Source: Guillardia theta CCMP2712 (Eukaryota; Protista; Cryptophyta). Taken from it: 64,000 nt of DNA. Made by a program: the position numbers and the translations under genes. The stretch is taken from contig NW_005434656.1 in assembly GCF_000315625.1 (NCBI RefSeq), forward strand, positions 417,741-481,740, written 5' to 3'. The notes under the pieces were generated by a model, which did no database searches, was not told the origin of the DNA, and was given only the letters and a program-made list of their open reading frames with translations. This document shows, one piece after another, positions 1 through 64,000 of the stretch. The number at the start of each line of letters is the position of its first letter. Positions within the stretch are counted from its first letter, which is position 1.

Positions 1-1392
1 GAGGTCGTTCGGGTGCGAGGAGGAGGAGGTGCGCAGGTATGAGCAGGAGCTGCAGGAGATCCTGCGGCTGGGGATCAAGCAGGCGTCAGCCTACACCGGC
101 TACATGTTCTGCTTCACGGGAGCTCCGCTACTGGTGACCGTCGCCGTCCTCTACTTCGGGGGGCACATGGTCTTCACCCACCTCCTTCAGCCCGGCGACC
201 TCGTGGCATTCGTCTTCTACCAGCAGAGCCTCTCCCAGGCCATCAACAGCATCGGCGACGTTTACGCGGGGCTGATGCAGGCGGCAGGGGCAGCCGACAA
301 AGTCTTTGACATCATTGACAGGAGGCCTGCTACCTGCCCTCCCTCCAGCTCCTGCTCCTTCTCCTCTGCCTCCTGCTCCTCTCCCACCCACTCCTCTCTG
401 CTTCTCTCTTCCTCCAGCGAGCTTTCCAAGGAGCAGCTCCAGGGCTCGATCACTTTCCAAGAAGTCTCCCTCGTCTATCCCTCCCGCCCGGACGCGCTCG
501 TCCTCGACCGCGTCTCCTTCCACATCGATCCGGGGCAAGTCGTCGCGCTCGTCGGCTCCTCGGGCAGCGGGAAGAGCTCCTGCATCTCGCTCATCGAGAG
601 GTTCTACGAGCCGACAGGAGGAGAGGTCCTCCTCGACGGCCTGTCCCTCTCCTCCTACGACAACTCCTTCCTCCGCCGCCATATTTCCCTCGTCGGGCAG
701 GAGCCCGTCCTCTATGCCCGGAGCCTGCTGGAGAATATCGCCTACGGCCTGGGACGGGAGGTGGAGGAGGCAGAGCTGCGCAGACGGGTCACCCTCGCAG
801 CCCGGCAGGCGTGCGCTGACGAGTTCATCATGAGGATGGAAGACGGGTTCTCAACGCATGCGGGAGAGAGGGGTAGTCACCTCAGCGGGGGGCAGAAACA
901 GCGCATTGCCATTGCTCGTGCGCTGGTTCGAAATCCCTCGATCCTCCTGCTGGATGAAGCAACGAGCGCCCTCGACACTGCAAGCGAAGCACAGGTGCCT
1001 GTCCATTCTACCTCCCTTCCCCTCTCTCCTTTTCCCTCCTACCTCCCATCCCCTCCTACCTCCTCTCCTCTGACTCCTGTCGACAGGTGCAGAAAGCGAT
1101 CGACGAATCAATGAAAGGGAGAACGGTCCTCGTGATAGCTCATCGCCTCTCAACGGTACGTCCACTCTCTCCCCTCCTTCCCCGCCCTCTCTCTCTCTCC
1201 TCTCTCTCCTCCTCTCTCCTCCTTCCTCTTCCTACCTCTCCTTCCTCCTCACTGCTCTCTCAGATCCAGCGAGCTGACAAGATCATCGTCCTTTCCAACG
1301 GCCTCGTCGTCGAGCAAGGGACGCACAAGGAGCTGTTGGAGGCGGGAGGAGCGTACGCTGAGCTCGTCTCGAAGCAAGTGTCCATAGACTGA
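1..1392 (+). CDS. ABCB-type (TAP/ABCB9/ABCB10-like) half transporter, 3' part; exons <1-994, 1087-1155, 1264-1392
   Basis: End of TM domain ([10 protein letters not shown]), Walker [10 protein letters not shown]-loop VGQEP, signature LSGGQKQR, Walker [14 protein letters not shown]-loop IAHRLST; GT-AG introns 995-1086 and 1156-1263 restore the frame. Confidence 0.93.
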
Positions 1393-1531
1393 TGCAAGCC
1401 ACGCTGCTGCTACCTCGTCCACATTCACTCGAGTAAAATACAAACCAAACCTCCCCTCCTCCTCCTCCTCCTCCCAGTCCCGCCCGGCCCGCCTTCCTCC
1501 TGCCTCGCGTCCCCCACAACCTCCGACCGCC

Positions 1532-1757
1532 TCACGAATCGCTCTTGTACTGCTTGCACAGCTCGCTGAAGGTGGGTCGCTGACCTGACAGGAGGTCACT
1601 CAAGCAGCTCCGGCATGTCCCTTCTCACCCGCATCGCTCGTCCAGCATCGCGTCATCATCGCCCAGTCATCATCCGTACAGCTTAAAAAGAAACAAAGTG
1701 AGAGGAGAAGGAAGGAGAGGACGAGGACGAGGACGAGGACGAGGCGAGGATGAGGAT

Positions 1758-1803
<46 letters not shown>

Positions 1804-4640
1804 CGAGGACGAGGACGAGGCGAGGACGAGGACGAGGACGAGGCGAGGATGAGGATGAGGATGAGGACGAGGACGAGCATCCGGTTGCTTACTCAGCAAG
1901 TCTTGTGAGCGTCGATCCCTTCAGCACCTGCTCAGCTCCTCAACGACCAGCAGACACCAGCTGCTCGCCTCCTCACCTTGACCTTCACCACAGACTCCGC
2001 AACAGACAGCGTGAAAGGAACTTCGCCGTTGGCATACACCTGCCATGCCCTGCCGAGACGTTAGGGGAGCCGAGGCAGCACGTGACTCCTCACGTGACTC
2101 CGAAGGCCCAGACGTCGCTCTTCTCCGACCAAGGAGCCGACCACCTGCCCAGCAAGTCACCTCCTGCTCCTCAGGCCCCGCGTCTCCTTACACATGCTGG
2201 GATCTAAGGATCTCTGGAGCAGCCCATCGCACAGCAATCACTTCCTTCTCCTGGCTCCCTGCTGCACCATCGTCACCCCCCGACCGAGACAAACAGGCGA
2301 CAGACCTCCTGAGAACGGCTTGGGAGGAGGGATAGGGTGGCCCATTTTCACGGCCATGCCAAAGTCAGTGATCTTAGCGACGATGGGGTTCTCGTTATGG
2401 ATGAGGATGTTGTGGGCAGCGAGGTCACGGTGGATGATCTTGCAGGACGCGACATGTCGCATGCCCCGGCAGACCTGATGGATGATATCGTGCTTCTGCG
2501 GTACTGTCACCTTGCTTCCCTTCTGCGCCAGCCAGTCGCTGAGGATGCCGTACTTGCACCACTCCAGCGCTATGCAGACGCCGCCATCGCCGTAGCGGAA
2601 GGTGCCGAGGCAGTGGACCACGTGGGGATGCTGGGAGATGCAGCCCAGGATCGCGACTTCCTTCTGGATTTCAGCGTTCCCCTCGCATCCTCCTCCTCGA
2701 TGCTTCAGCACCAGGATCGTTTCATCCCCCATGGTCCCCAGGTAAGCATTCTTGAAGGAGCCGCACGCGATCGGGCTCCTCATATCTACAACGGCTGGTC
2801 CCAGCACTCGCGGTTTCTCCTGCTGCTTCTGTCCCTTCATCTGCTTCGCCGGGTCTTCCGGTGGTCTCGCAGCCTCGGGCGCAGCTGGGCTACTGCTGGG
2901 GGCACTGCACTGCTGCTTGACCGGGTTGCTTTCTACAGGCTTTGGCTTGGGGTTCCAGTAGAGGGAGGCGTCGTACCCGAGGATCTGCGACTGCTCCACT
3001 GGGTCCTTGACGCCGATGGCGATGAGTTGTGCAACTTCCCTTGCTCGCCGAATTTCCATGTCCTCGTCTGCCCTCTCACTCCTCAACGGCAAGCTGACCT
3101 GTGGCTGGCTCGCGGGTTGTGGGGAATGTACTGAAGTTCCAAGAATCCTTGCCTGCTCTTCTGGATCCGTGACTCCGATAGCTATCAGCTGCTCCAGGGT
3201 CACTTCATTCTTCCTCCTCTCAACGCTCTCTGACTGCACAGCGTCGTGATCTGAGTTAAAGCGTTGAGGAGCGCTGCTTTCTGAGTTTAAATACTGTGAA
3301 ACAAGGTTGTCTGAGTTCAAATACTGTGAAACATTGCTGTCTGGATTGAAGTACTGTGAAACACTGTTGTCTGAATGAAATTGCTGTGGAACATCGATGT
3401 CTGGGTTAAAGTACTGGGCTACGACATCTTGATTTGGCTTTGCATCCTCTGGTTTGGGGTCCAAGGGAACACTGTTTGGAATGAATTCTTCTCCATTGTG
3501 GAATAAATCATCCTGAAGGTTTAGCTGCGACAGAGGCTTTTGCAGATCATCGGCGTCTCCATCGTTTGATAGCGATTGCACAATCGTAGCGTCCTTGTCT
3601 TCTCGACAAACTCCTGATGTTTGCTCGATGTTGACATTTTCATCTGCCACTGCAGGAGTCTCTTCCTTGATGCGCAAAGCGTTGGCTCCGACGGGCTCTG
3701 TGAGGCTTGGAGAAGCATCAAGATCGCCACTCAACGAAAACGCCTGCTCCTCATTTGAGTGCAAACTCCGCCCCCCCCCCTCCCCCGGCCCGCCACGTAA
3801 ATGCAGGACTCACAATCGAATGATGTACTCCGCTCTTGTTGTAGTGGTTCCCAGACGTGCCTTCACACTGAACCAATGATTGCCCGCGCATCTACCCAAC
3901 ATCGAACTTAGAAGAAAAGCAATTCAACCGAAGATTTGAAGCCAAATCTTATAAACCTCCCGCTTACCTCGAAGCTACGGACAAGAGTTAAACTCGTAGT
4001 CTCAAACCCCTGCCAGCCATTGAGACACTGTTGCGTCCATGATCGATCTCGATTACCATGCTAGCTGTACATATCACCATGCTTACAAGTGATCCCTCCC
4101 TCCCCGACAAGAGATTGGCTACCTGAGAACACAGTCTCAGCTGCTGAATGTGGCATTCGCTTCTCACCTCCTTCTCATTCAAACCTCTGAGGATCTCCCC
4201 GTTGATTGCGTGCACCTGTACAGCTCACCTCACGAGTTCACAGGAACGGAGTGGCTGAGATTGGTCACCTCCACGCCGACAGAGAGCGCGTCATAATGTG
4301 TAGTCGACAACTCAGAACTTCTTATCGTGTATGCCCCGCTAGCGCACTTGTTGAGGTGCACACCGGGATGGTATGCTACAGCAAGACCGTTCGATGCGTG
4401 CTCATGGGCTGAGTTGACACCTGAATGTTGATCTAGTTGCGTCGTCCAACCAGCATCAAGAGCATTCGTTTTTGTTCTTGAGGTGGAAGGAGATGGGCTG
4501 TTCGACTTGCTGCTTCGTGCTGTTTCATCCTCTTTCATGCTTGCCGAATTTGCAAAGACAGCCCTAGCTTGAGAGAACGAGATTGAGTCAGTGCTTTGAG
4601 ACGTGTCCGAATCGATCTTTGGGCTGGAAACACCAAACAT
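1532..4640 (-). CDS. Multi-exon protein kinase with tyrosine-kinase-type signature, N-terminal PDZ-like domain and internal repeats
   Basis: ORF 2238-3764 has GSFKNAY, HPHVV, HRDLAAHN, KITDFG. Spliced 3' exons read IAVRWAAPE, KSDVWAFGVT, WQVYANGEVPF, CWTSDAGQRPTFSEL, stop at 1532-1534. Upstream exons VHAINGEILRGLNEKE/VANLLSGREGSLV are PDZ-like. Start codon uncertain. Confidence 0.8.
1720..1876 (+). repeat. (GAGGAC/GAGGAT)n microsatellite inside a kinase intron
   Basis: Direct tandem hexamer repeats. Confidence 0.9.
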
Positions 4641-5049
4641 CAAAATTGGACCAAAACATAGTTGAGTATCTAATCTCACCCAACTTCTCCCATCTTGTCC
4701 TATTCCCCAGCTTTGCGAAACGTTGCGCCAGCAAGAACAGTCACAGGAATTTTGAACTTGAACGAAAACTTGATGCGAAACGAATGGAAGCAAAGATTTT
4801 TGTACCAGACAGCAACTTTGGAACTGATGTTTGGAACCAGCAGCTCCAAGTTGAGAACAGGTTTAGATGCCAACGCGATGGGAGGCAAGGCAAGCAATAC
4901 ACGGGAAGATGAAGACTTTGACCAGGATGATTGTGATAATATCAACGAGGGAGATGACGAGGAGGCAGAGGAGAAGTTGGAAAAGTAGAGAGGGGAGGAA
5001 AGGGAGAGGAGGGAGAAGGATGGGTAAGGAGGGAGGAGGGAGGAGGGAG

Positions 5050-5190
5050 GACGAAGGACGAAGGACGAAGGAGGGGGGAGGGAGGAGGGAGGACGAAGGA
5101 CGAAGGACGAAGGACGAAGGACGAAGGACGAAGGACGAAGGACGAAGGACGAAGGACGAAGGACGAAGGACGAAGGACGAAGGACGAAGG
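5050..5190 (+). repeat. (GACGAAG)n heptamer tandem repeat
   Basis: Tandem gacgaag units upstream of the kinase gene. Confidence 0.9.
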
Positions 5191-5743
5191 AGGAGGGTTG
5201 GAGGACTGAGGCGAGGGATGTTTCAGGTCATCCCCGCTTGCTCAGCCAACTCTCCTGCCATGGAGCCCTATCAGCTGGCAACTTACCACCCCTCTGCCAT
5301 ATCACCCCTACAGCATGCTACATCCCACATTGAGGCACCTACTCGTATTTTAACCCCTGCATTTCAGATTCATTTAATGGGATAAGTGGGGGTACTCAAT
5401 TTAAAAGGGGTCTTTGACGGAGGGTAGTCTCGCAGGGGTAGTGTGATTCCAGGGGTGGAAGGATTGGAATGAACAGTAGGCTAGTCACGAGTGTGCCGTG
5501 AACGCCGGGTCGGACAGCCCGGGGCCCGGGCTGCGGCCCGGCCGGCCCGGGCCGGGTTCCGAAGTTCATGTCACTGTCAAGTTAAGCACCTGAGGCCGGG
5601 CGGCCCGGGGCCCGGCGGCGAGTACCGGCCCGGGGGCGCCACGGTAGGCTAGTACTACTAGCCGCGGAAGCCCGCGCTGCGCGGGTCAACGAAGTCGCGG
5701 GGGCCACGCTGCCACAGGCTGTAACCTGGCCACCGCTGGCTGC

Positions 5744-8171
5744 TCAGTTGCGATCCCCAGGCCCCGCCGCACCGTGACTGCTGCTGTGCCCGCCGGGCCC
5801 CGACCCGGCCCGGGGAGTCTTACTCCCGGGGCGTCCGGTGAAGGACGAACTTGAAGCTTGAGACTCCCGAGATGCTCTCTGCTCCGTCATCGACACGTAG
5901 GTGTTGTCTTCCCGCTGCTGTGACCTGTGAAGTCGAGGAGAGAAGTTGAGGGCGAGGGCGGCGGCTCCTCCTGGCACAGGGCGGTGAGAGAGAAGAAGGT
6001 TGGGGACGCCTGTCATCTGACGAGGCGTCAAGAGCATCTGTGACGGACTCGGAGGTTTGTGTGCTGGAGATGGATGATGAACCAGGAGGGCTGCTGGTTG
6101 TTTGCTCGGCCCTCTCTCGGGGCCTGTCAAGTTTGGAGAGCCAACGTCGTAGGTCGCGATGGTTGGGTTTGCAACGCTCTGCTGCAAGAGGATGGCTGGT
6201 CCGATGAGCTTCTGTTGCGGTGAGGTCTCCTGGGGCCCTTGCTCCTGCCGTGAGGGAAGAGGAGCAACTCGTGCTGGCAGGGAGGGCTGCTGCTGCTTCT
6301 CCAGCTGCTTGAGCAACTCTGCCTTCTTCTGGGCCTCCTCTTGCGCTGCCGCTATGATTTCAAGCTTCTTCCTGATGGAGTACTGCCAACACATGGAGGT
6401 CAACGACGCACCAAGAGCCCTTCACTCACCTCGCGGTACCGACGCGCGCTGTGCCCGTCTTCTTGGGCCACGTCGTCGGACCAGCGAAGCTTGGTTGCTT
6501 TGGAAGCAGCAGGTCGAGATTCATCGGTCGAGTCGTCTTGATAATCGCAAGGGAGGAGCTCTTCCCCTTTTCTCTTGTCTTGCTCCTCGTCTATGTCGTT
6601 CCCCAGCTCGATGGCCAGCACGGCAGCCTTGACAACTTCAGGCGGCTTCTCTGTCAGCTGGGGTCGATATTTGATGACCCGCATGGTCAGGAGCTGCTCC
6701 TGCACGAAAGGATGTTCGCTGGGAGGCATCAGACCCTTGGGTCCCACCACGCGGGGCCCGTCAGCCGTTGCCACGTGCTGCGGGGAGTAGGGCGATCGCT
6801 TCCCAGGCTCCAGCACTTCCCTCACCGCAGCCATGGCAGCTCCCAGCAGGTTTCGTTTGCGCGTGGCAGAGTCTGAGCTGGTCGTTGGCCTGTCGTTAGG
6901 AGGAGGAGACGCGCTTCTTGTTGCTCGGTGAACTTTCTTGAGGCAGCTGGAGGAAGGGGAGGCCAGGGGATTGTAGCGAGTCCTGGGCCCTTCCTCCTCT
7001 ACCGCCTCGTCTTCGTTTGCGTCCAATTCTGCTGCTGTCTCTGCTTCATAATCCATGCCAGCGACGTCCAAGTCGAGGCCATTGAGCAGCAGCTCCACGC
7101 GTCTTCTCTGATGCTCGATCATCTCCGTGATGCTGTCAAAGATGTTGGCGACCTCCCATGGGCTCTTGTCTTGGTGCCAGGGCTCCCTTCCATCCCCAGG
7201 CCCTTGCAGCCTCAACTTGTCCGATGACGCCATCCTCAGCTTCCTCTCTCTCCTCGCCCTCAAGACTTTCTCCTTAGCCAGTTGACGTTCAATGTCGTCA
7301 ATCAGCGCCTCCATCTTGTCTTGAGGGCTTGGCAGGAGCGTTGTGCTCCTGTTGCCTGCAACGGCGTCAGCACATCATACAGGTGGCTTCATAAGAGCCT
7401 CTCTCACCGGAGGGTGACGGAGAAGATCGATTGTGGAGGACTAGAAGAGTGATTTCCTTGCTAACATTCTCAACAAGCTCAAATGCTGAGATCAAGTCCA
7501 TCCCGCGAACCTCCTTGTCATTGATCGCCAAGATCATGTCGCCAACTACAAGCTGACCACTGAGGTCCGCAGGCCCTCCTTCCTCCACGTCAGCCAACGC
7601 GGATAGCAGCTGCTCTTACCTGGGATGATCTCTGAGATCACCAGGTGCTCAGAGTGTCTCTGCCATTCGAAGCTAGAAGAGAGCATGAGAAGGAGAGGGA
7701 GGGAGGGAGAGAGAGTCAGCGGGAGATGAATCCATGAGAGCTACCTGAGGCCGAGGGCAGTGAGAGGCGTGGAAGGGATGCCATCAGCTGGTCTCAGGCA
7801 CTTGAGGCGAACTTGCATGGGAGAGAGCAAGAGCTCGCTGTCACTGGACCCCCTTCCTGTCTTGTCTAGTTCTGTTGGATACACGTCACCGTCCTCTCGC
7901 TCCTGCCTCCCTCATCACCTTCGCGCACAGAGTCCACCAGCGCTATGGTCAGCTGATCAGAATCATCATGCTCGCTGGAGAACCGGCTGTTCTCTATCGA
8001 CGTCCCTCTTGCAAGAAACTCTTCGGTTGACGTGTCATCCTCTGCTGCGACATCCACCCGGTCCTCAGTCTCTTCGCTCGACTCCACAAGCAGCGAGCCC
8101 GAGAAATCCACGGCATCATACACGTCGAACGCGTGTACTGGCGACGTTGGCGTGTCCTGCTCGTCGAGCAT
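5744..8171 (-). CDS. Multi-exon PDZ-domain / coiled-coil / low-complexity protein
   Basis: Spliced exons give LTALGLS/FEWQRHSEHLVISEIIPG/GPADLSGQLVVGDMILAINDKEVRG (PDZ). Long ORFs 6400-7314 and 5744-6403 follow. 5' end uncertain. Confidence 0.7.
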
Positions 8172-9480
8172 GGGACAAGTTGCAACGCAAGTACAAGGAG
8201 GTGACAGGAGGGGCGACTCTGAGGTTATCTGCGCATGAGCCCTGAGAGCGGAAGAGAAGGAGAGTCAAGGCAATGTCGTGCTCGATGACTCAACTCACAC
8301 AAACTTGGAGCTCAGCAGATCAGAAAGCGGCGCAAGCCTGGCCGGGCAAGGAGCCGCCTGATCGGATCGTCACTCACTCAGCGCTTGCCAGGGCAGAGCA
8401 GCAGACCTTGTGAGCCCTCGAACGACTTGAAGATGAACAAGAGAGAGGAGACTGGCTCGAGACAAACTTTAGCCGCTGAGCCGTGCTGGGGAAAGAGAGC
8501 CGGGGCGGGGAGCTGGCAGTACGGCGTAAGCCCCGTGGCTACCGTTCAACGTCACGGTACGGTCCCTCCTATGACGCCCTGCTACAAGTGGGGCGAAGTT
8601 TTATGCTCTGCTCAGTGCTGCTCAGCCTGCCGCCCGTGTGCGCAAGCTCCGGGCCCTCCGGGCCCCGGGCCAGGCGACTCAACGGCGGCAGCCCGGGCCG
8701 CGGCTGGGCGACCGGCCGGCCGTGCGGGTTAAGTTGACTCCCCTGGCAGAGTTGACACTGTACCCAACCCCAACCCCATGTCGCCTCCACCACCCCCACC
8801 CTTTCATTACACCTCTTTTAAGTATTGATTACCCTACCATTCCAGCATTTTCATAACCACCCTACCCCTACATTCCCTGATGTTTTAAGCTTTCGTCGAC
8901 TACAATTCTCAGGGTATATTTTATTTCACCCCACCGAGCAAGAAACCTTTAATGGTACCCCTCATATTTAGTACTAATCTCACGTAAACCACCCGTACTT
9001 GGTAGACCCCCCACAATCCTCACCCCCTCTTGATCATCACCTGTTTACAACGGAAACCGATGGAGTACCCCACCCTCTATTACCAAGTACCCCTTCCAAA
9101 TATGCCTCAGTTATGGCAAAGGGGTGGGTAGAAAGAGTTCATTGCAGGGGTACACTGTCTCCAACGCTTCCTTCCCCTAAGAAACTTCACGCTCGTTCGA
9201 GCTCTGCCCCTTTCGTCCTGCCCCCCCTCCTCCTCTCCTTCTTTTTCCGTCCTCTACCCTCCTACATATTGTTTCCGACTGTGTAACAAGTCTGTCTCCG
9301 CTTATCTTTCACTCACGTCCTTCTTCCTCTACTGATTTCTTCTCTTCCCTTCACTAATCTCATTGACACATCCAATATTAATTCAACCCTCCATTTTATT
9401 CGTCTGCGTCTTCCCAAGCAAGAAGTGTTAATCCTCGAATCTCAAACAGTACCATCTTGCCTTGATTACCATCAGTGAAG

Positions 9481-10322
9481 ATGGGTTGTGGATCAAGTAC
9501 ATCTGCGAGAGTCGCTCCTATCATCCCCATGGCAAGAACAGGAGATGAAGGGCACAGGAAGCTTGCCTTCGCCAGCAAGGAGGAAGTCAATGAAGTCAGA
9601 CATGCCGAGATGACGGATGAGGAGCGATCCCGAACAAGCACACCGCAAACCCAACTTGACCACGATCGTGCTCAAGGCTCGCCAAACCGCGAATCTGCAC
9701 ATTGCGATCGAGACCCGGCGACAGCAGATGTGCTTGTTACAGACTCACCTGAAGAGAAGAAGCACGGGTTGTATCCCAAAGTAGATGGAGGAGAGCTTCC
9801 TACCATCATCGAGCCTCTTCCTCCGCCCAGCGATGTGGACAGCATGGCCCTCCCTGTAAGGAACGACACCGTCCCGCACTGGGAGCGGGAGGAGGCAGCG
9901 ATCCCAGCGACACCGACGTTCAGCTCGAAGAGGCCAGGAAGCTCTTCTGGAAGAATCGTGGTGTACAAGACGGAGAAGTCCAAGAAGATGGAGGAGGAGG
10001 CGAAGAAAAGGAGGAACAAGGTAGCGGAGCCACTCGAGTGTGCGGACCTAGTCTCACTACTTGTTGCAGAGCAAAGAGGCAGGAGGTGATATCAAGTCTA
10101 AGAGACTGCCCCCTCTCAAGGAGTGGAAGAAGAAATGTATGAATCAGGAGGAGGCGGGGAGCCAGTGGTTGTCGCAGTCCGAGATGAGCAGGTCGCGAGT
10201 TTGAGAGTGTCCCGCATGCTGTCTAACTTGGCTGCAGGAAGTGGACGGGAAGCTCTGGAGGAGAAGCCTGGACTTTAGTGACCAAGGACTCGGCAGAGGA
10301 GCCTGCAAGCTCGGAGGACTGA
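9481..10322 (+). CDS. Hypothetical protein with N-terminal myristoylation/palmitoylation motif; 3 exons
   Basis: Starts MGCGSS; introns at ~10021-10069 and ~10192-10237 give an open frame ending ...EEPASSED*. Confidence 0.65.
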
Positions 10323-10560
10323 CGAGGAATGTTGATGAATGGGATGTGTGCCAGGAATTCGAACAAAGAAAATCTTTTCAATATTATTCTACACAAGAAG
10401 CTCCATCAGCAGCTGCTCTTGAAGCCAACCGCCCTCCCCGGATGGAGGGAATAACAGATTGTACAGACTAAATTGACACGACCAATGGGATCACTCTGCT
10501 CTTTCCTCGATCCCCCTTGATCCCCATACATCTTGAAACACGCGCCACCCCCCGAGGGCT

Positions 10561-12452
10561 TCAGGTATTCCGGGCCAACACAGCAGGGTGAGGCTGCAGG
10601 TATGCGGAGGCTGCTTGCAGGTTGTACGCCGAAGCCTGACTCAAGTCCATGGGATTCACCTAGCAGTCATGAGGATGCACATGAAAGTTGGAGCACGCGT
10701 TACCTTCGCCATCCCCGCGCTGTTCATGGCGCCCATCACTCGCTGGTATCCTTCTACCTGCGGCCTTGGACCCACAACGGCTGTCGCCGAGAGGGGCAGA
10801 CCATGCTGGGGGAGGCCGGCTATGTGTCCTGCAGTACGTGAGTGAGACTAGGTCGGATTGAAGACGATTCTCCCTCCCCTCCTCACCGTATGCCTGCCAT
10901 GCGTTGGGCTGCATCGCTCGAATGTCGTTGTTCATCACCATCCCCATTTGCACGAGGTTATGATCTAACAACCGCACATGTCAGGAGATGAAGCAGCAGA
11001 CATTCGTCACTAATACCGAGACTTCGCTTTGCCGCCTGCTCTGCCCTTCTCTGTCGATACCTGTAGGCTACAGACATAGTCAGCAATACCCCGTGACCAA
11101 CTTCCATCTTCACCTTTGCAGTGTCGGTGCGCGCGGTTACAAACTTGAATAGCGCAGCAGCAGACCTTGCGGCATATCGGGCACAACCACTTCCCGTCGC
11201 AGAGCTCTTTCAACCCCCTGCAGCGAAATCAGACGAGCAGAAAGCACACAGGGCAGGTGCTCACCGGCCATCAGGAGGAACGACGTCATGCAAGTGCGTC
11301 ATCAGGCAATGCTCACAGAAGCGCCTGGCAGTAGGATGAGCGCATGTTCCGACGATCTCACTTCTTAAGTCACCTTGCACACTCCATGTTTTCGCAAGCC
11401 AACATGCTCGTGATCCTCTTGACCTGCAGTTCCTTGTCATCATCACGGCCCATCACAAGCGTCCTGCTCACCTTCACATGCTGACAGAAGTGACAGTATT
11501 TGTTGTGCTTGGCATCGGCCGACTCCCCATCCTTTCGTGACAAGCACTCAGCCCGCTTGAACTAACCTCAACCATGAAGCAGTACCTGGCTCTCAGCTTG
11601 GTGCGCTGAAGCCTGAGTTGCAGTAGCAGCTGGGCTTGCAACCGCAGGACTCTGCGCAGAAACCTGGCTCACTGGAGCACTCACACTCGGCGATGAGCTG
11701 ACTGCTGGTTCCCTCGCTGCTGGTCGGGGGTCTGGAGGTTGACTGGGTTTCACGTTATGGGAGGGGGAGAACGAAAGAGCTTTGAGTTGGTTCGCCACGT
11801 CATCGTTCACTGTCAGAGGTGTCAGCTCATGATCAGATGAATCACACGACTACTCACAGGCATTGGCTTGCGTAGCAGCGATGAGGTCACGGAGAGGCGG
11901 CAGCACGATAGGAGTACCCACATTCTCAGTGACATCAGGAGGCAGAACATTGCTCTCCCTCTTGACGTTACTCTCCTTCTTGACGTTACTCTCCTTCTTG
12001 ATGTTGCCCTCCTTCTTCGCTGCTGTGGACTGGTTCTCAGTCGAGCTGAGCTGCATCAGCGCGGATGCTGCCTGGTTCTCGCCCCCGTCCGAGAGGGAGC
12101 TGGAGCGACTTCTCGGGACGGACTCGACGAGGGCGGATAGGTTCGAGTGCGACGAGCTGGTCGCCAGCTTCCCTCCGTTCTCTCCCCTCCCTCGTTTCAG
12201 CTCCTCGTATCCATGCTGGTCCGAAGGGTTGAACGAGAGCCCGAGAGAAGCCAGGGACGGCAGCTTCGCGGCGTCCAATTCCTGGGTGCTCCCAGGCTCC
12301 TCAAGGCAACCGAGTGACTTGGACCTGCGCATGGTAGCAAGGGGTGTGAATGTCGCTCCGCTCGATGAGCGTGGAGAGTCTTTCGTGCTGCCAGCATCGG
12401 ACTGGTTTTCGATCGCGTTCTGCAGCTCCTTCAAGCTGAAGGATCGCTTCAT
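10561..12452 (-). CDS. zf-4CXXC_R1 zinc-finger protein (CDCA7/JmjC-RING-type Cys cluster), probable chromatin or transcription regulator
   Basis: Spliced exons give KYCHFCQH...ACENMEC...RRFCEHCL...WLCPICRKVCCC...C...HRHCK; Ser-rich N-terminus with 18-bp KKESNV repeats (~11960-12010). Confidence 0.75.
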
Positions 12453-15056
12453 TTCGCACTTGCACACGGGTGCAAGGTTAGCAAGGAACCCTTCAGAGTC
12501 GGGCGATCTTCATCAGCATGCTTGCTATGCTTCTGTTGTTGGCCTGCAGGGCATTGTGTTAGTCATGCAGGCATTCCACCACTTTCCCTCTTCAGCAACC
12601 ACTGCATGTCGTATTTTTGTCCAAACGAACAACACTGCACCCCCTTCCCTCCCTATCCTTCCACCCTGTGAGTTCTCCAGCCCTCAAGGTGCTCGCCAAG
12701 AGATCCTGTATCTTTCCTTTGAGTTGCTTGTCCCACTCCTTCCTGGAAGATCTTGTTTCTCCGGTCACATCGTTTGCCCCGCTTCCACCGTAAAATTCCA
12801 TCACCTCCTTCCCTGCAACCTGTATTCGCATGCTGCTTTCCTCTGCTTGGCCTTAGTCCACCTTCTACGCAGCTGTTCCTCTTCCTATTCCCACTCGCTC
12901 CCTACTCGCTCTCGCTCCCGCTCCTCATCCCCCTACTCCCATCTCGCGCTCCTTGCGCTCCCTGACCCCCCTTTTCATCCCCCTCCTGGAGACGCACAGC
13001 GACAATGGGGGCAAGGTACATACACGGAGAATGGGTAGGGGTGGTCCTATCGGGGGCTATATGTGGGGTGGGTAGACGTGATTTGTCCTCTAAAGGGGTG
13101 GGTGGAATGGATGGTTGGAATATGTTAGTACCAGGTGGGGTACTTTATGTGTAAAAAGAGGGGTGGATACAACTCACGATATCTACGACGGGCTCGTGGG
13201 GTATAGATGGTTATGTGAATGGTGGGGTCCAGGATACGGAATGGGTCGTGGGTGGGGTAGCTGTCATACAAGAGTGAAAGGGTGGTACTTGAGTGAAATT
13301 CACTAGGGGTAGTCAATTGAGACACCGGTCCTCTTTAGTTCTTTTTGGTGCCATAAGTAGGGGTATTTCATCTGACAACTACCGGTGTTGTCCCTTTGTC
13401 TGTACCCGATCGCCCTTACATCAACTACCCCTTGGTGCCCTATTGAATCACACCCCACCCCTTTAGAGTCTATTGTCACACTACCACTGAAAATCCATAA
13501 AAGGACCCCGTCCTAGTCCTTTCTATCATACCACCCGTAGTCTAATGGCTGACCCCCTGCACTTTGAGTTGGAACTTGTTCTTTCCGGATGATCGTAACC
13601 ACCCCACCCCTATAAAGAACCCCCGTTGGGTTTCAGCCCCCAAAATTGATTTACACCCCATCAAGCATATCACAGTACCCACCCTACATACCCACCGTAC
13701 CCCTCCACTGTGTGATGTGCGACCCGTAGTGTCGTATACCACCCTTCCGAGATAAGAGCATTTCCGAATTGAGACCGGGAGGCGTGGGGGTACAGGATAT
13801 TCCGAAACCTCGGCAGCCGGTCAGGGGGATGCTGGTGGCAACGTACCCCGAGTACCTCTGAGCCTGCCAGAGTACCACCCCATGACCCTCACTTCCATCC
13901 CACAAAGTACCCTTCCATATTTTACACCATCCACCGGTGGTATTGCACAGCCTGTGTCCCTTAGTACCCACCCTCCCAATGAAATTTTTACGACCACCAA
14001 CCCCACCCCACCATCATTGTGTAACCCTGAATCCAGTCAACCAGCACTAACCGACACCCCCATTTCACTATGATATAATACCTCAATGGGTGGGGTACTT
14101 CGCATCCCCTCGCCTCGCCCTCGGGGCCCGGGTATTCTGGAGGCCGTTATTTTTTAGAGCCCCTTCGCTCCCCCCCGCAAACCACCCCTGGGGGGTACCG
14201 TAGTTCGAAAGGTACAACCCACAATGATACAAAACACCCCTACATTGATAGGTTTTGGACCCACCCTTGTATGTGAAGTTTTGAAGTTGATGTGAAGGGT
14301 GCAGTAGCGATTGGATGTACCCCCACCCCCTTTCTACCCCCGTTCTCCTCGCCCCCCGATGTATCCGGTCGCTATAAATGTGATTCTAAAAAGCTGCCGT
14401 AATAAATCGGACAATAAAAGTATTATTCATAGGTGAAAAATCATATTTTCATGAAATTAGTAGCTAAACTAGGAGCGATTCGATCTGGATAGATGACAAA
14501 ACAATACTTTTAAACGCTCTTGAGGCCGCTAGTTTGTTTTAGAGGACGTGTACAATACAGTTTTAATTCGCTGCGGGTTTCTCCGCAGCGGACACACAGC
14601 CCGGCCCGGCCCGGCCCGGCCCGGCAGCTCTCGGACTACAAAGGGCAGGCCCGGTACCCGGTTCACTGAAAGTTGACATCGGATGAGCTGAGTAGATCCG
14701 ATCCCGATCCCGTCATGCTGCGCTCACAGCAGCGTTTGGCGGGCGAGATGTGCACAGACTCAGAGCATTTGCAGGGAAGAAGGAACGAGAAGACATGTAG
14801 CTGATGGAGAGAAGAAGGGAAGTAGCTGATGCATAGAATGTGAACAAGACGTGTCTAGAACATTGTAGTTTGAAAACCAATTCGTGCAAGGCAAGCTCGT
14901 GGACGCAGCACATGAATGCCTCTAGCTGGCAGAACATCAAGTTCCACGATTGAGTTTCTGCACAAGGATGACATGAACGCCATCGTCTGGCTCGCATGCT
15001 CCGACTCGCTGAGTTTTCTTACACGTCCTGCAGATCCAAGCATCCCTGTTGAAGGT

Positions 15057-16570
15057 ATGAGCACCCAGCTCTCGGCTCCGTTGACAGGCTCAGCCGAAGG
15101 GAGGAGGAGAGCTGTGCTGCTCCTCTCGCAGCAGTATGAGATCGTGTCTAGAAAGTTGCCTCGGAACGGAGAGCGAGCAGGATACGTCGGGAGGCTCCTG
15201 GAGAGTGCAGGCGCGATGGGGCTCATGGACGTCGAGGAGGTGGTGGCGGCGCGTCCGGAGCAGCTGCAGACGTTTCATTCGCGATCCTTTGTGGCAGCCT
15301 TGAGGAACTCTTCGAAGCTCAAGGAGGAGGAGAGGCTCCGGTTCGGTCTGACCGATGACTGCAGCGTGTTTGACGACCTTCTTGATCTGGTTCTCCTCGA
15401 GACAGGAGGGTCGTTGAAAGCAGCAGATTTGCTCGCGCAGGGCGAGTACCAGGTGGCGATCTGGTGGGGAGGAGGGAGGCACCATGCCAAAGGAAGTGTA
15501 GCAGCGGGGTACTGCTACGTGAGCACGGGTGTGGGTCTGAGAAGCGACTAACATGCCTGAGCAGGCGAACGACGCTGTCCTCGCCATCTTCCAGCTGCTG
15601 GAAACGTTCGAGCGCATCATGTACATCGACATTGACGTGCATCACGGGGATGGGGTCGAGGAAGCATTCTCAAGTTCCGACAAGGTCCTCACCATCTCCT
15701 TCCATCACTTCGCTCCTCTCTTCTTCCCCGGCTCTGGGGCCTTGATGGAGCAGAGCGGGCATCAAGGCAAGCGCTGCGTCATCAACGTGCCCCTCAAGGA
15801 AGGGTGCGACGACGAAACTTTCACTCGCATGTTCGAGTTTGTGATCAGCAGGGCGTCGGAGAGGTTCAGGCCGAGCATGGTGGTCATGCAGTGTGGTGCG
15901 GACTCGCTTCATGGTGACCCTCTTGGCGAGTTCAATCTCTCCTCCTCGGGGTATGTCCGATGCCTGGAGTTGGTCCAGCAGCTCAAGGTCAGTCCCAAGG
16001 CAACGCACTGCTCTTTTTTTCAGCCTCGTTTCTTCCCACAGCAGCATCCTGACTCCTGCTCCTGCTCGATCCCCTGCTCCTTACCCCTGAAACTCACTCC
16101 ACGGACTTCTCAGGTTGCCGCTTACTTTCATGTAGATCCCGATGCTCGTGCTGGGAGGAGGAGGCTACAATGCCGTCAACGTCGCCAAGCTCTGGACCAT
16201 CTTGACCTTCAAGTGCGGAGGACATGAGGCCCCAGCTGAGATCCCTGGCACTTGCCCCGACTACGAAGACTACGCGCCAGACTTCCTGCTAGAGGTGAGG
16301 CCGGGCTACCGCAAGAACTGCAACGACGAAGCCTATGTGGACATGCTGAAGAAGGTGATCGAGAGCAGCCTGAGACTTTGCGGGGAGGAGGGAGCAAGAA
16401 GCCCTCAAGTTCAATCGATAGCTGAAGGGAAGGAGGATACAGAGAGCACACAAGAACAGGAGGAGGGAGACATCAACAAGGTGTTCGTCACCGAGGCCGC
16501 AGGAGGTAGAGAGGAAGACGAGGGACCACAAGAGAGCAGTAGTCAGGAGGAGCAGTCTCAGACATCGTGA
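15057..16570 (+). CDS. Class I histone deacetylase (HDAC8/RPD3-like); exons 15057-15518, 15565-15987, 16136-16570
   Basis: FGLTDDC, GGRHHAK, GYCY/ANDAV, YIDIDVHHGDGVE, QCGADSLHGD, LGGGGY: the HH dyad, Zn ligands and catalytic Tyr are all present; acidic tail. Confidence 0.93.
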
Positions 16571-16634
16571 GGGAGTGGAAAAGGGGGGGAGGGGGGGGGG
16601 GGGGCGGGGAGCATCGCAAGAATCATGAGGGCTA

Positions 16635-19091
16635 TCAAGCATGAAGCTGAGTGACGTGGACGGGAGAAATCCATTTGTCTACTCTTCCAGCTGCTTCGTC
16701 CTCGGAGAGTTTGGGGAAGGAAGGTTGCACTTTGAAGCTCCAGACGTCGTCCTGGAAGGTGCAAGAGGAGGTGAGACAGCAGGCAGCGGGAAAGGCGCGC
16801 ATGAGGGTACAGGGACCGGCAAGGCGAGCGCAGCAGCGAATGGCAAGGGATGGAGGAGGAGAGAGAAAAGATGACTGGAAGAGGCAACTCACATCTTGTA
16901 GCTTCGGAGCAGGTTGGTTGGGCTCATCTGCTATCATAAATACGAACTCCTGGGGAAAAAAAGGCGAAAGACAGGATCAGGAGCGAGGGGCAAGCGGGAG
17001 CACGTCCACCTCCTCCTCTTGCAAGTTCGGGTTGGCAACAGCGACAGCATGACGGACTGGAGCGCAAGGGACTTCTTGTGCGACAAGAGTTTTCGGGGGA
17101 GCCCACCCGTCAGGTCGGAATGCGAGGTAGTCGGAATACTGTCAGAAGCACCGTCAAGAAAGTCGAATCAGCTGAGAGGATGGAGGGCGTTTGCCTTACC
17201 TGGGATTCTTGAATGTCATCCAGGAGGGAGGAGGACTGGAGCCTTGTCCCGTTGCCTGCTCGCTGCTGTTGCTGGTCAAGGGGGCGGGAGGAACAAAACT
17301 GCTCAGGGCTCCCTCACCATCATCCTTCCTCGTTGGATCCGCTGGGCTGGGGAGGGAGACATCTGCGCCCTTGTCAAGTTTGAAATCCTCCCGTCCCCAG
17401 CTCACCTGTCGGTAGAGCTCTCGCGCGTCTTCCTCCGGGACTGCGCTTGCAACTTTTCGGGTTCCTCGCGGGGTGTCCTGCGATTGTTGGTCACGGTCCT
17501 CGTCAGCCATTGACTTTCTCCTCGGCACCTGCTGGATGATGATGTCGGCGGAAACTATGGCAGCACTCTGGAGCAAAAGTGAGGAGGTGAGGAGAGCTGC
17601 ATGTCCACCTCAACCATTCTGTGCATGATGTCTTTGATGGACTCTTGCTGGCCCATACCCGCGCTGCGAAACAAGCATGAGGGGTCAAGGCGAGCTGCTG
17701 CGAGGAGGTTGCAGCTGACGTCACCTCTCGTCACTCGACGGCTCCCTCCTCTCCTCCTCGGACACCTTGCTGAAAACCTTCGTCCTCGACTTCCTCGGCG
17801 TCGGAGTCTCAACGCGCGGGCTGGCGAGCTCAGCTGTGAGATGCATGTCATGACGGCGAGACAACAACGTCTGGAAGGCAACCAGCAAGCTCGAAGAGAC
17901 CAGCTCGTTCCTGAGAGATGCACGCGTAAGAGCGTCGCACTCTGATATGTCCAACTTTGGAGAGGTTCGGAGTTGAGCACGGAAAGGGGGGTGGAGGGAA
18001 AAGGAGACATGTCCGACCTGACTGAAGGAGCAGTCTTGAGATCTTGTACATCATACACAACACTGCAAGAAGGCTTCAACATGGTGAATGGATGGGATGA
18101 AAATCTTGACTGAGGCCACCAACTAATTATTGTTCACCTCGATGGGCGAGATTTGGGGGTGGAATTCGGCAGAGACTTTCGGAGCTGCGGCCATGGCTCC
18201 TTGACGGAGGGGGAGGAGGCGGTGCGAGGTATCTCCGGGTTCCGTGCGAGCGTAGTTGCCTCCTGATGCTCCTGCGAAGCTTGAGGATCGCCGTCTTGAG
18301 GATGACAGTATTGAGGATCGCCGTCGATCCTCAAAGATTGATGGTGATCCTCAATGGTTTGTGCTATCATCCAGTGGCTTGAAAGAAAGAAAATCTCAGA
18401 AGATGCCAAAGCAGGGCGATGACAGAGAAGAGTAGAGGGGGACAGAGAAGTGGGAGAGTGTAGAAATCTCGAAGAAAGTTGAGAGGAATGGAATGAAGGA
18501 TTGTTACCCTAACGCTCCAACCGAAGTCCATTGAGGTTCCTCCATATCGTATCTTTCGTTACAAGGTGAGGACCTCGCAGTTTGCAGCAAGGAAACTTAC
18601 TGGAAGATCGAGAGCTTGTCCTCGTCATATGCCTGATTCACCCTCTCCATGTCTGGGATGCCTCCACTCGCATGCCTTTCCTGCATGCAAACAGTCTGCT
18701 AACCACACGGCTCAACAAAGCCTTCCTCCTTCACCTCGGGTTGGTAAATCAAACCGCGTTGATTCGGAACGTCTCCAGCTTCTTCTGTTTCTTGCTCATG
18801 CCCATCAAACGACTCATAAAAACTCGCATAGCTCGTCCCGTAGTCGAAGTTGTCCCCTCCTTGCGTGCTGCCTCCCACCATATCTTCTGCCCTGAGTGGA
18901 ACAAATCTTGGAACACTCCCAAACGTCTCGTGCTGCTTCCCTGATTCATCGCTGAAGAGACCTTGGTGCATGACGTGACCGTGGCTATTGTGTTCATCGG
19001 CTTCAATGAAATCCTGCTGCAACTGATCAACGCTTGGCGTCTCCCCAGCCTTGTCACGGAAGGGCATGCAAAAGTCTTCGAGGAAGAACAT
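16635..19091 (-). CDS. Hypothetical multi-exon low-complexity protein
   Basis: Chain of minus-strand ORF pieces joined by GT-AG introns, ending ...ISPVHVTQLHA* at 16635; no domain recognised. Confidence 0.5.
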
Positions 19092-20874
19092 GGCTACCCA
19101 GAAGCTGAGTTATGGCTGAAAGGCACCTATGAACAATTGACGCCCCAGGAGGTACACGGGAAACCTATCATGTTTACAGGGCCCCGTCCCGGCTGCGCCG
19201 ATTTGAACCCCCTGAAGAACAGTTAGCTGCGAGAGAAGCAAGGTTCGAGTGAATCAGCTATGTGGTGCTGTGTCTCCAGAGAGTCTCGCGTATACGCCAT
19301 GGGTGCCCTATCGAATGATGAAAGCAGGATACTCTAAATTGTTTCTTCCTCAACAACTTCCTTAGGCTACGATATTTATGTTCATCATCCAATTGACCTC
19401 GCCTGTCTGTCTACCTCTCTGTTGCGACAGCTGCATCGTCTTCGAGCGGCACCCTGAACTGAATGCACTCAATTCAACATCCTCTCATCTTTTCTTTCTC
19501 GCGTCCTTCTCCTCCCTTCTTCCTTCCCTCTTCCGCCTGATCGCCCCGCCCGCCATTTCCTCGCCGCATCCGTCGCTTCCTTTCAAGTACAGCACCTTAG
19601 TTGCCACCCCACCCCCCGCATTCTCTCATTGACACTTTTTGACCCCTACCTCCTCATCCCCATGCTCTCAATTAGCCATCACCCCCCTATTTCAAATTCC
19701 GACCCCCACCCCACCCACACTTTTACCTTACGTTCAATTCGTCCCTAAAAGTTTTTTGAGACCTACGGTTATGACCCGGACCCCCACCTCACCCACCACT
19801 CGATACCACCCCTACTATGTCTTTTTCCCGAAACCACCCCCCCCATTTCCCTGATCAATGACCCTCTCGGGGGTCGAACATATTTTAACTTGAACTCCGA
19901 CTGTGAGTGATCGTCGGATCACTGATGGCACTTCATTACTGCGGCCCGATGATCGGACTGCGGGCCCGCCGCCGCCCGCGGCCCGGCCGCGGCGCTGCTG
20001 TACGCCGCCGTTCCGAAGTTCCGGCCGCGGCGTCTTTACTCAAAGTTAAGGCGGCAAGTTAAACTTTGGCGTCACGCGGGCCGGGCCCTCCGACCCGGGC
20101 CCGGCGGCCCGGTGCAGCGGGCCCGTGTGTCGCCGCGGCTATTATAGTATCGCCAGTGTCTTTTCTCTTCTCGCCGTTTCAAGTTTGGCCTGTGCGACCT
20201 TGCCAAGTTGAGTGTCAGTCACTGGCCAGGGTCAAGCCTCAGGGCCTCGACTCTCTGGCATCGGATTGTCCTGACGAGGCACGAGTCGTCCTGATTTTTA
20301 ACTTCACTTTGAGTAAAGTAAGTTTATTCAAACCGGTCCGATGGCAGGCAACAGTGAATCACTTGGCCGGCGGCGGGCGCCCCGGCCCCAGGGCCGGCCC
20401 GGGCCGCCGTTCACGGTTCAAACGTGAACGGTTTGTGGGAAGTTTCAGGCAGGAACTCCAGCGGCCATCATCGGAACACCACCCTACCCTACTGTGATTC
20501 AGTACCCACCAATTCAATAGTATAACCCCTCGTTTAGACCGATAGTTGATGACAAAAATAAGGGTACTGGGTAGTACCCGTCCATTGAGATTGAAGGTGG
20601 ACCACCCCAATTACTACCTCGGATCCCCTTTCTTAGATCGCAAACCCGAATCCTGGTTGCTCGTCCTCGTCCTCTCCTCGCCCCTCCCACGCACAGACAC
20701 CTTCTCCTCCTCGTTTTTCTTCTCCTCAATCTCATCTTTGTTCTTCTCATCCTCGGCGTCCTCCTCGTCACTCCCTGGAGGCTCCCTTTGCTGATTCTCG
20801 ACAAATCCACTTGACTTCACTGCGATAAATATACTCCCAGCCTCACTTTGTTACTGCTAAGACAAGCAAAGAAG

Positions 20875-22062
20875 ATGCCTGTGTCAACGATTTCGCACAG
20901 ACTTGAGCTGTCAATCCTATGCTGTTGTCTTGTCCTGGTTCACTTTGTGATGGACACGGACGTCATGAGTGCTTCATTGTACAAGGTCGTGATCGTAAGT
21001 GTCACCAAGGTCTTGGGCGCTGAGCAAGGAATCAGACTCGCGATATTCACCATGAAAAACCTGGACAACAATGTAGAGATGCAGAAGATGGGACTTTCAT
21101 ACCTTGATCCTTTTTGCCAAGATCCTGTTTATCAACCCAAAGTTGCAGAATACGGAGGGATACCTGTGGTGGTACATACGATGGAGTTGCACAAGGAGAA
21201 TGCGGATATACAAGAAAGCGGATGCCAAACGCTTCAGGGTTTGTCTGCACATCATGACAACCAGGTCAAGATCGCCGAGCTAGGAGGAATCCGTTTGGTT
21301 GTCGGTGCGATGGAGAAGTATGAGGACAACCGCAGAATACAAGCGTATGCATGTTTGACGATATCATGCCTGGCTACCAACACAGACAACCAGGTCAAGA
21401 TCGCCGAGCTCGGAGGGATCCGGTTGGTGATGAAAGCGATGAGAAAGCATGAAATGGACGAAGGCGTACAGGAGCAAGGATGCCGCGCACTCGAAGCCTT
21501 AGGAAAGAACCCGGACAACCAAGTCAAGATCGCCGAGCTCGGAGGGATCCGGTTGGTGATGAAAGCGATGAACAGACACGAAGCCAACGAAGGCATACAA
21601 GATGCAGGTTGTGAAGCATTGGAGAGTTTGGCCAACAATGCACAGAACTTGTTCAAGATGTCTGACTTCATGAAGGTTGCTTGCAATTTTTGCAAGTGCA
21701 TGCAGAGGAAGGAAGAGAAGAAAAAGAAGGAGGAAGAGCAACGGCGGAAGGAAAAGGAAGAGAAGAGAAAGCAGGAGCGAGCGAGAAACGAGCAGGAGAA
21801 ACGGGAGCGGGAGGAGAGGTGGAAGCGAAGGGAAGAGCAGAAGAGGAACTCTTGGGGAGGCGGCTTCGGGTCCAACGACCCTTACAAGATTCTAGGAGTC
21901 AGACGAGGAACTTCCAAGGCCGAGTGCAAGAGGCAATATCGAAGGCTGGCCCAGCAATACCACCCGGACAAGTGCCTGCACTGCAGCCCCGAGAAACTGG
22001 AGGAAATGGCAGAGACTTTCATTAGGATCCAAGCAGCCTGGGAGCAGATATCTAAAGAGTAG
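20875..22062 (+). CDS. Intronless armadillo-repeat protein with N-terminal hydrophobic segment, charged coiled coil and C-terminal DnaJ domain
   Basis: Four ARM-like repeats (DNQVKIAELGGIRLV..AM..H...EG.QE.GC.AL..L); J domain DPYKILGV...YRRLAQQYHPDK...FIRIQAAWEQI. Confidence 0.88.
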   Translation: MPVSTISHRLELSILCCCLVLVHFVMDTDVMSASLYKVVIVSVTKVLGAEQGIRLAIFTMKNLDNNVEMQKMGLSYLDPFCQDPVYQPKVAEYGGIPVVVHTMELHKENADIQESGCQTLQGLSAHHDNQVKIAELGGIRLVVGAMEKYEDNRRIQAYACLTISCLATNTDNQVKIAELGGIRLVMKAMRKHEMDEGVQEQGCRALEALGKNPDNQVKIAELGGIRLVMKAMNRHEANEGIQDAGCEALESLANNAQNLFKMSDFMKVACNFCKCMQRKEEKKKKEEEQRRKEKEEKRKQERARNEQEKREREERWKRREEQKRNSWGGGFGSNDPYKILGVRRGTSKAECKRQYRRLAQQYHPDKCLHCSPEKLEEMAETFIRIQAAWEQISKE

Positions 22063-22499
22063 AGCCTGTCACGATGAGATTTTCAGTAGAACTTGATTTC
22101 AGTAGTGAAGTTGCACACCTACCGTGGTATGGCCGAACTTCTGCCGCATCATTCTCACATGACAGACAAGTTCTGTGCCCCCTGGGGGCGCGCCACTTGC
22201 CACCAGCCGGGACTGGCACCGTGAGCCTCGAGTCACAGCCTCCGGGCCAGGCCGCGCTCGGTCCGGGACGGCCGCTGCCGGGTCGAGCCCTCCCTACGAA
22301 GAAGTGAAATTTCCATACAATTTAAAAATTACTTGTAAAGTTTTATTGTAGACAATGACTATATATTGATTTAAATGACTACTACTATCGTAAAACAGTA
22401 TAAATAACTAAAGTTTTCTAGGTACGCTGTTTTAAAATCACGCTATTTTAGACGCTCACATGGCTGCCCCGCCAGGCTTCAAATGAAGGCTAGCAGACC

Positions 22500-25400
22500 A
22501 TGAAGCGACGAAGAGAGGAGGAGGGGGAGGAAGAGGAGGAGCAGGAGGAAGTGGTGGAGGTAGAAGGAGAAGATGAGATGCAAGACAGCTTCATCGACCC
22601 TCAGGAGGAGGAGGATGACCTCGCTCATCAGCATCACCTGCTGTCCGCGGTTGTTCCAGGGGGTGACGGTAGGGGTGACGGTAGTGAACAAGACGAGTTG
22701 GACGACAACGAAGCAGGATCTTCAGACCTCCTGCATGATGTGCAACATGAACATGAGCTGCATGATGGGTGGGAGGATGCAGAACATGTTGATCTCGAGA
22801 AAGAGTTGAACGATGGCTCTGACGAGGAAATCGAAGACGTCCGGCAAGGAAAGCAAGTGGGTGGGGATCAAGAGCCGGCAGATGAATGCGAGGACCCAGG
22901 TCATGCTGCTGTGTACGAGGCCCAGTCGCCTACCACACAACATCACGTTAGTTTCGATGTCGACGATTCTGTTGTTTCCAACGCCTGCTCGTCGTCGCAT
23001 GTGCGGATGTTGGAAGAGTCCATCGTGGTTGAGGTGGGGAACCGAAACAGGTACAAGCTGCAGCTAGAAGCCGAGATGGAGAAGAATGCCAAGGCATCAG
23101 CAAGGATCGCATCCTTGCAGACTGAGAACGAGCACCTGAATGTCAGGTGCTCTGAGTACCAGAGGAGCAGCAGCTCCAAGGACCTGCTGCTGAAGAGCCT
23201 TGAGGCAGAGATCTCAGAGCTGAGGAGGCAGCTCTTGGACAAGTCGAGTGAAGCTGAAGCTCAGCACAAGGAGCATATTAGCAAGATGCAGTCAGAGCTA
23301 TTCGACAAGTCCAAGGAGGTCATGACCTTGCAGAAGGAGCTGGAGCTGTCTCGCATGTCCGAGAGTGATCTGAAGCAGACCGTCACTCGGCTGGAGGAAC
23401 GGATCAGCAACCTGACACAGAGCCTGCAGCAGCCAGCGGAGCATGGTCTAGTGGCCCCGGAGAGTGAAGAGTCTTTGAGAAGCCAAGTCAAGGAGGGAGA
23501 GATACTGGCCAAGCACCTCCGACTGCAGGTGTCTCAGCTGAAGGCCGACGCTGCCAAGGCTGTGGAGTTCCAGAAGGAGCTGATAAGGTGAAGGAGGAGG
23601 AAGGCGTGCAGCTGTGTTTGACCTTCCTGTCTTAGTCTGCGGTCGATCAAGTTCGAGGCCGAGGAGGCGAACTCCAGATGCGCCCTGCTGGAAGCTAAAC
23701 TCAAGGACTCGACTGCCAACGAGTCGCAGCTGATGGTGGAGAAGGAAAGGCTGCAGGATTGGGAGGTCTCATTGACTGGTCGCCTGCTCGGGCTGACAGA
23801 CGTGCAGGTATCGCTCAAGTTGTGCATGCCAGACTGCCGATCCCCTTCCGACGTGGTGAACTGCTTCCGCAACCTGCAGCAGCGGAACCTGCTCTTGGAG
23901 GCAGACGTGGCTTCTCTGCGGGAAAAGTGCAGCAGGTGTGAAGGAGCATGTGAGAGGAGCAGGGGCTGACTGCGTCACAAGCCTTGAGGGAAGCGCCAAG
24001 ACTCTCCGGGACAACAATGTGCAGCTCCAAGGAGAGGTGCAGACGTTGAAGGGAAGGGCGGAACAGCTGGAGACTGAGCTCCATATGGCCAAGGCTGCTG
24101 TATGCTCCCCTCGGGCTTCTCCTGTGGCTGCTAACTCGCTGGATGTCCTGCAGAGGGAGCGAGAGGTCTACTTGGCTTCGATGGACCGCGAGATGCTGGC
24201 ATCGTTCAAGGCGGAGGAGGTGCTCCTTCGAGACCAGAAGGTGTTGGAGCAGCAGAAGACGATCGAGAAGCTGCAAGCTGATGTGAGCGGGACGGCAATG
24301 CTGATGTGGTCCTCTCACCTCGCCCCGCAGATCAAGGCGCACAAGGAGCAGCTCAGGTCGAACGCCTCGCAGCACTCAGCCAGGACGAGCAAGCTGGAGG
24401 CGGAGATCGGAAGCCTCAAAGACGAGCTCAACAACAACTCGGGGGAGCTGAAGCGATGCAGGAACGAGATGGAGAGGTACAAGAGCAACCTCGAGAAATA
24501 CCAGACCAGCCTCGAGAAGTCCGAGGCCCTGCTAGAGTCCAGCAAGGCAGAGCTGGAGCAGCTGAAGAAGGAGAGCGCGGGCGTGAAGGAGGAGGCAAGC
24601 GTCTCTTCCCTCATGCCGCCGTCAGATCTGACCTTCTCCTCCCGTAGCTCCGCGTGGAGAAAGAGAAAGTAGCCAAGTCAGCTGCTCTCCAAGGTAAGGT
24701 CGATGAACTAGAGGGCAAGCACAAGGAGGCGGAGGAGAAGCTGAAGGCCTCGCTGCAGAAGTCGACCACAGGTGCTGCTGTCCACCCATCATGTCCCACC
24801 GCACCGCACGTGTGCGCTGACATCTCCTCCTTTCCTCCTCCAGATATCGACAACTTGAAGAAGAACTTTGCGAAGCTCCGCGCCAAGTTCGAGCAGGCGC
24901 AGGTGGACTAGGCTGCTGATGGTGGTATCGGGAGGCTGACGAGGAGGCTGCCAGGAGGTCGTCCGGCTGGTCCCGCTGCTGTTCGGCTACGTCATCACGG
25001 TCACTCAAGGGAAGAAGGTGGAAGGAAAAGACTACCAGGCGATCATCAAGGTTGTTTGCTGCCCACCTTCATTCTCATCTCTCACTCGCGTTCCTCTGCT
25101 CTCTCCACTCCTCCTCTCCCTCTCCTCCTTTCTCTTCTCCTCTGCCTCCCCTCCTTTCTCTTCCCCTCTCTTCTCTCTTCTCTTCCACTTCCAACTGATC
25201 TCATTCACCTCTCCATATCTTCGTACTTTCCTCCTCTGATCTCCTACCAGGCCATCCCCAAGTTTGCGGAGCAGGACAAGTCTGAATCCTTCGTGCTGAG
25301 AGCGTCAATGCCGGCAGACTCCAGCAAGGACCCAACTCTCTTCCTGCAGAACGCCTGCGAGGTGATCCCTGCTGTTCCTCTTGCCCTCCTCCTCCTCATA

Positions 25401-25831
25401 TCGGGCAGTCGGAGAACGTCAAGAAACACAAGGAAAAGTTCCTAAGCGAGCCCTCCAGTCCCTTGAAAGAAGGTTCTTCCCATCCCCTACCTCCCCCCTC
25501 GCCTCTCCTTCCCCCCCCCTCCTTCCTTCCTATGCCTTCTGCTCCCCCTTCTATCAACATTTCCTATCCTCCCCCCTTCGCACATCTTTACTTCCCTCCT
25601 CCTCCTGCTCTCGTTGACCATCGCTCCCCAGCCGGGGTCTCTGCGTTCCTGTCTGCCATCTTGGTCGATCGCTTCGAGAACTTGCAAAAGGTTTTGATTC
25701 CTTCTCATCCTTCCCCTCCGTCAGCCTCTCCCCCCGTCCTCTCCTTCTCATCGTCTCTGTTGCTTCTAACCGCCAAGTTGTAGGAGCACGCGAGCAAACC
25801 CAAAGCTGGGGAAGCTGCCGGACAAAGTTGA
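22500..25831 (+). CDS. MAD1: Mitotic spindle checkpoint protein MAD1-like, multi-exon
   Basis: Long coiled coil; EKERLQDWE...SPSDVVNCFRNLQQRNLLL and C-terminal LRAKF...LLFGYVITV...KFAEQDKSESFVL...VSAFLSAILVDRF resemble MAD1 central and C-terminal motifs. Confidence 0.72.
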
Positions 25832-26059
25832 AGTCAGTGCTTGTTTCAAGGCTTTCCGAAGTTCTGTTGGCAATAAACACTGAGCACAACAACTGACTCA
25901 GTCGACCATCTCACCTCAGCCTAACTCCGGGTATCATGGCATAATGGCCTGGCCCAGTAGTATGCCCGCCCCCCCCCGCCGCCGGCATGCAGTGCCGTAC
26001 GGTCACTGTCAGTCAACATAATTTGTACCCTCCGCAGGGGGGAATTGAAATAGGCTATT

Positions 26060-26310
26060 AATCGGCCAATAATTTACTAGCACAATACCAGCACAATTGA
26101 AATCAAATCTAAACTTAGTGGCACAATACAGGCACAGTACCGGCACAATACTAGCACAATTGAAATCAGCCAGTAATTTACTGGCACAATTGACACACAA
26201 ACAGCATCAAACCTGGAGTAGATGGCACACTAGTTGAACAATACTGAGCACAATTGAAATCGGCTAGAAATTTACCAGGAAGTTTACAGTGAATTACTGG
26301 CACATTTCGC
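26060..26310 (+). repeat. AT-rich array of ~10 GCACA(A/G/C/T)T-core repeats, three extended as GCACAATTGAAATC
   Basis: Cores near 26080, 26091, 26121, 26132, 26143, 26154, 26184, 26225, 26248, 26300; several spaced 11 bp apart. Confidence 0.8.
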
Positions 26311-26369
26311 CTTCCCCTCTCTGACCTTTATAATGCCTTCTGCTCTCCCTCCTTACCAGAAACTGGGTA

Positions 26370-28583
26370 ATGTCCACGCAAAGGGTGAACGTAACTCGGT
26401 TGAAGAAACTGGCTGCGCAGTTCCTCGATCAAGTCTTCGATGACCAGTTTGCCAAGCTGTCCTACAACGATATGAGATTGAAGATTGGCCAAAGTGAGTT
26501 GGCTTGGTCTTGGCACACCTTGCTCCCCTGCCTGGTGCGAACTGTTCGCGACATCCGAACCAAATTTGGGCTCCCATTTCCAGGTGATTACACACTCTTC
26601 GAGACTTACAACTTTGCCACGGACAGCATGCGAGTGTTTCTGATACACTACCACCCCGACAAGACATTTGGATCGAACTCCGTGCTCGAACGCGATGTCA
26701 TAGAGAAGGCCAACATTGTCTTTTCCAAGTTGCAGGATCTACACCTTCAGACAAAGCAAAGATTCAATATGCGAAACCACTACAATTGGTGGGATATTCT
26801 ACAGTCTCTACTGGATTTCAATGCGACATCCTGTCTGCACAGGACCAAGACCGACGAGTCTCGCTCCGAAAGGCTAAAACGTCAACTGGAGTACGAATAT
26901 CAGATTGACGCACTGTGGCCACACAACAATCCAGACTTGAAGATGAGGAAGATGGATCTTGACAAGAAACGTTTGTTCACACGGAAGGAATACATGTTTC
27001 TCAATGGATACAGAAAAATGCAGATTTTGGACTTAGAACTGAAGAGCAAAGGATTCAACGTGGAACAAGACGAGGATAAGCTTCCAGTCGAGTCAGAACG
27101 CAACACATCCGCTTGCCTGCTTCCTGAGGAATATTGCCCGCTTGCCACCAAGGACCAGCTGGCCTACGAGGTGTTTTTGAATCCAAAAGTTGTGTACAAG
27201 GGATGGAACATGAACGAGCCCTGTCACCTCTTCCGTAAGATCCGCGACATGAAGGATACACTCTGCATTGACAACATTCGGAAGGAATGGAATTACAACC
27301 CCAGAACACTCGAAGAGACCAAGGGTGTGATCCGTTACATTCTGGACATTATTCCTGCATTCTTGTTCAAGGATGAACAAAATCCAGTGATTACAATGTT
27401 TGATACCAAGGATGATGCGAAGTTCGAGGATCAGCTGCAAAACGTCGAAACCATGATTCTGTTTGTTCGTGAGACCATGGCCCTGCTTATCAAGTGCGCT
27501 AGCCTTCATCAAGGGCCTCAGACCACTTGTACCCACCAGAGATGTGGCCGCAAGAAGCTTTCCAACATACGGCAATCAGATCCGAACGAGAACAACTGGG
27601 ACAGAGTGAAACTCCAAGAGATCCAAGAGAAGTGGAACGTCATGAAGAATAGGTTGAGAACCATGACCTCTGACAATGGATTGGAAGTGATTGCCGATGC
27701 CCTCGCATTGGTGCTGGCCTCAGTGCATGACTGCAACGAGATCAAGTTGAACTTCAAGATGTTGGACATCAACATGAAGATCTTTCACGGAACCCCAATA
27801 TTCATCCGCCATCATTTCCACAAGGACCTTCATCAGGACCCATCTCGTGTGGACAGTATGTGTGACTGGATCAAAATCTCTCTTGACTCCCTGCTTGCTG
27901 GCGATGCAACTATCAAGGACAGGCTATTATCTGGTGAGTGCAAGGCGTATGATCTGGTCATGAATGCTTGCATGATGCAATTGATCACCCGCGAGGATTA
28001 TCCTACCAGTACGAATCTACCCTTCATGATGCGATACGACAAGATGCGACTTCGCCAATTCAGGTTGGAGTTTCGAATGGACTGTCTGAGTGTCTCTATG
28101 TTGGGCATTGCTTTGCAACGACTGAGCCGGATCCCCGTTGATTCATCGGATATTCAAGGCAAGCTTATCCAATTCTTCAACAACTACCGTCTGTCCATAG
28201 AGGCTGATACGGCCTTTCCCGAATTCGAGACCAAACAGTACTCCTACGACTTTGTCATTGATTCCCTTCGACGTCACCTCATAGAAGAGGACAAGAACTG
28301 GCTCGCCACCGCGCTATCAGTCGAAGACCCCATCGCTGAACTTTTTGCCTTTCCTGACATACTATGGAATGCCTCCATCATCTCGGTAACCAAGAAATGG
28401 ATGGACATTCTAGCAATGGAACAGCCTCCGGCTTTTGATATCAACTCGGTGCAACGCTTTCCGGTCAAGCAGGTTTACCGTCGCATTTTTCTCAACGCGT
28501 GCTTGTTCCGCAAACTTCTCCATGCCAAGAAGAAACTCTTTAACGGTCCTTTCCGCCGGACCCTTGTTCGGAAGGTTTTGTAG
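26370..28583 (+). CDS. Intronless 737-aa protein: J-domain-like HPD segment plus T-complex-11 (TCP11)-like region; possibly virus-derived
   Basis: Single uninterrupted ORF, lower GC than neighbours; FLIHYHPDK...EKANIVFSKLQD; DQLAYEVFLNP, IRHHFHKDL...SMCDWIK and LPFMMRYDKMRLRQFR resemble TCP11 blocks. Confidence 0.7.
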   Translation: MSTQRVNVTRLKKLAAQFLDQVFDDQFAKLSYNDMRLKIGQSELAWSWHTLLPCLVRTVRDIRTKFGLPFPGDYTLFETYNFATDSMRVFLIHYHPDKTFGSNSVLERDVIEKANIVFSKLQDLHLQTKQRFNMRNHYNWWDILQSLLDFNATSCLHRTKTDESRSERLKRQLEYEYQIDALWPHNNPDLKMRKMDLDKKRLFTRKEYMFLNGYRKMQILDLELKSKGFNVEQDEDKLPVESERNTSACLLPEEYCPLATKDQLAYEVFLNPKVVYKGWNMNEPCHLFRKIRDMKDTLCIDNIRKEWNYNPRTLEETKGVIRYILDIIPAFLFKDEQNPVITMFDTKDDAKFEDQLQNVETMILFVRETMALLIKCASLHQGPQTTCTHQRCGRKKLSNIRQSDPNENNWDRVKLQEIQEKWNVMKNRLRTMTSDNGLEVIADALALVLASVHDCNEIKLNFKMLDINMKIFHGTPIFIRHHFHKDLHQDPSRVDSMCDWIKISLDSLLAGDATIKDRLLSGECKAYDLVMNACMMQLITREDYPTSTNLPFMMRYDKMRLRQFRLEFRMDCLSVSMLGIALQRLSRIPVDSSDIQGKLIQFFNNYRLSIEADTAFPEFETKQYSYDFVIDSLRRHLIEEDKNWLATALSVEDPIAELFAFPDILWNASIISVTKKWMDILAMEQPPAFDINSVQRFPVKQVYRRIFLNACLFRKLLHAKKKLFNGPFRRTLVRKVL

Positions 28584-28608
28584 ATGTCGTAATTTATCCA
28601 AAGGAAAT

Positions 28609-28627
28609 AATAAACGAGTCGTTTATT
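28609..28627. other. Palindromic hairpin AATAAACG-AGT-CGTTTATT, 25 nt after the stop of the 737-aa ORF
   Basis: Perfect 8-bp stem with 3-nt loop; contains AATAAA. Confidence 0.6.
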
Positions 28628-28682
28628 TCGATATGACAGAATCGTTCACAAGCAATGCCAGACAGAGACTGACCGATTGATT

Positions 28683-28839
28683 GGGACCACGAAGGGTACG
28701 GGGGGAGACTGTCTCATCTTAGAGGAGGCGGCATACTGCGAATGCGTGACCCCGCAACGGGAAGGTCGCTCTTTGCGACTAAAAGTGCATTGAGCTGGCC
28801 TGCCCTGCCTGCAAGGCCGACGGGAAGGCACACGAGCGC
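28683..28839 (+). pseudogene. Degenerate fragment resembling a viral DNA-packaging terminase ATPase (herpes/mirusvirus type)
   Basis: Three adjacent frames read GTTKGTGGDCLILEEAAYCE / MRDPATGRSLFATK / CIELACPACKADGKAHER. Confidence 0.55.
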
Positions 28840-28934
28840 CGGGTGTTTGAGGCAGCATGGCTTCACGCGCGTATGGTTCTACAGTATGATGAACTAGCCT
28901 AGCAGGTGTGAACAAAAAGTTTCAGTCGGAGCTT

Positions 28935-29007
28935 CGCCCGATGTGGGGCTCGAACCCACGACCACAAGGTTAAGAGCCTTGCGCTCTGCCGACTGAGCTA
29001 ACCGGGC
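28935..29007 (-). tRNA. tRNA-Lys (anticodon CTT)
   Basis: Reverse complement GCCCGGTTAGCTCAGTCGGCAGAGCGCAAGGCTCTTAACCTTGTGGTCGTGGGTTCGAGCCCCACATCGGGCG: 73-nt cloverleaf with A/B boxes; T5 Pol III terminator at 28914-28918. Confidence 0.97.
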
Positions 29008-29163
29008 ACGTGAAGTTGAGGTAAATGACTATTTTTATAGTCTATTGTTGGATTCAATTGTTGTGGTATGAGGGGCGCCATCGGTTTATATTGCAGGACT
29101 AGGCGGGTTTTTGACAATTTTATAGTTTATTGCAAGTTTAATGGACATGATTGAGTTTGAAAA

Positions 29164-31859
29164 ATGCAAGGAGCGAGGGGGGCAGGAGAGAGGGGAAGGA
29201 AGAGGAAGAAGAGAAGGATCAGGGAGCAGGAGGGGGATAGAAGAGGAATTCCAAGGAAGGGAAAGGTCATAGGATGGATCTTGCCAACTGTAACTGTCTC
29301 TGCAGAGCATGAATCTTGCAGGAAAGCTTCAACAAGCCCTGAGGAACTCAGCGGCCAAGAAGTCAAGGCTTGAGTCCTTGCGCAAAGAGCTGTAACGCGG
29401 CTCATCTCCTCTACCCGCTTCTCTGACTTGATCCTGAAGGCTTGCAATAGAAGCAAAGTCCAGCAAGAATGCAAGCTCTAGAACAACTGGCTCGGAAGGC
29501 GGCATTCCGCATATGCAAGCTCATGGAAACAAACTTGAGATCAGAGCTGAGGAGGAGCAGGTGGGAGCAGGTGAACTGTCAGGTGGGGATGAGGCAACAG
29601 ACGAGGCTGCTCCCCCGCATCTTCCACTGACATCTCAAGGCACTCGATTCTCGCCCTGTGCCGAATGTGAAATGAATCAGCAGGTGAGGAAATCCCACGG
29701 ACAAAGGAGGAGGAGGAGACTGTTCTAGGAGAGTACTCCCTCTACGCGGCTCCTTCCCATCAGCAGAGTTGCGATGCTGCCAGCAGCCTCAGGGAGCAGC
29801 CATGGCAGGAGGCGGCTGAGCGGCTCCATGAGTACGAGGAGATCATCGTGGACTTGCATGCTCGCATGCAGAACATGCTGCAAGTGGTGAGATGGGGGAG
29901 GGGGCAGAGGGAATCTCGTGATGCGATGCCTGTCAGGTACATACGGTAGCGCAAGAGTACCAGCAGGAGAGAGCGACTCTCGAGAAGGAGCTGAGCGAGC
30001 AGAGAGCGCGGCAGGAGGAGGAGGTTGGTCGTGCGTTGAGAAGCTTGCTTGACTTGATTGCTCTCTTCCCTGTTTGTGCTCTTCATCTCGCCCTTGTGAG
30101 TTTGCGATCAGCTCAGAGCTGCGCGAGAAGAATTGAGAGGCGCGCTGAGCAAAGTCGACGAGATGAAGTTGAAACAGCAAAATCGCGCGGTAAGGACGTG
30201 AGAAATGGTCTACCCACTGACAACTTGATTGCAGCACGCGGAAGAACAACTGCGAGTCGAACTTGCGGCAAGTCGGAGGGAGGAACAAGAAGTCTGTCGC
30301 TCTTGATGTCTGCAGGGCCTCCTGACATGTTGCACTCCAGGCGAGGGAGCTGTTGGATTACTTCAGAGACAAGTTCCTTGAGATGGGGGCAGGGAGTGCG
30401 AGAGCAGCTGCATCCTCTGAGTCGAGCTGCCTCCGACAAACTTCGTGTCGTTCGAGGAGCAAGCAGACTTCGCAGGAGGTCGAGCAACCCGTGCAGCTGT
30501 TTGCTCGCAGCCTTCACCCGATTGCTCACAGGATGTCCGAGCTCGAGAGCTGGAGGTGTTTGACCGATTGGTTGACCGTTGACAATTGAGAAGAGGCCGC
30601 AGGTTGCGATGCGAGGAGCTCGGCAAGGAGAACAGAACTCTGACGCGAAGACTTGTTTGCCTCGAGGAGGAGAACATGGACCTGAAGCATGTGAGAGCTC
30701 GCGTGAAGAGTGGGGATGGGAGCAGAAGAGGGAAGAGGAAGAGAGAAGGGAGGGGAGGGGAGGGGAGGGGAGGGGGGCAGAGTTTGGTTGTCTCGTCACG
30801 AAGTGGAGGAGAGCAAGTGATCTGAAGAGGTTCAGGCGAGGGCGACGATGAAGAAAGACTCGAGCAAGGTGCTGCGAACGAGTGAGGTCTGTCTGCAGGG
30901 GATGCAGGTGAGAGAGGGAGGAGGGAGGGAGTTGACCGACGCGACTCGCCAGCGGAAGCTTGCAGCTCAACGCCAGCAGCTGCGAGCGTATGAGATAAGA
31001 AGAAGAGAAGACGACAAGTACATCAGCAGACTAGAGAAGAAGGTGATAGAGGTAAGCAAAGGCCCCCCTGCTCTCCTTCTCTTCCTTCTGCTCTCTCTTC
31101 GCTTGATCGTTGAGCTAGTTGTACCATGCGGTTTCTTGGCCTTTCAGTATGATGGAAGCACCCGGAGACGAGCGTCCGCCAGATTTTCCCTCATCCCTCT
31201 CTCCTCGTCCTCTTCCTCCTCATACACAACAAGAAGATCATCCTGCTGACCTTCAAGAACCAACCGAACTCTCTCCTCCTCACCGCGAGCAGGCGCCTCA
31301 GCCGCACGACCAGCCGGAGCACCCGAAGGAGAGCAGCGGGCAGACGCCCAACGATGGCTGCAGCTTAGACGCCCTCACCGAGGAGGGGAGCAGCGAGAAG
31401 GGAGGGTCGACGGACCACTCCAGCTCTGCTCCTCCTCCCTCACGACCAGACCTGCGCGACGACTTGGTGCTGTCCTCTGACGGTCGAGGAGGAAGCGAGC
31501 GAGGGACAGGAGAAGTCGAGGACGAGACAGCGAGGGAACAAGAGGGACTAGACGGCGAGGAAGGAAGCGAGGAAACTGATGGAGGAGGAGGAGAGGAGGA
31601 GGGGAAGGGGGGAAAGACGGTCAAGGGAGAAGCATCTGACGGAGAGGAGGGAGGAGGAGATACTTCGAGCTCGTTCGAGGTCGAGCTCCAGGCAAGGAGG
31701 AGCAGAGGGAAGAGGGGAGAGGAGAGCAGCATCGCCCTGCCGCTGTACCCACAGGATCTGATGGTGATGCAGTTGCTGTCGCATCTTTCTTGTCTTGACA
31801 CGTCGCAGAGGATGACCCGGAAGATGAGGAGGAAACTCTTCGAGGAACATTTCAAGTGA
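29164..31859 (+). CDS. Hypothetical multi-exon coiled-coil protein with acidic C-terminus
   Basis: Successive E/K/R/Q-rich exons separated by short GT-AG introns; boundaries approximate. Confidence 0.5.
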
Positions 31860-32819
31860 AGGAGCTCTGAGATGCTCTTGTTTCATGTTTGTAAAGTCCT
31901 ATGTTGAACTTACCCTTCACCCTCCCTCCCTCCTCTCCCTCCCTCCCTCCCTCCCTCCTTTCCCGTTGTCTAAACAGCTTCGCCAGCTCTTGCGTCCCTT
32001 CTTTTATCTACATTCAATTCGATCCACCCTCCCTCACGCACTTGACCCCCTCCCGTCAGCTGTAGGGAGCTGGCGCGTTCATCCATAGGGGCAGCCGCTC
32101 CTGCAATGCTTGTAAGGCATCCCCCCCGCCTAGCAGGAGGAGGAGGGACCAGCTCTCGACCCTTGAGTGCGAGGGATCGCGGAGAGTTGAGGAGGAGGTC
32201 GACGTGAGACAGGCTGCATGCTGTCAGCTCCTGCCCTCCTCCTCCACACCACCACAACTACCTCCTGCTTCCCTCCCTTCCCCCCCTTCCCCTTCCCTGC
32301 ATTTTCCTTCTCCTTCTCCTCCTCCTATTCTCCCCTCACGAGTGTTACCGCGATGTGGAGGCAATCATCTTCGACTTTACCGTTAGCGTCTCCGCGTATT
32401 TCCTGCCCGAACTTTGAGCGATGAGAAGGGGGAAGAGGAGCAGGAGCAGAACAAGGGTGGAGGACAAGGGTGGGAGCATGAGCATGAGCATAAGGAGGAG
32501 CAGGACGAGGAGCAGGACAAGTAGCAGGGGGAGGAGGAGCAGGACAAGGACAAGAGTGGGGGTGAAGCGGGGAGAGCAGGAGGAGGAGGAGTCGCTACCG
32601 GAAAGCAAGGTTCTCTCGCTTCTGCCTGGGACTTGTCAACGTCGAGAGCTTCTGCGAGTCAAGTCTGACAAGAATCTCCAGCAGTCAGCTGCTGCTGCCA
32701 CACCTTCTCTTCTTCTCTTCTCCTCTCCTCCCGCAGCGCGTCCACTGTCACCCGCGTGAGCGAGCAAGCGGCCGGAGGAAGGCAGTCACCTATCTCTGCT
32801 GTGGTCTTGCGGGGCTTCT

Positions 32820-33570
32820 TCCCTTCAGCAGAGTGAGCGGCAAGAGGAGGGGAGAGACGCTGCTTCCTTCCTCTCACCTGCTGCTGCCTCTGAAACTCGT
32901 TCCGTTCTCACAAACCTGATGGCGTATGGAGGGACCACTCGCGAGTTTTCCATCCGGCGGGTCTGCCGGCATGTCAGGCGCCGCTCGCTACCCTCCAGCT
33001 CGTTACGTCGGGCATGGGGGAGAAGATCGCCCGCCAGGTCCGCTGCCTCCATCGACAATCAGTCTGTAAGGGGGTGAGCACTAGCGGGGCAGCAGAGCGA
33101 CATGCCGCCTCTGCGTCTTCTCTTCGCGTCGCCTGTAGGCTCGTGAGCTCGATACAGGTGATGGAGGAGGAGGGGACCTTGGACAAGTCCAGGTAGATTC
33201 CTCTAGTGCCAGCGTTGATGAACCTCAACTCGGCCTGCCCTTCTTCGTCGATTCTGCTCCATCTCTCAGCCAGGGCTCGCACTGACTTCCGACTGATTCA
33301 CCTCGCTTGTGCAGGATTCAAGGCGATGGTGCGCTGAGAGCAATGCATGTATGTCGCATCCTGTTGTAGGTTGAGAGTTTGCTGAAGACATCAAGGAGGG
33401 CAACGAACGGCATGGCATCCCTTCCAGATGTTCGACAGTGACTTCCTCTCTTCCTGGGTGAGAGTCAACCCATCACGAACCTCAGTCCCACTCGTCTGCG
33501 CTCCTCCCTCTCCTGCCCTCCCTCCTCCCTCTCCCTCCTCTGTCCCTCTCTTCCTGCCTCACCATTTCGC
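32820..33570 (-). CDS. Hypothetical spliced protein
   Basis: Exon-like segment RALAERWSRIDEEGQAELRFINAGTRGIYLDLSKV with plausible splice sites; structure uncertain. Confidence 0.3.
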
Positions 33571-34059
33571 CCATCCTGAATGATCAACGGCCTAACTTGT
33601 AACCGTCAGTCAAACTGCCGACACTGTTGACCCCCCGTCAAGGCCCTCTCCTCCACTGCTCTCCTGATTGTCCTCGTACTGATTTTTAACTTAACTTTGA
33701 GTTAGTGCAGTGCCGGCGCTGCGCGCCGGCGCGCCGGTCTGGGTCCAGGCTCGGAGTGGCAGTGGCCGGCCGGGCGCGGGCCACCGGGCCGCCCTGATCG
33801 ATACGTCGGACTCGATCCCGGCCACAGATATGTGACTGCACTGGCCCTCTGAGAACGGATGAAGGAGCAGGACCGCAAGTTCGCGCGGCCAGTGAGACTC
33901 GTCCCTTGAAGGCTACAACTTGTGAGTGCCTTCAGTCTCATTTATTACTCATTCGATTTCAAGTTTCACCCATGGAATGAGTCGAGCCAACGGGCACGAA
34001 TAGTTCGCACGTCCCTCTCAGTCTATCTAGAATAACACACAGCAAAAGAATAACAAGAC

Positions 34060-35010
34060 GGCGCTGAAGAGAAAACCCTCGATCCCCACCACCACCGTCA
34101 GTCAGATTCTGCCTTCCTTCCTGCAGCTTCGCTCACTTTCCTCCAGGTTCGCCGAGCTTGAAGACTTTCTTGACCTGGTCGAGGCTCATCAGACGACAGA
34201 CGATCATGATTGACGTGCTCACCACTGGGACATCTCGGAGGCACCCGATGACGAGGAGAGAGGCGAGGAGGAAGAGAATCAGCAGGATCACAGTGAGCCG
34301 CCAGTAGGTGTCGTAGTCCACGCACGTCGCCGAGACCTCATCGCAAGAGCCGATAGGCTGACAGCATGTCAAACAGACTGGAGAGAGGAGAGGAGAGGAG
34401 GAGAGGAGAGGAGAGGAGAGGAGAGGAGAGGAGAGGAGAGGAGAGTAGAGGAGAGGAGAGGAGAGGAGAGGAGAGGAGAGGAGAGGAGAGGAGAGGAGAG
34501 GAGAGGAGAGGAGAGGAGAGGAGAGGAGAGGAGAGGAGAGGAGAGGAGAGGAGAGGAGAGGAGAGGAGAGGAGAGGAGAGGAGAGGAGAGGAGAGGAGAG
34601 GAGAGGAGAGGAGAGGAGAGGAGAGGAGAGGAGAGGAGAGGAGAGGAGAGGAGAGGAGAGGAGAGGATTTCACCTTCTTGATGTGTTCAAAGCAAAGTGA
34701 CTTGGTACAAAACGAGCAACCAGGCACGCGAAAGGTTCCATTCCATTCCTCGCTGTTCGGTCTATCAATACATATTCCGCTATAGCAGCACTGACAAGTA
34801 CAGATGTTGTACGCCTGCAGCCAAACATTACTTTGAATGTGACCGCACTTCAGTGTACCTCAACAGGCGGTGGGGCAGAAGCATACAGAACTATCTTGAG
34901 AACAAGCATGACCATTCCAGCGCTGAGCAACGACCGCAAGTTTGATTGCCCGACCCTCGCCTTCGTTCTCACTTGCTTGTTGTTTGCCATGGTGTCTCCC
35001 TGCATCATGG
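34060..35010 (-). CDS. Small Cys-rich membrane protein, hypothetical
   Basis: Exons CIDRPNSEEWNGTFRVPGCSFCTKSLCFEH / GSCDEVSATCVDYDTYW plus TM segment LTVILLILFLLASLLVIG; boundaries approximate. Confidence 0.5.
34380..34667 (+). repeat. (GAGAG)n pentamer microsatellite, intronic
   Basis: ~290 bp of near-perfect gagag repeats. Confidence 0.95.
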
Positions 35011-35323
35011 GAACGTCAATGATCTCAATTTCTACTCTTTCTCCCCACCACCATTTCCCTCAAGCATCTGCAGCTTCCTCATTTCTTCGTAATCACCTCT
35101 CGCTCTCTTTCTCTTCACTTTATCACAATCACCGTCTACAATCTGATCTTGCTCTTCTCTCTCTACTCTCTTTGCTCCCTCTCTCCCGCGTAACCTGTCT
35201 GCGCTTTCTTTCCTCCACATTTCTTCACTGACGGTCATTTCGGACAGCGTGACATCTACCGTCAACATGCTCTTTCATCTGCTTGCGTATCCTCGTCTCT
35301 ACTCTGTTAGAAATATCTCCTAT

Positions 35324-35374
<51 letters not shown>

Positions 35375-35522
35375 CCTCCTCCTCCTCCTCCTCCACCCCC
35401 TCCCCCTCCCCCTCCCCCTCCCTCATCTTTCTAAAAGCATAGCGTGATTCGTCACGGAGGTTTCAATCCGTTTCAAACCGTTTCAAATCTGTTGCGACCG
35501 TTGGTACCTAACGAAGGAAAAA

Positions 35523-36672
35523 ATGAGAGCGGTAGCGAATCCATGCGAGCTGGTACGGAGCAGCACGCGGCTGGTATGCTCCCGAGCAGCGCACGTTTCC
35601 CTGCACAAGGTTCGCTCTCTCTGCTCTGCTTCCTTTCTCCTCACTCCCGCAGGACAAGCTGCGCTCCATGGCCGACCGGCTTGCCCAGGACAACAGGAAG
35701 CGACTCGCTTCGAACCCAAGGGAGGAGGATGGGGTGGGATGGGATGAGTTGAACGTTCACTTTGTGAGGACACGTGTTTCTCCGAGAGGATGATGGAAGT
35801 TACCATGTCTCAAGGTGGGGAGGGAGGAGCTGATGATTCAGTACCTGCTCGTCCTCGACGGTTGTTCCCTTGCCTTTCTCTGTGCTCCTGTTCACAAGCA
35901 TATCAGCCATCAACTTTTGTTTCTGGCCGAGCGAGGGAGCATGGGAGTACTCAGACCTCTCCCTCTGCTTGAGGAGTGCTCTCCTCAAGGACGACAAGGC
36001 CTTCAGCGCCAGCAGACTAGCTGCCATGGTTAATGTTTCCCGATCTGCTCTCCTCTCACACCCCCATGCTGCCCTCAGACCGAAGAGAGCTTTCAAGTAC
36101 TGCTGGATGGTCGGACGATGCCGCTGATGAAGGAGAGGACGCGGCTGCTGCGGGAGGTGGGAGAGGGGCTGCAGCAGTATGACGGGGAGGCGGCGAACCT
36201 GGTCAAGTCGGCAGGGAAGAGCGCTACTGTGCTGATCAGCAAGGTACTGGACCTGTTCCCTGGCTTCAGAGATCAGACGAAGTACAAGGAGGAGGAGGTG
36301 AGGGTTCTTGAGCTTCGGGGGAGGGGGATGAGGAGCCTCGCAGGTGTTCTTCTACAAGAGAGCTCAGATCTTCGTAGGGGACGTGTGGGGGTGAAGGGCA
36401 GAAGCGAGTTTTGCCTCCTCCTGACAAGATGCCGCAGGTCACTGAGAGGAAGGGGCCTCGGGGAATTTGACGACATCTCCTCCCTCACCATGTTCGCCGA
36501 CTACCGCGTGCCGCAGCTCCTTCATGTAAGAGCCATCCTTCCTCCCTCCTCCCTCCTCCCTCCTCCCTCCGTTCTTCTCCTTCATCTTCCTCCTCTCTTC
36601 CTCTTGGTCGTCATCCTCGTCTTCTTCCTCCTCCTTGTCCCTGTCTCGCCCTCGTCCCCATCCTCGTCCCCA

Positions 36673-36712
<40 letters not shown>

Positions 36713-37173
36713 TGTATTTTTCTCATCGCAAGATGGTCTAGGCGGAAGGAGTCTTGTCCTACTCAGATGCACTGGTGGCAAAGATATCGGCAGGACAGAT
36801 CATTGAAGCCGGGTACGGGCGAGGAGGAGGAGGAGGAGGGGAAGTGGGGGAGGAGGAGGCAGGGGGAGGAGGAGGGGCAAGGTGGGCACGAGGGGATCGC
36901 GGGAGAGGACTGGAGATGATTGGCCTGTTCAGCTCAGAGGAGGAAGTGGAGTTGCGCGCGTGGTCAGTTCAGGCAGTCGAGCAGCTGGCGCAGATGCTGC
37001 GGGAGGACCATGGCTTGCCGCACGTGCGGAGCATCCAGGTAGCTGCAGACGCCTGCGGGTGCGGGGGGATGACGTCGAGCGAGGTGGACTGGATCCTGTG
37101 GGAAGAAGGAGAGCAGAAGCATATCGAGAAGCTGATCGCTCCTCATCACCGCACGTGGACGACCTTCTACTGA
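35523..37173 (+). CDS. QNG1: Queuosine salvage protein (queuosine 5'-phosphate N-glycosylase, DUF2419/C9orf64 family), multi-exon
   Basis: YLLVLD/AINFCFW, ERTRLLREVG, FPGFRD, FFYKRAQIFVGDVW, LTMFADYRVPQLL, EEVELRA, VDWILW, PHHRTWTTFY*. Confidence 0.92.
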
Positions 37174-37288
37174 TCCTCCTCCTCCTCCTCCTCCTCCTCC
37201 TCCCCCCCTCCCCCCCCACCTGACTTGCCCTTGCCCCCCCTCCTCCTTCCTCTTCTGCCAAATGTTCTCTCCCTCTCTGTCTCTCGCC

Positions 37289-40200
37289 TCAGCAGGAGAA
37301 GACTTTGACCGCTGCGTCCACTTGGGGCCTCCCGAGCCTCCCCGATCGCTTGAGGAGGATGGCGGTAGCGACTGAGGAGCCTCCAGCCACCAGTAGAGAG
37401 TCAGCGGCAGCCGCCAGCTCCTGCCGTCCTGTCAGCGAGGGACTTGACATGTAAACCCTCACCATGAGCAGCAGAAAATCCTCCGAGTCCTGCAGGTCCA
37501 CCGGCTGCCTCCTCCATCCCCCCCCTCCTCCTCCAGGGGCCAACTTGTGATGGGGATGAAGCAGAATGACTTCGCTTCCTCCTCCTGCTCCTCCTCCTCC
37601 TGGCTGCAAGTGAACCAGCACGCTGCTGTCGAAGCAGGAGTGAAGCGCCTGATGCTGCTCGTCCTCGTAGTCCCACCAGATGAAGGTGAAGCCTCCTGAG
37701 AGCTGCGGCTTCCTCCCCGATGGCAAAGTCGGCAGCCCCTTGGCGAAGATCTAGAGAGGAGAGAGAAGAGAGTGGGGGGGGGGGGGGGCGCGCCAGGGGA
37801 CCAAGGATAGCAGAGGGAGACGGCGGGATGGGGGAAAGGGACAGGCGACAGGGGAGGTGAGGAAGGGAGGAGAGAACAGAGGAGGGAGAGAGGGAAGAGA
37901 GGAGAGAAAAGAGGAGGGAGAGAGGGACGAGAGGAGAGGAGATGAGGATCAGCCATGGCGTGCAGTCTGTCTCAAGACTCACCGCATGCTCACTGTCCTG
38001 CTGTCTCTTCGCATCCTCGCAGGTGGACTCAAGAGAGATCCAGTCGAAAGTCCAGCTGATAGGGGAGCTCAGGAGGGAGGAGGGAACAACAGAGGAAGAG
38101 ACGGAGGAGGAGAGAAAGAGAGGGAGGTCCAGGAAGAGGAGGGGCAAGAGCAGGACGAGGAGAGAAGGAGGAGCAGGCGGTCGACCTTGAGGCGCAGTGG
38201 AGGAGAGAAAGCTGAGAGATCTGCGGCAGCTGATCGAAGGCAACCTGAGTCATCATCATCAAAAACAGCGAGTCTTTCCCCCTCCCCTCCTTCCCCTCCC
38301 TCCCCTCCCCTCCCCCTCCCTCCTCCTCTTCCTCCTCCTCCCTCCTTCCCCTCCCCCCTCCTCCTCCCCCTCCCTCCTCCTCCTCCTCCTCCTCCTCCTC
38401 CTCCTATCGGTCACCACGTCGTGCTCGCTGTGCTGTAGCATCCTGCTCAGCTCGTCGCCCTTCCCAGCTCGCTGTCAGCTGGAGGATGGAAGTCGCTCCT
38501 GCTTCCTCCTCTCACCGGGTAAGGCTCCCTGTGTTGCATGCGCCTCCTCAAGTCCACGAGAGGAGAAGAGGGAAGGAAATCCTGCGAAAGATGTCAGACT
38601 CTCGGCCCTGGTCCAGCCTCCTCCTCCTCCTCCTCCTCCTCCTCCTCCTCTTGGACCTCCTCCTCCTCCTCTTGGACCTCCTCCTCCCCCTAATCCTCCC
38701 CCTCCTTGTCCTCGTCCTAGTCCTCGTCCTCCTCCTGGCGGGTGGATGTCGACCACCATTCGCTCCGTTTACCTGCCAATCGAAAAGAAATTCTTCAAAT
38801 CTGTCCAGACATCTCGCTCCTCCACCGTAGCATCCCGAGCGCCAGGACAGGCTGATCAAGTTTTAACTCGATGCTCCTCCTCCTCCCTCCCTCCTTGTCC
38901 CCCTCCATCTCTCCTCTCACGCACATCGCGGTCAAGGGTCGAGACGAGGAGCTTCGGTCCATCCATCGCCCGATCGCCTCCCGTTGCAGCTTGAAAGGAA
39001 GTCAGAGAACCTCAACCACATCCTCTTCCCCTCCTCCTCCTCCTCCTCCTCCTCGTCCTCCTCCTCCTCCTCCTCCTCCTCCTCGTCCTCCTCCTCCTCC
39101 TCCTCCTCCTCCTCCTCCTCCTCATCGTCCACCACCACCACCACCACCTACTACTACACTACTCCCCTCTCTTCCTCCCTCACCTCGTACGCTCTGCTCT
39201 CGTCAGGAGAGGACTGGAAGGACTCGAGGAGGAGACGGACAGCTTCATCCTCCTCGGACAGCAGGAGAGCGACAGTGACGGCCGTCCCTGAGAGACTCTC
39301 CGCATCCCTCCCTCTCCTCTGCGTCTCAAAATCATCCAAACCTTCCTCGCTCCTCGTGTCTTCCTCACCAAACTTTCACGGAACAGGAACAGAGCATCGT
39401 CGCACGCGGCTGACGCGGCAGCTTCTTCGATGCACCTCCTCAGCTGGATGTTCCCGATCGATCTAAACGCGATGAGAGGAGGAGGATCAGTGGGAGGAGC
39501 CGGAGCAAGAGCAAGAGCATGAGGATGAGGATGAGGATGAGGATGAGGATGAGGATGAGGATGAGGATGAGGATGAGGATGAGGATGAGGATGAGGATGA
39601 GGATGAGCAGGTAGAGGAGCAGGAGAAGCAGGATGAAACCTGAGCTCCCGTGACGTGACTCTTCCTCGCTCTTGTATGTTTCCCTCGTTCTCCTCCTTCA
39701 ACTTTGCCAGTAGCTTGTTGATCACGCGAGGAATGGCAGTAGCGCCGCATGCGTGAGAGACCTCCGTCGCGTCACTCACATGCCTCCTCCTCCTCCTCTC
39801 CTCCTCCTCCTCCTCCTCCTCCTCCTCCTCCTCCATCACCACCACCACCTCCTCCTCCTCCTTCTCCTCCCCTTCTGCTGCTACTTCTGCCGCACCTGCC
39901 GCACCTGCCGCACCTGCTCCTGCTCCCGCTCCCTCTTTGCCCTCTCCTCCTCTATCCCCTCTTCCTTACCGTGGGAGTGGGAGGGTCAAACGTCCTTCCC
40001 CACGAGCTCGACAAGTTGGAGGAGAAGAGGAGGAGGCGGCCAAGGATGTGCTCGCTGACTCGCTCCAGAGTGAAGTGGTGGAGGAGGAGCCGCCTGCCCT
40101 CCTCCTCCATCTCCTCGACCTCCCGCGCGTCGAACGAGGACAGAATGTCACGCAGGTGCGCCAGCTCAGACTCGTGCACGAAGATGGAGAAGCTGTTCCA

Positions 40201-43052
40201 GTCGACATCCTGCGAGGAGAAGGACGAGGTGAAGGGCGAGGACGAGGACGACGACGAGGAGGAGGAGGAGGAGCAGGATGGTGAAGAAATTCAGCATGAG
40301 GGCATCATATTGAAGTCGTTAGGCACCTCAACAAAGGGGACGCAGCAATCATCGTCGAAGATGTAGACGGGAATGGAACCTGAGCATCTTCACGTCATCA
40401 TCTTCCTTCTCCGCTCCCTTCTCCCCCTCCCCCTCCACTCCCCCTCCCCCTCCTCCTCCTCCTTCGTCTTCTCCTTCTCCTCTCCCCCTGCTCCTGCTCC
40501 TCCTGCTCCTCCTGCTCCTCCTGCTCCTCCTGCTGCTGCTTTCACCGTGTTCTAACGCCTCAAAGATCCGGAAGCTTGTCGGACCGTTGCCACGAGGACT
40601 GGAAGAGAAGGAAACCACGAGGAGTCGGACAAGGAGGAGAGAAAACAAGGAGAAAGGCGGTGAGAGGGTGAGAGGGGAGGAAGGAGGAGAGGGGGAGGAT
40701 GATGAAAGGACGAGGGAAAGAGAAGGGAGAAGGGAGGAGCAGGAGGTTCAGACGTCGATCACCTCAAAGTGAAGATGCTTTTTGCCGTGATGTCTCTGAA
40801 CGCTGCAAAACTATCAGAGGAAGAGGTAAAACAGAGCGAAATGCAACGAAGGAAGAGGAAGAGGAGCAAGAGGACGAGGACAAGGAGCAGCAGGAGGAAG
40901 AAAAGGAACAGGAGGGAGGGAGAGAGAGCGGGGGTACCTTGCTGATTCTTCTTGTCGATCATGAAATCATCTGAGATGATGAGGAAATCTGACAGCCCGT
41001 CACTCTCCTTCCCTCGTCTGCTTGCTACACCTCCGTCATGAGCAAACAACGACCGCAGACGCGTCCTGAGCGGATGCGTCGCCCGGCCCAAGAAAGAGGC
41101 GAAGATCTGATGAGCAGCAGCGGAATAAGAAGACACCGATCCTTCTCCTCCTCCTCCCCCTCCTCCTCCTCCCCCCCCCCCCGCCCCCGCCCCTCCTCCT
41201 CCTCCTCCTCCTCCCCCTCCTCCTCCTCCCTCTCACCTCTTTCCTGTAAACCCTCTTGTCGCCCTGGCGCTCAAAGGAGCGAGGAGGATGAGAGTGAAAT
41301 TGCGTGACAAGCGGGAGGGGCCACGAGCCCTGGCAGGAGGCAGAGAAAACCTGTGAGGGTCTCAGGGAAGAGGAGCAGAGGAGGGGGCGGGGAAGAGATC
41401 ACCAGCCAGTTCCTTGGGATGGAATGATTGAGAACACGACCCCAGTTGTCTGCCTGATGGTAAGGTGAGTGGAAATCCGGCGTTGGGGGGAGGAAGCAAC
41501 AGGAGGGAGGAGGAAGCAGGGAGCAGGGAGCAGGGAGCAGGGAGTGACCTGCATTACTGTGAAGTATCTCTTGGAGGGGTCAGAGAAGTTGGAGGAAATA
41601 ATCTCCGCAAGCTCTTCTTCCGTTGGGTGATACGTTGGTCTGCCAGCACCGTCTTCCTCCTCCCCTCCTCCTCTTCTCCCTCCTCCCCTCCTCCCCTCCT
41701 CCCTCCTCCCCTTCTTCTTCCTCCCTCCTCCCCCTTCTCCTCTTCTCCCTCCTCCCCTCCTCCCCCCTCCCCTTCTCCCTCCTCCGTTCTCGGATACCTG
41801 TGAAGCTGAAGGTTGTGCATGTGACTGATCCACATGATGGGAACATAGCTGCAGCAAGCCAACTCATCCATGAGCACGAGGAGGAGAAGAACGAGGGCGA
41901 GGAGGACGACAAAGACGAGGAAGAGGACGAGAAGGCGAACGAGGAGAACCGAGAGGAGGCGGAGGAGGTCGATCAATGAGGAGCAGGGACGGTTGAAAGC
42001 ATGGAGAGCAGCGTCAGTCAAGGGTGAGGGAGGGAGGCTCGGGGTCAGGCTGACTCACGTGATTTCACTGGGGAACCTGCGATGGTTGCTGGCGAAAAAA
42101 TGAAAGAAATGCTCTTCCAGCAGCTCCCCAGTTAAAGTCAGAGGGGAGAGAGGGAGGTCACCGACACTACCTCCTCTGCATGGGGAGGGTAGTGGGTGTC
42201 GTGCAAGACCAGCCCCTCCACATGCGACGTGAAGTCGGCAGAGCAGCTCTGCCACGTCCTCCTCACAGTCTCTCCGTTCTTGCTGCAGTTCTCCTCGCCG
42301 CTAGGTAAGAGGACAGTGAGCTGATGCAGCATGGGATGTCGAGATCAGGATCGGGCCACAGGAGGAGGAGCAGGAGGGGGAGGGCAGGAGAGCAGCACGT
42401 TCAATGGGTTGGAGATGATGATCACCGGGAGGGATCATGCCGGTAGGAGGAGCAGGTATCATGATGCTGCTGCCATGTTCGAAGTCTGCCAGCGAGCGGG
42501 AGCTCGCTCAGAAGAAGCCCCTTATCCCCCCTGGTGCTGAACCGAACCTGTCACCGACAGTCACTGCCTGACCCGTGAGCCAACAACCCTATCGGGTGGA
42601 TACAATGAACACGGCGGAGGAGGAGAACACGGGCGAGTCGCTCGCATTGACGACCAGGCATGAAACCTGACGGTCGTCAGCTCAGTGCTAGTCATTGAGG
42701 CAGACGCCAAACCGTCTGCCAGCTGCCTTCCAGTGGTTGAGAGAGGATGGTGACTATTCGCCTCGTCCTCGTCCTGATCACTATGTGCCTGTTGATTGCA
42801 AGAGCGAAACTGAAACCTGAGCAGCACTTGTGACACCTGAGCCTGCGGCTCCCTTAACTTACCTTCAGGCGCGTTGAACCGGAATTCGCATCTCATTGGG
42901 ACTCCTCTTGCCGAATGATGTATGCTGAACATCTTCGGCTCGACCACTTCTCCCCAGCGTCTTTCTCCTCCCTCCTCTCCCCCTGCCCCTCCCTCCTCCC
43001 TCCCTCCTATCGCTCCGCTGACCACCAACACCAAGGCCAGCATGAATCGCAT
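37289..43052 (-). CDS. Large secretory-pathway glycosyltransferase with an exostosin (GT47) domain and a further C-terminal domain
   Basis: Signal-like start MRFMLALVLVVSG; exons YVPIMW, ASFLGRATHPLRTRL, SIFTL/PRGNGPTSFRIFEALEHG/SIPVYIFDDDCCVPF, DVDWNSFSIFVHESELAHLRDIL (GT47 C-terminal signature); could be two genes. Confidence 0.72.
39518..39606 (+). repeat. (GAGGAT)n microsatellite, intronic
   Basis: Perfect tandem hexamers. Confidence 0.9.
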
Positions 43053-43611
43053 TTCCCCCCGAAAGCGAGGCGGGCCTGCCAAGTTGATGGCCGACTCAGG
43101 CTCCGACTCCGGCCGGGCAGGCCGCCGGGCGGACTCAGGGCCCGGGATCGGACCGACGATCGAGTGACTCCGCCGAGCTAACTGACTCAGCTCGGTTCGG
43201 AAGTTCAAAGGCAACTTAGTAGGGGCGCCGGCGCTTCCAGGCCCCGGCGTGCCCCCCTGACCGGGCCGCCAGTCTCGGCGGTCGGAGCCTAGCCTCAGTG
43301 ACCGTCCGACGCTTGTCAAAGATTTTTTTTCAATCATTCCGATGAACTCCGACGATACCCGGAAGGTGGGGTCATCGGGAAGTAAACACGAAGAGGTGCG
43401 GTAAGGGGGTAGTGTTGGGGGTACTACCTTAGTAGGGTCATCCGATGACAGGGGGTTCAAACTCATTTCAGTATGAGCAAAATCTTTTGGATGGTAGGGT
43501 GGGGTCATTTTCGAGGGGGTAGTGCAAACGAAGTAATCTGTGTGGGGGGTGGAAGACACAAGGGGTTGTCAGGAAAGAGGTAGTCGAAACTGGAGGCGAC
43601 GAGAGGAGAGG

Positions 43612-44340
43612 ATGGGAGGACCCAACAAGACAGGAGGGAGGAGGGAGAAGCGAGACATATGGACAGACATCTGGGAATGCTGCACCCCAATCCCATCGAA
43701 TCATCCGCCGCCTGAGGCTCCCCAAGTGATCCTCGCCAAGGACAATGTCGACACCCGAAAGCCCAAGTACGACAACGTGGATGAACGGAAAACTCCGGTG
43801 GCGCAGCAACCGCCCTTCCAGTTCAGAAAGTTTTCCCACGAGTATCAGGTGAAATGTTTCACGTGGGATCAGAACTCTTATCGATCGTGCTTGACAGCAG
43901 GCTTCTGAATCTGTGGTGTACTTTGCAGACTCCAGTCTGAATGTCCAGATCGTGAGATTTTATTTCACTGATTGACTCTTCTAAAATTTGTGGTACAGTA
44001 TAACGACGCTGATCCTGAAATGACAAAGTATCTGTCTACTCGCTACCCTTTCGTTCTGGAATGGCCTGTAAGTTGTCGTTCTTGTACCCTCTGTAAACAA
44101 GGTCTGCTTGACAAAGTGTTTTCAGGTCAAACTCACCCGGGAGGAAAGTTTTGTGATTTTACAACAATTGCAGTCCTACGCGGTGAGATAGAACTTCTAT
44201 GTCCTTACTGTAGTGCTGTCTGTGAGCACCTGTTACAGCTCAAACATCGTGAGCTTCCTCCGAATCTCTCCAAGATACTGGAGCACATCGAGCAATCTAA
44301 GTCGCGATTGGTTCTGGCACGAAACGATACGGAGCAATGA
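43612..44340 (+). CDS. Hypothetical 5-exon protein
   Basis: MGGPNK...SHEYQ / ASESVVYFADSSLNVQI / YNDADPEM...LEWP / VKLTREESFVILQQLQSYA / LKHREL...TEQ*, joined by GT-AG introns. Confidence 0.55.
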
Positions 44341-44582
44341 AGTTGAGCTTCACTGATATTCCATCAAGCGGGTCATTTACCATGCATTTTGACTATCTTG
44401 CTCCCTCATCCAATCTGATTATCGATGAATTAACAAGGACTGGTTTTCGTTCGCTGCTAAGTCAGTGAAATCGTTTGAAGCTGTACTCTGATGAAGCTAA
44501 GAATTCATTCCAAGTCTTAAATGAGAAAAATCTACAGTAAAACAACCACAGAGGCAGCCTGCGTGAAAGACCCTGGGCCCAG

Positions 44583-46272
44583 TTACACGTATTCTTTTTG
44601 AGTTTCTGCTGACGCACTTTCATAAACCTGCAAGTTTGGAATTCATCAGTACCGATCAGAAGAAGAGGAAGCCATGACTCACATCCATCTGAATGATCAT
44701 GAAAGAGAAGAAGCACTTGGAAGTAACATCAAGCAATGCATAGAGGATTGATTCTGCGCTAACTCCCAATCCGCCAGTCCCCACACTCAACAACCATACG
44801 AATGGATAAACTGACCATGAAACCACAGTGAGCAAAGACACTTTGCCATACCTGTCAAGTAGTGAGTGAGAAGCATATAAGGAGCAGTAAAATTACAGTT
44901 CGATTCTATCCATGTCATATTTGTCTGCAAGGGTCGTTACTTCAACTTCTCCAAAATCAATCAAATTACCAAGAACACACTGACGGAAGATTCTTACAAG
45001 CGCAATGACAACGGGAATGTAGACAACAAGCCCGATGACAAACCAAAGCCATTTGACAGTGGGCACGAGTGCAACAGAACCCATGTAACCAGCAAAAATC
45101 ATTCCCACTGTTCCAAAACATGTCAGATATATTCTTCTTGAGAAAAGAAACAAAAAATATGCGAATGTGCCCAAGAAATTAAGAAAAGTGATTAGTGTAT
45201 GCTTGCATAACACACTCTCTAACTTCATCTTCACGCAGGTCACATCAGTCAAATGGTTCACATGAACATCCGAGAGCAACCTCACACTAAGTGAGGCAGC
45301 AAGAGACTTACTGTCCGCGCCCATGATGGCCGCGATCATCCATTGCTCCTCGCCAGCCAGCAGCCCAATGTTCAAGATCATCAGAGGTGTTGTGATGAAC
45401 CAGTCGATATATCTGAAGACTGTTAGGGGAAGCTCTTTCCTCAACCTCTCCGTTCCACCTGACGTAGAACATCTGACGACATCCCATGATAGTCTCCCAT
45501 CCCATTCCGCTGATCATCGCAAAATAGGAGAAGGACGCCACTCCGCATACAAATGCGTTTCTACACAGCTACTCAGCACTCCGTTGTGAGAAAGAGGGTC
45601 AGTAATACATGTAATAGAACTTGCGGACGACAGGATCCGCATTGACAGCCTTGAATGCCATGAAGAGGGCCGTAAAGAGGAGTGCAATCCATGCAAGCAC
45701 ATCAAAGATGGCTCCTGCAGCGCCGTATCAGAGGATTGAACTCAACCAGAGCGGACGGAAAGGGCAAGACAGGTGACAAGACCATCATGGGGATTTCATA
45801 GATCAATGGCAATCACATGTCAAAGAGATGTTATTGACCATCAAGCTGGATACGAAAGTTCTTCACTATGATGTCTCCCATCAAAGTATAACATCCCAAT
45901 GGCACACAGGGGTCGTTCACCACCCAATCACAGCGGTAGAAAGGAAATCTTTCTCGTGGACAACACATGGAATTCACAACGATGGGATGGTACACTGGTT
46001 CTGATTCCATATCATCACACGTGATCTCCTTCAACGACTCCCCTAACTTGTTATCAACAATCACGTCCTCTCCCTCGTCTCCCTCTAATTGCGTGTGCCT
46101 CCTCATACCCCCCTCTCGCCCTCTCCCACAGGATCGAGGAAGGAGCTGTGCATCAGCAGGGAGCAGGAGCAGGGAAAGAGGAGAGGAAGAGCTTACCGGA
46201 GGCTCCTATCTCCTGGATCGCCAGGCAGTCTGCAGGCAGCAGCCTCGACGCCTCCATCCCCTCCTCGACCAT
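44583..46272 (-). CDS. Microbial (type-1) rhodopsin with DTN motif; 8 exons, first exon 46197-46272
   Basis: Spliced protein MVEEGMEAS...GAIFDVLAW...RYIDWFITTPLMILNIG (helix C)...WSVYPFVW (helix F)...LDVTSK (helix G, retinal-binding Lys)...QKEYV*. Confidence 0.95.
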
Positions 46273-46569
46273 CGTCGGCTGCCTCTTCGCGCTCGTATAA
46301 AAAAGATAACCGTATTGTAACGGAAATTCAGACTACCGTACCCAACATTCTATAATACGGTACCCCTGGTATCACCTGGCTTTGACCTGTATATGAGGGG
46401 GTACTCAAGGATTATAAGGGGGTGGCAGCAAAGAAATATAGTATTTAATCGATTAAATCCGTACTTGGATTGGTTTCAGAACAGAATGATCGATTTGAAC
46501 TGATTAGAACCGAATCGAACCTCGAAGGGCATGCGGCATCGCCGCCGCGGGGGGGCTGGACCGGAGGGA

Positions 46570-46599
46570 GAGGGAGAGAGAGTGTGTGAGAGAGAGAGT

Positions 46600-46697
<98 letters not shown>

Positions 46698-46845
46698 GAG
46701 AGAGAGTGAGAGTGAGAGAGAGTGAGAGAGTGAGAGAGAGTGAGAGTGAGAGAGTAAGATAGTGAGAGAGAGTGAGAGAGTGAGAGAGTGAGATAGTGAG
46801 AGAGTGAGAGAGAGTGAGAGAGTGAGAGAGTGAGAGAGTGAGAAG
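46570..46845 (+). repeat. (GA)n / (GAGT)-interrupted microsatellite
   Basis: Direct observation. Confidence 0.95.
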
Positions 46846-47541
46846 GAGAGAATATTGAATGTGTGTGTGATAGAGAAAAAGCAGAGATAGAAAGCTGGTG
46901 AGGAAAGAAGAAGAGAGGAAACGAAGTCGATCATGTAAGGAATACTGCGAGTGACGGTCCAACTGGGGATGATGGTAGCGTTCGGAATAGTCACAACGAG
47001 AAGAAGAGGACAAGTAGAGTTTGGTGGTGTAAAATGCAAGAAATGCATGAGGTAAAGATATTCTCTCTGACAGACCATCTTGATGAATATGGGGTGAGAA
47101 AGGTGTGTTTGTGTACAGACAAGAACATTGTTTCAAAGAGCATTGGCTAAAGGGAAAGGCGCGGGTTTGTAGGTTGGAACATGGAAATAGTACAACAAGG
47201 AATTGAACTTAACTTATATCTATCGTGAAGAAATTCGTGTATGACTCATGAATCATTATGAAGATGATTGGTGGGTAGGGACATGTGAAAAGAATGGTAA
47301 CAAGCATTGGACGAGGAACTTGACATGATATGGATGTTGTTTACTTAGTTCATACAACCCTCATTTCCTGTTTGTAATATCTGTTTTCTTCGTGTTAGCA
47401 TACTGACATGACACCATTGAAGGTGGTAGAATCCATGATTGAAGGTCGTCGTGTTGCGACATGATTGACCGAACACAAGCTAATCATCACGCTATATTTT
47501 TCGAGGGAATTGAATGAGAAGGGTTGACATCTGAACGAAAC

Positions 47542-48919
47542 ATGAACAAGAACGCGAATCCGAAGCGGAGCTCTCGCTTGGCAGCCAAGGAAGAAGTCCG
47601 TGAGCATGAATCAAGAAAACGAGGCAGACCCTCAGCTGCCAACGAGCAGGATGACATCCTCCGCCTGCCGCTGCATGCTGGCTCCTCCTCCGCCCGGAAA
47701 AACTCACCTGCCCGGCAATCCCTTCCTGCAGCCGCGTTGAACGAGGGTCTTGGTTCAACTCAGCCGAACGCGTCCTCTACTGCCTCGGACGCGAACACAC
47801 ACACTCCGAATGAGCGTGAGAGCAGCCGGAAGCCTCTGTCAAGCGACGGCACAGGCTTCGTCTCGTCCCCTCGCACCTCGGTTGGTTCAGTGTTGGCCGC
47901 GGCTCAAGCGAGGAAAGAAGCTAGCTTCAATGCCCTCAACATGCCGAAGCCGACCAACCCTGCGAAGAAGGTCACTGCGAACAAGGCAGCGGCACCTGTG
48001 CATGAGAGCGTGATGGCGGTAAGAGTGATCCAAGGCTTGCCACGTGACTCTGACTCTCCCGCAGAAGAAACAGAACGGGCCCTCCTCGTCACTGAGTCAC
48101 GAGTCTCACGTCTACCAGCAGCTGGTCGAGGCCAGACGTCCGCATGTGACCAACTTGGGACCTGGTGCTGCTGGACTGGCAGGCAATGCCAACGGAATGG
48201 GGGCGAAAGCTGGGAGTGTGAATGGCGGGGTGGGTATGCTCAAGGGAAGGATGGATGGTGGCGTGGGTATGCTCAAGGCAAGGATGGAGGCAGGTGGCAA
48301 GTCCTCCCCGGCTAGAGGAGCCATGTCAACAGAGCTGGAACAGGGCTTGAAGCTCGCGATCGAGCGATGGATGTCCTCGCGGGCCGCTCTTCCCAGAAGC
48401 GATGGAGGAAAGTTCCAGTCAGAGATCAAACGGCTGGCGTCGCGGATATTCTTCGAGAGCTTTGATCAGGAGCGAGAGATGCATGCTGACGCAGGTCAGG
48501 TGGGGGCTGAGGAGCACGCGGGGTGGGAGACTACAAGGACCAAGTTCAGCTTTGTGGGAGACGGGCAGGACGGAGGATCGAGCTCGATGGAGTTTCTGTC
48601 AACTCGGCATTTCTTCTCGGGCTCGATTCTTGGGAGGGATGAGCAATTCCGTCAGCTGCAATGGAAGCTAGATTTCGAGCTCACCGGCGCTTTTTCCCTC
48701 TCCTTCCACACCCAGTCGCTTCAATGCTGTGAAGATGTGGAATGGATCTTCCTGGAGAATCTCAAGCGGCTTCTTCGCACAGAGATCAGCACAGCAGAGC
48801 TTGCGATCCTCATCATGCTGGCTGGCAACGCGAAGAAAGGAAGTGTGGGATGGAAGGACGTGGAGGAGATGTGCTTCTGGAGTGATGGGTTCTCGATGCC
48901 TGAGTTCCGTGTATTGTAG
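47542..48919 (+). CDS. Hypothetical 2-exon protein (disordered N-half, globular C-half)
   Basis: Intron ~48019-48064 (GTAAG...GCAG) joins ORFs 47524-48315 and 48044-48919; internal 33-bp duplication GGVGMLKxRM. Confidence 0.6.
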
Positions 48920-48979
48920 TATGTAACATGAGCTGAAGTTTGACTCCATACTGTGTGACCCGTTGTCGCTGATACCCTT

Positions 48980-49400
48980 CTTGTCTCCTCTTACCTTCCC
49001 TTCTGTCCTCGTCTCCTCTTACCTTCCCTTCTCTCCTCGTCTCCTCTTACCTTCCCTTCTGTCCTCGTCCCCTCTTACCTTCCCTTCTGTCCTCGTCTCC
49101 TCTTACCTCCCCTTCTCTCCTCGTCTCTTCTTACCTCCCCTTCTCTCATCGTCTCCTCTTACCTCCCCTTCTCTCCTCGTCTCCTCTTACCTCCCCTTCT
49201 CTCCTCGTCTCCTCTTACCTCCCCTTCTCTCATCGTCTCCTCTTACCTTCCCTTCTCTCCTCGTCTCCTCTTACCTTCCCTTCTCTCCTCGTCTCCTCTT
49301 ACCTTCCCTTCTCTCATCGTCTCCTCTTACCTTCCCTTCTCTCATCGTCTCCTCTTACCTTCCCTTCTCTCCTCGTCTCCTCTTACCTCCCCTTCTCATC
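48980..49400 (+). repeat. 28-bp minisatellite, ~15 copies
   Basis: Unit GTCTCCTCTTACCT(T/C)CCCTTCT(G/C)TC(C/A)TC repeated head to tail. Confidence 0.92.
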
Positions 49401-49518
49401 TAGGACTTGGTCTCATTTCCAACTTGAGGAATGGTGGGTATTTTACCAGCAAAAGGTAGGGGTATTTGCGACTTAGAAACCAAGGGGTGGGTAGGCTTGA
49501 GGAAACAAGTGGCGAAGG

Positions 49519-51169
49519 ATGCAGTTGGTGGTGGAGTGCGGGGAGGGGAGGAGGCGCGTGGTGGGGGAGGAGGAGGAGCTTCTGCCTTCCTCCTCAGTCG
49601 CATTCCTGGCTCAGATACTGCAGGCGAGAAGCTGCCTCTTGTCCTCTTCCTGTGCTGAGACCTAGCAGATTGATGCCGAGGAAAGGCTCGCGACGACCTG
49701 CTGCGAGTTACAACCAGATCGTTTGCTCTCAGACTACAATGTGAGTTTGCTCCTCCTTCTTCCCCCCTCCCCCCATCTCTCTCTCCTCTCCTCTATCGAC
49801 GTCACGCTGGCCGTCAAGTCTTTCCGTCAACTGCTCTAACTCTCATCCTTCTGCCTTGGTAGATCAAATCCGGCTCCACAATCTTCGTGCTGGGCAGGTT
49901 GAGAGGAGGGATGCCAGCGAGCGCTCCTCGCATCAAGATGCCTGTGCTCTTTCGCTTCCTTTCATCGCGACCGCCTGACGCCTGCGCGCGCAGGCCAACA
50001 ATCGCATGCACAGCAGCGCTGCACTGAGGACGACGGACATGTGGTCGAACGTAAGAGACACCTCTTGCTTGCCCTCGCTGTTCATATGAGCCATCAGGTG
50101 ATTGGAAATGACTTCGGCAAAGCCAACGATGCTGGAGCTGTTGCTGGGGTAGGGAGACCTGCTGATCTCAAGCTTCTCGCGCGCTGACTTGAGGTCCCCC
50201 TGCAGTCAAGCTCCGGTCAGAACGCCTACGAGATGAGTCAGAACCTCATGACCCTGGCCAAGTTGAGCGGTGACTTGTCCCTTCTCCTCTCTCTCCTCTA
50301 CTCTCTCTCCTCTCCTCTCTCCTCTCTTTCCCCTTCCCCCTTCCCCATCCTTTCTCCTCGTGCATCTTAGCCTCACATGCTGTCGTCCATGCAGGTGCAG
50401 CCAAAGGAGGTGCCAACAGAGGAGCGTGAGTTTCGCATCCTGCCCTCCCACTGCTGGCCTTCGGAGCCAACTTCTCGATGCAATGACGAGCTTCATGTGT
50501 AGGTGCAAGAAATGTGGGGAGATCGGTCACCTTGCCTTCCAGTGTTTCAACATGCTCACTGGTTCGCTTCTCGTCTCACGCTCTTGCTCGTCGTTGTAAG
50601 GGCCACACAGGCAAGAAAGAACAAGCTGGTGATGTCAGCAGCACCTCCAGTGACGACGACGATGAGAGCGAGGAGGATCGCAGATCTGTCAGCACTGTTT
50701 CCAGCACCTCTTCTGAAGAAAGGTTGGAGCCCCTTCTTGCATCCCTCCATCCTGACCTCCCTCTCCCTCCTTCACTTTTCCTCCTTCCCTCCATCCCTTC
50801 GCTAACCCCCCCACCGGCATCGGCTGCTTCTCATCCTCTTGGTCAGGTCGCCCAGGAGGAAGAGCAGGCAGCAGCACGAGAGGTCGTCGCTCTGAGACTC
50901 TCTGGCGCTGCTAATGGGGTTGTACAGGTCGGAGCTCCCGCACAAGAGAGATCGGGAGCACTGGAGAGACCGAGATCATCGCGACCGATCAAGATCACCC
51001 AAGAGGTCCAAGTCGGAGAAGTCGGAGAAGAAGAAGAAGGACAAGAAGTCCAAGGACAAGAAGGTGCGAGCACGTCTGGCGCTGGCCGGCCTCAGGAAAG
51101 CTGACAACCTGACAGAAGAAAGACAAGAAGAAGTCTCACAAGAAGGACAAGAAGAGGAGGAAGGACTGA
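49519..51169 (+). CDS. Ubiquitin-like domain fused to CAX-interacting protein 4 (CXIP4)-like zinc-knuckle/RS-rich protein
   Basis: Exons 49519-49623, 49666-49740 and 49863 onward give a 76-aa UBL ending RLRGG, then MPASAPRIKMP/ANNRMHSSAALRTTDMWSN/VIGND, CKKCGEIGHLAFQC and a K/R/S/D-rich tail. Confidence 0.82.
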
Positions 51170-51426
51170 TGAGAACAAGTACAGCGACCGGGAGGCCCGA
51201 TCTCACTTAATCTAGAGTGGTTTCATTAATAAGTGCACGCTGGCAGGAAATGAGAGTGAGCAAGCAGCATGATTACTTGATGCTTCACAGATACCACACG
51301 ACTCTCTCTTTCTTTCTTGCACCGAACTGACATAAAGAAAATCCTTCCAAGCCAAAAGTTCGAGACTGTCTGGTGTGAGTGCGGAAGGATAAACAGCACT
51401 CAGTCACCACATACTTCCGCAGATCT

Positions 51427-52630
51427 CTATGAACTCCGCTTTCTGCTGAACCACCAGACAGCTCCTGCAACAAGTAGAGCCCCAGCAACCAGCACCATGT
51501 ATCCAGAAGCATCGTCGGTGTGTGCTTCGCTGCTCGAAGCCGCTTGCACGGCACTCTTAGAAACCCCCGAACCAACATTCTTCTTCTGAGCTATTCCTGC
51601 ACTCCCTTCGCATTCTTGAATCCACTCGAACCAAGATTGTATTGTTGCATCCAACAACTCCCTTTCCTTCTTCAACGCATTTCTCTTGTCCAGGTCCCTT
51701 TCCATGACCAAAACTCTATCAAAATCATGCTTGGACTCAGAAGAAAACTTGGAAGATTCTTCTGTATTCGAAACGACGATGCTCAAGGCTTGCTTCAGAA
51801 CAGCTCTGACCCACACCGACGAGCTGTCGTTGGCCAAGTCGATGCTCTTTTGAATAGCCGAGAGAGCCTCACGCAGCAGCTTGATAGCATCAGCCCTCTG
51901 ATAGAGCATGGCCAGCTCGAACATGCTCTTGGCCAGCTCAGCGAGGTTCACCGCATTCTGAGGCTCAACTTCGACTGCCCTCTTGTTGTTCTCCACCACA
52001 GACTCAAGCATCTGCTTCTGCATGTTCCTTATTTCAACTTTCCGCTCGTCTTCTGATTTGCCTTCCAAACGGGCGAGATGCTCGTGTGCTGCCCTTCTTT
52101 GCTCGTGTGCACTTTCAAGCTGGTCAATCATCTGCTTGTAGGAAATGTTCGTTGGTTCTCTTTGAACGCAAATCTGAAACTTCTCCTTCGCACACTTCAA
52201 GTGACTTTCGGCCTTTGAGTCATCGCGCTCAAGAAAGAAATTGAAGTAGAGAGCATTTCCAAGACAGAAGCAAGCAAGCTCTCCATCCTGGGTTCTGCAT
52301 CTATCATCCATGGAGTATGCTTTCTCAAGCTTCTCAATACTTTGCTTCAAGTAATCCTTCTTCGCTTCCTGTTCTTCGCAAACCATGGCCAAGTGCATCA
52401 GAGTTGAACCCCAGGACGCGAAAGATTCTGCAGACGAGGGATCATATTTCCTGACCATCAAAATAAGTCCAAAAACTACAAAGAAAAGAAGAACAATTAC
52501 ACTCTTTGTTCGAAAAATTGACATTGCTGATGCATTTGCATCAGCATTTCCTGCAAACCACTATCAGGCGCTCTGTAACCCAACAATACACAACAATTCA
52601 CACCGCAATTTGCTCCTGACTTGCTTGCAT
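51427..52630 (-). CDS. Plant-type mitochondrial import receptor Tom20-like TPR protein with C-terminal tail anchor
   Basis: DPSSAESFASWGSTLMHLA...SIEKLEKA...FCLGNA...FQICVQREPTNISYK; second degenerate copy EPQNAVNLAELAKSMFELA; C-terminal TM YMVLVAGALLVAGAVWWF+SRKR; exons 52604-52630, 52523-52560, 51427-52450. Confidence 0.75.
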
Positions 52631-54310
52631 TTTTGAGTCAGCAGAGGTGAACCTGAGCAGGAACAAGTCAACAAAAGAACAGATGAGTTGCACAACAGGT
52701 GGTGCCGAAAGTAAACATGCCCTAATGAAACCCAACATTTTTTACGTTGATCTGAAGAATCTAGGACGAGGAGCAGAAAAGAATAATTCGATTGAGAAGT
52801 AGGAGGAAAATTTCACTCTATCTGTGAACCATCCCTTATTCCCCTGTCGAAACTTGAGGCATCGCCTGCCCTGTTGCTATCACACGGTCTCAAGTCTGAA
52901 ACTGCTTCCTCCCTATGCTTTGTTGGACCGTCGTGTTTCCCACTACACCTCATTCTGTGCGCAACTCATTGTCATACATGTGTTTTTCTCCTCCCTTCCT
53001 CTCTTCTCCTCACTTCCTCTCCTCTCATCCCTTCATCTCTTCTCATCCCTTCGCTTCTCCATCGCACTGTTTCCTTCCCGCTTTGTGCATCATGCTCTGC
53101 CTCTGCCTCCACCACCCCTATCTTCCAACATCGTCCTACCACCTACCCTTGTCAAAGAGGTGATCCAGTACCAAAAAGTACCCCTTAGTACCCTGACTGT
53201 CCACCACCCCCTCCTTGTACACCCCCAATCTTTCTGTTCACGTCTGCGACCCACACGTATACAGGTCACCTCACCCCACCCTTCCCATTAAGTACCCCTC
53301 ACTTTACCTCTAAAACTATTGAAAGTACCCGGTACTTTTGAGTACCTCACCCCCGAGCGAACCAGTGGGTCATGCACAGGTGCAGAAGCAACGATCTCTG
53401 TTGCGCCTGAACGTACAATTTTTCATGAAACCGTTTTTGTAACGGATAAGTGCACGGGTTTTCAAACCCTGAGAGACAGGGGTCGGGGTGAGAATTCAGG
53501 AAGGAGGGGAAATATTTCAAAATTTGTGGGAGCGAGGAAGAAAAATCTCGAATATTACCCATCATATTCTCAATGAAAAAGGGGGTGTAATGAAAAGATG
53601 GCCTAAAGTGTCCAAAGCTGGCCTGAACCTGATCGTCAATCAGAGCCCCCGCCGAGAAAAAATTCAAACTGCCGCTCCGGCTGCTGCCGATGGCAGTGCT
53701 ACAGTAGGACGAGGAAGGGGACGGGCAGGAGGGAGAGAGAGAGGATTGAAGCAGAGGGAGATGAAAGAAGGACTTCTTTGAAGTAGCACATAGAGAAGAC
53801 AGGTGTAGAGAATTTTATGGGTGGATGGGATGAATAGGGTTTTCATTGCGCAGAGATTGCAGTCAGAAGAGAAGTGAGAATCAAATAGAGCAGGCTCGGT
53901 AAGACAGCGGTCATGATAGATTCTTTTGGAGTGAGATACTCTTCCAATCAGATAATATCAAATGAGCAAGGGCAGATCAACAACATGTCAAGATTTGGTA
54001 TAGCCAGTGGAGACCAAATGCTTTCTGTTAGAATCATTGCCTTGTCACTTGGTGAATATCTCGCTATGTGGATGTGCTCGGAATCATTGAACTTGCTGGA
54101 AGCGTTCGCATATTCCAACATATCATGTAGATCATGTCATATCAGATTGATGTCTGTTCTTGTTTCCCAATGCGGTCGTGCAACAAATTCTGAAAGTTCA
54201 TTGTCTCGGAGCACATTTCTCCATCTTGAAGTAATAAGCGTTACTTTGACAACATGGTTACCAGGTTTGAAATCGTTGGAGTTGCGCTCAGTTGCTGATC
54301 AACAGACAAC

Positions 54311-55726
<1,416 letters not shown>

Positions 55727-55811
55727 AGGGGAGGGGGGGGAGAGGATCAGCCGTCAAGTTTTGTGACTGTAAAATGAGAGGATGATGTTGATTTTCCCTC
55801 CTCGCGTCTCG

Positions 55812-60890
<5,079 letters not shown>

Positions 60891-61369
60891 ATGCTCTGCT
60901 TGCTCTCCCTCTTCTCCCTCCATCTGTGTCTCCCTCTTGCTTCAGCCTCCATCTTCCTGCCCCTCTTCTCCCTCCCCCCCTCCTCGCCTTCTCCTCTTGC
61001 CCCTCGCCCTGCCCCTTCCCCTTGACCGATGCGCCTGGTCACGGGAATTGAGTCGGGCTGGTCATGCAGGTGTCAGGAGCTCTTTTGTCGGGCTGCATCA
61101 GGAGCGAAGAGGTGGCGGGGGGGTGGAAGAGGGGGAGAAGACTCTGACATCACCAGAAGCGACACGGAGACGACTGGAGGAGGAGGAGGAGGAGGAGGAG
61201 GAGCAGCAGCAGCAGCAGCATGAGGAGGAGGATGGTGGGTTGAACAAGGTGAAGCAAGATGGGCATGGGTATAGGAAAGGAGAAGGAGGTACAGGAGCAG
61301 GAATAGGACATGAACGAGTGAGGCAGACAGAAGAACATGATGAGGAGGACAAGGGGATGCTGAGCAGCT

Positions 61370-61732
61370 TCATTGAGCAACCACTTTAAGTCTCGTCACT
61401 TGCCCCGCGCCTTTCACAGCTCGTCGCACCATCGTCACTCGATAGACTCCGTCGCTCTCGTACCGCAGCCCTCGCTTGAATCCCATCACCACCTCGCTGC
61501 CCGGAGGCCCCAGCGTCGCCTTCATCACCTCCCCCTTGTCCGCTCGGTAGAAGTTCCGCCCGTCGATCTCATACAGCACGTCCCCCAGCGCGATCTTGCC
61601 GCTCTCGTCTGCTGGGCTGTCGGGAACCAGCGAAGACACGACGAAGCTTCCGTCCTCCGCCTCGCGCAGAACGAGACCAACTCCGTAAGGCTCCGAGTCT
61701 CCCACGATCATGCTCCGCAAAGTCTTCCACAT
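61370..61732 (-). CDS. Small intronless PDZ-only protein (120 aa)
   Basis: YGVGLVL...FVVSSLVPDSPADESGKIALGDVLYEIDG...LGPPGSEVVMGFKR. Confidence 0.8.
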   Translation of the reverse strand: MWKTLRSMIVGDSEPYGVGLVLREAEDGSFVVSSLVPDSPADESGKIALGDVLYEIDGRNFYRADKGEVMKATLGPPGSEVVMGFKRGLRYESDGVYRVTMVRRAVKGAGQVTRLKVVAQ

Positions 61733-61800
61733 GCTGCTTGCCAGGTTCGGTCCTCTCGCTGTCTTGCTCCGAGGCTAATTCTTCTTGGCTCTTGTGTCTC

Positions 61801-62240
61801 CTACAAGTACTGTCCTGCCTTCTTCTCCTTCACTTGGTACTTGCCGTTCAGGTAGTAGGCCATGTCGTACGCCTGCATAAAGTCTCATATGACCACCAGC
61901 CCGCAACCTCCACACCTTCTGCGATGCTCCGATCCCGTAAGGTCCCTCCTTGTTCCCCATTCCTCCGAACGTCACCCCATACGAACTCTTCACTTGATCC
62001 GCAGAGAACTGGCTCTTTGACCACGACAGCTCCACGCCCGAATCACTCGACTGGCAAGGCAGCGTCAAAAATGCACGAGAAGCGAACATAAATAATCCAA
62101 GCATTGAACAAGTCTTCCTTGCCTTAGAACTACTTAGCAAGCTACATCTGGTACTGCAGCTGATTTGACGGCTAACTCCATCTGTTGGTCTGCACTTGCT
62201 CCTGGATGTTGTCTCTCTCAAAGTCATTTGATTAATCATT
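61801..62240 (-). CDS. Small hypothetical spliced protein
   Basis: Exons ...SSYGVTFGGMGNKEGPYGIGASQK / AYDMAYYLNGKYQVKEKKAGQYL*; 5' end uncertain. Confidence 0.4.
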
Positions 62241-62267
62241 CGTGTAATCTTTCTTATTCCTGTCATG

Positions 62268-62324
<57 letters not shown>

Positions 62325-62667
62325 ATCCTCATTCTCACCTTTGCCACCAGTACTTCGAACATTTTGCTTCTCGTCTATTTCCGGAAGCAGCACAGAAGAG
62401 GAAAACAGGGTACGGGTAGGGTGGTAGCTTTACCTCTGAAAGTAGGGGTATTTTATGCTATGAGTCAGTGTCATATTGGGGGTAGGGGTACAAAACTTTT
62501 GGGTCAGACTAGAAGAGTAGGGGTAGTACGTAAATCGTGTAGGGAACAGGGGTAGTAGATCTGGGTGGGGTAGTAGAACAAGTGGAGCCGGGAGGGGATG
62601 AGGTCCATCTAACGGCTAAGAGCGAACGATGAGGAACGAGAACAGAGGGGGAGGGGAGAAGAAGAGG

Positions 62668-62817
<150 letters not shown>

Positions 62818-63129
62818 ATCAGAAGCAGAAGCAGATGAAGAAGGAGCAGGAGAAGGAGAAGAAGAAAATGAGAGGAGAGAAAAGGTGCTGAAAAACTACA
62901 AGGAAAGGAGGGAAGGAGAGAAGTAGCTGAGAAATCTTGAGAGAACGTAAAAATGACGAAGAACAGGGAGAGACTAGGGCTCGAGAAAGACAAGGAATCG
63001 AAGGCATCAAACAGCAAAATGTATTCTGAGTGCCCAAAAATGCACGGAAGTGACATAACAATGGCAATGAGAAGATGAGGCTGAGCTATCATCGACTTCA
63101 AGGCTTGTCTGATGCTTCTTGCAGTTAGG

Positions 63130-63705
63130 ATGTCTTTCTTCGGCATCACGACTTTGGGTCCGCCCAACATCTTTCAACTCTACAGGCACCAGGAGATCTC
63201 CGCCATCTCCAAAGAAGACTTCTTCGTCGCCTTTCGCATGGTTGCAGGAGGAGCTGGCACCATCACCAAGGATCAGATCAAAGACGTCATGCATGAGGTC
63301 GGCGCTCCCACAGAGGGTGAAGACTTCGACAAGTTCTCCTCCTTCTTCGACAACCATGACGCCTTCAACCTTGAGAGCTTCGAGGATGCGCTCGACGACT
63401 TCATGGCCAACAACCCCACCAAGCCAGCCAAGCAGTATGTGTCGTCTTCTAAGCTTAAGGAGGACAGGCTCAAGCACAAGCGATGCGAGGGATCCTCCGC
63501 CCAAAAGTACCACGTGCCCCTCACGTCCTCACAAGAGTACGGCTGGGGGAACCCAACCGACAACATCAAGCGAGCCCTTCCTCCTTGCGGTAAGATGTTC
63601 GCTCACCGACCATCGCACATGTCCTACTATGCCGAGTGCATGATCTGCTATGAGGAAGGACGAGACTTGTCTGCTGGGCCCACCTTGAAGGCCATGGAGC
63701 TATGA
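63130..63705 (+). CDS. EF-hand-like flagellar microtubule-inner-protein candidate (FAP85/TEX49-like)
   Basis: N-terminal MSFFGITTLGPPN; degenerate EF hands (GAGTITKDQIKDVM); C-terminal PLTSSQEYGW...SHMSYYAE motif. Confidence 0.62.
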   Translation: MSFFGITTLGPPNIFQLYRHQEISAISKEDFFVAFRMVAGGAGTITKDQIKDVMHEVGAPTEGEDFDKFSSFFDNHDAFNLESFEDALDDFMANNPTKPAKQYVSSSKLKEDRLKHKRCEGSSAQKYHVPLTSSQEYGWGNPTDNIKRALPPCGKMFAHRPSHMSYYAECMICYEEGRDLSAGPTLKAMEL

Positions 63706-63774
63706 GAGGGGTCTCAGTTGGATCTTCGCGTCCTCTTCTCTCTTTATTGTCTAAGCAGGATGTGTCTGGTAACC

Positions 63775-64000
63775 TCATTTCGTCACTTGCCCCTGGGCCG
63801 TGCTTCGTCGAGCTCGCACACGCGCAAGAGCAGACGTGAGGGCGGGCTGGGCGACCATGGCCGCGTCCTGCTCGTTCATGGGAGCCTGCAAGATCGTGAG
63901 TGCAGGCAGGAGATGACAAGCTGATTGCCTTGGGCTCGATCTGCTGCTTCTTCTTGTCTGCTCGCTTGAGCTCCTCAACTTCAGTCTTGAGCCTCATGAT
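63775..64000 (-). CDS. 3' exons of a coiled-coil protein running off the window
   Basis: MRLKTEVEELKRADKKKQQIEPK; partial, end uncertain. Confidence 0.35.

What the first reader, a model, noticed from the sequence alone, without database searches (positions are those of the whole stretch)
25990..28930. Foreign-looking ~3 kb island at the 3' end of a tRNA-Lys gene: candidate endogenous viral element
Seen: between MAD1 and tRNA-Lys the sequence loses host hallmarks (no introns over 2.2 kb, no microsatellites, lower GC). It consists of a repeat array, a 737-aa ORF, a hairpin and a terminase-like relic, ending close to the tRNA's Pol III terminator. Inference: an endogenised DNA-virus segment whose core-gene remnant has decayed while one accessory gene stayed open, possibly domesticated. 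I found no target-site duplication or terminal repeats.
Basis: partly seen in the sequence, partly recalled or inferred. Interest (0 to 1): 0.8.

Follow-up and report, generated by a model that had tools for sequence, protein, structure and literature searches.

The report
Mirusvirus scrap carrying a transcribed gene
In the alga Guillardia theta, a 3-kb stretch holds a broken 157-base piece of a DNA-packaging (terminase) gene, likely from a mirusvirus, beside an intact, weakly transcribed Tcp11-family gene that likely came from the same virus; it is likely leftover viral DNA of a kind already reported in this alga, and nothing found shows that the host uses the gene or that the neighbouring tRNA was a target.

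Summary
The window is Guillardia theta. The island is real, and DNA contigs of two runs join it to the host gene on its left and to tRNA-Lys.

The relic (28680-28836) is the start of a terminase exon: 44 of 51 residues match a G. theta paralogue. All 80 fetched environmental relatives begin at a splice acceptor at this same codon, as in the trans-spliced terminases of mirusviruses (PMC12768974). Here the acceptor is gone, about 112 bp are deleted, the frame is shifted and the exon is cut off.

The 737-aa ORF is a divergent Tcp11-family protein. One of the 80 viral loci also carries Tcp11. The ORF is transcribed unspliced at low level, and the annotated fusion to the next host gene is unsupported.

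Best reading: captured mirusvirus DNA. Viral origin of the ORF is inferred. Domestication and tRNA targeting are not shown, and the hairpin is at chance level. Mirusvirus markers in G. theta are published (PMC10827195). This scan noted the terminase half, and similar virus scraps, elsewhere in this genome.

The parts
25782..25887 (+). Last exon and 3' end of the upstream host gene (coiled-coil, MAD1-like label unconfirmed); left limit of the island
   Evidence: Spliced RNA contigs end at 25887 and 25880; AATAAA just before; Pfam MAD E 0.1 only
26045..26310 (.). Degenerate repeat array built on GCACAAT and a 17-bp palindrome; a tandem relative of about 64 bp lies elsewhere in the genome; viral or host origin unknown
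   Evidence: second copy seen as loose ends and a go-back joint in runs X1, X2, X7; no array of it in the 80 viral loci
26370..28583 (+). Intronless 737-aa ORF, divergent long-form Tcp11-family all-helical protein, likely mirusvirus-derived, transcribed at low level
   Evidence: family; RNA; Tcp11 on a terminase-bearing viral contig
28609..28627 (+). AATAAA overlapping an 8-bp hairpin; possible 3'-end signal, hairpin not above chance
   Evidence: the few sense reads of X19 stop in the 28520-28720 bin
28669..28679 (+). Remnant of the intron end before the terminase exon: branch-point-like CTGAC only 6 nt from the exon, AG acceptor absent
   Evidence: 80 of 80 relatives have AG here; 57 of 80 have a CTRAY within 50 nt, 55 of those 12 nt or more from the exon
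28680..28836 (+). Broken start of the 3' (Walker B) exon of a mirusvirus-type trans-spliced terminase: three collinear pieces, about 112 bp deleted after 28741, frameshift near 28781, truncated; lies in the ORF's long 3' UTR
   Evidence: covered by RNA contigs to about 28870
28912..29008 (-). Host tRNA-Lys(CTT) 28934-29008 with its 3' trailer and T-run, shared with other tRNA-Lys loci; right limit of the island
   Evidence: records matching from 28912 or 28921 with other flanks

Best explanation
This is a roughly 2.8-kb patch of foreign DNA in a Guillardia theta chromosome, likely captured from a nucleus-replicating mirusvirus: it holds a broken start of a terminase exon and an intact, weakly transcribed Tcp11-family gene that is likely viral too.
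Shown: the parts, their physical link to host DNA, the lesions in the terminase piece, the family of the ORF, and unspliced transcription.
Inferred: (1) The patch entered passively, as filler during repair of a chromosome break, not through an integrase. (2) The big lesions in the terminase piece likely arose at or soon after capture. (3) The Tcp11 gene is read by the host because such viruses already use host transcription and splicing, so it likely came with working signals. (4) The protein, if made, would be a non-catalytic helical scaffold like other Tcp11/SOK1 proteins, which are linked to cAMP/PKA signalling; for the host it is most likely a young passenger.
For: Terminase relic:
- 44 of 51 residues identical to G. 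theta GUITHDRAFT_121626 and to a metagenome protein; 27-42 of 51 for the other 56 rows.
- 8 of 8 relatives hit PHROG 'terminase large subunit', best E 4.2e-6.
- The two best fold hits of a low-confidence model are fish and frog herpesvirus terminases, E 0.007 and 0.012.
- 80 of 80 environmental loci start this exon at an AG acceptor just before Walker B, the arrangement described for trans-spliced mirusvirus terminases (PMC12768974, section 9 and passages).
- Neighbours among 30 ORFs scanned include Snf7 and heliorhodopsin, named there as mirusvirus core functions.
- G. theta carries mirusvirus MCP, triplex 2 and maturation protease (PMC10827195 supplement row).
ORF:
- 9 of 12 non-self hits pass the Pfam Tcp11 cut-off.
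- The only fold hit at E<=0.001 is a Mimiviridae T-complex protein 11.
- Locus L054 has Tcp11, Snf7 and the terminase half within about 10 kb.
- It is intronless over 2.2 kb between genes whose RNA-defined internal exons are 58-204 nt.
- No close orthologue was found.
Integration: contigs of X1 (which may be the window's own source) and X2 run from host DNA to the tRNA.
Expression: unspliced contigs in X6 and X8, with empty intergenic bins, plus a few sense reads in X19.
Against: - Tcp11 is a widespread eukaryotic family (Atlas top clusters 70-97% Eukaryota), and Hanusia has a related protein (P0014).
- The genomic context of the closest relative (P0010, 31%) is unknown.
- Only 1 of 80 viral loci showed Tcp11 (median locus 7 kb). 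That copy has an intron and does not group with the ORF in an 11-row, long-branch tree.
- The ORF's own Pfam score (20.4) is under the cut-off of 27.
- Host ORFs of about 1.1 kb without introns occur in the window, and GC3 is host-like.
- No capsid or portal gene was identified on the viral loci, and PDB sequence searches gave no significant terminase hit.
- The lesions cluster in the relic (p about 0.07 for one small frameshift, about 0.001 for three lesions), which could mean selection on the ORF.
Confidence: 0.62

Rival explanations
1. Domesticated viral gene: same mirusvirus origin, but the host now keeps the Tcp11 gene by selection (for example to tune cAMP/PKA signalling or to compete with the virus's own Tcp11) while the terminase piece decays.
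For: The 2,211-bp frame is open while the adjacent 260 bp carry three lesions. It is transcribed in runs of three studies. The model is confident, mean pLDDT 83.6. A mirusvirus-to-alga transfer was suggested for a Micromonas heliorhodopsin (PMC10132985 passage).
Against: The large lesions can date from capture. In run X7 the island pieces differ by 12 of 1,723 bases (0.7%) but host flanks by 97 of 1,810 (5.4%), and 6 of 6 listed ORF variants are non-synonymous (depth under 5, so possibly errors or two strains). This fits a young or polymorphic insert better than an old fixed gene. Contig depth is 9.5 against 671 and 24 for the flanking genes in X6, a poor measure of expression.
Confidence: 0.17
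2. Two separate events: the ORF is an older host Tcp11 retrocopy or fast-evolving paralogue, and only the 157-bp terminase scrap (perhaps with the repeat) is viral, inserted in its 3' UTR.
For: Tcp11 is a cellular family. GC3 is host-like. No direct viral context was obtained for the nearest relatives (searches found none in viral contigs).
Against: No close cryptophyte orthologue in searches covering 198-1,337 aa or among 1.84 billion representatives. The nearest relatives are long ORFs on short environmental contigs and on G. theta scaffolds of 20 and 32 kb. No ORF copy at the 93-97% identity of the diverged host flanks appears in X7, although holes prove little.
Confidence: 0.16
3. Targeted integrative element using the tRNA-Lys gene as attachment site.
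For: The viral piece ends about 100 bp from the tRNA's 3' end.
Against: No integrase or recombinase ORF, no duplicated tRNA end or target-site duplication. The trailer is intact and shared with other tRNA-Lys loci. Only 1 of 35 viral loci scanned has a tRNA. Cryptophyte polinton-like viruses were not found near tRNAs (PMC12220804 passage).
Confidence: 0.03
4. Trans-splicing decoy: the host transcript carries the virus's terminase 3' exon start and would capture the viral 5' half-mRNA into a dead product.
For: The relic is exactly the exon that follows the trans-splice site, lies in sense in a host-made RNA, and keeps a branch-point-like CTGAC.
Against: The canonical AG is lost, expression is low, and no joint at this site appears in three RNA runs.
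Confidence: 0.02

Closest known systems
Trans-spliced terminase genes of Mirusviricota outside Demutovirales and Soporavirales (Okeanovirales, Styxvirales; PMC12768974)
   Same: The piece starts at a spliceosomal acceptor just before Walker B in 80 of 80 relatives, and a separate nuclease exon follows in many loci.
   Different: Here only 51 codons survive, the acceptor is lost, there is a deletion and a frameshift, and no nuclease part. The order was not assigned.
Mirusvirus sequences in eukaryotic assemblies, clade E03 of cryptophytes including G. theta (PMC10827195)
   Same: Same host species, same virus group, viral genes in the host assembly.
   Different: Those scaffolds carry MCP and many viral genes. 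This is a two-gene scrap inside a 937-kb host scaffold, without MCP, and below the three-hit threshold used for mirusvirus regions in bioRxiv 10.1101/2025.04.19.649669.
Tcp11/SOK1 family (PF05794), including giant-virus members such as Mimiviridae sp. ChoanoV1 A0A5B8IQV5
   Same: Collinear alignment over about 600 residues, all-helical model, best viral fold hit.
   Different: Very divergent (18-31% identity) and long form (737 aa against 327-410 aa for the nucleocytovirus fold hits). The family has no known catalytic function (PMC7124965).
Filler-DNA capture of virus scraps in the same genome
   Same: Cut-off viral gene pieces beside a repeat array, no integrase.
   Different: Here one gene is whole and transcribed.

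Membership tests
Mirusvirus trans-spliced terminase (3' half) | Homology to terminase large subunit around Walker B | tested here: met
   Relatives 8 of 8 hit phrog_2, best E 4.2e-6; relic 44 of 51 identical to two of them. The relic alone has no PHROG or PDB hit.
Mirusvirus trans-spliced terminase (3' half) | Exon begins at a spliceosomal acceptor near Walker B | tested here: met
   80 of 80 relatives; homology of the relic starts at the same codon, but its own AG is lost
Mirusvirus trans-spliced terminase (3' half) | Relatives lie in genomes with mirusvirus hallmark genes (HK97 MCP, portal, triplex) | tested here: inconclusive
   No mirusvirus profiles at hand. Snf7 (L054) and heliorhodopsin (L060) among 30 ORFs scanned; MCP not identified.
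Endogenous mirusvirus genome / giant EVE | Several hallmark genes, three or more viral hits in a region | tested here: not met
   One relic and one accessory gene; the 3,487 ORFs of the 80 loci gave no other hit in the window at E 1e-5
Endogenous viral element (fragment) | Viral sequence physically joined to host chromosome DNA | tested here: met
   Contigs X1 25600-28942 and X2 25687-28950; X1 may be the window's own source
Endogenous viral element (fragment) | Empty site in a related strain | tested here: inconclusive
   No contig joins across the island in X7 or X17; an X7 loose end at 28913 does not match the window
Tcp11 family (PF05794) | Pfam gathering score of 27 bits | tested here: inconclusive
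   ORF 20.4 bits, E 3e-4; nearest relative P0010 30.6 bits; 9 of 12 non-self hits pass
Tcp11 family (PF05794) | Tcp11 helical fold | tested here: met
   Best BFVD hit is a T-complex protein 11, E 9.4e-5, TM 0.44 by target. The model was built on an alignment of Tcp11 relatives, so this is not independent of it.
tRNA-targeted integrative element | Integrase and duplicated tRNA end (att sites) | tested here: not met
Domesticated viral gene | Transcription | tested here: met
Domesticated viral gene | Purifying selection and syntenic orthologues | tested here: inconclusive
   No orthologue found; 6 of 6 low-depth variants non-synonymous; no relative's genome available
Domesticated viral gene | Protein made, with a phenotype | not testable with these tools
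   Needs proteomics or knock-down

The most novel reading that the evidence does not exclude
G. theta has adopted a mirusvirus Tcp11 gene as a working host gene while the neighbouring terminase exon decayed: a base-resolved, culturable case of mirusvirus gene domestication caught early, perhaps still polymorphic between strains.
Probability: 0.17. Interest if true: 0.62.

Novelty: new member of a known kind. Interest (0 to 1): 0.36.

Why it matters
It is a small, well-resolved example of gene flow from a likely nucleus-replicating mirusvirus into a cultured model alga. It ties a virus with a trans-spliced terminase to a cryptophyte host, and it adds Tcp11 to the likely accessory genes of mirusviruses. 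No mention of viral Tcp11 turned up in three paper searches or in the readable supplements of two mirusvirus papers; several large tables could not be read. It also flags a wrong gene model (GUITHDRAFT_104880). It would matter more if the gene proved selected. As it stands, mirusvirus DNA in G. theta and trans-spliced terminases are both published.

Tried and rejected
- No whole genome was held, so paralogous islands and tRNA adjacency could not be tested genome-wide. The metagenome records could not be searched whole.
- Viral contigs gave no relative of the terminase or of Tcp11, and no match to a 26-nt repeat unit. Four single matches to the 17-nt palindrome are about what chance gives, by my estimate.
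- The profile search with alignment A4 returned only the window's own protein. It missed known relatives, so it is weak for distant ones.
- PDB sequence searches with the relic, both exon-2 alignments and the nuclease exon gave nothing significant; Pfam gave nothing for the nuclease exon.
- The terminase model was poor (pLDDT 52.8).
- Fold searches of the ORF in PDB gave only generic helical bundles. The Atlas features for P0001 were dominated by the fused host coiled coil.
- The hairpin as a signal was rejected. Target-site duplication was rejected. The 74% inverted match 26085/29039 is not taken as a terminal repeat, because it would enclose the tRNA.
- No listed holder is on record as RNA; X6 and X8 are judged RNA from their spliced joints.
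- Uncovered stretches in X7 and X17, including the relic, are not used as evidence.
- The public contig names of some loci were not found in the PMC12768974 supplements.
- Two of 13 hits (P0012, a repeat protein; P0016, a YadA-like adhesin) were dropped as spurious.
Full report
HOST AND LAYOUT. The 737-aa ORF (26370-28583) matches residues 1-703 of Guillardia theta GUITHDRAFT_104880 exactly, on a 937-kb contig. That model splices the ORF to the host gene beyond the tRNA. RNA contigs do not support it: X6 runs unspliced from 26685 to 28873, X8 reaches 28866, and the downstream gene has its own contig starting near 29304. The flanking genes are cut into exons of 58-204 nt (11 internal exons from RNA joints). 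tRNA-Lys(CTT) is at 28934-29008 on the minus strand. The island is not an assembly join: a contig of X1 covers 25600-28942 with no difference and one of X2 covers 25687-28950 with one gap (X1 may be the window's own source).

COMPOSITION. GC is 47.5% against 54.7% for the window, but about 5% of equal-sized windows are lower, one of them over a host rhodopsin gene. GC3 of the ORF is inside the host range. Foreignness therefore has to rest on homology.

THE RELIC IS A TERMINASE EXON. One frame of 28617-28787 found 8 proteins among 27 candidates, the best being G. theta GUITHDRAFT_121626. tblastn back to the window shows three collinear pieces in three frames. They match 44 of 51 residues of that paralogue and of P0003, and 27-42 of 51 for the other 56 rows. 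About 112 bp are missing between the first two pieces, a 2-bp shift separates the last two, and similarity stops at 28836; no nuclease part is present. All 8 relatives hit the PHROG terminase large subunit, best E 4.2e-6. A poor model (pLDDT 52.8) has fish and frog herpesvirus terminases as its two best hits at E 0.007 and 0.012, none at 0.001 (that these are alloherpesviruses is recalled). PDB sequence searches were not significant.

IT IS OF THE MIRUSVIRUS TYPE. In 80 of 80 the exon starts at an AG acceptor directly before the codon where the relic's homology begins. The window has no AG there, only a branch-point-like CTGAC 6 nt upstream, which suggests loss of the intron's last bases. [quoted passage not shown] Among 30 neighbouring ORFs scanned, L054 has Snf7 and L060 heliorhodopsin; 21 had no informative Pfam hit or none, and no capsid gene was identified. 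PMC10827195 (section 7, passages, supplement rows) lists MCP, triplex 2 and maturation protease in the G. theta assembly. The assignment to Mirusviricota is thus strong but indirect; the order was not determined.

THE ORF IS A DIVERGENT TCP11. Its own Pfam hit is below cut-off (20.4 of 27 bits). Of 12 non-self hits among 1.84 billion representatives, 9 pass the Tcp11 cut-off, 1 is a 66-aa fragment 46% identical, and 2 are spurious. The closest full-length relative is P0010 (31%, a 2.8-kb contig of unknown origin). Others come from metagenome contigs, from G. theta scaffolds of 20 and 32 kb, and from Hanusia. The model is all-helical (pLDDT 83.6), and its only viral hit at E<=0.001 is a Mimiviridae T-complex protein 11; solved structures give only generic bundles. 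One of the 80 viral loci, L054, has an intron-split Tcp11 about 10 kb from the terminase exon; only 29 of 80 loci reach 10 kb. In an 11-row tree the ORF pairs with P0010 and then with a G. theta lipase-Tcp11 fusion, on long branches flagged as unreliable, away from the L054 copy. No cellular reference set was available, so the tree cannot decide viral against host. Viral origin is inferred from adjacency (97 bp, same strand), lack of introns, lack of orthologues and the L054 precedent. Cellular Tcp11 has no known catalytic function and is linked to cAMP/PKA signalling (PMC7124965 passages).

EXPRESSION. X6 and X8 are only guessed to be RNA, but they skip host introns and leave the bins 25907-26308 and 28922-29122 empty while covering the ORF. 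The recorded RNA run X19 (about 6% read, 71 reads laid) has a handful of sense reads, mostly at 28319-28720. Transcription is real and low; translation is untested.

AGE AND SELECTION. The frame is open while three lesions sit in the next 260 bp (p about 0.001 if independent, 0.07 if only the small frameshift counts). That is compatible with selection, but also with damage at capture. In freshwater run X7, island pieces differ from the window at 12 of 1,723 bases, while host flanks differ at 97 of 1,810. The 6 listed ORF variants are all non-synonymous (10 rows of that table were not shown, and depth is under 5). This hints at a young or strain-variable insert, or at two strains in one sample. 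No contig shows an empty site.

REPEAT, HAIRPIN, tRNA. The array at about 26045-26310 has a 17-bp palindrome in degenerate copies and a tandem relative of about 64 bp elsewhere in the genome. It was not found as an array in the viral loci, so its origin is open. The hairpin is at chance level. The tRNA trailer from 28912 is shared with other tRNA-Lys loci. There is no integrase, att repeat or target-site duplication; 1 of 35 loci scanned has a tRNA; and cryptophyte polinton-like viruses were not found near tRNAs (PMC12220804 passages). Adjacency is most likely incidental, though untested genome-wide.

OTHER PAPERS. PMC10132985 (passages, 11 of 19 supplements searched) suggests a mirusvirus origin for a Micromonas heliorhodopsin. 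bioRxiv 10.1101/2025.04.19.649669 (passages) finds eukaryote-borne mirusvirus regions mainly outside Demutovirales. Other titles were seen only in search listings.

VERDICT. A real endogenous fragment of likely mirusvirus DNA with one intact, transcribed Tcp11-family gene: a new member of a known kind. Domestication stays possible (about 0.17) but is not shown. Interest 0.36.

Noticed in passing
window 26370-28480 + 29300-31860: Public gene model GUITHDRAFT_104880 fuses the ORF to the downstream host gene across the tRNA; RNA contigs show two separate transcripts.
   Followed up: yes
window about 44800-45760, minus strand: Intron-containing microbial rhodopsin gene in a low-GC stretch (Pfam Bac_rhodopsin E 1.8e-12).
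   Followed up: partly
L054 1-1000, 1607-2404, 10004-11858: Mirusvirus-type contig with an intron-split Tcp11 gene, Snf7 and the terminase 3' half in two exons.
   Followed up: partly
proteins P0013 and P0018 (GUITHDRAFT_122141): Lipase class 3 fused in front of Tcp11, in a metagenome contig and on a 32-kb G. theta scaffold.
   Followed up: no
window 26164-26215 (runs X1, X2, X7): A tandem repeat of about 64 bp with a palindromic core, related to the island's array, lies elsewhere in the genome and in a freshwater metagenome.
   Followed up: partly
window 24500-30500 (run X7): A freshwater metagenome holds G. theta-like DNA, with host flanks 3-7% diverged, and a second Tcp11-like piece about 82% identical at 27674-27826.
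   Followed up: partly
L006 17279-20575, minus strand: Viral ORF joining an OTU-like protease, a UCH-like stretch and a PARG macrodomain.
   Followed up: no
window 20875-22062: Long intron-free ORF with armadillo repeats and a C-terminal DnaJ domain, with low GC3.
   Followed up: no
L077 5228-5303: tRNA-Pro gene about 2 kb from the terminase exon in one viral locus.
   Followed up: no

What the first reader, a model, noticed from the sequence alone, without database searches (positions are those of the whole stretch)
28683..28839. Frameshifted relic of a herpes/mirusvirus-type terminase ATPase, absent from the ORF track
Seen: 28683-28742 reads GTTKGTGGDCLILEEAAYCE, 28742-28783 reads MRDPATGRSLFATK and 28786-28839 reads CIELACPACKADGKAHER. 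Known: terminase large subunits have (R/K)G-x-x-x-(D/N)-hhhh-(D/E)E-AA at Walker B (e.g. HSV UL15 RGQDFNLLFVDEANF), and herpes-type enzymes have a Cys/His zinc site downstream. From memory, mirusvirus-type terminases show G.GGD.hhhEEAA followed later by D..G..LF...LAC..C...G. The intervening coupling-motif segment is missing; the junction CTGCGA can be read as both YCE and LRM, consistent with a microhomology-mediated deletion. Inference: footprint of a Duplodnaviria virus in this algal lineage.
Basis: partly seen in the sequence, partly recalled or inferred. Interest (0 to 1): 0.85.

Follow-up and report, generated by a model that had tools for sequence, protein, structure and literature searches.

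The report
Decayed mirusvirus terminase exon in alga
A 157-base scrap in the genome of the alga Guillardia theta is the broken remnant of a viral DNA-packaging (terminase) gene, most likely left by an intron-rich mirusvirus, which would point to cryptophyte algae as hosts of that virus group.

Summary
Confirmed. Window 28680-28836 (Guillardia theta) holds three collinear pieces of a terminase. They match a second G. theta gene, GUITHDRAFT_121626, and environmental proteins at 44 of 51 residues (tblastn E 2e-15). Pieces 2 and 3 were not in the search query, and 0 of 1000 shuffles reach their scores.

The relic starts exactly at a conserved splice acceptor: 75 of 75 scorable related loci have AG there. 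In those relatives the exon is 186 codons long, is followed by a gene-carrying intron, and is often far from the ATPase exon. This fits the trans-spliced, MING-1-intron terminase described for Styxvirales and Okeanovirales mirusviruses (PMC12768974).

The window copy has lost its acceptor and about 112 bases with the coupling motif, carries a 2-base frameshift, and stops inside the Cys/His motif, so it is likely dead. The microhomology claim is unproven.

Mirusvirus capsid genes are already reported in G. theta (PMC10827195), so this is a new instance of a known kind. Its value is the likely cryptophyte host link and a possible integration beside a tRNA-Lys.

The parts
28680..28741 (+). Relic piece 1: first 62 bases of the terminase exon, with the Walker B motif; begins at the position of the conserved splice acceptor
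   Evidence: 20 of 20 residues identical to P0003, P0004, P0011, P0012; AG directly before this codon in 75 of 75 scorable relatives, TG in the window
28742..28783 (+). Relic piece 2: exon codons 59-72, after a deletion of about 112 bases that removed the ISTL (coupling-motif) segment
   Evidence: 11-12 of 14 residues identical to the closest relatives; position in 65 of 65 scorable exons; ISTL in 70 of 70
28781..28785 (+). Frameshift: two extra bases at an A run
   Evidence: Met to first Cys is 59 bases here and 57 bases (codon 59 to codon 78) in the relatives
28786..28836 (+). Relic piece 3: exon codons 73-89, the C-x2-C half of a C-x2-C-x8-C-x-H motif (predicted zinc site); homology ends before the third Cys
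   Evidence: 12-14 of 17 residues identical to the closest relatives; motif in 70 of 70 exons
28669..28673 (+). CTGAC, possible remnant of the viral branch point; pyrimidine tract and AG are missing
   Evidence: Two metagenome records that match piece 1 carry the same branch word, a pyrimidine tract and the acceptor at this edge; CTRAY within 48 bases in 52 of 75 loci; that this copy is the viral one is inference
28837..28912 (.). Unassigned 76-base tail between relic and tRNA trailer
   Evidence: No convincing protein or DNA match to the rest of the terminase gene in 80 loci
28934..29008 (-). tRNA-Lys(CTT), convergent with the relic; member of a multi-copy G. theta family
   Evidence: ARAGORN, Rfam; identical contigs at 3-5 times flank depth with other flanks in X1 and X2
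26370..28583 (+). Intronless 737-codon ORF of lower GC (0.48), origin unresolved; annotated as exon 1 of GUITHDRAFT_104880
   Evidence: no relative found; weak Tcp11 match E 3e-4 below cut-off; Atlas leads at 0.82 only
26049..26310 (.). Cluster of short imperfect repeats at the left edge of the low-GC island
29039..29069 (-). Degenerate inverted copy of the repeat unit, beyond the tRNA
   Evidence: 31 bases, 74% complementary to 26085-26115; may be chance

Best explanation
This is a broken, likely non-functional remnant of the second exon of a spliced viral terminase (DNA-packaging motor) gene, most likely left in the Guillardia theta genome by an endogenized intron-rich mirusvirus. Shown: in relatives the ATPase exon ends at a GT donor and this 186-codon exon starts at an AG acceptor just before Walker B. 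The exon carries Walker B, the ISTL motif, a Cys/His motif and the first nuclease Asp, and is followed by a gene-carrying intron and a last nuclease exon. Inferred from PMC12768974: the host spliceosome joins the parts, often in trans, and the protein cuts and pumps the genome into an HK97-fold capsid. Shown for the window copy: no acceptor AG, about 112 bases lost, a 2-base frameshift, and an end inside the Cys/His motif. Inferred history: viral DNA (not a cDNA of the mature mRNA) entered the nuclear genome next to a host tRNA-Lys gene and was eroded by deletions. The order is likely Styxvirales-like (about 0.6).
For: Collinear three-piece match, E 2e-15 and 5e-15; 44 of 51 identities; shuffle and whole-window controls. 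Link to intact terminases, Terminase_6N, gp17 and the herpes subunit. Acceptor in 75 of 75 scorable loci, at most 7 of 75 at any other offset; donor in 68 of 68; ATPase exons end at GT in 7 of 7. In 12 of 17 loci with about 10 kb upstream no ATPase exon was found. One reverse-strand intron ORF family in 64 of 75 loci. Heliorhodopsin in 2 of 5 neighbourhoods scanned. The relic groups with G. theta P0003 and three environmental exons at FastTree support 0.91 among 147 exons. The G. theta assembly is reported to hold mirusvirus capsid, Triplex2 and maturation protease genes. The bases before the exon do not encode the end of the ATPase exon, which argues against a cDNA of the spliced mRNA.
Against: Intact IMG/VR terminases hit the window only at Walker B, E 0.27. 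Pfam and PHROGs do not recognise the relic frames, Pfam does not recognise the 8 closest proteins, and their profile finds a phage terminase in PDB only at E 0.74. The terminase call therefore rests on a two-step chain. No other gene of the 89 fetched loci matches the window apart from a generic kinase (1679 ORFs), so no capsid or portal gene stands beside the relic. The related loci were not assigned to a mirusvirus order by any search (one search found none of 6 contig names in the readable supplements). The 75 loci are not independent (52 distinct exon proteins among 70). In 5 of the 17 long loci the ATPase exon lies 2.5-3.5 kb upstream, so cis-splicing also occurs, and trans-splicing was not observed here.
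Confidence: 0.9

Rival explanations
1. Secondary copy: the relic is not a separate viral insertion but a piece copied within the genome from another G. theta mirusvirus element (such as the one holding GUITHDRAFT_121626) and carried here with the repeat-flanked island.
For: The G. theta paralogue is among the closest relatives. The island has repeats at its left edge and a degenerate inverted copy at its right, and a similar repeat stretch occurs elsewhere in X1 and X2. No other viral gene was detected in the window.
Against: The relic differs from P0003 at 7 of 51 residues and is as close to environmental proteins. X1 and X2 show flat depth over the relic, so no second copy at 85% identity or more was laid. 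The source is viral either way.
Confidence: 0.2
2. The relic comes from another spliced Duplodnaviria lineage (alloherpes-like or an unnamed group), not from Mirusviricota.
For: Alloherpesviruses also split the terminase near Walker B, some at the same sites (PMC12768974). No call assigned the related contigs to a phylum.
Against: Herpes terminase is only a distant match (E 0.0027 through an intact relative). The intron-borne gene at a fixed site in the nuclease region is described as having no homologues outside Mirusviricota and a matching arrangement is seen here. Heliorhodopsin neighbours.
Confidence: 0.05
3. Chance resemblance, or a fragment of a cellular SF1/SF2 helicase.
For: Each piece is short; direct library scans are blank.
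Against: 44 of 51 identities in order over three frames, with 0 of 1000 shuffles reaching pieces 2 or 3. No helicase family hit on the relic or its relatives.
Confidence: 0.01
4. Functional co-option: the relic is read as part of the upstream ORF's transcript and yields a peptide or a regulatory 3' UTR.
For: A 2189-base contig of X6 (RNA by guess only) runs unspliced through the ORF end and the relic to 28873.
Against: The ORF stops at 28583. The relic has three frames, no acceptor and no start for piece 1. In the one raw RNA run laid (about 6% read) the bin 28648-28774 had no reads, though depth over the whole island was near zero.
Confidence: 0.04

Closest known systems
Trans-spliced, MING-1-intron terminase genes of Styxvirales and Okeanovirales mirusviruses (PMC12768974)
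   Same: Split near Walker B with canonical splice sites; in relatives, a gene-carrying intron at one fixed site in the nuclease region.
   Different: The window holds only 157 bases of one exon, broken, inside a host chromosome. Order not formally assigned; the paper's alignment figure of splice sites was not visible to me.
Mirusvirus clade E03 elements of cryptophytes, including G. theta GCA_000315625.1 (PMC10827195)
   Same: Same host genome; endogenous mirusvirus sequence.
   Different: That survey used capsid, portal, triplex and maturation markers, not terminase. Whether the relic and the E03 capsid come from the same virus was not testable.
GUITHDRAFT_121626 (P0003), G. theta
   Same: 44 of 51 residues identical over the relic; holds the whole 186-codon exon.
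   Different: Open reading frame without the deletion or frameshift; on an 84.6 kb contig; annotated only as hypothetical.
Intronless terminases on IMG/VR giant-virus contigs (L001-L008; likely Demutovirales-type mirusviruses, my inference)
   Same: Same Walker B, D..G..LF and Cys/His layout.
   Different: About 30-35% identity; no intron at Walker B.
HSV-1 tripartite terminase subunit 3 (UL15) and T4 gp17
   Same: Same superfamily of packaging ATPase-nucleases.
   Different: Distant; detectable only through an intact relative.

Membership tests
Terminase large subunit (Duplodnaviria) | Walker B motif hhhh-D/E-E | tested here: met
   Present in piece 1; aligns to gp17 Walker B through L004
Terminase large subunit (Duplodnaviria) | Walker A ATPase half in the same gene | tested here: not met
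   Absent from the window (best E 0.17); present as a separate exon in 7 relatives
Terminase large subunit (Duplodnaviria) | Coupling motif (motif III; the label is recalled) | tested here: not met
   Deleted in the relic; ISTL in 70 of 70 relative exons
Terminase large subunit (Duplodnaviria) | RNase H-fold nuclease with acidic residues | tested here: not met
   Absent from the window; DPAAGG in 70 of 70 exons and ERNLG plus a DD motif in 51 last exons. Failure reflects decay: it is a relic of a terminase, not a working one.
Terminase large subunit (Duplodnaviria) | Significant homology to intact terminases | tested here: met
   Relic to P0003/P0004 E 2e-15, these to intact terminases E 1e-30, those to PF03237 above cut-off
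Mirusviricota, intron-rich orders (Styxvirales/Okeanovirales) | Terminase split at a canonical splice site near Walker B | tested here: met
   75 of 75 acceptors, 7 of 7 donors in relatives; relic starts at that base
Mirusviricota, intron-rich orders (Styxvirales/Okeanovirales) | Trans-splicing of the two halves | tested here: inconclusive
   12 of 17 long loci lack the ATPase exon within about 10 kb; 5 have it 2.5-3.5 kb away; no joined RNA seen
Mirusviricota, intron-rich orders (Styxvirales/Okeanovirales) | MING-1 gene in a fixed intron of the nuclease region | tested here: inconclusive
   One ORF family in that intron in 64 of 75 relatives; no MING-1 reference was available to compare; the region is absent from the window
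Mirusviricota | HK97-fold capsid, portal and triplex genes in the same genome | not testable with these tools
   No host genome held and no mirusvirus profiles; published table: capsid yes, Triplex2 yes, maturation yes, portal no, Triplex1 no for this assembly
Mirusviricota | Placement among curated mirusvirus terminases by phylogeny | not testable with these tools
   Trees held only unclassified relatives
Herpesvirales | Closest similarity to UL15-type terminases | tested here: not met
   Herpes match E 0.0027 only through L004; none for the close-relative profile
SF1/SF2 helicases | Helicase domain match | tested here: not met
   No helicase family for relic frames or the 8 closest proteins

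The most novel reading that the evidence does not exclude
The relic marks the end of a Styxvirales-type mirusvirus genome that entered a cryptophyte chromosome by recombination between a virus-borne tRNA-Lys, lying right after the terminase gene, and a host tRNA-Lys gene: phage-style integration at a tRNA by a eukaryotic relative of tailed phages. Two related loci (L073, L085; 2 of 48 with the gene end in view, probably one lineage) carry a convergent tRNA-Lys directly after the terminase stop, the same order and orientation as relic and tRNA-Lys here.
Probability: 0.12. Interest if true: 0.75.

Novelty: new member of a known kind. Interest (0 to 1): 0.4.

Why it matters
The intron-rich mirusvirus orders are predicted to replicate in the nucleus, and their hosts are largely unknown (PMC12768974, passages). 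A terminase exon of that architecture twice in a cultured cryptophyte (this relic and GUITHDRAFT_121626) likely ties that virus group to cryptophytes (my estimate about 0.6) and names a culturable host for isolation. I did not find this link stated in five literature searches, but three large supplementary tables and the splice-site figure of PMC12768974 were not readable and may cover it. The relic itself is likely inert. It also suggests that GUITHDRAFT_104880 is a fused gene model and that GUITHDRAFT_121626 should be re-annotated as a viral terminase exon.

Tried and rejected
No host genome is held, so the search for an intact copy rested on the protein database. Pfam and PHROGs on the three relic frames gave nothing useful. 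Viral-contig scans with clade-specific patterns found 1 chance match (L009) and then 0 and 0; the exon alignment found 0 of 58 candidate stretches there. The tail 28837-28912 matched no later terminase exon. A cDNA origin from the spliced mRNA was rejected because the ATPase-exon end is not upstream. The palindrome at 28610-28626 does not give a more stable fold than shuffles (z 0.08). For the 737-codon ORF: no relative among 5545 candidates of 411-1311 residues, none in 80 loci or viral contigs; the single-sequence fold was unusable (pLDDT 34); Atlas hits were at chance level; the profile search over representatives was queued and had not finished. No RNA holder was listed on record, which says nothing on expression. 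An IQ-TREE run timed out; FastTree was used instead. Six contig names, Guillardia, and Tcp11 were not found in the readable supplements of PMC12768974. Three look-ups of earlier findings were empty.

Full report
Setting. The window belongs to the cryptophyte Guillardia theta CCMP2712: the long ORF beside the finding is residues 1-701 of GUITHDRAFT_104880. Flanking genes are intron-rich host genes. From about 26000 to 29100 the GC content falls to 0.41-0.51 in most 200-base bins, against 0.52-0.59 on either side. This island holds a repeat cluster (26049-26310), an intronless 737-codon ORF (26370-28583), the finding, and a tRNA-Lys(CTT) on the minus strand (28934-29008). The gene model treats 28473-29302 as an intron, which explains why the relic is unannotated.

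Observation. Library scans of the frames were blank. A degenerate pattern for the Walker B motif pulled 8 IMG/VR loci, all intact terminases of about 600 residues. Two were scanned and match Pfam Terminase_6N above cut-off; one was searched against PDB and matches T4 gp17 (E 2.5e-5) and the herpes tripartite terminase subunit 3 (E 0.0027). They hit the window only at Walker B, E 0.27.

Close relatives. A search with the 59-residue frame holding piece 1 returned 8 proteins among 46 candidates. The best is a second G. theta gene, GUITHDRAFT_121626 (P0003). P0003 and P0004 hit all three pieces in order (E 2e-15 and 5e-15), with 20 of 20, 11-12 of 14 and 12-13 of 17 identities. Pieces 2 and 3 lie in other frames and were not in the query, so they are independent confirmation. 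All 8 proteins align to the intact terminases at 30-35% identity, E 1e-28 to 1e-31. A profile from 52 distinct exons scores the pieces 77, 37 and 47 bits; the next best window positions score -16, 3 and 2, and 0 of 1000 shuffles reach piece 2 or 3. The family is large: 1115 proteins at E 1e-20 or better among 7997 scored, of which 120 were listed; among those only P0003 carries an organism name.

Gene anatomy in relatives. A scan of metagenome contigs found 489 relatives and kept the best 80. Five were dropped (4 too near a contig end, 1 without the motif). In 75 of 75 the bases before the first relic codon are AG; no other offset from 6 to 29 has more than 7; 52 of 75 have a CTRAY branch word within 48 bases. 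The exon is 558 bases in 69 of 70 and ends at GT in 68 of 68 with enough sequence. A next exon was located in 59 loci, 913-1249 bases from the acceptor. The intron between holds a reverse-strand ORF in 69 of 75 loci, 64 of them one family. Seven loci show the ATPase exon 1.2-3.5 kb upstream, and all 7 end at an in-phase GT. Twelve of 17 loci with about 10 kb upstream show none; divergence or introns could hide it. In predicted proteins, 111 of 125 kept (20 skipped) have Gln, the reading of CAG, before the exon. Two metagenome records laid on the window match from 28679 and carry branch word, pyrimidine tract and acceptor ahead of it. These loci are not independent samples. The layout matches the description in PMC12768974 (section 9): terminases split near Walker B, mostly trans-spliced outside Demutovirales and Soporavirales, with MING-1 in a fixed intron of the nuclease region in Okeanovirales, Styxvirales and one cryptic family. 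That paper finds Okeanovirales only in the sea and Styxvirales also in fresh water; the high-depth relative in X7 is from a freshwater metagenome. Styxvirales-like is therefore my inference, not a test. Heliorhodopsin occurs in 2 of 5 neighbourhoods scanned (43 ORFs).

Lesions in the window. The acceptor reads TG; a CTGAC lies 6 bases upstream without a tract. After 62 exon bases the sequence jumps to codon 59, a loss of about 112 bases that includes the ISTL motif. Two extra bases sit at the A run 28781-28784. Homology ends at 28836, before the second half of the C-x2-C-x8-C-x-H motif that 70 of 70 exons keep. Contigs of X1 and X2 reproduce the locus and join it to host DNA on the left. That the relic starts at the exon edge is expected, since only coding sequence is conserved; it needs no RNA intermediate, and the ATPase-exon end is not upstream.

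Origin and neighbours. The relic groups with P0003, P0011, P0012 and P0037 (FastTree 0.91, 147 distinct exons; 0.88 in the smaller tree); 51 sites do not resolve the order within that group. No other gene from the 89 loci matches the window except a kinase. The 737-codon ORF has no relative in the searches that finished, so whether it is viral is open. The tRNA is identical to other G. theta copies at 3-5 times flank depth and is likely a host gene. Yet L073 and L085 carry a tRNA-Lys(TTT) convergent right after the terminase stop, 2 of 48 loci with the gene end in view. They are not the closest relatives by protein, and the anticodon differs, so this may be coincidence.

What is known. PMC10827195 lists G. 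theta among three cryptophyte assemblies with clade E03 mirusvirus capsids (passages; section 7) and scores the assembly positive for capsid, Triplex2 and maturation protease, negative for portal and Triplex1 (supplement row). Of PMC12768974 I saw passages, sections 6, 7 and 9 and supplement searches; Guillardia and cryptophytes are not named in the text or the readable files, but three large tables, one scanned file and the figures were not seen. Passages only: 10.1101/2025.04.19.649669 (integration-like mirusvirus regions mainly outside Demutovirales; Guillardia not named; supplements not seen), 10.64898/2026.08.06.743156, PMC12747079 and PMC12220804 (no tRNA near cryptophyte polinton-like virus insertions). 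Search listings.

Verdict. A real, likely dead remnant of a spliced mirusvirus-type terminase exon (0.9). It is a new member of a known kind, interest 0.4, owing mainly to the likely host link for intron-rich mirusviruses and the open tRNA question.

Noticed in passing
window 26370-31867: Gene model GUITHDRAFT_104880 likely fuses the intronless island ORF (natural stop at 28583) to downstream host exons; a contig of X6 (RNA by guess) reads through the annotated donor at 28473 unspliced.
   Followed up: partly
window 26370-28583: The orphan ORF has an HPD motif near residue 84 that recalls a J domain (recalled label; Atlas J-domain lead at 0.82, chance level) and a weak Tcp11 match.
   Followed up: partly
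protein P0003 (GUITHDRAFT_121626): An uninterrupted copy of the same terminase exon on an 84.6 kb G. theta contig, annotated as hypothetical; likely marks a larger mirusvirus element.
   Followed up: partly
L073 3781-3855, L085 3644-3718: Virus-side tRNA-Lys(TTT) convergent directly after the terminase stop codon.
   Followed up: partly
L028, L043, L044, L049, L054, L064, L066: ATPase exon lies 1.2-3.5 kb upstream of the Walker B exon; in L028, L066 other long ORFs lie between, so a multi-gene intron or short-range trans-splicing is possible.
   Followed up: no
window 26166-28620, run X7: A freshwater metagenome holds pieces 97-100% identical to the island ORF but only about 92% identical to 29024-29400; one contig leaves the window sequence after 28620 (11 letters only).
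   Followed up: no
window 26049-26310 and 29039-29069: Short imperfect repeats at the left edge of the island with a degenerate inverted copy beyond the tRNA; a related repeat stretch exists elsewhere in G. theta runs.
   Followed up: partly
window about 44580-45800, minus strand: Intron-containing microbial (type 1) rhodopsin gene in a low-GC stretch (Pfam Bac_rhodopsin).
   Followed up: no
window 59481-60369: Assembly gap of 889 N between simple repeats.
   Followed up: yes

Follow-up and report, generated by a model that had tools for sequence, protein, structure and literature searches.

The gene GUITHDRAFT_151521 of Guillardia theta CCMP2712 encodes a divergent 76-residue ubiquitin-like domain (UBL), fused in frame to an ortholog of the plant protein CXIP4 and left out of the current gene model. 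The domain itself, its homology, a junction lying inside a single exon, conservation across the cryptophytes and the positions of the introns establish that this fusion is real and conserved. The best joint explanation, which I consider reasonably probable, is that of a UBL+CXIP4 precursor, truncated in the annotation, in which a FUBI-like UBL would assist synthesis and then be cleaved off after its C-terminal diglycine.

In the NCBI annotation, GUITHDRAFT_151521 starts at position 49911 of the window (the whole stretch of DNA analysed, 64,000 nucleotides long) and codes for 210 amino acids without the UBL, and no gene is annotated at 48920–49910. Translation of 49519–49623, 49666–49740 and 49863–49910 gives 35, 25 and 16 codons, that is 76 codons reading MQL...GRLRGG. 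Two in-frame stops are found immediately 5' of the ATG at 49519, and exon 3 (49863–49943) runs unbroken from RLRGG into MPASAPRIKMP. The first-pass annotation, made from the DNA letters and their translations, had proposed an overlooked UBL of 76 codons in three segments, with an MQ- start and an RLRGG end, in frame with MPASAP... and interrupted by a first intron with a GC donor and an in-frame stop. The translations agree exactly, the junction lies inside exon 3, the GC-AG boundaries and the in-frame TAG of intron 1 are confirmed, and both the annotation and the orthologs described below bear out the missed fusion. On the favoured reading, the CXIP4 gene of G. theta probably comprises 12 exons encoding a precursor of 286 residues, the annotated 210-residue model being truncated. 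Its features are as follows.

49519..49623, + strand: exon 1, UBL residues 1–35 (beta1-beta2 and helix alpha1); first ATG after the in-frame stops; alignable with the first exon in five cryptophyte genes; outside the NCBI annotation
49624..49665, + strand: intron 1, phase 0, 42 nt, bounded by GC-AG; contains an in-frame TAG and a branch-like CTGAG motif, and has a tandem acceptor, TAG/CAG
49666..49740, + strand: exon 2, UBL residues 36–60 (..EERL..LSDYN), in register with ubiquitin residues 39–60
49741..49862, + strand: intron 2, 122 nt, GT-AG, phase 0, at position DYN/I
49863..49910, + strand: exon 3, first part, UBL residues 61–76, ending R72-L73-R74-G75-G76
49911..49943, + strand: exon 3, second part, CXIP4 N-terminus MPASAPRIKMP, where the annotated GUITHDRAFT_151521 begins; alignment with plant CXIP4 is collinear from its first residue
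49994..50050, + strand: exon 4, ANNRMHSSAALRTTDMWSN (this and the following exons from the exon map of the annotated protein P0001 on the window)
50098..50148, + strand: exon 5
50206..50269, + strand: exon 6
50395..50425, + strand: exon 7
50503..50561, + strand: exon 8, CCHC zinc knuckle CKKCGEIGHLAFQC (PF13917, 27.3 bits; PF00098, 22.8 bits)
50611..50722, + strand: exon 9, Ser/Asp/Glu-rich segment
50847..50882, + strand: exon 10
50928..51063, + strand: exon 11, Arg/Lys/Ser-rich tail
51116..51169, + strand: exon 12, Lys-rich end and stop codon

Intron 1 is unusual in its GC donor, in the in-frame stop that its retention would introduce, and in its 42 nt, below the minimum of the other introns of the gene (45–125 nt). 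Other donors were considered and rejected: a GT after codon 26 of exon 1 would take out the helix that the orthologs align with, and the GT sites within the 42-nt segment would leave introns of less than 30 nt.

Profile comparisons confirm the 76 residues as a genuine ubiquitin-like domain, with a score far above chance. Against a profile made only from five orthologous UBLs, the G. theta UBL aligns over its entire length and reaches 32.6 bits (E 4e-9), compared to 10.0 bits for the best of 1000 shuffles. When each sequence is scored on a profile from which it is left out, the G. theta UBL, at 32.6 bits, is not an outlier (Rhodomonas scores 36.7 bits). A phmmer search of the PDB returns mono-ubiquitin at E-values of 3e-5 to 1.5e-3, with residues 39–76 in register with ubiquitin 39–76; a PDB profile search with alignment A2 is circular, because A2 contains ubiquitin, and was excluded from the evidence. 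With the Pfam model PF00240, the G. theta UBL on its own reaches 17.4 bits (E 0.0038), under the cut-off of 25.4 bits, the orthologous UBLs lying above it at 26–44 bits, and the exon pieces searched singly gave no Pfam matches.

The first-pass annotation had named structure prediction as a check for a beta-grasp fold, and such a fold is indeed predicted: AF2, run with a 10-sequence alignment whose two ubiquitins favour a ubiquitin-like model, gives the order b-b-a-b-b-3(10)-b (pLDDT 81.4, pTM 0.65), and the single-sequence run, at a pLDDT of 43, is uninformative. The top 50 Foldseek matches of the model are nearly all ubiquitin, mostly at a TM of 0.76–0.81. Sequence similarity, predicted fold and C-terminal diglycine are all as expected for a beta-grasp type-I UBL. 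The domain is about 33% identical to ubiquitin, and it has lost Ile44, Gly47 and Lys48; with A44, T45, C47 and C48 at the Ile44-patch positions, it is degenerate relative to ubiquitin, while its tail R72-L73-R74-G75-G76 is identical. The single lysine, together with the profile and phmmer matches, agrees with the initial description of a divergent UBL with one Lys and none at position 48. A periplastid targeting leader was also considered and rejected, as no hydrophobic stretch resembling a signal peptide is present in the N-terminus MQLVVECGEGRRR, and all 76 residues belong to the UBL.

The C-terminal 210 residues are, as judged by homology, the ortholog of plant CXIP4 and animal SREK1IP1 (PTHR31437), proteins that begin at MPA.. 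and carry no UBL. BLASTP aligns them with a plant CXIP4 (P0037) from residue 1 of both through the CCHC knuckle, with 44% identity over 110 residues (E 1e-27), extending the likeness first seen between MPASAP... and the native plant N-terminus into a 1:1 collinear alignment. The CXIP4-type motif MPAxAxRxxMPANNRxxSSAAL is present, collinear from residue 1, as is a single CX2CX4HX4C knuckle (PF13917, zf-CCHC_3, cut-off 27 bits; PF00098, cut-off 20.8 bits). Nuclear localisation and a role in splicing are known for CXIP4 from Arabidopsis only, where the protein is nucleoplasmic and essential, and where its depletion leads to missplicing (PMC11702985). That paper mentions ubiquitin 0 times (PMC11702985).

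The first-pass annotation had treated the fusion as a single-genome curiosity, and had suggested a survey of CXIP4 orthologs. This survey reveals a family-wide cryptophyte architecture. PF00240 directly precedes MPA(S/T)APRIKMPANN in transcript-derived orthologs from Rhodomonas (P0003/P0062) and Hemiselmis tepida (P0004) and in P0005, P0006, P0007 and P0009, and in the centrohelid Pterocystis (P0016) PF00240 and PF13917 are joined by ..GG/MPA... Genomic contigs of uncultured cryptophytes (L002–L006, L018/19) contain ..GG/MPASA.. inside one exon, and both phase-0 UBL introns occupy identical alignment columns in G. theta and five of the contigs. The counterparts of intron 1 in L002, L004, L005, L006 and L018 are GT-AG introns of 102–148 nt, in contrast to the 42-nt GC-AG intron of G. 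theta. Read-through of intron 2 is visible in P0008, a Rhodomonas salina model derived from the genome, and in P0019. In a whole-library profile search, the fusions P0003, P0016, P0008 and P0009 score above 148 bits; polyubiquitins, with high scores added up over their repeats, dominated this search, and more divergent fusions could be missed by it.

CXIP4 is unfused in plants, oomycetes, Rhodelphis and Baffinella-like transcripts, and no UBL was found on animal SREK1IP1, plant CXIP4 or oomycete homologs, as the first reading had stated for plants. In four independent assemblies, a Baffinella-like cryptophyte expresses CXIP4 without a UBL, behind a leader of only 53–61 nt, and the UBL is therefore dispensable in at least one relative. 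On the sequences surveyed, the fusion is common to most cryptophytes, is lost in Baffinella, and is present in one centrohelid.

Nine distinct UBL tails were found (RLRGG, TIRGG, SLKGG, SLAGG, RIRGG, RLLGG, CLRGG, GLRGG and RVHGG), in which GG is invariant and residue -3 is R, K, A, L or H. Outside the diglycine, the UBLs are 23–40% identical between genera, their Ile44 patch is not conserved, and they have 0–3 lysines each, compared to 7 in ubiquitin. The relatives of G. theta show purifying selection on the UBL, as gauged from dN/dS (0.16–0.51). All unfused homologs begin with MPA.. at their very N-terminus, and the fused CXIP4 retains its own start Met and this motif. A linkerless UBL, a partner that is unfused elsewhere and a conserved junction diglycine place the family among the N-terminal Ub/UBL fusion precursors.

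In the mechanism that I favour, the fast-evolving, lysine-poor UBL, joined without a linker to a full CXIP4 that includes its start Met, would be translated first and would help productive synthesis of this small, basic, zinc-binding, nucleic-acid-associated protein, possibly in a chaperone or masking role. A deubiquitinase-type protease would then cut after GG and free the highly conserved MPA..MPANNR N-terminus, as is found on CXIP4 of organisms without the fusion. By analogy with known precursors, such a cleavage after the invariant GG is plausible and probably takes place.

The closest analogue of UBL-CXIP4 is FUBI-eS30, along with other ubiquitin-fusion precursors, rather than Sde2. FUBI-eS30 (FAU, in holozoans) similarly starts with a divergent UBL, 36% identical to ubiquitin for FUBI and 33% for the UBL of CXIP4, with one lysine in each; in both, the diglycine, which FUBI needs for its cleavage, is directly followed by a small, basic, nucleic-acid-associated partner that is unfused in other lineages, and the UBL is not a ubiquitin source (PMC8354635). 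The two differ in that the FUBI partner is a ribosomal protein and CXIP4 a CCHC zinc-knuckle, splicing-associated one; in that FUBI-eS30 is holozoan and cleaved by USP36, whereas UBL-CXIP4 is found in Cryptophyceae and one centrohelid and its cleavage is putative; and in that the UBL of the CXIP4 fusion is far less conserved among species. Many ubiquitin fusions have been reported in G. theta, with the warning that automated annotation overlooks the small exons coding for ubiquitin (Sibbald et al., 2019; PMC6332867). These fusions, those of Bigelowiella natans and the universal Ub-eL40 and Ub-eS31 likewise have an N-terminal ubiquitin fold ending in GG and small basic or zinc-binding partners (L40, S27a, HMG box, RING-like), with the G. 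theta genome in common (PMC6332867). However, that survey covered ubiquitin-coding regions, CXIP4 is not among the partners in its Table 2, the CXIP4 UBL is only ∼33% identical to ubiquitin, and the released moiety, which in those fusions feeds the ubiquitin pool, is unlikely to do so here.

CXIP4 thereby represents a new partner class on the short list of natural UBL-fusion precursors, and, among proteins linked to splicing, Sde2 would be the one other case known to be made behind a ubiquitin fold. The close analogy to FUBI-eS30 (about one-third ubiquitin identity, few lysines, an invariant diglycine) makes UBL-CXIP4 an independent test case, set up by nature, of why cells produce proteins of this sort (small, basic, zinc-binding and associated with nucleic acids) as UBL fusions. 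With the patchy distribution, in which most cryptophytes have the fusion, Baffinella has lost it and one centrohelid possesses it, the gains and losses of these fusions can be traced. For a reference algal genome, the fusion also means a corrected model of a splicing-associated gene that is conserved and probably essential, and it illustrates that divergent UBL exons are still missed by annotation.

The first-pass annotation had instead likened the protein to Sde2, while proposing an independent origin. Sde2 is described as a spliceosome-linked protein whose N-terminal ubiquitin fold, ending in GG, is removed by deubiquitinases to render the C-terminal part active (PMC9508853; PMC13572447). 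The independent origin stands: neither the G. theta UBL nor any of six ortholog N-terminal segments matches PF13019 (Sde2_N_Ubi) at E≤1, the partners are unrelated, and the junction is GG/KGG in Sde2 as opposed to GG/MPA in all UBL-CXIP4 members, so that no N-terminal Lys degron would be exposed. FUBI-eS30 is the closer analogue, and the likeness to Sde2 would be one of mechanism only. It appears unlikely that the UBL is removed in a regulated rather than constitutive manner, as a proteolytic switch that arose separately in cryptophytes and the centrohelid and that gates CXIP4 entry to the splicing machinery as in Sde2, with the released lysine-poor UBL perhaps also acting as a lineage-specific chain-terminating modifier.

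A fusion that is made but stays uncleaved, its UBL serving as an integral docking module for proteasome or spliceosome partners in the manner of Rad23 or SF3A1, is similarly unlikely. Lysine depletion would shield such a protein from chain building of the ubiquitin-fusion-degradation type, and with variable residues before GG, canonical ubiquitin-specific proteases may miss some orthologs. However, the lysine-poor FUBI is cleaved nonetheless (PMC8354635), the diglycine is invariant in nine tails exactly at the domain boundary, with no linker, and CXIP4 keeps a start Met and a motif that form the extreme N-terminus of unfused homologs.

The UBL exons of G. theta could also be a relic in decay that is not translated, or an upstream ORF of the 5' leader, with the functional start at 49911 as in Baffinella, although this is quite unlikely. 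The GC donor, the very short intron and its in-frame stop are in keeping with it, as splicing failure would leave a 48-codon upstream ORF, as are the sub-threshold Pfam score, the loss of Ile44, Gly47 and Lys48, and the one Baffinella-like relative with no UBL at all. Against this, no stop interrupts the frame over the three exons, their splice signals are usable and lie at conserved intron positions, the G. theta UBL matches the orthologs over its full length and in register as strongly as does that of Rhodomonas, and the RLRGG tail of ubiquitin is intact. The 31-mer content of RNA-like runs also counts against it: in 11 such runs, the share of sampled 31-mers of 49420–51220 that are present is 0.29–0.34, above the maximum expected for the annotated model (0.22–0.24, versus 0.31–0.36 with the UBL exons). 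The three UBL exon segments are probably transcribed and spliced in G. theta itself. An exact 38-nt exon-3 pattern had 0 matches in JGI metagenome and transcriptome contigs, and the 286-residue protein was not found in the protein collection searched.

It is very unlikely that the released UBL is itself the point of the fusion, as a lineage-specific modifier conjugated via its GG and produced in stoichiometry with CXIP4. The R72-L73-R74-G75-G76 tail of G. theta, identical to that of ubiquitin, would suit this, and conjugation of FUBI is claimed in a recent preprint (10.1101/2025.07.06.663376); but tail and surface patches vary among the orthologs, in a UBL that evolves fast (23–40% identity between genera). 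The first-pass annotation had suggested that the UBL might be conjugatable, and this is not supported as a general property, because neither the Ile44 patch nor R72-L73-R74 is kept among the orthologs, whose tails include TIRGG, SLKGG, SLAGG, RVHGG and RLLGG. Finally, a chance open frame or gene-model artefact with no real UBL, for which only the sub-threshold Pfam score speaks, is refuted for practical purposes by all of the comparative evidence, including the conserved orthologs and intron positions.

The window derives from scaffold JH992982.1 of Guillardia theta CCMP2712, and the annotated CXIP4 protein GUITHDRAFT_151521 (P0001, 210 aa, PF13917 zinc knuckle) shows 100% identity to the exon of the gene used as query. 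Mapped onto the window, it spans ten exons (49911–51169) with introns of 45–125 nt. The NCBI annotation starts the CDS at 49911 and is empty over 48920–49910, so the ubiquitin-like domain (UBL) lying there is unannotated. The first-pass annotation had claimed three UBL segments totalling 76 codons, and a first intron with a GC donor and an in-frame stop; the translations agree exactly, and both intron features are present:

49519–49623, + strand, UBL segment 1, 35 codons, translation beginning MQLVV
49624–49665, + strand, intron 1, 42 nt, GC donor, AG acceptor, in-frame TAG
49666–49740, + strand, UBL segment 2, 25 codons, translation ending LSDYN
49741–49862, + strand, intron 2, 122 nt, ordinary GT-AG
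49863–49910, + strand, UBL segment 3, 16 codons, translation ending GRLRGG

Upstream of the ATG at 49519 lie two stop codons in the same frame. Exon 3 extends past 49910 to 49943, coding MPASAPRIKMP, and the UBL end and CXIP4 start therefore lie within one exon; adding the UBL segments to the ten P0001 exons gives a full model of 286 residues in 12 exons. At its 3' end (49660–49668), intron 1 has a TAG-CAG tandem (NAGNAG) acceptor, and use of the second AG would remove one Gln, giving a 75-residue UBL with the frame kept.

A search with P0001 retrieved transcript-derived proteins in which an N-terminal PF00240 domain abuts the CXIP4 N-terminus. UBL fusions were thus found among CXIP4 orthologues, as follows (the slash marks the junction):

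Rhodomonas (P0003, P0062), TIRGG/MPASAPR
Hemiselmis tepida and relatives (P0004, P0005, P0006), SLKGG/MPATAPR
Hemiselmis-like (P0007), SLAGG/
another MMETSP organism (P0009), RIRGG/
the centrohelid Pterocystis (P0016, PF00240 and PF13917), RLLGG/MPATAGR

Scanning JGI contigs with the fusion alignment added genomic sequence from uncultured cryptophytes (contigs L002, L003/L004, L005, L006, L018/L019), and in all recovered cryptophyte genomic contigs GG/MPASA is contained in one exon. Homology thus establishes the UBL-CXIP4 architecture.

In the environmental cryptophytes, the UBL coding sequence is split by two GT-AG introns, both canonical and in phase 0 (102–148 nt and 119–555 nt), the first at LVE/ERTG and the second at DYE/I. 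In a multiple alignment, both junctions share exact columns with G. theta Q35/Q36 and N60/I61, and the 42-nt GC-AG segment of G. theta therefore occupies a conserved intron position. A branch-like motif, CTGAG, stands 11 nt from the 3' end of this segment, which is only slightly shorter than the 45–57 nt introns of the same gene. The intron at DYN/I is read through in the genome-based Rhodomonas salina model P0008 and in protein P0019. Among the environmental relatives, dN/dS of the UBL coding sequence is 0.16–0.51; judged by these comparisons, the UBL of the cryptophyte fusion family is translated and evolves under purifying selection.

Searched alone, the 76-residue G. theta UBL matches PF00240 marginally (17.4 bits, E 0.0038, under the cut-off of 25.4), and in the PDB it matches mono-ubiquitin (E 3e-5 to 1.5e-3), residues 39–76 being in register with ubiquitin 39–76. 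It is the comparative evidence that is decisive for a genuine UBL. A profile of five fusion UBLs, with G. theta left out, covers the whole of the G. theta domain (32.6 bits, E 4e-9), against a top score of 10.0 bits for 1000 shuffled versions of it. Its leave-one-out score (32.6 bits) is about equal to that of Rhodomonas (36.7 bits), indicating that the G. theta UBL is no degenerate outlier. The beta-grasp fold anticipated for it was obtained with AF2 from a 10-sequence alignment, as a confident model (pLDDT 81, pTM 0.65) whose Foldseek neighbours are ubiquitins (TM ~0.8); since two ubiquitins were in that alignment, this result is supportive rather than independent.

As indirect evidence on expression in G. 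theta, RNA-like runs (n = 11, five studies) contain 0.29–0.34 of the sampled 31-mers of 49420–51220, and the DNA-like runs X14–X16 of one study (P8) 0.76–0.93. Annotated exons and 3' UTR would account for at most 0.22–0.24, as compared to 0.31–0.36 when the three spliced UBL segments and a short leader are added; with 181 words sampled, the difference is ~3 SD. These shares support extra transcribed sequence, and fit spliced UBL exons or, for example, an unspliced leader alike. No G. theta transcript was found in the JGI contigs or the protein collection. The UBL exons are very probably transcribed and spliced in G. theta.

UBL identity is only 23–40% between genera and about 27–39% to ubiquitin, and each UBL has 0–3 lysines, versus 7 in ubiquitin. 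Neither the Ile44 patch nor the R72-L73-R74 tail is conserved among the fusion UBLs. Invariant features are the diglycine that closes the UBL fold at its very end and, following it without a linker, CXIP4's own Met and the MPA..R.KMPANNR motif. Wherever CXIP4 is unfused, the protein starts with this motif, and the first 39 residues of land-plant CXIP4 are fully conserved (PMC11702985). An invariant diglycine joined directly to the native CXIP4 start is characteristic of precursors processed after GG, and cleavage there, which a deubiquitinase-type protease would perform, is likely. CXIP4 is small, very basic and zinc-binding, and probably associates with nucleic acids; the best reading, by analogy, is that the UBL would act as a co-translational helper or mask, its removal freeing the CXIP4 N-terminus. 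The suggested free, conjugatable UBL is possible in G. theta, with its RLRGG tail, a tail not conserved across the family.

UBL-CXIP4 belongs with the natural N-terminal ubiquitin/UBL fusion precursors. In FUBI-eS30, FUBI is 36% identical to ubiquitin, has a single lysine and needs its diglycine for cleavage (PMC8354635); UBL-CXIP4 shares this combination of about one-third ubiquitin identity, few lysines and a junctional diglycine. In its small size, strong basicity, zinc binding and probable association with nucleic acids, CXIP4 resembles the partners eL40, eS31 and eS30 and the HMG-box and RING-like partners described in G. theta (PMC6332867). Of the proposed likeness to Sde2, only the functional part stands, namely that a factor linked to splicing is synthesised with a ubiquitin fold in front of it. 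Identity with Sde2 is ruled out: the UBL gave no Sde2_N_Ubi match, the junction is GG/MPA rather than GG/KGG, and the partners are unrelated.

The G. theta catalogue of Sibbald et al. (2019) lists 24 ubiquitin genes and ten fusions, with the caution that automated prediction misses ubiquitin exons (PMC6332867); their fusion list holds no CCHC or CXIP4 partner. Ubiquitin is not mentioned in the CXIP4 paper PMC11702985, and a literature search did not find CXIP4 together with "ubiquitin-like". The fusion is of moderate relevance to ubiquitin-fusion biology, CXIP4/SREK1IP1 function and protist genome annotation.

Among 61 relatives of P0001 (E ≤ 0.001) and the best 120 of 260 relatives of P0016, spanning land plants, streptophyte algae, oomycetes, Rhodelphis, a chrysophyte and animals, the UBL occurs only in cryptophyte proteins and the Pterocystis one. 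Plant CXIP4 was described in the first-pass annotation as having no UBL; the land-plant relatives surveyed indeed have none, and the alignment of plant CXIP4 with P0001 begins at residue 1 of both. The UBL is also missing from one cryptophyte, for which four independent assemblies of transcripts (L001, L038, L039 and L040; JGI samples 3300017318, -321, -322 and -306) begin 53–61 nt 5' of ATG-MPASAPR, and the in-frame sequence upstream of this ATG has no UBL likeness. A Baffinella frigidus protein falls within their protein cluster, and the fusion looks to have been secondarily lost in a Baffinella-like cryptophyte. The Pterocystis sp. transcript (EukProt EP00299) codes UBL-GG/MPATAGR-CXIP4, and a near relative, P0218, with the same NNRMYSSAALQT motif, begins MPATAGR without a UBL. 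The Pterocystis UBL scores 11.3 bits against cryptophyte UBLs and 10.7 bits against ubiquitin, and is thus no nearer the former. A separate centrohelid fusion is as likely as a shared one.

Immediately 5' of the UBL-CXIP4 gene, a CT-rich 28-nt tandem repeat (48983–49397, 14.8 copies, 95% match) lies between it and the preceding gene, at the expected place of the promoter; another CT-rich, low-complexity stretch (50282–50334) lies within the intron that follows exon 6. A gene for a plant-type Tom20 (PF06552, 51427–52630, - strand) is convergent with CXIP4, with ~260 nt between stop codons. Further annotated neighbours are a PF01036 (bacteriorhodopsin-like) gene at ~45911–46272 (- strand), probably a G. 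theta microbial rhodopsin, and a STPPase_N/Metallophos PP1-type phosphatase at ~54311–55169 (+ strand).
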